A DNA stretch of 32,755 nucleotides from assembly GCA_043805855.1 (NCBI GenBank), contig JAZDHP010000035.1, positions 1-32,755 of the forward strand, written 5' to 3'. Below the pieces are notes generated by a model. That model searched no databases. It was not told where the DNA came from and saw only the letters and a list, made by a program, of their open reading frames with translations. Below, in pieces: positions 1 to 32,755 of this stretch (position 1 is its first letter; every line of letters starts with the position of its first letter). The DNA is from Candidatus Micrarchaeota archaeon. Its GTDB lineage: Archaea > Micrarchaeota > Micrarchaeia > Norongarragalinales > UBA8480. Position numbers and translations under genes: made by a program.

Positions 1-1044
1 GATTTTCTTCCTGTGTTTTATGTAGCCGGCGTAGTCAATGTACTGCTTTTCACGCGCGATGTAATCTAGTATTTTTTCTTTTGGCCTTCTTCCGGGTTTT
101 TCAATTTCTTTTTCAACTGTAAGTGTAAACGCGTCGCTTCCAGAACCGCTCCCATAAGCGCATACGAGGATTTTGTCGCCTGGTTTTGCAACGTCTAGCA
201 CGCTTGCTAGTCCAATCATTGCTGCGCAACTGTAAGTGTTTCCAATAAACGGTGTGATTAAACCTTGTTTTACAGCCGCTTCTTCAAACCCGAGCATCTT
301 TGCAACCATCAACGGGAACTTGCCGTTCGGCTGGTGGAACACAACGTAGCTGTAATCTTTTGGAGTTGTCCCTGTTTTTTCCAATATTCCCTTTGTTGCG
401 CCCATAACGTGCTTAAAGTAAGCGGGCTCTCCTGTAAAGCGACCAGCGTGTTGTGGAAATTCCTCGTGTTGCCGCCTCCAAAAGTCCGGGGTATCTGTTG
501 TAAATGAAAAAGTATCGTTGATAGTTGCGATTATTTCAGTTGCACCAATTACAAAAGCAGCTGCGCCTCCGCCTGCGGTATACTCAAGTGCATCTCCAGG
601 TTGTGCTTGTGCAGTATCAGAGCCAATTGCCATGCCATATTTGATCATTCCACTTGCAACTAAGCCCATGCACATTTGTATTCCAGCTGTACCTGCTTTA
701 CAGGCGAATTCAATATCTGCAGCAGTTAGTTTTGGAGTTGCTTCAATTGCCTCGGCTACAATTGATGCGCTTGGCTTAACTGCGTAGGGTTTACTCTCAC
801 TTCCAACGTAAAGTGCCCCTAGTTCTTGCGGGTCGATTTTTGAAGTTTCAATTGCCATTCTAGCAGCTTCAACTGCGAACGTGCACGAGTCTTCGTCCCA
901 CGAGCCAACTGCCTTTTCCTCTACTCCGAGGGCTTTGCCAGTTGAAGGGTCTTTGTTCCATGCAATTGCGATGTCAGTTGTCTTTACTCTAAAGCGTGGC
1001 ACGTAATAGCCATAGCCCGTAATTCCAACTTTAGTTTTGTTCAT
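1..1044 (-). CDS. hmgS: Hydroxymethylglutaryl-CoA synthase, archaeal type (stop codon lies just outside the window)
   Basis: Not in the ORF track; translated by hand from ATG at 1044: MNKTKVGITGYGYYVPRFRVK...DEDSCTFAVEAA...YVGSESKPYAVKP...DIEFACKAGTAG (catalytic Cys)...PGDALEYTAGGG...DTPDFWRR...HAGRFTGEPAYFKH...FHQPNGKFP...IGNTYS...YGSGSGSDAF...YIDYAGYIKHRKKI. Confidence 0.95.
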   Translation of the reverse strand, partial: MNKTKVGITGYGYYVPRFRVKTTDIAIAWNKDPSTGKALGVEEKAVGSWDEDSCTFAVEAARMAIETSKIDPQELGALYVGSESKPYAVKPSASIVAEAIEATPKLTAADIEFACKAGTAGIQMCMGLVASGMIKYGMAIGSDTAQAQPGDALEYTAGGGAAAFVIGATEIIATINDTFSFTTDTPDFWRRQHEEFPQHAGRFTGEPAYFKHVMGATKGILEKTGTTPKDYSYVVFHQPNGKFPLMVAKMLGFEEAAVKQGLITPFIGNTYSCAAMIGLASVLDVAKPGDKILVCAYGSGSGSDAFTLTVEKEIEKPGRRPKEKILDYIAREKQYIDYAGYIKHRKKI

Positions 1045-1058
1045 ATTGTAATGTGACC

Positions 1059-1183
1059 GTTTTATAGTTTATAGTGGTATTAGCAAAAGAGTTTTGACAA
1101 AAACACTTTAAAAAACCGGCTGCCGACGACGCCCACTTCGTTAAACGCCGTAATTGGGGGGTTTTTTGGGGTGTTTTTAAAAA
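1059..1183. promoter_or_regulatory. Divergent archaeal promoter region for hmgS and the hmgR-mvk-mvaD-pmk-fni operon
   Basis: TATAAA on the minus strand at about 1067-1072 (about 23 nt before the hmgS ATG); TTTTTAAAA on the plus strand at about 1174-1183, followed by GTGATTTTT-ATG at 1207-1218. Confidence 0.55.
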
Positions 1184-1215
1184 GCAAGCGCTGCGCAAAC
1201 TTGTAAGTGATTTTT

Positions 1216-2472
1216 ATGGTAGACTACTCTAAGTTCAGTGAACTGTACAAACTTAGTCCTGATAAGCGAGTTGACTTACTGGTAAAGCAAGGAGTGTTGA
1301 CGCCTGAAGATGCTAAACTGTTGCTAAAAGAAGGCAGCCTTGGGATTGACACTGCAAATAGAATGATTGAAAGCGTTGTTGGCACTCATGCGCTTCCATT
1401 GGGAATTGCAACTAACTTTAAGATAAACGGCAAGGATTATCTAGTGCCAATGGTTGTTGAAGAACCGTCGGTTGTTGCAGCGGCTAGTAACGCGGCTAAA
1501 ATGGCGCTTCCGGGGGGTTTCACAACAAGTGCCGATGAACCGATAATGACGGGACAAGTTCAATTAGTTGGGGTTAAAGACGCGGCTAAGGCAATTTTCG
1601 CAATAAATGCAGTTGCCAAGCAACTTATAGAAAAGGCAAATGCAACTAATGCAATGCTTGTACAATTGGGCGGCGGCGCTAGAAACCTATTGGCACATAA
1701 GTTAACTAGTGATATGTTAGTTGTTAATTTTGACGTTGACGTTCGCGATGCAATGGGCGCTAATACGATTAATACAATGGCTGAAGTGATTGCGCCTGAA
1801 TTGGAAAAGCTCAGTGGCGGCAAAGTTCGCCTGCGTATACTTACTAACCTCGCTGACAAACGCTTAGCGCGGGCGAGTGTTATTTACGACAAGAAAGTAA
1901 TTGGTGAAGACGCTGTAAATGGTGTTGTCGATGCTTATTTATTTGCATTTCACGATGTGTACCGCGCGTGTACTCATAATAAAGGAATAATGAATGGAAT
2001 TGATCCAGTGGTAGTTGCAACTGGTAATGACTGGCGTGCAGTTGAAGCAGGCGCACACGCTTACGCGGCTACTAGGAATGGAGGGTACAAGCCGTTAACA
2101 AAGTGGGAGAAAACTAAGGAAGGTAATCTATTGGGAAGTATAGAACTTCCGCTTGCGCTTGGATTAGTTGGTGGTGCAACGAAGACGCATCCAATTGCGC
2201 AAATTAGTTTGAAAATTCTCGGGGTAAAAACCGCACAAGAATTAGCGCAGGTTGTTGCAGCTGTTGGACTAGCTCAAAACTTTGCAGCGTTGCGTGCATT
2301 GAGCACTGAGGGAATTCAACGCGGGCACATGAAGTTACACTCAAAGAACATTGCAGTTATTGCAGGTGCAAATGGAAGCGAGATTGACGCGGTTGCAAAG
2401 CAAATTGTCGCTGATAAAAAAGTAAACGTTGATTACAGCCGCGAAGTGCTTGAAAAACTAAGGGGAGAGTAA
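1216..2472 (+). CDS. mvaA: HMG-CoA reductase, class II
   Basis: Motifs EEPSVVAA, DVRDAMGANTIN, THNKGIMNGI, GNDWRAVEAGAH, GIQRGHMKLH. ATG at 1216 is preferred because the upstream GTGAT looks like an SD element. Confidence 0.96.
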   Translation: MVDYSKFSELYKLSPDKRVDLLVKQGVLTPEDAKLLLKEGSLGIDTANRMIESVVGTHALPLGIATNFKINGKDYLVPMVVEEPSVVAAASNAAKMALPGGFTTSADEPIMTGQVQLVGVKDAAKAIFAINAVAKQLIEKANATNAMLVQLGGGARNLLAHKLTSDMLVVNFDVDVRDAMGANTINTMAEVIAPELEKLSGGKVRLRILTNLADKRLARASVIYDKKVIGEDAVNGVVDAYLFAFHDVYRACTHNKGIMNGIDPVVVATGNDWRAVEAGAHAYAATRNGGYKPLTKWEKTKEGNLLGSIELPLALGLVGGATKTHPIAQISLKILGVKTAQELAQVVAAVGLAQNFAALRALSTEGIQRGHMKLHSKNIAVIAGANGSEIDAVAKQIVADKKVNVDYSREVLEKLRGE

Positions 2473-2479
2473 AATAAAC

Positions 2480-3523
2480 GTGGCAAAAGAAATAATTGCA
2501 ACTGCGCCTTGTAAAGTTATTCTCACTGGAGAACATGCAGTTGTGCACGGTTCTCCGGCACTAGCGATAAGCATTGAACCATTTAGCAGCGTACACTTTC
2601 TTGAAGAGCAAGGTGCGCTTGGTTTTGTAATTAAACAAAAGGGAGCAGATGTTGTTCTAAATGAAAAGTGCGAAGTTCAAAGTGGAAATGATTGGAAATG
2701 GTATTCTGAAGTAATTGACTTGTTGAAAAAATTAATTAAAGAAACTGGTTTTAAACCACGCGCGAAAATAGTTATTGAAATTAAAGCAGATTTTCCCAAG
2801 GGTGTTGGCGGTAGTTCAAGCATTGCAGCTGCTTTTATAATTGCGTTTTACAAATTCGCCGGTGCGCTGTTAACAAGTGAAAAGTTATTCGAAGACGTGC
2901 AATTTCTCGATGCAATTGCCCACGGGGGAAGTGCGAGTGGAATCGACGCCATGACCGTTATAGGCGGACCGATGAAACTCGTGCGTACTGTTGAACAAAA
3001 TAACTGCGTAAAGTGGAACTTTTACCTGCAAAAAGTTGAACTTCCACAGGGCACAACGTTGCTTGTAATTGACACTTCGCGAGGCGGTAAACGCGCGGCA
3101 ACAGGAGAAATGACGGCGTTGTTTGCAAAAAACATGAGCTTCGTTAATAGCGATGGTTCTACAAAGAAACTTTTTGAATTAACTGCTACGGATAAAGCTA
3201 AACTCGTGCCATTTACTGAAATTTTTGAAAAAATAATGGCGGAGCTTAAACCAAACGGCGACGCCATAGTGCTCGGTGCGTTGATGAACGCGAACCACGC
3301 GTTACTTGAGAAAATGCAAATGTCTTCACAGGGAATAGAAGAAGCGCGGAAGATTTGCATTGCAAATAAAGTTTATGGAGTTAAACTAACTGGCGGCGGC
3401 GGTGAAGGCGGCGCGGTAATTGCACTTATTAATAAGAACAATGCTGTGAAAATAATTAACGAGCTAGAAAAACATGGATTCAAAGCTTTTGAAGCTAAAA
3501 CCACAAAAGGTGCATTTCAATGA
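2480..3523 (+). CDS. mvk: Mevalonate kinase (GHMP family)
   Basis: APCKVILTGEHAVVHG, FPKGVGGSSS (GHMP loop), HGGSASGIDA, KLTGGGGEGG; lies in the mevalonate operon. Confidence 0.88.
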   Translation: MAKEIIATAPCKVILTGEHAVVHGSPALAISIEPFSSVHFLEEQGALGFVIKQKGADVVLNEKCEVQSGNDWKWYSEVIDLLKKLIKETGFKPRAKIVIEIKADFPKGVGGSSSIAAAFIIAFYKFAGALLTSEKLFEDVQFLDAIAHGGSASGIDAMTVIGGPMKLVRTVEQNNCVKWNFYLQKVELPQGTTLLVIDTSRGGKRAATGEMTALFAKNMSFVNSDGSTKKLFELTATDKAKLVPFTEIFEKIMAELKPNGDAIVLGALMNANHALLEKMQMSSQGIEEARKICIANKVYGVKLTGGGGEGGAVIALINKNNAVKIINELEKHGFKAFEAKTTKGAFQ

Positions 3524-4608
3524 ACGTAATTACATTTGAAGCTACTCCGAATATCGCGGTTATAAAATATTGGGGTAAACGCGACGATGTGTTAATTCTG
3601 CCAACAAACAGCAGCATAAGTATGACGCTTGACTCGCTAAAGACGCGTACAAGTGTAATGTTCGACCCGAAGTTAAAAAGTGACGAGCTGTGGCTCAACG
3701 GTAAAGAAGTTGACTTGACTGGCGACAGCGAGGCAAGCGAACGTTTGAAACAACTCGACGTAATTCGTGAAAAAGCCGGGATTAAAGAAAAAGCGAGAAT
3801 TGTTTCAATTAATTGTTTTCCAACTGCGGCTGGGTTTGCATCTTCTGCTTCTGGATTAGCTGCACTTGCCTGCGCTGCTAGTAAAGCAGCTGGGCTAAAA
3901 TTAAGCACTGCTGAACTTTCCGTACTTGCTCGCCTTGGCAGTGGTTCAGCGTCACGCTCAGTGTTAGGTGGTTTTGTCGAGTGGAAAAAAGGAGAAAAAA
4001 TCGACGGAAGTGATTCATTTGCAGTTCAACTTGCGCCTGCTTTGCACTGGAAAGAAATGCGCGTAGTGAGTGTTGTTGTTAGCAGCGGAAAAAAGAAAAT
4101 TTCCTCGCGGGTAGGAATGAAACAAACAGTTGCGAATAGTGTTTTGTTCAAATCGCGCCTAGAGTACTTGCCGAAAACAATTGGCGAAATGGAAACTGCA
4201 ATTAAACAAAAGGATTTTGAAAAATTTGCGTTGCTCGCAATGCGTGATAGTAACAATATGCACGCGGTTATGCTTGACACGCAACCGCCAATAATTTACC
4301 TCAATGACAAATCAAAAATGTTAATTGAACTTGTGAACGAAATCAACGAAACCGCTGGAAAAATAATTGCAGGCTATACTTTTGATGCAGGGCCAAATTG
4401 TCACATTTACACTCTAGAAGAAAATGTCAAAACAATAACTACCGCGTTGCAAAAAATTGAAGGAATTGAGAAAATAGTTGTTTCAAAGCCAGGCAACGGG
4501 CCGCAGGAGTTAAGCGACGCTGCGAGTCACTTAATTGATCCGTCTAATGGAAAGCCGCGCGAGCACTATTTTGACGAGAGCAAAAACGCAATTGTTGTAA
4601 AGTTGTAA
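3520..4608 (+). CDS. mvaD: Diphosphomevalonate decarboxylase
   Basis: PNIAVIKYWGKRD, LPTNSSISMTL, FPTAAGFASSASG, RLGSGSASRS, KKISSRVGM, YTFDAGPN; ATGA overlap with mvk. Confidence 0.94.
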   Translation: MNVITFEATPNIAVIKYWGKRDDVLILPTNSSISMTLDSLKTRTSVMFDPKLKSDELWLNGKEVDLTGDSEASERLKQLDVIREKAGIKEKARIVSINCFPTAAGFASSASGLAALACAASKAAGLKLSTAELSVLARLGSGSASRSVLGGFVEWKKGEKIDGSDSFAVQLAPALHWKEMRVVSVVVSSGKKKISSRVGMKQTVANSVLFKSRLEYLPKTIGEMETAIKQKDFEKFALLAMRDSNNMHAVMLDTQPPIIYLNDKSKMLIELVNEINETAGKIIAGYTFDAGPNCHIYTLEENVKTITTALQKIEGIEKIVVSKPGNGPQELSDAASHLIDPSNGKPREHYFDESKNAIVVKL

Positions 4609-4651
4609 AATAGTAAAAGTAAAAAACAATAAAAATATTTGTGAATAAAAA

Positions 4652-5809
4652 ATGGTAGTTGCATCTGCGCCTGGAAAAGTGCTTTGGGTTGGAGCTTACG
4701 CACTTTCAGAAAAAGGTAATCGTGGGTTTGTCACAAGTGTAGAAGCACGAGTATATGCAAAAGCAACTGAACTTCCGTTTCCAAATGTTGAAATTATTTC
4801 TCAACAATTGCAAATAAATGAAAGTGGAAAATTTGCAAATGGAAAAATTACTATTGCTGACGAACGGGCTAAATTTGTTAAAAACGCAATTGAAAATACT
4901 TTAAATTATTTGTCTATTGTGTTATCTAAATCCAAAAACGGTAGCAGTAGACTAAAGGGAGTGAAACTGGAAACTTACAGCGACGAAGCGTTTAGCGTTG
5001 AAGGGGCGAAGAGTGGGTTGGGGTCAAGTGCAGCTGTAACAGTAGCTACGGTAGCTGCGGTGCTGGCGCTTCATGATGTTGACTTTGAAAATTCGGCTGG
5101 AAAAGAAGTTGTACACAAGTTAGCTCAATTTGCGCACTGTACTTCGCAGGGAAAAGTTGGCAGTGGTTTTGACGTGGCTGCTGGTACGTTTGGTGCAATT
5201 GAATACTCGCGGTTTTCGCCAGAGCTTATTAGTGTCGGCGCTAGTGATGTTGTTAACCAGAATTGGGACTATTTTGTAAAACCAATGCAGTTGCCTCGCG
5301 TTTTCACTGCGGTTATTGCAAATATTCCAAACACTAGTACGAGTACTACAAAAATGATGGCAGGCATTAAACCCTTCAAGGAAAAACATCTTGATGAATA
5401 CAATGCGCTTTTTGCTAAACTAAACGAGCATAACAAAACCGTACTAAACGCACTTCGTGCATTAACTAAAGGTACTGAATCGCTGCAAGAATTTAGAATT
5501 GCATTTGACGCCAGCCGTTCTCTTGTTAAAAAACTAGGTGAAAAAAGCGGGGTTGAAATTGAATCAAATGCATTTAGTGAATTGATAGAAGATTCCAAGC
5601 AACACGGCGCGTTTGTTGCATTGCTTCCAGGCGCAGGCGGGGGAGATGCAATTGCTGCATTGTGCTTGTCTGCGAGAGATGCTAGTCGGTTAAAGAGTTT
5701 TTGGAACTCTAGAGGTCTCCAGGTGCTAAACATTTCAACAAGTGACAAAGGCGTTAAATTGGAAAACAGTTTTCCGCTTGACGGCGTTGTTAATAAATCA
5801 CGTAATTGA
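4652..5809 (+). CDS. Phosphomevalonate kinase, ERG8-like GHMP type
   Basis: SAPGKVLWVGAY, KSGLGSSAAVT, AHCTSQGKVGSGFDVAAGTFGAIEYSRF (ERG8-like signature), PGAGGGDAI. Confidence 0.88.
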   Translation: MVVASAPGKVLWVGAYALSEKGNRGFVTSVEARVYAKATELPFPNVEIISQQLQINESGKFANGKITIADERAKFVKNAIENTLNYLSIVLSKSKNGSSRLKGVKLETYSDEAFSVEGAKSGLGSSAAVTVATVAAVLALHDVDFENSAGKEVVHKLAQFAHCTSQGKVGSGFDVAAGTFGAIEYSRFSPELISVGASDVVNQNWDYFVKPMQLPRVFTAVIANIPNTSTSTTKMMAGIKPFKEKHLDEYNALFAKLNEHNKTVLNALRALTKGTESLQEFRIAFDASRSLVKKLGEKSGVEIESNAFSELIEDSKQHGAFVALLPGAGGGDAIAALCLSARDASRLKSFWNSRGLQVLNISTSDKGVKLENSFPLDGVVNKSRN

Positions 5810-5844
5810 AATAACTTATACTGTTATTAAAAAGTGAGTGAATA

Positions 5845-6885
5845 ATGAGCGAAAAAATTAGTGAAAAAAGTGTAAGTGAACAAACTAGCAGCCGCAAGAC
5901 GGATCATGTTAAGATTGCACTTGAAAAAAACGTGCAACACTCTACGCCAACTGGTTTTGATGAAATTGAATTTTTACACTATGCGCTTCCTGAGTTGAAC
6001 TTCGACGCGATTGATACAACAGTAACTTTTCTCAAACGTAATTTTTCTCTTCCGTTTATGGTTCTTTCAATGACTGGCGGCCACGAAAGCGTCGAGAGAA
6101 TAAACAAAGACATTGCGCTAGCTTGTGAAGAGAAGAATATTCCTATGGGAGTTGGTTCACAAAGAGCAATGCTGGAAAAACCAGAATTAGCGAAAACGTT
6201 CAAAGTGAAAGACGTTGCACCGAACGTATTTCTATGCGGTAACATTGGTGGCTACCAGCTGAAGAACTATTCAATTGACAAAATCGAGAAAATGATTTGT
6301 GATATTGAGGCAGACGCGCTTTGTATTCATTTAAATCCACTGCAAGAAGTTGTCCAACCTGAAGGCGACCGCAATTGGGCAGGGGTACTAAAAGCAATTG
6401 AAAAAACTTGCAGCCAACTTGATGTTCCAATTATTGCCAAGGAAGTTGGAGCTGGTTTAAACGTCGACGTGTGTAGGGAGTTGGAAGCAGCTGGCGTTGC
6501 AGCAATTGACGTCAGCGGAACTGGCGGTACCTCGTGGGCGGGGATTGAAGTTTACCGCAAAGGCGCAGAAGCTGGAAACTTGTATTGGAATTGGGGCGTG
6601 CCAACTGTAATTGCACTTCAAGAAGCTGCGAAGACTGTGAAAATTCCTCTTATCGCAAGTGGCGGTGTACGCAACGGGTTACACGTTGCAAAAGCACTGC
6701 GCTTGGGAGCAACTCTCGCCGGCGCAGCTTCTCCTTTTCTCAAAGCGCAGAACACTGGCGGCGCAGACGGCGTGAAAAAAGAAATTGAGAAGTGGGAAAA
6801 AGAATTAAAAATTGCAATGTTCCTAACACGCAGCAAAGATCTAGCTACGTTGAAAAAAGCGAAGCTGCTAAACGCGATTAACTAA
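5845..6885 (+). CDS. fni: Isopentenyl-diphosphate delta-isomerase, type 2 (FMN-dependent)
   Basis: RKTDHV, SMTGG, GVGSQR, HLNPLQEVVQPEGD, KEVGAG, GGTSW, IASGGVRNG. Confidence 0.96.
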   Translation: MSEKISEKSVSEQTSSRKTDHVKIALEKNVQHSTPTGFDEIEFLHYALPELNFDAIDTTVTFLKRNFSLPFMVLSMTGGHESVERINKDIALACEEKNIPMGVGSQRAMLEKPELAKTFKVKDVAPNVFLCGNIGGYQLKNYSIDKIEKMICDIEADALCIHLNPLQEVVQPEGDRNWAGVLKAIEKTCSQLDVPIIAKEVGAGLNVDVCRELEAAGVAAIDVSGTGGTSWAGIEVYRKGAEAGNLYWNWGVPTVIALQEAAKTVKIPLIASGGVRNGLHVAKALRLGATLAGAASPFLKAQNTGGADGVKKEIEKWEKELKIAMFLTRSKDLATLKKAKLLNAIN

Positions 6886-6958
6886 TTTCTCGTAACTTTT
6901 TCCTTCTTTGCTTATTTTTGGTTTGAAATATTGACGGTTACTGGTTAAAACCGAAAGC

Positions 6959-6984
6959 TTTATAATAAACAAATTGTTTATTAT
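6959..6984 (+). promoter_or_regulatory. TATA box overlapping a perfect 11+1+11 bp inverted repeat (probable AbiEi autorepression operator)
   Basis: ATAATAAACAA-A-TTGTTTATTAT at 6962-6984, overlapping TTTATAA (6959-6965) and ending 3 nt before the ATG at 6988. Confidence 0.75.
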
Positions 6985-6987
6985 TGT

Positions 6988-7594
6988 ATGTTTCCTAAAG
7001 TGTCGGAAAGTGTGCTTAAAGCGATAGAATCTTCTGTAAACGGCGTAGCGGAGCTAGATGTTTTAAAAAGTTTAAAATTATGTGATGATTTTACGTTAAA
7101 GACAACAATTAGTCGCTTAAATAAGAGTGGGAGAATAATTCGTTTAAAACGAGGAGTTTACTCAACTAATCCTATTAAAGACGCCTTTGTATGTGCGCAA
7201 TTCACTTTTAATGGGTACCTTGGGTTTTCAAGCGCACTTTATTTACATAAATTTATAACTGAAGTGCCTTTCACTGTTTTTGTTGTGGCAACTGAAAAAT
7301 CTGGAACAAAAAAAAATTGCGGGGTATGAGTTCAAGGCGGTAAGTTTAAAAGAAAAGGCAGTAGGTGTGCAGACTGTCGGTAAATATTGGGTATCGAGTC
7401 GAGCGAAGACGCTTTTTGACTGCTTATATTTACCACTATATAGTGTAGGAGAAGAAAAACTGATTGCGGCGTATAAAGGAGCTAAGTTAAACAAAGCGGA
7501 ATGGCGGGAGTTTGAAAGTTACGTTGAAAAGTTTGCTGGTTCGAATAAAAAGCGGTATATGCTTGCAATAGAGAAAAAAATACGGGCGAAATAA
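6988..7594 (+). pseudogene. abiEi: Type IV TA antitoxin AbiEi-like (wHTH plus C-terminal domain), split by a +1 frameshift at an A9 tract
   Basis: N-terminal part has RLNKSGRIIRLKRGVY and YLGFSSALYLHKFITEVP; the C-terminal part, in another frame, has VSSRAKTLFDCLYLP. Removing one A from 7308-7316 joins them into a 201-aa ORF directly upstream of AbiEii. Confidence 0.8.
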
Positions 7595-7596
7595 AA

Positions 7597-8409
7597 ATGG
7601 AAATTGACTTAGAAATTTGCAAAACTATAGCTATGCGTAAAGGCTTGTCGTTACAGTTTGTGATTAAAGAATTTCAAGTATTTGATGTGCTGGGGCAGAT
7701 AGCAATGGAAACCGCGGCAAGCAAAGAGTTGGTTTTCAAAGGCGGCACCGCACTTAATGCCGTTTATTTACATGACAAGCAACGGTTTTCAGAAGACTTA
7801 GATTTTGATCTAGTTGATGCCAATGTGCCACAGACTGTTAAATACGCAGATAAATTGGCTAAAACAATGACTGGGTTTGAAATTGGAGAATTCCGGCGAG
7901 TGCGTCAAACTGTTATGTTTGAATGTAGTTTTGAATCGCCTCTAGGTGGGCGCGACCACGTGCGGGTTGACATTTGCGGCAAAAAACTAATAACTGCAAA
8001 TCCAATAGTTATTGGTTCGGCTAAATCTACTTTTACTGATCGTTTTGTAACTGGTTTTTACGTGTATTCCTTTGATGATTTAGTTGCGCGGAAAATGAAC
8101 GCGTTGCGTGACCGAACTGAAGGTAAAGACGTGTTTGACGTGTACAATAGTTTGCCCCAGTGTGAAAATATACTTGTTGCAATTGAAAAGGCTCTAAAAA
8201 GCGAGGGTAGCGACGAAACAGTAGAACAATTTTTGGAAGAAACACTAAGCGCTGTTAAAAAATTGAACGTAAAGAAAGCTAGCCAGTTGACAAATTCCTT
8301 TATTCCTTCTCCAAGCCGACCTCGAAGCTGGGAAGAGCTAAAAAATAGCTTACTGATGGAATTGCAAAAAATTCTAGACCAAAAAATAGGCAAAGCTAAG
8401 CGCGCGTAA
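7597..8409 (+). CDS. abiEii: AbiEii/AbiGii-family nucleotidyltransferase toxin
   Basis: LVFKGGTAL, RFSEDLDF, ARKMNALRDR...KDVFD motifs; follows the AbiEi-like gene. Confidence 0.9.
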   Translation: MEIDLEICKTIAMRKGLSLQFVIKEFQVFDVLGQIAMETAASKELVFKGGTALNAVYLHDKQRFSEDLDFDLVDANVPQTVKYADKLAKTMTGFEIGEFRRVRQTVMFECSFESPLGGRDHVRVDICGKKLITANPIVIGSAKSTFTDRFVTGFYVYSFDDLVARKMNALRDRTEGKDVFDVYNSLPQCENILVAIEKALKSEGSDETVEQFLEETLSAVKKLNVKKASQLTNSFIPSPSRPRSWEELKNSLLMELQKILDQKIGKAKRA

Positions 8410-9568
8410 CTTTTTCCTTTTTGGCTTGTCGTGCAACTGCTTTTGCAACTGTTTTTACAACGCGTTTGTCAAAAGGCGAGGGAACAACAATTCCTTTTTG
8501 TAATTCCTCTTCGCTTACTAGTTTTGCCAGCGCGTGCGCGGCTGCGAGTTTCATTCCAGGGGTGATTTTCTTCGCTTTTGAGTCAAGCGCACCGCGGAAC
8601 ACTCCGGGAAATGCTAGCACGTTGTTAACTTGGTTCGGGTAGTCACTTCTCCCCGTGCACACGATTTTCGCTCCGCTGGCGTGAGCTTCTTCTGGTATTA
8701 TTTCTGGAATTGGGTTAGCTAGCGCGATTATGATTGAATCTTTCGCCATTTTTGCAATCATTTCTTTTGTCAGTGTGCCTGGTTTTGACGTTCCAATGAA
8801 AACATTTGCATTTACAAGCGCTTCGCTTAGAGTTCCATCGAAGTTTTTCACCATTGGTAAGAGTTTTTCTTTGTAAGTTCCCTTGATGTCGCCGCGGGTT
8901 GTTGACAACGCTGTTTTTGAGTCAAACGCAATTACGTTTTTCGCGCCTGCGTTGTGAATTGCTTTTAGAATTGCACTTCCAGCTGCGCCTACTCCATTGC
9001 ATATGATGTTAGCCGTTGCGATATCTTGATTCGTTGCTTTTAATGAATTGAGAAGCGCAGCTAGAGTTACAATTGCTGTGCCGTGTTGGTCGTCGTGGAA
9101 TACTGGAATGTCAAGCGCTGCGACTAGTTGGTCTTCAATTTCAAAACAATCAGGAACGCGTATATCTTCTAAATTTATGCCGCCGAATGTCGGCGCAATT
9201 GCTTTTCCAATTGCTACCATTTCTTGAACTGTCGGCGCGTCTACACATATTGGCACAGCGTCGATTTTTCCAAACTCCTTGAATAGAATTGCCTTGCCTT
9301 CCATTACTGGCAGCGCGGCGGTAGGACCTATATTTCCCAAGCCTAAAACCCTTGTGCCGTTTGAAAGCACAGCGACGCTGTTCCACTTCCAAGTGTATTT
9401 GTACGCTTGTTCTTTGTCCTTTGCTATTTCAAGGCAAGGTTGTGCTACTCCCGGCGTGTAAGCAGTTGCCAAATCTGCGTTTGTTTTCAACTGCACTTTG
9501 CTTTTTACCGCTAGTTTGCCCTTACTTTTTTCATGTAGTTTCAAAGATTCTTGTGCCCAGTTTGTCAT
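8396..9568 (-). CDS. mae: NAD(P)-dependent malic enzyme (short, bacterial/archaeal type)
   Basis: [73 protein letters not shown]. Confidence 0.95.
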
Positions 9569-9648
9569 GTAATCGCCTAATAGTTGCTAATTAGTTTTAA
9601 CTGTGTAATGTTTTGAAACTTGAGTTGAACTATAAGTTGCTTTTTGTT

Positions 9649-10578
9649 TTAGATTGAATCAATTGCCTTTTTGATAATTGCCGCGCTTTTCTTAAATGCT
9701 GTTTGTTCCTTTTTATCGAGTTTGGGAAATAGTTGTTTCTTTACCCCGCCTGTGCCGACAACGCACGGCACGCTTAGACAAATTCCGCTAACGCCGTAAT
9801 AGTTGTTAATGTGAGTTGAAACCGGCATAACGTCGCAGTGGTCGTTTAACACTGCTTGCACTAAATCCGAGACAACCAGTCCAATTGCGTAGTAAGTTGC
9901 TCCCTTGCGCGAAATAATTTCACTCGCGGCGTTGTTAGTTTGTTTAAAAGCAGCTTCCGCTTTCTTTTCATTAAAACGCGGGTAATCTTTCAATGGAATT
10001 TCGCCTATTGCTGCGTTGCTCCACATTGGGAACTCGCTGTCGCCATGTTCTCCTAAGATGTAGGCGTCGACGCTGCATGGGTTTACGCTCAACGCTTGGC
10101 CGAGGAAATGTTTAAGCCGTGCAGTATCAAGCGCTGTGCCGCTTCCGAAAACGCGATTGCGTGGAAACTTTGAATACTTAAGTGCCAAATGAGTCATTAC
10201 GTCAACTGGGTTTGTAACAATGAGAAGCACTGCGTTTGGGGCTGCTTTTGCAATTTGTGGAATTATTTTTTTGAAAATCGCGGCGTTTGTCTTCAGCAAA
10301 TCTAAACGTGTTTGTCCTGGCTTTTGATTTGCGCCTGCTGTTACAACGACGACGTCTGAGCCACGGCATAAATTGTAGTCGCTTCCATATTCAACTTTTC
10401 CGCCGCCTACAATTGCCAAGCCATCGGCCAAGTCCATAGCTTCTCCCTCGGCTTTTTCGCGATTAACGTCAATAAGTGCAATTTCATTCGCAACTTGTTT
10501 AATTAGCATAGCGTAAGCTGCAGTTGCACCGACAAAACCAGCTCCAACAATCGAAACTTTAAAACCACACTTGTTCAT
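9649..10578 (-). CDS. ldh: L-lactate dehydrogenase
   Basis: GAGFVG Rossmann motif; TAGANQKPGQTRLDL with Gln at the specificity position (Arg in MDH); VTNPVD, SGTALDTAR, GEHGDSE, KGATYYAIG. Start ATG at 10578 lies 23 nt after a TTTTTTAA box (10601-10608, minus). Confidence 0.88.
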   Translation of the reverse strand: MNKCGFKVSIVGAGFVGATAAYAMLIKQVANEIALIDVNREKAEGEAMDLADGLAIVGGGKVEYGSDYNLCRGSDVVVVTAGANQKPGQTRLDLLKTNAAIFKKIIPQIAKAAPNAVLLIVTNPVDVMTHLALKYSKFPRNRVFGSGTALDTARLKHFLGQALSVNPCSVDAYILGEHGDSEFPMWSNAAIGEIPLKDYPRFNEKKAEAAFKQTNNAASEIISRKGATYYAIGLVVSDLVQAVLNDHCDVMPVSTHINNYYGVSGICLSVPCVVGTGGVKKQLFPKLDKKEQTAFKKSAAIIKKAIDSI

Positions 10579-10627
10579 ACAATACAAAAAGGTTTTGTAG
10601 TTAAAAAAAGTAACTAATGTGCCGCTA

Positions 10628-10663
10628 GTATTATAAAAATACCCAACAGTATGTTTTTAATAC
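10628..10663. promoter_or_regulatory. Two tandem GTAT-N7-ATAC palindromic boxes overlapping TATA-like elements; candidate operator of the HxlR regulator
   Basis: GTAT-TATAAAA-ATAC (10628-10642) and GTAT-GTTTTTA-ATAC (10649-10663), 21 bp apart. Confidence 0.6.
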
Positions 10664-10698
10664 CCTTTTTGTCTATTTGTTGCTAGGGTGTTTGTTTA

Positions 10699-10983
10699 AT
10701 GTCTTCAATAGTTTCTAGTGGGCACAATTGTCCGTTTTTCAAGTGGCTTTCTATTTTTGAAAAAAAGTGGAACACGCGCATAGTTCACACGCTTTTTGAC
10801 AAGGAAATGGGCTTCAATGAATTGAAAGGTAATTTAAAGGGAATAACGCAAGGCGTGTTATCGCAACGCCTACGTGAACTTCAGAAAATGGGAGTTATTG
10901 AGAAGAAAACAGTTCAGCGTAAGCCAATTGTTGTACGCTATGCTGTGACTGAACGTTTTAAGCACTGTGCAAAGTGCTGGTGA
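10699..10983 (+). CDS. HxlR/DUF24-family winged-helix transcriptional regulator with C-terminal CxxC
   Basis: CP...KKWNTRIV...GFNELKGNLKGITQGVLSQRLRELQKMGVIEK...PIVVRYAVT; ends HCAKCW. Confidence 0.88.
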   Translation: MSSIVSSGHNCPFFKWLSIFEKKWNTRIVHTLFDKEMGFNELKGNLKGITQGVLSQRLRELQKMGVIEKKTVQRKPIVVRYAVTERFKHCAKCW

Positions 10984-10994
10984 AATAAAAACAA

Positions 10995-11720
10995 ATGCTA
11001 GTTGTTGAAAATTTACATGTTGAGGTTAAAGGTAAAGTCGTGCTCAACGGAGTTAATATGAAAATTCCAGACGGCGAAACGCACGTTTTACTCGGTCCAA
11101 ATGGAAGTGGTAAAAGTTCACTCGCAGCTGTGCTAATGGGTAACCTGAAGTATAAAGTTGTAAGGGGAAAAATTAGTTTTCAAGAAAAGAATTTGCTTAA
11201 ACTTTCTCCTGAAGAGCGCGCGAAGCTTGGTTTATTCCTAGCGTTTCAAAACCCCGTTGAAATTCCAGGAATTAACATTTTCAATTTTCTTTATCATTCT
11301 TGCAAGGCACGCGGTGCTAGTCATAGCTCAATTTTTGAATTTAAGAAAAAAGCCGACGAAGCAGCGAGGGTACTTGGTTTGTCAAGTGAATTTCTTAACC
11401 GTGATTTAAACGTTGGATTTTCAGGAGGCGAAAAGAAACGCATTGAGGCATTGCAGTTGCTTCTCGCGCAGCCAAAACTTGCAATTATTGATGAAATTGA
11501 TTCTGGGCTAGATGTTGACGGGTTAAAAGCAGTTGCAATTGCACTTCGCTCACTGGAAAACCATGAGTTTTCCTCTTTAATTATCACGCATCACGCGAAG
11601 TTATTGCATTTTCTTAAACCAGACAAAGTGCACGTTTTGAAAAATGGAGTAATCGTAAAAACCGGCGGGCAAGAACTGATTAGCTATGTTGAAAAAAATG
11701 GCTATGGTGAATTGCAATGA
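10995..11720 (+). CDS. sufC: Fe-S cluster assembly ATPase SufC
   Basis: GPNGSGKS, FLAFQNPVEIPG, RDLNVGFSGGEKKR, DEIDSGLDVD, IITH. Confidence 0.96.
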   Translation: MLVVENLHVEVKGKVVLNGVNMKIPDGETHVLLGPNGSGKSSLAAVLMGNLKYKVVRGKISFQEKNLLKLSPEERAKLGLFLAFQNPVEIPGINIFNFLYHSCKARGASHSSIFEFKKKADEAARVLGLSSEFLNRDLNVGFSGGEKKRIEALQLLLAQPKLAIIDEIDSGLDVDGLKAVAIALRSLENHEFSSLIITHHAKLLHFLKPDKVHVLKNGVIVKTGGQELISYVEKNGYGELQ

Positions 11721-13063
11721 AAACAAACAAACAATTCACAGGACAGCGCAACTTAGTGCAAATTGTAACTCGCGTTTCTAAATTGAAAAAAGAATCAGCG
11801 TGGATGTTGCAAAAGAGATTGCAGGCGCTCGAGTGGTTTGATAAAATACCTTTTCCAAAGTGGGGGCCGAATTTAAGTGAAATTAATTTTAAAGATTTGA
11901 GTTATTATGCTCGGCCGGAGAAAGAAACGCAAAAAAAGTGGAGCGACGTTCCTGTTACAATTCGCAAAACTTTTGAACAACTTGGAATTCCGCAAGCAGA
12001 GCGAGAAGCGCTTGCCGGCGTCGGCGCGCAGTTTGAAAGTGAATCAGTTTACCATAATCTAAAAACTGAGTTGGAAGTGCAGGGCGTTATTTTCCTGCCA
12101 ATGGAAGAAGCGGTGAAAAAACATCCTGCTTTAGTAAAGAAGTATTTTGGAACAATTGTGCCCGCGAGTGACAACAAGTTTGCTGCATTGAACACAGCGT
12201 TGTGGAGCGGAGGGAGTTTTATTTACATTCCAAAAAACGTAAACGTCGAGATACCGCTGCAAGCGTATTTCAGAATTAACTCTAAGAACTTCGGGCAGTT
12301 TGAACGAACACTGATAATTGCTGATGAAGGTTCGCAGGTTAATTATCTCGAAGGGTGCAGCGCACCACTATATTCGATAGATTCTCTCCACGCTGCTGTT
12401 GTAGAAATAGTTGCGTTGAAAAATAGCCGAGTTAAATATTCAACTGTTCAGAATTGGTCGCAGAACGTTTACAATTTGGTTACAAAGCGTTGCCACGCTT
12501 ATGAAAATGCAGTTGTAGAGTGGATCGACGCTAATTTTGGGAGTAAAATTTCAATGAAATACCCCGCGGTTTACCTCCTCGGTAAAAATAGCCGCGCTGA
12601 TTTGCTTTCACTCGCGTTTGCCAACGGTAAACAAGTGCAAGACACTGGTGGAAAAGTTTTTCACATTGCTCCCGACACGCATTCGCGTATTATTTCCAAA
12701 TCAGTTTCCAAAAACGGCGGTTATTGTATTTACCGGGGGTTAGCGCATATTGCAAAGGGAGCAGTTGGTGCGGTTTCAAGTGTAAAGTGTGACGCGCTGT
12801 TGCTTGACAAGAAATCACGCAGCGATACGTTTCCATCGATGAAAGTTGACGAGGAAGATGCAGCTGCTTCGCATGAGGCGTACACTGGAAAAATCAGCGA
12901 AGAACAGTTGTTTTACCTGCGCTCGCGCGGTTTCAGTGAAGAGGAAGCAACGGCGTTGATTGTGCTTGGGTTTGTTTCCGACGTTTCGCGCCAACTTCCG
13001 GCTGAATATGCAATTGAGTTGAATAATTTAATCCAGTTACAAACAACTGGTAAAATTAAGTGA
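11717..13063 (+). CDS. sufB: Fe-S cluster assembly protein SufB
   Basis: LGIPQAER..LAGVGAQFESE, DNKFAALNTALWSGGSFIY, PLQAYFRIN, GQFERTLII, YLEGCSAP, TVQNW, CDALL, HEA. Confidence 0.96.
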   Translation: MKTNKQFTGQRNLVQIVTRVSKLKKESAWMLQKRLQALEWFDKIPFPKWGPNLSEINFKDLSYYARPEKETQKKWSDVPVTIRKTFEQLGIPQAEREALAGVGAQFESESVYHNLKTELEVQGVIFLPMEEAVKKHPALVKKYFGTIVPASDNKFAALNTALWSGGSFIYIPKNVNVEIPLQAYFRINSKNFGQFERTLIIADEGSQVNYLEGCSAPLYSIDSLHAAVVEIVALKNSRVKYSTVQNWSQNVYNLVTKRCHAYENAVVEWIDANFGSKISMKYPAVYLLGKNSRADLLSLAFANGKQVQDTGGKVFHIAPDTHSRIISKSVSKNGGYCIYRGLAHIAKGAVGAVSSVKCDALLLDKKSRSDTFPSMKVDEEDAAASHEAYTGKISEEQLFYLRSRGFSEEEATALIVLGFVSDVSRQLPAEYAIELNNLIQLQTTGKIK

Positions 13064-13106
13064 AATAATTTGTAAAATAAGTGACGAAAAATTAAGTGAA
13101 ATAATT
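13052..13106. repeat. 19-bp perfect direct repeat (AAAATTAAGTGAAATAATT x2) with a partial third copy between them
   Basis: Copies at 13052-13070 and 13088-13106; partial AAAATAAGTGA at 13074-13084. Confidence 0.85.
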
Positions 13107-13109
13107 AAA

Positions 13110-14312
13110 ATGAACAAAAGAGATTTTCCAATTTTCAAAAAGAAAATAAACGGCAAGCCGCTTGTTTATTTAGACAGCGCGAGCACAACGCAAAAACCTA
13201 CGGCGGTTATTGAAAGCGAAAAAGATTTTTACGAGCAACACAACGCCAACGTTCACCGGAGCGTTAACTCATTAAGCCAAGAGGCAACTGAGCTCTATGA
13301 GGGTGCCCGGGAAAAAGTTGCAAATTTTGTCGGTGCGCAACGTGAAGAAATTATTTTCACGCGCAACGCAACTGAATCGATTAATTTAGTTGCGCGTACT
13401 TTTGGTTCACAAAAAGTAAAGCGCGGCGGCACTATTCTCCTTACAGAAATGGAACACCATAGTAATATCGTGCCGTGGCAGTTGTTGGCGAAAGAAAAAG
13501 GCGCGAAGGTGGAATTTGTGCCAATCACTGTTAGCGGACAACTTGATTTAGAAGAAATGGAAGTACAGCTTGCGCGGCGGCCGGCGCTGTTTGCGTTTAC
13601 TCACGTTTCCAACGTTTTGGGAACAGTTAATCCAGTTGAAAAAATTGTGAAAATTGCGCGAAAATACCGTGTGCCGGTTGTTCTCGACGCATGTCAAAGT
13701 GTAGGGCACTTTCCAATTAATGTTAAAAAGTTGGGGGTTGACTTCGCCGCGTTTTCTGGCCATAAGTTATTCGCGCCAACTGGAATTGGGTTCCTCTATG
13801 GAAAAAAGAAACTTCTTGACGAAATGCCTCCGTTTCTCACTGGCGGGGACATGATTAAAACCGTTTCAAAAACTACATCAACGTGGAATGACGTGCCGTG
13901 GAAATTCGAAGCTGGAACGCCGAATATTGCGGGGGCAGTTGCACTCGGCGCTGCGGTTGATTATTTGAATCACGTCGGAATGAACAAAATTCACTCTTAC
14001 AATTCAAAACTAGTAAACTACTGCGTTGCTGAATTGCAAAAGCTGGGCTTTGTTAAGGTTTATCCGCCGTTGAAAAATAAATACGGGGCAGTTGCGTTTA
14101 ACGTTAACGACGTTCACCCGCACGATGTTAGTACTGTGCTTGACGGTGAGGGAGTTGAGATTCGTGCTGGTCACCATTGTTGCCAGCCGTTGATGAAAGT
14201 GCTCGGCGTTGAGTCAACTTGCCGTGCGTCTTTCCAGTTTTACAACGACGAACGAGATGTCGATGCGTTTGTGAATGGATTAAAAAAGTGCAAGAAGGTG
14301 TTTAGCGTTTAA
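13110..14312 (+). CDS. sufS: Cysteine desulfurase SufS (group II)
   Basis: VYLDSASTTQKP, MEHHSN.VPW, FSGHK (PLP lysine), FEAGTPN, RAGHHC (catalytic Cys). Confidence 0.96.
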   Translation: MNKRDFPIFKKKINGKPLVYLDSASTTQKPTAVIESEKDFYEQHNANVHRSVNSLSQEATELYEGAREKVANFVGAQREEIIFTRNATESINLVARTFGSQKVKRGGTILLTEMEHHSNIVPWQLLAKEKGAKVEFVPITVSGQLDLEEMEVQLARRPALFAFTHVSNVLGTVNPVEKIVKIARKYRVPVVLDACQSVGHFPINVKKLGVDFAAFSGHKLFAPTGIGFLYGKKKLLDEMPPFLTGGDMIKTVSKTTSTWNDVPWKFEAGTPNIAGAVALGAAVDYLNHVGMNKIHSYNSKLVNYCVAELQKLGFVKVYPPLKNKYGAVAFNVNDVHPHDVSTVLDGEGVEIRAGHHCCQPLMKVLGVESTCRASFQFYNDERDVDAFVNGLKKCKKVFSV

Positions 14313-14674
14313 TGAACGAACTTTACTCTGAATTGCTTCTTGAATATTATCGCAGTCCGCCGAACAAGGGAAAAATTGTGAAGCCAACGTTATGCGCGAG
14401 AGATGTTAATGTTTCTTGCGGTGACGAAATTCAAGTACAGTTGAAAATCTCCGACGGTAAAATTGTTGATGCAAAATTTACTGGTAAAGGCTGTGTAGTT
14501 AGCCAAGCTGCTGTAGCGATGTTGTTGGAAAACGTGAAAGGAAAAACCCTTGCCGAAGTTGCAAAGATGAAAAATGAAGATGCGCTTGCGTTGCTTGGGA
14601 TTAAACTAACTCCAATGCGTCTCAATTGTGCGTTGCTTGGGTTTAATGTTTTGAAAAAGGCGCTAGCAAAGTAA
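14312..14674 (+). CDS. sufU: SufU/IscU-type scaffold or sulfur-transfer protein
   Basis: LY..LLLEYY..P.N.G, NVSCGDEI, GKGCVVSQAA, RLNCALL (three conserved Cys). Confidence 0.9.
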   Translation: MNELYSELLLEYYRSPPNKGKIVKPTLCARDVNVSCGDEIQVQLKISDGKIVDAKFTGKGCVVSQAAVAMLLENVKGKTLAEVAKMKNEDALALLGIKLTPMRLNCALLGFNVLKKALAK

Positions 14675-14677
14675 ATG

Positions 14678-15340
14678 TTAGTTTGTTTCTATTGTAAAGT
14701 AGCCATTAGTTTCTTTTGAAATTTCTTTTGTTATGCCGGCGTCTTTACAAGCGGCTATTAAGTCTCTATGCGCTTGTGACATTTTACTTTGGTTTCGTTG
14801 CTTGTGCGGGTAAATCGCCTCGCAATTTACTAGTACGGGTAGTTTGTGTTCCTTTGCTAGTTTCAAAGCTTGGGCAAACGCATGTCTGCGCCACCCGCCG
14901 TACTGTTCTGCTAATCGCCTTTTCACGTAGTTTGGTTCATTTCCCGTGACGAAGTGCGCCTGCGCGTAGCTTATTGTAATTGAGTTTCTCAAGCGCGGCA
15001 GTAGAATTTGTACTGTTCCAACTGCGCCAGGATGTTCCATTGCCGGGCCGCCAACATCAATACTGAAAGCCGCGTTTTTAAATTGCGCAACGTGTTCCGG
15101 CCTAGGGTAAACTGTAAAGTGCGCCCAAGCCATTCTAGGATTTTCAAGATGACTGGGCGGTAATGTTAGTGTTTTCCTGATTTTTTCAAGCGAAGGCATT
15201 AGCAACACGCCTCGCCGTAGTTTAATCGCGCTGTGTCTAGCAAAGTGCTGCACTTCTCCAACGTTAGGGTGAGCCCAAGCTAACTCTGCAATTTTCATCT
15301 CTTCAGTTTTCTCTTCTTGTTTAATTTCTTCGCTTGGCAT
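14678..15340 (-). CDS. Hypothetical protein (orphan)
   Basis: Long ORF filling the gap between sufU and the endonuclease IV gene; ATG (MPSEE) at 15340 downstream of a TTTTTATA element at about 15379-15386; no recognised motif. Confidence 0.65.
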   Translation of the reverse strand: MPSEEIKQEEKTEEMKIAELAWAHPNVGEVQHFARHSAIKLRRGVLLMPSLEKIRKTLTLPPSHLENPRMAWAHFTVYPRPEHVAQFKNAAFSIDVGGPAMEHPGAVGTVQILLPRLRNSITISYAQAHFVTGNEPNYVKRRLAEQYGGWRRHAFAQALKLAKEHKLPVLVNCEAIYPHKQRNQSKMSQAHRDLIAACKDAGITKEISKETNGYFTIETN

Positions 15341-15407
15341 ATGTTTTGCTTTGCCTTTGCTAACGTAAGCCACAGGAATATAAAAAAACGTTTGCTAATA
15401 GTTGTGT

Positions 15408-16241
15408 ATGGAAAAGCTTCACTTTGGAACAGCTGGAATTCCTTTATCTGCAGTACCTTATTCAACTGAAAATGGAATTGCTAGAATTGCCGAGCTTGGG
15501 CTAAGTGCAATGGAGATGGAATTCGTGCACAATGTTAACGTTTCTGATGAAAAAGCGCCACAAATAAGGCAAATTGCTCGCGGCGCAAATGTATTGCTAA
15601 CGTGCCATGCTTCTTTTTTCATTAATTTAAACGCAGTTGAAAAGGCAAAAGTTGAAGCTAGTAAAAAGAGGATTCTCCATGCGGCGCGCACGCTAAATCA
15701 ATGTGGTGGTTGGAGTGTTTGCGTTCATCCTGGTTTTTATTTGAAAAGCACTAAAGAAGAAGCGTATCGCAACGTGAAAAAAGCTCTCGCTGACGTTGTA
15801 CAAATTGTGAAAGACAGCGGGAACAAAGTTTGGATTCGGCCAGAGACAACCGGAAGGCACTCGCAAGTTGGAAACCTAGGCGAAGTTCTGCAATTGTGCA
15901 GCGAAGTTGACCAATGTTTACCGTGTATTGACTTCTCTCACATACGTGCTTATACTCTTGGCAAAATTAACTCGTACGAAGAATACGTGAGTGTTTTGGA
16001 AAAAGTTGAAAAGCAACTTGGCAAAAACGCGTTGCGCAACGTGCATTTGCACTGTCAGGGAATCGCTTGGGGGCCTAAGGGAGAACGCCATCACTTGAAA
16101 ATTAGCCATGATCCGCAGTGGAAGTACGGCGATTTAATGAAAGCGTTGAAAGATTTCAAATGCAGCGGCGTAGTAGTTTGCGAGTCGCCTAACTTGGAAA
16201 CCGACGCGTTAATATTAAAGAAAACGTACGAAAAATTATGA
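15408..16241 (+). CDS. nfo: Endonuclease IV-like (AP endonuclease family 2, archaeal TIM barrel)
   Basis: FGTAGIP, HASFFINLN, HPGFY, ETTG, CIDFSH, HLH, GERHH, ESP metal-binding motifs. Confidence 0.9.
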   Translation: MEKLHFGTAGIPLSAVPYSTENGIARIAELGLSAMEMEFVHNVNVSDEKAPQIRQIARGANVLLTCHASFFINLNAVEKAKVEASKKRILHAARTLNQCGGWSVCVHPGFYLKSTKEEAYRNVKKALADVVQIVKDSGNKVWIRPETTGRHSQVGNLGEVLQLCSEVDQCLPCIDFSHIRAYTLGKINSYEEYVSVLEKVEKQLGKNALRNVHLHCQGIAWGPKGERHHLKISHDPQWKYGDLMKALKDFKCSGVVVCESPNLETDALILKKTYEKL

Positions 16242-16894
16242 ACGAAATTGAAACGCAAAAAATAATTACTAATGCCGTTGAATTTGTAAAAGGTAAATTA
16301 AGTGACGAATCAGGCCACGATTGGACTCATGTTGAACGTGTTTGGCACGTTGCGATAACTATTGCAAAGGAAGAAAAAGCCGATTTATTCATAACGCAGC
16401 TCGGGGCGTTGCTTCACGATGTTGCCGACTGGAAGTTCCACGGCCACGATTTTACAGTTGGGCCGAAAGTTACGCGCGAGTGGCTTTCAAGCCAAAACGT
16501 TGAAGCAGCTACGATTGACGCGGTTTGTCACATTGTTGAAAACGTGAGTTTCAAAGGCGCGGGCGAAGCGAATAAAATGAAATCCCTCGAAGGAAAAATT
16601 GTCCAAGACGCTGACCGTATTGACGCAATTGGCGCAATGGGAATCGCGCGTTGTTTTTCCTACGGTGGAAAAACCAACCGGCCGTTTCACGACGCAAGTG
16701 AAAAGCCAATAATCGGCGACTTTTCCACTTATCGCAACGCTGGCAAGACAACGATTAATCATTTCTACGAAAAACTCCTCTTGCTAAAAGATATGATGAA
16801 CACCGTGGCTGGAAGGAAAATGGCAGAGCATCGTCACAAGGTTATGGAGCAATATCTGGAAGAGTTTTACGACGAGTGGGAAGGTAAAAAGTAG
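16238..16894 (+). CDS. HD-domain phosphohydrolase (YedJ-like)
   Basis: GHDWTHVERV, LLHDVAD, VQDADRIDAIGA, TTINHFYEKLL. Confidence 0.92.
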   Translation: MNEIETQKIITNAVEFVKGKLSDESGHDWTHVERVWHVAITIAKEEKADLFITQLGALLHDVADWKFHGHDFTVGPKVTREWLSSQNVEAATIDAVCHIVENVSFKGAGEANKMKSLEGKIVQDADRIDAIGAMGIARCFSYGGKTNRPFHDASEKPIIGDFSTYRNAGKTTINHFYEKLLLLKDMMNTVAGRKMAEHRHKVMEQYLEEFYDEWEGKK

Positions 16895-16900
16895 AGTTTA

Positions 16901-17320
16901 CTAAAAAGGGTTTATTACTTTTAGCCATTTTATATTTTTAAAGTCTTTTTCGTTTTCAGTCACTATTGTTGAAACGCCAGCTTTTTCCATTGTTGCAACT
17001 AGTAAAGCATCGAAAAAAGGAACGTCATACTCTCCTTTAATTTGGCAAGCACGTAGCACCTCTTGTTCTGAATAATTTAAAACTGGAACCATTCCAGCTA
17101 AGTTTTCAACAAAATTAATTGCTTTGCTTAGTTCAACATTAACCTTTTTTCCAGTTACAACGAAAACAAATTCAGCTAAATTTTGTGAACTGACAATGCA
17201 ATTTTCAGCATCGCAATAAGTTTTCAATAATTTAATTGCCTTCTCGCGCTTTTCAGAGTCATTGTCAAAAGCGTATACTAATACATTAGTGTCAATCAAA
17301 GTTCTTGAATCTAGATTCAT
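16901..17320 (-). CDS. vapC: PIN-domain ribonuclease toxin (VapC family)
   Basis: LIDTNVLVYA, SSQNLAEF, FFDALLVAT, IVTENEKDF, INPF. Confidence 0.92.
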   Translation of the reverse strand: MNLDSRTLIDTNVLVYAFDNDSEKREKAIKLLKTYCDAENCIVSSQNLAEFVFVVTGKKVNVELSKAINFVENLAGMVPVLNYSEQEVLRACQIKGEYDVPFFDALLVATMEKAGVSTIVTENEKDFKNIKWLKVINPF

Positions 17321-17570
17321 AAAGTTCACTCCTGTTTTCATATACTTTTTTGCCCTTTAGCCCGAGGTGAACGCCTTTGTCTAAAAGTGCAAAGAATTGC
17401 TTTTTACACTCTAGCTTGCGCGCTTCGCTTGAAACACTGTAAAAGCTTGAAATCGCTTCTGTAGCTGCTTCGCTAAGCGAACCTTTCTTGCCGCCGTATT
17501 TCTCCTTTGCTATTTCTCTTAGCATTTTTTCAGTTTCATCATTTAATGAAAGCAACACATCTGCCACCAT
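17292..17570 (-). CDS. vapB: Ribbon-helix-helix antitoxin (VapB-like)
   Basis: Small gene overlapping and upstream of vapC; VLLSLNDETEKMLRE...KKGSLSEAATEAI RHH-like pattern; C-terminal RSELYE. Confidence 0.75.
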   Translation of the reverse strand: MVADVLLSLNDETEKMLREIAKEKYGGKKGSLSEAATEAISSFYSVSSEARKLECKKQFFALLDKGVHLGLKGKKVYENRSELYESRFKNFD

Positions 17571-17590
17571 ACATCACAAACAAAAATAGA

Positions 17591-17612
17591 TAGATATCTA
17601 AATAAATATCTA
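17591..17612. promoter_or_regulatory. Palindromic operator candidate upstream of vapBC
   Basis: Perfect palindrome TAGATATCTA (17591-17600) plus a near copy TAAATATCTA (17603-17612), 21-42 nt upstream of the vapB ATG. Confidence 0.6.
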
Positions 17613-17717
17613 TGTTTTGGTTGTATTTTGGCTTATAATTGAAGGGAATATTAGTGCAATGCTTTGAAAAAGCAGACGAATAGAAGAGTTATTAAAATTT
17701 CAGTGATTAAAGTTTTT

Positions 17718-18395
17718 ATGGTATTTGAACAAACGCGCGAGTTACATTCAATAAGAAAGGAATATAATGCGTTAATTGAAGATATGGAGAGAACAAGGGC
17801 TCCGTTTCGATTGGAGTCTTTTGGTCCAGTTGTTGATCAAAGAGTTAAGAAAAATTTTCGGCTCTGGAAGCTAGGACGCGTTCCGTACGGTGGGTTGTGG
17901 CTTCATACTAGCGCACCTTTAACTTCGGTTAAAACAAGTGATTTTGTCGGGCGGGTTAACCTTACTGAAAGACATTTTGCTAAAGCTATTACTCTTTTAG
18001 ATAGAATTGACGCGCACATTGCTAAGAGAAAAGCGCGACATGTTGGTTTAGAAGCAGCTAGGTCAAACGTTGCAGTGGCGCTTGCACATCTTGTAACTTT
18101 TTTGGCGCCAGCTGAATTAGGTCAGCAATTGCCAAAAATACAGGAAGAAAATGGTCGAATTGTTCTAAGTGAATTGCCCACTCTTTTTGATGGCCTCACA
18201 AACAGGAGAGGGTATAAGGAGGAGGTAATAAGAGACTGGGATGTTGCGAATGAATTGTTAAAAGAACGCCAGCGCAGGTTAAAATCTCACTCTTTTGATG
18301 CTCGAAATGTGTTTAAAACCGAACCTTGTAGCCAACTTTTGCCAGAGGTAATTGATCCAAAGAAACCATTTTTTGTTATCAGAACTAAAAAGTAA
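17718..18395 (+). CDS. Hypothetical basic protein (orphan)
   Basis: ORF occupying the whole gap; ATG at 17718 about 20 nt after TTATTAAAA; Arg-rich, no recognised motif. Confidence 0.65.
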   Translation: MVFEQTRELHSIRKEYNALIEDMERTRAPFRLESFGPVVDQRVKKNFRLWKLGRVPYGGLWLHTSAPLTSVKTSDFVGRVNLTERHFAKAITLLDRIDAHIAKRKARHVGLEAARSNVAVALAHLVTFLAPAELGQQLPKIQEENGRIVLSELPTLFDGLTNRRGYKEEVIRDWDVANELLKERQRRLKSHSFDARNVFKTEPCSQLLPEVIDPKKPFFVIRTKK

Positions 18396-18407
18396 ACTAG
18401 GATTTTG

Positions 18408-19172
18408 TTAGCTTACTAGCCATTCTGAAATTATTCTAATTGCTTCGTTTCTATTTCCGTTTACAAATAGCTTGTGATCTGCGCCTTTAAGCACAATTAG
18501 TTTCCCTTTTTGCAAGTGCTTGACTAATTCTTCGCTGTCGCTTAGCGAAACATCTTCATCTTTGTCGCCGTGTAAAATTAGCACTGGGCACTTTATTTTT
18601 TCAACGCGAGTGTACGTATCTAGATAATTGTGCATATCTTCAAAAGCACTGTAGTTAACTTTGAACTTTCCGCGTTTACCTGCGTCGTAATAATTGTATC
18701 CTTTTTCTTTCCATTCTTTAATTTTCGCTTCGCCATATTTCTTTGTACGTTGCTCAACGTAGTTTGAAACCGGTGCAATCAACGCTATTTTTTCAATTTT
18801 CATTTGCGAAGCAACTATAAGTGCAACTAAGCCGCCAGCGCTTGAACCAAGCAACTCAAATTTTGTAAACCCTTTTGTTTTCAAAAATGCAATTGCGGCG
18901 AGGGTATCAGCAATCATCGTTGTAATTGTTTGCTCTTCAAATTTACCTTCAGATTCAAAGTTGCCCGCCAAATCAAAGCGAAAAGAATTTCTACCATGTG
19001 CCGCGGTTATATCTGCAGTTTTAACGTATGTTTCGCCTTCTTTTCCGCTAGCGTAGCCGTGTATCATTACGAGCAAAGTCTTATTCTTGGGATTAGGTGC
19101 TTCGAGGATGCCGCAGAGTTTTAACCCGCGGGAGTTGAAAAATAACTTTTGCTTTTCTATTGTTTTTTCCAT
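18408..19172 (-). CDS. Alpha/beta-fold hydrolase (esterase/peptidase S9-like)
   Basis: HGY oxyanion region, GSSAGG nucleophile elbow, HGDKDEDV, GADH (Ser-Asp-His triad). Confidence 0.9.
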   Translation of the reverse strand: MEKTIEKQKLFFNSRGLKLCGILEAPNPKNKTLLVMIHGYASGKEGETYVKTADITAAHGRNSFRFDLAGNFESEGKFEEQTITTMIADTLAAIAFLKTKGFTKFELLGSSAGGLVALIVASQMKIEKIALIAPVSNYVEQRTKKYGEAKIKEWKEKGYNYYDAGKRGKFKVNYSAFEDMHNYLDTYTRVEKIKCPVLILHGDKDEDVSLSDSEELVKHLQKGKLIVLKGADHKLFVNGNRNEAIRIISEWLVS

Positions 19173-19194
19173 TGTTTATCGCGCTTGTTTATTT

Positions 19195-19794
19195 TTAGAA
19201 AAATATCCTACCTTTTGTATATCTAGTTTTGGGCTTTGGTTCATCAGCGGGATAACCTATAGGGCAAAGCACAGTTGGTACAATGTGTTGTGGTAGTTTC
19301 AAAATCTTTGAATATTCTGTTGGGTTGAAACTTTCCATTGGACACGAGCCTAAACCTAGAGAAGTTGCGCCGTTTAGTGCGTTTCCAAGAGCTAGGTACA
19401 CTTGACGCTGCGTCCAAGGTAAAATGTTTTCAGCTGTCATGTTATTGCGAAATTCATTAAGTCGCTCTAGCTTAGCGGTAATTTGCGGCGCGGGAGTTCC
19501 AGCTGCGCGTAAAGTACGTTCAGTTTCTTCTATTAGTCCTTTCAAATCTGTATCTGCGCAGAATATCAGTAAATGTGAGCAGGTTGTTACTTGCGCTTGG
19601 TACTTTGTTGCAGGCGAGAGTTTTTCTTTTGTATTCTGGTCGGTTATAACTTTTATTTTCCACGGTTGTAAATTAAGCGAAGACGGAGCTAGTTTAATCA
19701 TTTCAAACAACGCGTCGACCTTTTTCTCTGGCACTTTCCTACTGTCGAACTTCTTCACAGCGTAACGCTTTTTCACAATGTCAATAAATTCCAT
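19195..19794 (-). CDS. Nitroreductase-family (NfsB-like) flavoprotein
   Basis: RYAVKKFD, APSSLNLQPW, LGLGSCPMESF, IGYPA...PKTR. Confidence 0.92.
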   Translation of the reverse strand: MEFIDIVKKRYAVKKFDSRKVPEKKVDALFEMIKLAPSSLNLQPWKIKVITDQNTKEKLSPATKYQAQVTTCSHLLIFCADTDLKGLIEETERTLRAAGTPAPQITAKLERLNEFRNNMTAENILPWTQRQVYLALGNALNGATSLGLGSCPMESFNPTEYSKILKLPQHIVPTVLCPIGYPADEPKPKTRYTKGRIFF

Positions 19795-19811
19795 TTTTGT
19801 TTTCACACTTT

Positions 19812-21233
19812 TTATTTAATTTTTCTCACAGTTCCTTTTGCTGTGTCAATTTCAACAACGTCGCCGTCCTTGAAAACCTTTGTGGCGATTTTCGTGCCAA
19901 TTATGCAGGGCTTTTGCATTTCTCTTGAAACAATTGCCGCGTGGCAAGTTATTCCACCTAAGTCTGTTACAAATGCGGACGCAATTTGCATTGCTGGAAG
20001 TAAATTCGGGCTAGTTGCGTTTGAAACCAACACGTCACCAGGCTTTACTTTATGAATGTCGGCGGTTATATTGACAATTTTTACAACGCCGGTTACTTTT
20101 CCTGGAAAAGCAGTTTGCCCTTTTAACTCGTTTACGCTAGTGTCTGGAACTAGAATGTTCAACTGTGAAAGTGTTTTTTCAGCTTGGGTTCCAAGCGTTT
20201 CACTGCTTCCAACATAAGTGTGAATTGTAACACTTAGCTTGAACCGTTTTTGGCAAAGTTCAGCGCACTTTTCCTTTGCTAATTTACCATTAAGCGTAGC
20301 TACTACTTCGTTTAATTTTAGAAATGTAACTTGCTTGAATGACAAATTCAATCGCTTGCCAATTTCGCGGTAAAGTGGCTCAGCTGCCCAGCACCCGCGG
20401 TAAGTTAACTCCTTTCTATATCCCTTGAGAAAAATAATGTCCTGCGCAACTTTGAATAAATGGCAGTGCTTTTCGTCGGCGTTTATTTCATTCAGTAAAG
20501 CGGTTTGACTTTCTTTTATTTTGTTTACATTAATTCTCTTTGTGTTTTTCAACTGCGCGGCGTAGTTGTTAAATTCGTCGCGAGTCATTTCAGGGCCAAG
20601 ATAATTGTAGGTAAACCACTTGCTTTTTTCGTAAAGTTTTTCCAACTTTTCTAGCTTTTGTTTATCGTGGCTTTTTGTCGCAGCGAGAATTTCTTCATTT
20701 TTCTCTTCCATTATCCCTGTTTCGTTTTGCGTTAAAAGTAACTGCGCTGCATCGCCCGCGCGTTTTTTGTCTGGAATTTTTGAATAAACGTACTGCGTTA
20801 AGTATCCTGAGAGGCGCTGGTTTTTGATTTCCAACACGTTCCAAATTTGGCCAGATAAATGAGCCGCTAGCATTGTTTTGTTAAACTTGTAAAAAAACTC
20901 CGCGAGTTGGTTGTTTGAAAAATTGGAAAAAGTTTTTCCAATTAGTTCACGGTCTTGAAACGCTATGGCTGCAGCGCCGGTTTTACGAATATTAGCGTTT
21001 ACTTTGTCAGCGTTTGAAGGATTTGTTTTAATCCACTCGAATAACTTCGCGTCGATTTCGTCCCATTCGGTTGAATCAAAATAAGCGCGGTGCGTACTTT
21101 CACGAAATTCAGCAATAATTTGCGAAAAACCTTTTCCTATAAGCTTCTCTAGCTCAGAGGTGTATTCTGTAAATTGCTCGTCGATAACGCTGTAAATCGA
21201 ATCGGTAATTTCCCACATTTGCTCAAATGGCAT
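19812..21233 (-). CDS. PEP-utilising enzyme mobile (phosphohistidine swivel) domain protein with helical N-terminal region
   Basis: C-terminus LKGQTAFPGKVTG...TDLGGITCHAAIVSREMQKPCIIG; no ATP-grasp or PEP-binding barrel is recognisable. Confidence 0.85.
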   Translation of the reverse strand: MPFEQMWEITDSIYSVIDEQFTEYTSELEKLIGKGFSQIIAEFRESTHRAYFDSTEWDEIDAKLFEWIKTNPSNADKVNANIRKTGAAAIAFQDRELIGKTFSNFSNNQLAEFFYKFNKTMLAAHLSGQIWNVLEIKNQRLSGYLTQYVYSKIPDKKRAGDAAQLLLTQNETGIMEEKNEEILAATKSHDKQKLEKLEKLYEKSKWFTYNYLGPEMTRDEFNNYAAQLKNTKRINVNKIKESQTALLNEINADEKHCHLFKVAQDIIFLKGYRKELTYRGCWAAEPLYREIGKRLNLSFKQVTFLKLNEVVATLNGKLAKEKCAELCQKRFKLSVTIHTYVGSSETLGTQAEKTLSQLNILVPDTSVNELKGQTAFPGKVTGVVKIVNITADIHKVKPGDVLVSNATSPNLLPAMQIASAFVTDLGGITCHAAIVSREMQKPCIIGTKIATKVFKDGDVVEIDTAKGTVRKIK

Positions 21234-21297
21234 ATAATTGTTAGATAAACGTTAGACTTTTTACCTTATGGTTGCTAAGGTTCTCTAGTGATTTTTT

Positions 21298-22218
21298 ATG
21301 GAATGGACTTCGAACCCTTTTGATTTAACGCCGAAAATAAAGTTGCAAAACGTTGACAAAGTTATAATTGCGGGAGTTGGCGGTAGCGCGTTTGCCGGCG
21401 AAGTAATCGCAACGCTTTGCCATGGGCAACTAAATGTTGAAGTTCACCGTGACTATGGTTTGCCAAAAGTAAACGTTAGCACTTTAGTTATTGCGTGTTC
21501 TTACTCTGGAAACACAGAAGAAACCCTATCTTCGCTAAGTGCAGCATTGAAAACCAACTGTCAAGTGATTGGCATTGCAAGCGGCGGGGAACTCGAGCAG
21601 CAGTGCAAGCTAAATTCAATTCCTTTTGTAAAAGTTCCAAGTGGAATGCAACCGCGCAACGCGACGCTTTACATGACGATTCCTATCTTGGAATTATTTG
21701 CGAGCAATGGTTTAATTGAAAAAATCGACTACGGTGAATTGAAAGAAAGCGTGAAAAGCGAATCACTTAAAACGCAAGGCAAACAAATTGCTGAACGTAT
21801 TTATGGAAAAACTCCACTTATCTATTCATCGCAGCGACTAAAGTGTGTTTCAATGGCGTGGAAAATCGCTTTTAACGAAAATGCCAAGATGCACGCGTTT
21901 CACAACCAGTTACCTGAGTTGAACCACAATGAAATCGTTGGGTACACAAAGAAAAGCGGTAATTTCCACACGTTGATAATTCGCGATAAAGATGACAGCG
22001 AACGCAACCAGAAGCGGTTTACAATAACTGAAAAGCTCATTCGCGATTTCGGCAGCGAGTGCACTGTAATTGAAACGCAAGGCACAACTTTTGCAAACCG
22101 CTTGTTTTCCACAATTCAACTTGGCTACTGGACAAGCTTTTACCTCGCGAAGAAGAACGGCGTTGACCCTGAGCCAGTTGTAATTGTCGAACGGCTAAAA
22201 ATGGAATTGAAAAACTAA
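21298..22218 (+). CDS. Bifunctional phosphoglucose/phosphomannose isomerase
   Basis: GVGGSA, SYSGNTEETL, GMQPR, WK..FNENAK, PELNHNEIVG, VDPEPV. Confidence 0.92.
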   Translation: MEWTSNPFDLTPKIKLQNVDKVIIAGVGGSAFAGEVIATLCHGQLNVEVHRDYGLPKVNVSTLVIACSYSGNTEETLSSLSAALKTNCQVIGIASGGELEQQCKLNSIPFVKVPSGMQPRNATLYMTIPILELFASNGLIEKIDYGELKESVKSESLKTQGKQIAERIYGKTPLIYSSQRLKCVSMAWKIAFNENAKMHAFHNQLPELNHNEIVGYTKKSGNFHTLIIRDKDDSERNQKRFTITEKLIRDFGSECTVIETQGTTFANRLFSTIQLGYWTSFYLAKKNGVDPEPVVIVERLKMELKN

Positions 22219-22228
22219 AAGGCAAGTT

Positions 22229-22951
22229 ATGCAAAACACTGCGAACAGAATTTGGGAGCTAGATTGTTTACGCGGCGTTGCAATTATCTTAATGGTTATC
22301 TTCCATTTCTTTTTTGATTTAAACTATTTTGGAATATTGCAAAACGCAATGTACTCCGGCTATTGGCTTATCTTCCAACGCGTTACGCTTTCACTATTTC
22401 TAATCACCGTTGGGGTTTCACTGCACTTACAGCGCGTGAAAAATCCAAGGCAAATTTTTTCAAAGCGTTTCATCGCTTTACTCGCCGCAGCTGTGCTGAT
22501 AACAATCGCAACGTGGCTTTATTCTCCGAGTGAAACAATTTGGTTCGGCGTAATCCACTTGATTGCGCTTTCTACTCTGTTAGCAATTCCATTTCTCAAT
22601 CGCGCAAAACTCTGCGCGGCAATTGGAACAGTAATGCTAGCTGGAAGTTTGTTCTTTACACTTCCGCAGATAAACTCGCCGTTGCTCTTATGGCTAGGTG
22701 TGCAATTCCCTGGCTTTTCCAGTTTTGACTACGTGCCGTTAATTCCCTGGTTTGGTTTAATCTTGATCGGAATCTACCTCGGCAAAAAGCTCTATCCATT
22801 GCTGGCGTCAATTGTGCCAAAACCGCAAAACGCGATAATAAACTACAAGATAAACGCGTTGCAATTTCTTGGCTGCAATTCACTTGTTATTTACCTAATC
22901 CACCAGCCGCTTTTATTCGCAGCGATAAAATTGTGGCAGTTAGTACGCTAG
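22229..22951 (+). CDS. DUF1624 / heparan-alpha-glucosaminide N-acetyltransferase-like membrane protein
   Basis: RIWELDCLRGVAIILMVIFH, FGVIHLI, DYVPLIPW, SLVIYLIHQP; multiple hydrophobic segments. Confidence 0.88.
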   Translation: MQNTANRIWELDCLRGVAIILMVIFHFFFDLNYFGILQNAMYSGYWLIFQRVTLSLFLITVGVSLHLQRVKNPRQIFSKRFIALLAAAVLITIATWLYSPSETIWFGVIHLIALSTLLAIPFLNRAKLCAAIGTVMLAGSLFFTLPQINSPLLLWLGVQFPGFSSFDYVPLIPWFGLILIGIYLGKKLYPLLASIVPKPQNAIINYKINALQFLGCNSLVIYLIHQPLLFAAIKLWQLVR

Positions 22952-23005
22952 TGCGCGTTCATGATAAGTACATTGTTTTTTATAGCTTATAGCGCTTAAG
23001 ACAAC

Positions 23006-24406
23006 ATGGATTTGAAGTTACTTGCTTTGATTGCAGGCGGGTTCCTGCTTTTTGTAGGTTTTGTCGTAGTTATTGCTATTGTTATCTTTGCAAGCGGCAA
23101 CGGGGCAGGCAACCCAGTTGCTACTCTTGAACTTAACGAAACTCAAGGGCATGCGCCGTTTAACCCAAATTTTACTTACCGTTGCTATGACCCGAATGAC
23201 AAGCTGCAACGGTGTGAATTGAAAATAGACAACCAAGTGTTTGCAACTGCGGTTGATCAAAAGCACTTGTTTCCAGCAAACTACGTTTACCCAACTTTTT
23301 ACTACGAAGCCATGAATGCACCTGGCAACCACTCGATGGAAATCACTGCAATTAACGCCAATGGCTTGAAAGCGTCTACAAAAGTTTCGTTCACGGTTTT
23401 AAACGCGCTTGAAATTACCGCGCCAGGCTGGCACAAGTGCAATAACCAGTCTGCTTCTCCTTGTGACGTGTTTCAAAAATCATACTGCGATAAGTTTGAC
23501 GCAACTGACCTCTCAATTAGGCAAGCTGCTTCAGAAGCTATTTCTAGCCACGCTGGCGAATTTTCAATAAACCAACTTCTTGACATTTACGACTGGGTGC
23601 ACTCCAACGTGTTTTACCAAAACGTTCCAATTACAAACTGGGCGCCTTATTATCCTAATGAAACGCTGCGCACAAAATCTGGAGATTGCAAGAACCAGGC
23701 GGTGCTAATCGCTTCAATGGTAGAGGCAATAGGCGGAACCGCGCGTGTGCTGTTTATTCCTGAGTGTAAGCACGCTTTTGCCGAGGTTTACCTTGGTAAC
23801 AGCAGTAGTGTTGATGAATTAAATGCCGCAGTGTGGGCGCACTATTCAATGACCGTAGAACAGTACAATAACATAACTTGGCACACTTCTAATAACGGGA
23901 GTGAAAATTGGTTTATATTTGACACCGCCGGGGGGAGGTTCCCTGGCCAGACAATTCCCGAATGTTTCAACGCATCGCAAACTTTTGAACTTAGGGACTG
24001 CGGTAACATGGAACGTGTTAAAGCACCTGCTGTTAGCGGAACTGCTTACGGACCAGTTGAAAAACAAGACGAAACGCAAGTTATAGAACCGCAATGGAGC
24101 CGCAATTATCCAATAGCCCCTTGGATTAGCACTGTAAGCGACTACAAACGATGCAGTTACAATATAAGCATCGAGTCAATATCAGTAAAGCCAATGGACT
24201 GGTATGTTACAGATAGCCAAGGTTACGAAGACCGCAATGCACACCGGAGTTTCAAATATTTCTACGGCGAGGAACAAGTTCAAAAGTCAAGTTATAACTT
24301 TAACTGGGATAAGCCGGACAACTTTTACATTATAGTTGTAAACAGCGACCGCAGCTCTTCAATAACAGTAAAAACTCACATAACTGAAACTTGCTACAAA
24401 CAGTAA
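23006..24406 (+). CDS. Membrane-anchored transglutaminase-like (Cys-His-Asp) surface protein
   Basis: N-terminal TM anchor, PKD/Ig-like segment (GHAPFNPNF...PGNHSMEITA), PNETL...GDCKNQAVLIASM, HAFAEV, WFIFDT. Confidence 0.85.
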   Translation: MDLKLLALIAGGFLLFVGFVVVIAIVIFASGNGAGNPVATLELNETQGHAPFNPNFTYRCYDPNDKLQRCELKIDNQVFATAVDQKHLFPANYVYPTFYYEAMNAPGNHSMEITAINANGLKASTKVSFTVLNALEITAPGWHKCNNQSASPCDVFQKSYCDKFDATDLSIRQAASEAISSHAGEFSINQLLDIYDWVHSNVFYQNVPITNWAPYYPNETLRTKSGDCKNQAVLIASMVEAIGGTARVLFIPECKHAFAEVYLGNSSSVDELNAAVWAHYSMTVEQYNNITWHTSNNGSENWFIFDTAGGRFPGQTIPECFNASQTFELRDCGNMERVKAPAVSGTAYGPVEKQDETQVIEPQWSRNYPIAPWISTVSDYKRCSYNISIESISVKPMDWYVTDSQGYEDRNAHRSFKYFYGEEQVQKSSYNFNWDKPDNFYIIVVNSDRSSSITVKTHITETCYKQ

Positions 24407-24444
24407 AATGGGGTTTTTTATATTCGTCGGGCAATATTTTGTCT

Positions 24445-25173
24445 ATGCAAAGCGAATCTCTTGCGCTAACACCAAACGATCGCCGTAGAATAAGTGCGAT
24501 GAAAAGCCGAGCAACTGAACTCGGGCGCAGCCTATGGCTCCTTCAAGACGCTGGAAGATACGCTGATCAAAGTAGTTTGAGTGGTGTAAACCGCCATTTA
24601 GAAAGAGACTTTGTCCATGTTGTTCGGGATTTAAGCGTTCGTTTTCCGCGTAAAACAATTAATGTGCTCTTTGAAGGATGTGGCGCAAGTTCTTTTCCCG
24701 AGGAACTAACTAAAAAATGTCGCACTGCTGGTTTAAAAGTACGCGTTTTTAGAACTGACCTTTACTCCCGGAAAAGATTTCAACAGCTAGTTGCATTTCG
24801 GCGCCAAACAGTTAGAAACTACAATCAAGCTGCTCCTGAAGAACTGGCAGAAACATTTGGCGAAAACAAGTTTCACTTAGTTGTATCTCGCTCAGGCGGT
24901 TTAAACTACACTCCGTTGCCTCCAATTAAAGGAATACACGCGCTTTGCAAAACTCTAAAGCCAGGCGGAGAAGCACACATCATAACCGAAGACGTTGACC
25001 AACCATCACTTCCTGAAGGCAAAGCAATTTGGCTAAACCAGCACGGCAAACAAACGCCAGTGGGCGCCTATTTTGAAGGAAATCCAAAATATTCAGTAGT
25101 TGAAGAAAAACACGTAACCGGCGCGCCTTACTTGAGGTTCCATCCGATACTACGGATTACAAAACGTCAGTAA
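24445..25173 (+). CDS. Class I SAM-dependent methyltransferase-like protein (divergent)
   Basis: VLFEGCGASSF (motif I-like), RTDL, FHLVVSR, LKPGGEAHI; ATG at 24445 is 22 nt after TTTTTATA. Confidence 0.6.
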   Translation: MQSESLALTPNDRRRISAMKSRATELGRSLWLLQDAGRYADQSSLSGVNRHLERDFVHVVRDLSVRFPRKTINVLFEGCGASSFPEELTKKCRTAGLKVRVFRTDLYSRKRFQQLVAFRRQTVRNYNQAAPEELAETFGENKFHLVVSRSGGLNYTPLPPIKGIHALCKTLKPGGEAHIITEDVDQPSLPEGKAIWLNQHGKQTPVGAYFEGNPKYSVVEEKHVTGAPYLRFHPILRITKRQ

Positions 25174-25186
25174 AAATTAGAATTCC

Positions 25187-26512
25187 CTATTCGTGGCAAG
25201 TCGTCGCCGCTTTGTTCGCCGAAACCGACGCTCCATTTGGCGGGTACGCTTCTACATTTACTGTCGCTGTTAGGCCAACTGCGCCGTTTGCTTGAGTGTG
25301 CCAGTTTGTTGACTCTGGTTCTCCTTCGTCGCGCTGGCAGTTTGAACCCCACTGTCCGCAGTCAACCAAGAGATCGCCGTTAAGTGTAAGTGAAGTGCTA
25401 ACTGGGCCAGACGCTGTGCCTGTTGAGTCAATTGTCCACGAAACTACGCCGCAGCAACTAAGCCGCTCGCGTGGGCTACACGTTGCCGAAGCTACAGTTA
25501 CAGTTGCTGGCGTTGCTGGAGGAATAGACTGAGCTTCGCAGCTTTCTATAAGTGGATAAATACACTTTTGCTTTACGTCGCACCACACTTCGCCTGCGGT
25601 TATATTGCACCCGCGCGTCATTGATTCAGTTACATTTACAGTTGACTCTTGTGGAATAACGCAAGTTACGATTTTGTTTTCATTTAAACTTGGATTGCTC
25701 TCTTGATCTTGGTCAATGTAAATGTGAACGCCAACTGGAAAGTGGTTATCGCCAAGTCCAGTGTCCTGCCAGTCTTTTACTGATACTTGTCCACTTGCAG
25801 ACCACGTTGTTGTAGCTGGATCAACAGCATAGGCGCGCTTTGCCTCTGTTTCCGAGCGTTGCCTAACGCCAGTCCACGAAGGTACGCTGAACTTCTGTAA
25901 TTTTCCAGTGAAAATGTGAAGCTCCGTTCCTGGCGGTGCAGTTACAGTGCCAGAAGCTTGAATTGTAAAAATATATTCAGTGTGATCGCCGAAAGTCAAT
26001 TTCGTGTTGTAAGTGCAATTGGCAGAGTCAACGCTCGCGGATAAATTTGTACTGGCATTTACGCCAACTCTTGCGGCATCATTGTCATTGCCGCTTGCTT
26101 GAGTTCCGCCTATATTGCCGCTGTTAGTATTTTGAGTTTCTTGAGTTGCCGAGTTAACCGTCACTTGCGTTTGTGTGCACTTTGACGTGCTAGTTAAATC
26201 TTTAACGCAAATTCCAAAAGAATAGGTGCCCTCCCTTGAAGGAGTTCCAGTTAAGCTTCCATTCATGTTTACAATTGTGCCAATTGGAGTTGCGCCAGTT
26301 GCAAATGAATCAGAAACAAAAGTGTACGGCGGCGTTCCGCCAGTTGCCCTAGCTACTTGTACCTCGCACGGTTCGTGGACAACGCACTGCGCATTGCTAA
26401 TCGCGGTTATGTTCAACTCGCTTGGCGAAGCAACAAAACTCGTGGGCAAAGTGCATCCAATTATAAAAAACGCACTTGCAATTATTCCAAGGTACAGAAA
26501 ACGGTTTTGCAT
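25187..26512 (-). CDS. Surface lipoprotein-like protein with putative Ig (He_PIG-like) domain and duplicated beta-sandwich modules
   Basis: Signal with lipobox-like FIIGC; ATGGTPPYTF...LTGTPSREGTYSFGICVKD; Thr/Ser/Cys-rich; WCDVKQKC mini-motif. Confidence 0.75.
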   Translation of the reverse strand: MQNRFLYLGIIASAFFIIGCTLPTSFVASPSELNITAISNAQCVVHEPCEVQVARATGGTPPYTFVSDSFATGATPIGTIVNMNGSLTGTPSREGTYSFGICVKDLTSTSKCTQTQVTVNSATQETQNTNSGNIGGTQASGNDNDAARVGVNASTNLSASVDSANCTYNTKLTFGDHTEYIFTIQASGTVTAPPGTELHIFTGKLQKFSVPSWTGVRQRSETEAKRAYAVDPATTTWSASGQVSVKDWQDTGLGDNHFPVGVHIYIDQDQESNPSLNENKIVTCVIPQESTVNVTESMTRGCNITAGEVWCDVKQKCIYPLIESCEAQSIPPATPATVTVASATCSPRERLSCCGVVSWTIDSTGTASGPVSTSLTLNGDLLVDCGQWGSNCQRDEGEPESTNWHTQANGAVGLTATVNVEAYPPNGASVSANKAATTCHE

Positions 26513-26645
26513 TGCAAATGGAAAGAAAAACGAGTTCTTAAAACTAGCGATTTTGCTGGGGGGAGTGATTAATTGGCTTTATCTTATAGGCGGCGCAGCG
26601 CAATGGAGAAGTTTTTTAAACCAGCCGCGCTAATGCTTTGTAAAT

Positions 26646-27821
26646 ATGCAAAAACTATGGTTTGTAGTGTTGAGTTTAACTCTTGTTTTACTTTATTCCT
26701 TTACTTCTTTTGTTCATGCTTGTCCAGTTGGGCAAATGCCAAACTTTGACGGAAGCTGTATAGGCGACCCAAATTACCGCGCTGGCCAAGTTAACACTAA
26801 TCCCGGCGGCCAGCAAACTACTTCGGGTTATACGCTGCCAAGCGGGGCAACGGCAGATCAAGTTCAACAAGCGTATGACCAGCATAACTGCCGGTGGGGC
26901 GGAACATCTGGCGAAAGTCCATCAATATGCGCTGCAATTGAAGCTGCCCGTAACCAACAGAATTCGCCTACTTCTGATTCTTCAACTAACGCTGTAATGC
27001 CATTGGGAACTTTTTCAAGCGAGGGACTTGACCAACAGAGAGTTGATGGAAATAAACTAATAACTGAAGTTGGTTCAATGCGAAGCGAAGTTTCCAACGC
27101 GGTTAGTAGACTAGCTGGCACTTCAGCTTACGCACGCGCTTCGCAACTTCAAATAGACGCAATTGCAATTTATAGCCGAGAATACGACGCGGCGCAAGCA
27201 GACGCTAATAGTCTAGGCGCCCAGTTTAGCAGCTGTGGCCAATGTTGGCAAAGTGAACCTGGTTCAGCTGGTTGCACGTGCCGCAATAACTTCCAGCGCC
27301 AAATCAACATTGGTTCATACCAACACTTTATGACTGCCTACGAGGCACATAAAAGCGCTCTTGATCAAATAAACGCGCTTCCAACTACACCAATAGATGC
27401 GGGGATTACTGGTTCAGGAACAACTGGCTCAGGCACTGGAACCGAAGTGCCAATTTCTGACGTTGAATTTACAACTCCAATTTCTCTAATTGTCGGCGGC
27501 ACGCCAACTGAAACGTATACTAACATCTTGAACGAAGTGCAGCACAAGTTCAACGCGCTGAATCAAAACATTAAGTCAAAGGCAATCAGCGACGCTAAAA
27601 CCGAAGCTAAGAATAACTATAATTTACCAACTGCGCCAACGCCGCAAACTTCTGAATTTGTTTTCACTCTAGGTATGTCGCCAGTTATACTAGGGAGTTC
27701 TGCACCTGATTCAACTGCGTGGGCAATGGCAAAAATGGCCCAAGCGATAAAAAGCGGCCAGTCATTCTGGGACGCTCAAGCTGAAATAAAAGCTCTTGAA
27801 CAAGCGGCGGGGTTGAAATAA
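26646..27821 (+). CDS. Secreted Cys-containing hypothetical protein
   Basis: Sec-type signal ending VHA|C; paired Cys; Gly/Thr linker (GSGTTGSGTGT); TTTTTTAA box about 26 nt upstream of the ATG. Confidence 0.75.
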   Translation: MQKLWFVVLSLTLVLLYSFTSFVHACPVGQMPNFDGSCIGDPNYRAGQVNTNPGGQQTTSGYTLPSGATADQVQQAYDQHNCRWGGTSGESPSICAAIEAARNQQNSPTSDSSTNAVMPLGTFSSEGLDQQRVDGNKLITEVGSMRSEVSNAVSRLAGTSAYARASQLQIDAIAIYSREYDAAQADANSLGAQFSSCGQCWQSEPGSAGCTCRNNFQRQINIGSYQHFMTAYEAHKSALDQINALPTTPIDAGITGSGTTGSGTGTEVPISDVEFTTPISLIVGGTPTETYTNILNEVQHKFNALNQNIKSKAISDAKTEAKNNYNLPTAPTPQTSEFVFTLGMSPVILGSSAPDSTAWAMAKMAQAIKSGQSFWDAQAEIKALEQAAGLK

Positions 27822-27823
27822 AA

Positions 27824-28324
27824 ATGCCAGCAGATAAAGCTAAATCTAAAAACAATCCCGTGGAAACGCCTGCGCTGCAAGAGAATAAACCCGGGCTGGG
27901 AAAATTCCTTGGAATTGTATTAATTATATTTGTTGTGCTTTTTGTAATTATATTTCTAGTAGCGTTTGGCAGTATATTTGCATATTACCTTTTCAGCGCC
28001 CAAAACGCTGCGGCTTGTGATTCAAAAGACTGTTTTATAACGCACGCGCAGAGCTGCGAAAACGCCACGCTGAACTTCAACGAAACTTACGGCTTAGTTC
28101 ACTACAACACAACTGGCAACTGTACGTTCACTAAGACGCTCGTTCACCTGCAAGCTGGCGAGTCAATTGAAATGAAAAGCGCAATTGAAGGCAAATCGCT
28201 AACTTGCGCTTACACTAAAGACAACTTTAACGAAAACCTAGTGAACGACTTAGTGCAAGGAATAGAAAACTGCCAAGGCGAACTCAAAAACACAATCATG
28301 CAAATGCTAGTGTTCACACAGTAA
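27824..28324 (+). CDS. Single-pass membrane protein with Cys-rich extracellular domain
   Basis: Long hydrophobic segment followed by CDSKDCF...SC...NC...TC...NC; 2 nt after the previous gene. Confidence 0.75.
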   Translation: MPADKAKSKNNPVETPALQENKPGLGKFLGIVLIIFVVLFVIIFLVAFGSIFAYYLFSAQNAAACDSKDCFITHAQSCENATLNFNETYGLVHYNTTGNCTFTKTLVHLQAGESIEMKSAIEGKSLTCAYTKDNFNENLVNDLVQGIENCQGELKNTIMQMLVFTQ

Positions 28325-28382
28325 AATAAACTGCAAATTTAACCCCGACTGCTATTCTTATTCGCAGCAGCTAATAATCGAA

Positions 28383-29681
28383 CTAACTTCTTGACAAAAT
28401 TTGTTTTATTTTAGGTAAGTCTAAATCTGGAATGCCTTGCGACTCTCCTCGAATTGGTACTACCCATCCTTTTTCCGATGCCATAGCGCACAAAGCGGGT
28501 TTCGCTGTCAAAAGGAAATTCCGGCTAGCACGTTCCATCATGTCGGTATGTGAGTCGCCAAATACAAAAACTTCATGACCAGTTAAGCGTTTGCGTTGTA
28601 GTAGACCCGCGACCGCTTTTTCTTTTTCAGTAATCATATTTGAACGCAATTCGCCAGTGTAAATGCCGCGGCGTTTCTTTACCCACACGCCAATAGCATG
28701 ATGCGCGCCAACTGTTTTGGCAAACGGTGCAATTACTTCAATAGGTGAACCTGAAACCAATATCGTTTTGCCCCTACGGTTTAAAACGCGTAGCAACTCT
28801 TGGCTAAATGGATAAATTCTAAGGTTCAGTGCGCCGCGCTTGCTTAGAACTTTCTGTGCAAACCGCCTGCCTTCTGCCTCTACTTTTTTTACGTTTTGTC
28901 CTTTTAGCCCAGCTGCCCAGCATTTTATCGCACGCGTGGCGCCAATTTCATAAGTTGTTTTATTTTCTTTAACGCTTTTAATAGCATCTCGCAATTCAGC
29001 TAGTTTATTCGGTTTGAATAAACCTTTATTTGTTAAGTGCTCTGCAAATGATTCAATGAAAAAACCAGGTCCGGTTAAAGTGCGGTCAACGTCAAGTACT
29101 GAAACTATCCGCTTTTCTTTATCTAAATGCTGCCTTAAAACTTCAACAACGCTAAGGTAATGAGGTACTATTAGCTGTGGTTGTTCCTTAGCAAGGCGCT
29201 CAACTTCGCGCAAAGGCACGAATACTGGAAAAGACAATTCATTTGAACTAGAAGCTGACGGCGCTTGTCTAACTTTTTCCAAAGCGGTAGTTATATCGTT
29301 TTCAAATGTTCCGCCAAACTTTTCAACAGCACCGTGCTGAAGTTCAAGTAAATAAGCGTTGATGTTAAACTCAGTTCCTACATGTTCTGGCAAAACGCGC
29401 TTGCCGCCAATTTCAAGATCAGCGCGAGAAACATAAGAAGGTACGCCGATAAAAGAAACAACCCTGCGCACGTGGCTACTTTTAATAAATGGTAATTCTT
29501 CATGCAACTCGCGGTTAAACGCTTGCCGTGGCGATTCACTTTCCCTTATACCACCGCCAAAACCAGGCTGTAACAAACCGCGCCACCGTCCTTCTTTTTT
29601 AGTTCTTCGTTCTGACAAAGAAACGTACACGTCGCCGTTTCTACGAACGTACATCAACGTGCCAGTGCCAAATCGAACCGT
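28383..29681 (-). CDS. NUDIX hydrolase-HAD (IB/PSP-like) phosphatase fusion; start uncertain (29681 ACG versus 29657/29654)
   Basis: Nudix box GGIRESESPRQAFNRELHEEL; HAD motifs LDVDRTL, LVSGSP, EKEK, FGDSHTD. Confidence 0.8.
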   Translation of the reverse strand, partial: TVRFGTGTLMYVRRNGDVYVSLSERRTKKEGRWRGLLQPGFGGGIRESESPRQAFNRELHEELPFIKSSHVRRVVSFIGVPSYVSRADLEIGGKRVLPEHVGTEFNINAYLLELQHGAVEKFGGTFENDITTALEKVRQAPSASSSNELSFPVFVPLREVERLAKEQPQLIVPHYLSVVEVLRQHLDKEKRIVSVLDVDRTLTGPGFFIESFAEHLTNKGLFKPNKLAELRDAIKSVKENKTTYEIGATRAIKCWAAGLKGQNVKKVEAEGRRFAQKVLSKRGALNLRIYPFSQELLRVLNRRGKTILVSGSPIEVIAPFAKTVGAHHAIGVWVKKRRGIYTGELRSNMITEKEKAVAGLLQRKRLTGHEVFVFGDSHTDMMERASRNFLLTAKPALCAMASEKGWVVPIRGESQGIPDLDLPKIKQILSRS

Positions 29682-29778
29682 TTAGACCACTACAATAAGC
29701 TAAACGGTGCAAAGTAAAAAACCCTCGTAACAAAGCATCAGTAAACTAAACCGCAAAAAGAAAAGCTTTTTTTTATAA

Positions 29779-30063
29779 CTAGTTTGACTCTGGGATTATT
29801 GGTGGCCTTTCATCAGTTAGGAGCGAATAGTACGCTTGGAACTTGTACATATAGTCAAGGTTCTTTTGCTGTACGCTTGCAAGTGAAACACTCACTCGTC
29901 CGCGCACTAGAACTGAAAGGAAGTTTACAAACAGGCAAAGCATCCCGACTAAGTTAAGAATGTAAAGCACAATTAACAGCGGGATCCAGTAAACTAGTCT
30001 AACTAATATTTCCTTCCGTGAAGAAGTTGTCGGTACAGTGACCTTAGTTTGAACAGATTTCAT
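29779..30063 (-). CDS. DUF4389-like small membrane protein
   Basis: SRKEILVRL..IP, hydrophobic helices, AYYSLLTDERPP; the ATG at 30063 is preferred because the longer ORF call overlaps the tRNA. Confidence 0.75.
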   Translation of the reverse strand: MKSVQTKVTVPTTSSRKEILVRLVYWIPLLIVLYILNLVGMLCLFVNFLSVLVRGRVSVSLASVQQKNLDYMYKFQAYYSLLTDERPPIIPESN

Positions 30064-30099
30064 GTAAGAAACAAAGCAAGTGCAATATAAAAAGGTAAA

Positions 30100-30211
30100 C
30101 GCCCTGGGAAAGAATCGAACTTTCGACTTCCTGGTTAACAGCTTCGCCTTTTCCACTCAATAGATTTTATCGAGGGGAAGAGCAGGCGCTCTACCTCTGA
30201 GCTACCAGGGC
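30100..30211 (-). tRNA. trnN: tRNA-Asn (GTT) with a 40-nt intron (30143-30182) at position 30/31; CCA not encoded
   Basis: Minus strand: GCCCTGG TA GCTC AGAGGTA GAGC G CCTG [intron] G CT GTT AA CCAGG AAGTC GAAAG TTCGATT CTTTC CCAGGGC G. All stems pair after removing the intron; a BHB motif lies at the junctions. Confidence 0.93.
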
Positions 30212-30298
30212 ATTTAAATTCGTGAAACTATTTAGAACTGGATTAGTTTAAAATCACTCACGTTTAGAGGTTTAGTAATAATGTTTTAGAAGTTATAC

Positions 30299-30997
30299 TT
30301 AGTCTCCGAGGTCTCCTTTTGGTTTTAGCAGGAAGTCGTAAAATTCTAATTTAGTTGGGCTTCTATTTTTTGTAGCTAGAGAAGCTTCAAAAACCGTTTG
30401 TTTTGGGTCAATTCCCTGTGCTTTGAGTTCTTTAATAAGAGCTTCGTGCGCAGCTTTTACTCGTTCGGTAATTTGTTCCGCTTGTTTGGGTTTTAAACCG
30501 TTAATTCTAGCTAATTCTCTTGGCAGATCATTAACATCTACAAACCAGTGGTATTGCCGCCATGTTCGATCGTCTCGCCTTTTGTTCAAGTTGCTTATAT
30601 TTACTTTTAATTTTCCTTCGTTATGCCGCAAGGATAAGTACACCCTGTAGTTTCTCCGTAGTTCAACGCGGTGCGCTATGATGTGAAAGGAATCACGTTG
30701 TCCCGGCTCGCTAAAGCGAGCGTGAGTGTATTTTATTCTATTCCAGTAGTTGAACATTTTTCTAACTTTAGTTTTCAATCCACGGTACGCGTCCATTCTA
30801 GGTAAATTTATCCACGTTGTTTTTTCTAAACTTCCATCTAAATTTGAACGTAATAGAACCCTACTTGCGCCGAAGAAGTGCCGCCAGTTGTATTCTTCTG
30901 GACTGCGGTAAACGCGATATGGTAAAACGCTGGTGCCTTCTACGCCGTTCAATGCTTTGCCAAGTAGTTCTAAACCATATTGCTTGTTATAGTACAT
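30299..30997 (-). CDS. Hypothetical basic (Arg/Lys-rich) protein
   Basis: ATG (MYYNK) at 30997 is 23 nt after TTTTTTAA (31021-31028, minus); no confident family. Confidence 0.65.
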   Translation of the reverse strand: MYYNKQYGLELLGKALNGVEGTSVLPYRVYRSPEEYNWRHFFGASRVLLRSNLDGSLEKTTWINLPRMDAYRGLKTKVRKMFNYWNRIKYTHARFSEPGQRDSFHIIAHRVELRRNYRVYLSLRHNEGKLKVNISNLNKRRDDRTWRQYHWFVDVNDLPRELARINGLKPKQAEQITERVKAAHEALIKELKAQGIDPKQTVFEASLATKNRSPTKLEFYDFLLKPKGDLGD

Positions 30998-31105
30998 AAT
31001 TAGTAATTTACGTTGGTTACTTAAAAAATCAATTTGTTTAGCTTGTTGCGAGTGCGTTTTTATATAACAAAGCAAAAACTCCCCTTAGCGACGTGAATTG
31101 CTTTG

Positions 31106-31774
31106 TTATAGCCTTACACTTCGCTTTTTAGTAACTGGTTTGGCGAAGTGTAAGTTAATGAATTTGTCTTTTTGAACAGCTTCCCACAACAACGAAGGTT
31201 CGTGGTCTAGTTCTCTCTCGAGGTGGAATAGCATTTCGCGGAATTGTTCCAAGTCGCTTTGAATGTGGTCAGTTATATCTCGGTCAATCTCTGGGTTTGT
31301 TAACAGAATTACGTCGCCTTTAGCAATGAAAATATTAGTGTAAACAATGTTCCCGTGACGTATTTTAAGCTTTTTTAATTTTAGCAATTCACCGGCTATG
31401 CTCCGGAGCGCGGCTAGTTTACGTTTGTTTGGTATGTTAGAAAGAAGAAATTGTTTCAAAGAAACAACTGGCTCGTGCGAGATTACCAGGTGGTGCCGTT
31501 GTTTTTCTGGATCCCATATGCTTAGAATCGGCTGTGGAAAGTTAGCGCCTTTAGCTGTTGCTCTGTCGAGAAACGGAAAGTAGTCTTTTTTTGTTCTACG
31601 TAGGTTAAAGTATTTTTTTTCACCGTTTACTTCAAGGGAAAACGGAACTGAAAGTGGCTTTATTGTGCGCACTAGTTCAAACGCGTTTAGAAAAACTGGA
31701 CTTTGCAGTAGAACTTCAAATTCCTGGTTGTAGATAACGTGCCCTTTGCCGAACTTTTTCTTTTTTATAGGCAT
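31106..31774 (-). CDS. Protein-kinase-like fold protein lacking catalytic aspartates (putative pseudokinase)
   Basis: FPQPIL, LVISHE..VSLKQFL, IAGELLKL...IRHGNIVYTNIFI...ILLTNPE...DLEQF resemble the RIO/Bud32/Kdo kinase C-lobe. Confidence 0.5.
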   Translation of the reverse strand: MPIKKKKFGKGHVIYNQEFEVLLQSPVFLNAFELVRTIKPLSVPFSLEVNGEKKYFNLRRTKKDYFPFLDRATAKGANFPQPILSIWDPEKQRHHLVISHEPVVSLKQFLLSNIPNKRKLAALRSIAGELLKLKKLKIRHGNIVYTNIFIAKGDVILLTNPEIDRDITDHIQSDLEQFREMLFHLERELDHEPSLLWEAVQKDKFINLHFAKPVTKKRSVRL

Positions 31775-31881
31775 TCTTTATTGGAAAGCCTCCCCCACAC
31801 GACTAATTGTGTTTTTGTACTCTATTGTATTGACGCGGTTTAAAAACCTTTTGATTAGGTGTTTTAAAATCGCTGTACAAT

Positions 31882-32755
31882 TTAGTTGAAAATGTTATTC
31901 TCTTCAATTACTTTTCTAATTTTGTCAGCTGCGTAAACTGGTTTCAAAAGCGTTGCCTGCCCGCGGATTCCTTTTCCAGAATGCACTGACAGCAGTAAAC
32001 CTAGATTTTCAAGTTCGTGAATATATTCGCGGTACCAGCGTGCAGTTCGCGGTTCCTTTCCCAATTTCTTGCACATTGCGCTATAGCGTTCGTAAACTTC
32101 GCCGGAAAAGTATAATTTTTCACCTTCGTCTTCAACGAGTTTTTTATACTGTACATCTTGAGAAACAACTGCCAACGCGTACAATACGAGTTGCAAGTGT
32201 TCTGGTAGTGAAGCAATTAACTCGCGCGCTTTATCTTCGTCAGCTGCAACGCGAGCAGCTTCAACTTCTTTGTCTGTAACTTTCTTTAAACCTTTAGCAT
32301 AGCTGAGCTCACCCGCGCGTAGGAGTAACGTTAGTGCGTATCGTGCGTCGCCGTTTTCGCCAGCTGCAATTGCACTTGCCAAACTAAGCGCATTTAGTTC
32401 AACTACATTATCTTGAAAAGACAATGGAATGCGCTGTTCTAAAATTGCCTGTAACTGCGGCGCGTTGTAAGGTGCGAATAAAATTTCCTCACTGCAAAGT
32501 GAACTCCTACTGCGCATGTCGAGCTTTTGCTTGAAATTTACCTTGTTGGAAATTCCAATCATTGAAACGCTTCCCTTTTTTAGTTCATCATTCGCGCGCG
32601 TCAACGTATAAACGAGACTATCTAAATCTTTCACAACGTCAATCTCGTCAAGAACTAGTACTAAGTGAGTTGAGTTTTTTTCTAAATTGTCAAGCACTTT
32701 TTCGTAAAGCACTGAAAATGAATAGCCAGTTTGTGGCGTCGCGTGGTCAAACTCC
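31882..32755 (-). CDS. cdc6: Orc1/Cdc6 replication initiation protein (5' end outside the window)
   Basis: PQTGYSFS, Walker B VLVLDEID, IGISN, PYNAPQL..IL..R, GDARYAL.LL.RAGE, C-terminal winged helix (ELENLGLL...GIRG). The frame is open to the window end. Confidence 0.93.
   Translation of the reverse strand, partial: EFDHATPQTGYSFSVLYEKVLDNLEKNSTHLVLVLDEIDVVKDLDSLVYTLTRANDELKKGSVSMIGISNKVNFKQKLDMRSRSSLCSEEILFAPYNAPQLQAILEQRIPLSFQDNVVELNALSLASAIAAGENGDARYALTLLLRAGELSYAKGLKKVTDKEVEAARVAADEDKARELIASLPEHLQLVLYALAVVSQDVQYKKLVEDEGEKLYFSGEVYERYSAMCKKLGKEPRTARWYREYIHELENLGLLLSVHSGKGIRGQATLLKPVYAADKIRKVIEENNIFN

Follow-up and report, generated by a model that had tools for sequence, protein, structure and literature searches.

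What controls iron–sulfur (Fe-S) cluster assembly in a small archaeon whose suf operon opens with a gene for an HxlR-type protein? Archaeal iron regulation has been worked out mainly for haloarchaeal DtxR proteins, and archaeal suf regulators are predictions only. The preliminary description of the present locus proposed a Fe-S- or redox-sensing regulator with an extra CxxC motif and matching palindromic boxes, and the proposal was followed up computationally across the Micrarchaeota order to which the host belongs.

The suf operon and its leader gene

The window, a stretch of 32,755 nucleotides from a Candidatus Micrarchaeota archaeon, contains the following features.

9649–10578, minus strand: lactate/malate dehydrogenase gene, divergent from the regulator
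10628–10642, no strand: predicted operator box 1, GTAT-N7-ATAC, GTATTATAAAAATAC (19.6 bits, ranking second in the genome)
10649–10663, no strand: predicted operator box 2, GTATGTTTTTAATAC, identical to the consensus across the order (21.0 bits, top-scoring in the genome)
10699–10983, plus strand: winged-helix regulator of the HxlR/DUF24 family, 'CW' subfamily, HxlR-CW (Cys11-Pro, Glu21, Cys93-Trp94, short helix a5)
10995–11720, plus strand: sufC (TIGR01978)
11717–13063, plus strand: sufB (TIGR01980)
13110–14312, plus strand: sufS, cysteine desulfurase (TIGR01979)
14312–14674, plus strand: sufU (TIGR01994)

All four Suf proteins scored above their NCBIfam cut-offs, and the 94-aa regulator matched PF01638 (HxlR) in a profile search with an E-value of 3.2e-16 and 59.4 bits against a cut-off of 20.8. 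The first reading of this gene as an HxlR frame heading sufCBSU, 11 nt before sufC, with a Cys-Pro near the N-terminus and an HCAKCW end, was confirmed; the residues are Cys11-Pro, Cys90 and Cys93, with His9 and His89 each adjoining a Cys. The pairs sufC/sufB and sufS/sufU overlap, and sufB and sufS are separated by 46 nt. The window's genome (92% complete) yielded no sufD; a tblastn search of it for SufB/D gave one match. Rfam returned no match at gathering score within the window, and a sigma-70 promoter scan of it was uninformative because the host is an archaeon. A 120-bp intergenic region separates the regulator gene from the dehydrogenase gene, behind which lies a malic enzyme gene, and the dehydrogenase gene and the suf leader may be co-regulated across it; among the relatives' loci compared, this divergent neighbour occurred only in the window's own family.

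Of 68 genomes surveyed from the order, 20 encode HxlR-CW, among them that of the window, where it is the single HxlR match; the genomes are kin, so these and the following counts overstate independence. In total, 17 of the 19 complete copies head a suf operon (16 before sufC, one before sufB) and another heads nifS/iscU in a genome without a SufB match, giving 18 of 19 at the head of a Fe-S assembly operon. The copy in genome G021 has no box and is followed by a tetraether synthase (Tes) gene. No members appeared in scans of named-genome and metagenome loci.

A conserved predicted operator upstream of the leader gene

The two boxes lie 21 bp apart, box 1 overlapping the TATA-like TTATAAAA (10631–10638) and box 2 following this element closely, near where transcription is inferred to start. 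Two matches occur in the window against 0.12 expected, a number reached by 1 of 100 shuffles, while the bare eight-base GTAT/ATAC pattern is no rarity across the genome (10 matches versus about 6 expected). When the genome was scored with a weight matrix built from 14 orthologous sites, all of other families, the two boxes took the top two ranks, with the next site at 15.7 bits.

The box, with the consensus RGTAT-N7-ATACY, precedes 19 of 20 HxlR-CW copies with at most one mismatch, leave-one-out scores being matched by at most 1 of 300 shuffles, and none of the 15 suf operons that open with another gene and could be scored. Likewise, the pattern GTAYGTTTHNHATAC was present in 15 of 20 HxlR-CW genomes versus none of the 48 others. 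The linkage of the regulator to suf and to the box, noted originally for this one locus, was kept across four families of the order, the box occurring where the regulator does. The two-turn phasing also noted there was not: the tandem was found in the window's genome only, and phasing was rejected as an essential feature, since the other 18 boxed leaders have a single proximal box, two of them adding a one-mismatch match more than 100 nt upstream. In most cases a TATA-like stretch stands upstream of the box, which in turn precedes the gene (by eye, about 11 of 19; with a strict TATA pattern, five upstream and one downstream of the box), a placement that fits repression. From these sequence comparisons, HxlR-CW is very likely autoregulated and can be put forward with high confidence as the direct regulator of the boxed operons.

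Extension of the predicted regulon to iron import

The box was also found before the FTR1 iron permease gene in all five assessable HxlR-CW genomes (14.9–22.4 bits, 0 of 300 shuffles), versus none of nine FTR1 genes in genomes without HxlR-CW (at most 6.5 bits). Two of the five (in G028 and G049) were found only after FTR1 had been predicted, and the five boxed genes fall into three separate FTR1 branches, 37–66% identical. Iron as the FTR1 substrate is assumed from the family and its REXXE motifs. Since FTR1 had no match in the window's own genome, the link to iron comes from five relatives, which belong to two families; its place in the predicted regulon strengthens the iron-related reading first proposed for this locus. 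As compared at sequence level, the HxlR-CW protein, its operator and Fe-S assembly operons travel together, with the same operator before FTR1.

An unrelated Cys-bearing XRE leader of suf has its own box, TAAC-N3/4-GTTA, before both suf and FTR1. Fur, Rrf2 and DtxR had no match in the window's genome. DtxR was rejected as the owner of the GTAT-N7-ATAC box; it matched in 4 of the 20 HxlR-CW genomes and was not found in three of the five with a boxed FTR1. FeoB, searched as a further target, was found only in four genomes, all without HxlR-CW.

The relatives' genomes were scanned by pattern only. There are 37 palindromic sites in HxlR-CW genomes, of which 18 are neither leader nor FTR1 sites; a reversed-pattern control gave 13 matches, so many of these may be due to chance. 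Redox genes (SOD-like, msrB, a redoxin) are neighbours of some extra sites. In all seven genomes of one genus the SOD-like gene lies divergently beside the regulator, and in G007 it is boxed; as a core target SOD held only in part, unlinked SOD genes being boxed in one of five HxlR-CW genomes examined. In the window's genome a 14-bit site precedes a cysteine synthase gene near a second SufS-like gene; no such gene was found for comparison in five relatives searched. A conserved non-coding element (G000:C13) has a box nearby in three of five HxlR-CW genomes, at differing positions, and a weaker, distant site in a fourth; it is also present without the regulator and is not claimed as a regulated sRNA.

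Signature and predicted structure of HxlR-CW

Cys11, Glu21, Cys93 and Trp94 are invariant in all 19 aligned copies, whereas Cys occupies position 93 in 3 of 79 controls, which carry G, S or A at position 21. Cys11 stands just before helix a1, which starts at residue 13 in the model. Helix a5 is short (residues 85–92) and the chain stops 13 residues after the wing Tyr (Tyr+13); the Trp at Tyr+19 in 52 of 85 controls is missing. This is a subfamily difference, which does not exclude the proteins from HxlR/DUF24 (PF01638). Cys93 and Trp94 fall at Tyr+12 and Tyr+13 in the ungapped register with YodB and controls, so truncation is preferred over deletion; the gapped alignment, which would make Trp94 the canonical DUF24 Trp displaced by a six-residue deletion, was rejected on that register. 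Monophyly of HxlR-CW is weakly supported (75/85), and the ESM Atlas gave generic HxlR clusters only.

The extra CxxC, on which the original proposal had laid weight, did not survive comparison: residue 90 is L, V, M, I or A in all 18 other aligned orthologues, CxxCW occurred in none of 21 further homologues and CxxC in none of 39 overall. It was dropped as a subfamily signature, the conserved extra Cys being Cys93 alone. An N-terminal arm with an additional Cys or His was present in 17 of 19 copies (16 scored by script, the window's protein by hand) versus 21 of 61 controls; the arm lacks a third Cys/His in homologues L022, P0160 and P0167, and just two Cys per chain occur in 4 of the 19 copies.

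Foldseek placed EF0647, PG_0823, YodB, QsrR and HypR as best matches, with the two-Cys winged-helix sulfide sensors SqrR and BigR among weaker ones. The dimer model scored 0.51 (best control 0.02), though it may pass through likeness to solved DUF24 dimers; the threshold applied lets through 20 of 30 solved homodimers and 1 of 23 single chains. Repeat runs shared at least 89% of contacts, with pLDDT of at least 86 and the 4Fe-4S ligand outside the scoring. Trp94 contacts Pro12'/Phe13' of the other subunit, and position 90 lies at the dimer two-fold; the Cys11-Cys93' pair was not among the contacts listed.

Proposed mechanism and alternatives

The reading first offered for the locus stands in part: in its linkage and box and, very likely, its autoregulation, without the CxxC and the two-box phasing. 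With a probability of roughly 60%, HxlR-CW is an autoregulating dimeric HxlR/DUF24 repressor acting as the iron/Fe-S homeostasis regulator of this order, and it probably works by an iron- or Fe-S-sensing mechanism. In the iron-replete cell the dimer would sit on the box, over the TATA element or immediately past it, and block initiation. The iron state would be read through the invariant Cys11 and Cys93, expected to lie close across the dimer interface and often assisted by N-terminal Cys/His; this is the weakest step. Shortage of iron or clusters would empty the site and free the operator, inducing suf and iron import together. A Fe-S cluster is the likeliest signal, at slightly below even odds, and Fe(II) alone comes behind it as an unlikely one.

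The main rival, unlikely although to be taken seriously, is a metal-free two-Cys thiol switch of the YodB/HypR type, in which the reduced dimer represses and oxidants form Cys11-Cys93' or Cys93-Cys93' disulfides, freeing suf for oxidative-stress repair. Characterised DUF24 members do sense thiol-reactive stress via an N-terminal Cys (available parts of PMC3351151, PMC8063818 and PMC6798810). The invariant Cys number exactly two, YodB pairs Cys6 with a C-terminal Cys101' in the same layout, and the divergent SOD-like gene and one site before msrB would suit such a switch; however, the only unlinked target recurring across families is the iron importer, and boxes are scarce at unlinked SOD genes. 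Derepression of iron import upon oxidation is contrary to the usual logic. Nor was an electrophile- or oxidant-detoxification regulon seen by pattern scanning of the relatives' genomes: the recurrent targets are suf/nifS and FTR1, with SOD-like genes in part, no azo-/nitroreductase or dioxygenase stood at the 24 non-leader sites whose neighbours were read in two pattern searches, and the unrelated XRE regulator covers the same suf and FTR1 pair.

A different cue, related to sulfur or to a metal other than iron (persulfide, cysteine supply, Zn), or activation at some promoters, with only an indirect link to iron, appears improbable. The cysteine synthase site, the fold likeness to SqrR and BigR and activation by HypR from a similar half-site (available part of PMC3351151) lend it some colour, but that gene was not found in the five relatives searched, FTR1 would be left unexplained, and the box placement argues against an activator. 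It is least credible that the boxes are another factor's sites or promoter elements with the HxlR gene a passenger, even though their AT-rich spacer is similar to TATA elements and GTAT-N7-ATAC also lies beside other HxlR paralogues of the phylum (L023, L040, L045, L046 and L054): box and HxlR-CW gene co-occur near-strictly over the 68 genomes, the window's genome has a single HxlR, and suf and FTR1 promoters are unboxed where HxlR-CW is missing.

Comparison with known regulators

HxlR-CW resembles the MarR/DUF24 proteins (YodB, QsrR, HypR, CatR, HxlR and Campylobacter RrpA/RrpB) in fold, sequence family and the Cys at the start of a1, and would resemble them too in homodimer formation, as modelled for HxlR-CW, and in autoregulation. 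GTAT/ATAC half-sites are common to HxlR-CW and HypR, whose operator is GTATCAAAATTGATAC (available part of PMC3351151); the YodB operator is TACT-N7-AGTA (available part of PMC8063818), and the string 'GTATA', part of the QsrR operator quoted in the first reading, is absent from the available part of PMC6798810. HxlR-CW differs from the DUF24 sensors in its shorter a5 without Trp+19, in its second Cys at Tyr+12 (Cys49 in HypR, Cys101 in YodB), in its invariant Glu21 and in a predicted regulon of Fe-S assembly and iron import instead of quinone, aldehyde and hypochlorite detoxification.

SufR (COG2345), including putative archaeal homologues upstream of suf, is likewise a winged-helix protein encoded by the first suf gene with presumed autorepression; at its C-terminus it carries a [4Fe-4S] domain ligated by three Cys and a Glu (available part of bioRxiv 10.64898/2025.12.26.696629), which the single-domain HxlR-CW with its two invariant Cys lacks. 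The SufR operators (CAAC-N6-GTTG or ACACT-N5-TGTGA) differ from the HxlR-CW box, and the predicted HxlR-CW regulon reaches FTR1, unlike that of SufR. IscR/Rrf2 also heads Fe-S assembly operons, with cluster-dependent feedback as in the proposed logic (available part of PMC8593673); HxlR-CW is no Rrf2 protein by Pfam and lacks the IscR ligand set Cys92/Cys98/Cys104/His107. Two invariant Cys per chain are fewer than SufR or IscR use, an observation against a cluster. Fur represses suf (available part of PMC8593673) and TroR represses iron uptake in Haloferax (available part of PMC10783522); this regulon logic equals that predicted for HxlR-CW, while family and operator (TroR TTTAGGC-NNN-CCTAAAA) are unrelated, and the regulator itself gave no FUR or DtxR domain.

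Significance

In the literature searched, no HxlR protein had a role linked to iron or Fe-S clusters, and nothing came up on iron or suf regulation in these small-genome archaea; what is new here is the predicted HxlR-CW box shared by suf leaders and the FTR1 iron permease. The outcome is a testable regulator, operator and regulon, with a protein small enough for expression in E. coli. The chances are evenly balanced that HxlR-CW represents a new class of minimal Fe-S/iron-sensing factor, a DUF24 dimer of about 90 residues holding cluster or iron between subunits via Cys11 and Cys93 (with variable His/Cys and possibly Glu21) and controlling Fe-S assembly and iron import where Fur, DtxR, IscR and SufR would otherwise do so, and that it also belongs to a set of two or more, perhaps four, Cys-bearing suf leaders of unrelated families (HxlR-CW, XRE, PadR and AbrB-like) replacing each other within one archaeal order. 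The parallel XRE regulon would be the same suf and iron-import circuit under a different protein in the same order. If iron or a cluster is bound, a family hitherto described as thiol and electrophile sensors would have become an iron sensor via one added Cys and a shortened helix, and Cys11 and Cys93, if they hold iron, would make HxlR-CW a new kind of iron sensor in uncultured tiny archaea.

The regulator gene and its subfamily

An HxlR gene standing 11 nt before a sufCBSU operon, preceded by two palindromic boxes, had been proposed from the sequence alone, and both features were recovered in the window:

10699-10983, HxlR regulator ORF of 94 aa, with an HxlR family match
10628 and 10649 (starts), two GTAT-N7-ATAC boxes, located by pattern search of the window

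The ORF is followed, after the 11-nt gap, by sufC, sufB, sufS and sufU. The genome (92% complete, 1.03 Mb) contains one HxlR match and showed no sufD and no match to Fur, Rrf2, DtxR or the iron permease FTR1. Two boxes were seen in the window vs 0.12 expected, and genome-wide the pattern by itself is only slightly more frequent than expected (10 vs ~6), so the meaning of the box was sought in relatives. Elsewhere in the window, a mevalonate operon (1207-6885) encodes class II HMG-CoA reductase, two GHMP kinases, diphosphomevalonate decarboxylase and an FMN-dependent enzyme that is probably type 2 IPP isomerase, while an AbiEii nucleotidyltransferase gene (7597-8409) and a PIN-domain gene paired with a small gene upstream of it (16901-17570) are probable toxin-antitoxin pairs.

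Across the order's 68 genomes, a homologue search returned 21 matches at E 1e-17. The G035 match, a full-length paralogue of another type, was dropped, leaving 20 members of the HxlR-CW subfamily in four families, 19 of them complete, as the G003 copy is cut by a contig end. Cys11, Glu21, Cys93 and Trp94 are invariant in the alignment of the complete copies. Position 90 is Cys in the window protein alone, and among 21 further homologues from protein collections CW occupies the equivalent place in 19 and CxxCW in none, so the extra C-terminal CxxC, which the preliminary description gave as a feature of the regulator, is incidental; the suf linkage and the box are what relatives retain. Cys93 falls at wing Tyr+12, where 3/79 scored controls carry Cys, and the usual Trp at Tyr+19 (52/85 controls) is missing. 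Helix a5 is short, spanning residues 85-92 in an AlphaFold model whose mean pLDDT is 84, and an additional Cys or His in the N-terminal arm is frequent (17/19, the window protein being counted by hand, vs 21/61 controls) without being universal. When 60 proteins were placed in a tree, the 24 with CW grouped on one side of a weakly supported branch (75/85). Outside the order, in 401 sampled genomes of the phylum, none of the 17 best-matching loci encodes a protein ending in CW, and the taxon-labelled relatives (P0021, and 5 of 19 matches) carry the label Candidatus Micrarchaeota. Other HxlR paralogues in the phylum are divergent from neighbouring CDGSH genes (L020, L040 and L042, with Cys at Tyr+12) or ferredoxin-domain genes (L023 and L046, with a Cys-rich tail).

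Of the complete HxlR-CW copies, 16 stand before sufC and one before sufB. Another, in a genome without a SufB match, precedes a NifS/IscS-type desulfurase and an iscU-like gene, so that the regulator keeps with Fe-S assembly despite the change of machinery. The G021 copy (L083:5442-7133) has no box and precedes the tetraether lipid synthase Tes, a radical SAM Fe-S enzyme. SufB matches in pieces within long open frames (863-1237 aa) in G005, G024, G026, G036, G044 and G052 are consistent with inteins.

The candidate operator

Allowing one mismatch, 19/20 HxlR-CW copies have a box no more than 200 nt away (13 exact), with the consensus RGTATGTTTTTAATACY. For each of these 19 boxed copies, the leaders, at most 1 shuffle in 300 reached the leave-one-out matrix score. 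With the window's family left out of its training, the matrix placed the window's two boxes at the top of its genome. SufB was present in 36 genomes, 18 of them without HxlR-CW; 17 loci were fetched from these, and the 15 with enough upstream DNA carried no box (best score 4.5 bits). The leader-derived pattern was present in 15/20 HxlR-CW genomes vs 0/48 others, and the palindromic pattern gave 37 sites in 17/20 vs 2 in the 48 others (reversed control, 13 and 17), counts that include the leader sites, and are circular to that extent, and that come from related, non-independent genomes. In most cases the box follows closely on a TATA-like, AT-rich stretch (~11/19 when judged by eye; a strict pattern finds 5), which suggests that HxlR-CW acts by repression. 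The half-sites themselves are generic for the HxlR family: the HypR operator has GTAT/ATAC half-sites (PMC3351151), and they also occur at other HxlR paralogues of the phylum.

FTR1 and the proposed wider regulon

Three of the seven non-leader sites of the leader-derived pattern lie directly before FTR1. The order's 15 FTR1 genes were therefore all scored with the matrix from leader sites alone. Within HxlR-CW genomes, a strong box was found at 5/5 assessable genes, 30-67 nt ahead of where the family match starts (a sixth is cut by a contig end), and in genomes without HxlR-CW at 0/9. Identity among the five boxed genes is 37-66%, and they occupy three tree branches with unboxed genes interspersed, so the box tracks the resident regulator and not FTR1 descent. 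DtxR had no match in three of these five genomes.

The 18 palindromic sites outside leaders and FTR1 are mixed and may be largely due to chance; the notable ones precede msrB, a SOD-like gene in G007, and genes for small Cys proteins in G019, G051 and G036. A SOD-like gene is divergent from HxlR-CW in 7/7 genomes of one genus, and unlinked SOD genes are boxed in 1/5. Two genomes share an operator-like site just before a small CxxxC/His protein (L127:1308-1481, L128:1284-1472), with a weak DUF1059 match in one. The window's genome has a second SufS-like gene with cysteine synthase (G000:C5:71837-74573, L184; 14-bit operator-like site at 73528). It also carries an RNA-like conserved non-coding element of ~140 nt (G000:C13:3050-3184, minus strand, L188; also L186, L187 and L189-L192), found in 7 genomes of three families, with a TATA-like box ahead and an invariant TTGCCTCCTTGGG, for which Rfam gave no credible match.

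A possible parallel circuit

Suf operons without HxlR-CW have other leaders (the last line gives FTR1 loci, not suf leaders):

L066-L070, L074, L076, L078, L079, XRE/HTH_3 suf leaders
L071:2721-2948, L080:2771-2998, L082:2697-2915, AbrB/MazE-like proteins with an N-terminal CWVSC arm, before sufB
L075:1798-2178, PadR with a CxxC-H tail, leading sufC (one case)
L108, L109, L111, L113, L116, L119, L120, FTR1 loci for the XRE palindrome

The XRE/HTH_3 protein has a Cys-rich tail (9 full copies, 1 partial). Two of the three AbrB/MazE-like leaders, which carry a CWxxC arm, are weak Pfam matches just below the cut-off, and the stretch TCTCTAATATAATTCTA is common upstream of all three. SufT, no visible regulator and an unidentified leader account for one locus each. 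The XRE palindrome, TAAC-N3/4-GTTA, is exact at 7/9 suf leaders, with one mismatch in two, and exact before FTR1 in 5/6 genomes with XRE suf leaders. It is found at 0/20 HxlR-CW leaders and at 1/5 HxlR-CW FTR1 genes, the one with an adjacent HTH_3 gene. Two unrelated regulators thus cover one target pair, the XRE/HTH_3 leader being a candidate second iron/Fe-S regulator.

Dimer model and proposed signal

The HxlR-CW dimer model scored 0.51 vs 0.02 for the best control. It passes the mark, which 20/30 solved homodimers and 1/23 single chains reached, but may do so through likeness to solved DUF24 dimers. Contacts agreed between runs by at least 89%, with pLDDT of at least 86. Trp94 packs against Pro12'/Phe13' and Cys93 against 86'/89'/90', and residues 21 and 90 lie at the two-fold axis; in this model, Cys93 is at the dimer interface near the start of the partner's a1 and the axis. 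Cys11-Cys93' is not among the listed contacts.

HxlR-CW would bind DNA at the box, presumably as a negative regulator, and would respond through a putative cofactor. A YodB-like disulfide switch is the less likely mechanism: oxidative release of the repressor would induce iron import under oxidative stress, which is unusual. Regulating iron import along with cluster assembly follows the logic of Fur, which represses suf (PMC8593673), and of TroR, which represses iron uptake in Haloferax (PMC10783522). This logic, together with the oddity of oxidative release, favours iron or Fe-S sensing by HxlR-CW, with a probability of about 0.6.

Relation to known regulators

HxlR-CW is an HxlR/DUF24 member by family, predicted to work like SufR/IscR and Fur while standing outside those families. 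Archaeal SufR homologues have been predicted upstream of suf in a preprint whose supplements might list archaeal loci (bioRxiv 10.64898/2025.12.26.696629). No report joining HxlR to a suf operon, or the HxlR family to iron and 4Fe-4S, and no HxlR-type iron or suf regulator, was found in literature that covers few subscription journals, so such work may exist. HxlR-CW is a real feature and probably an iron/Fe-S homeostasis regulator drawn from a thiol-sensor family, and it offers a defined operator and a two-part regulon.
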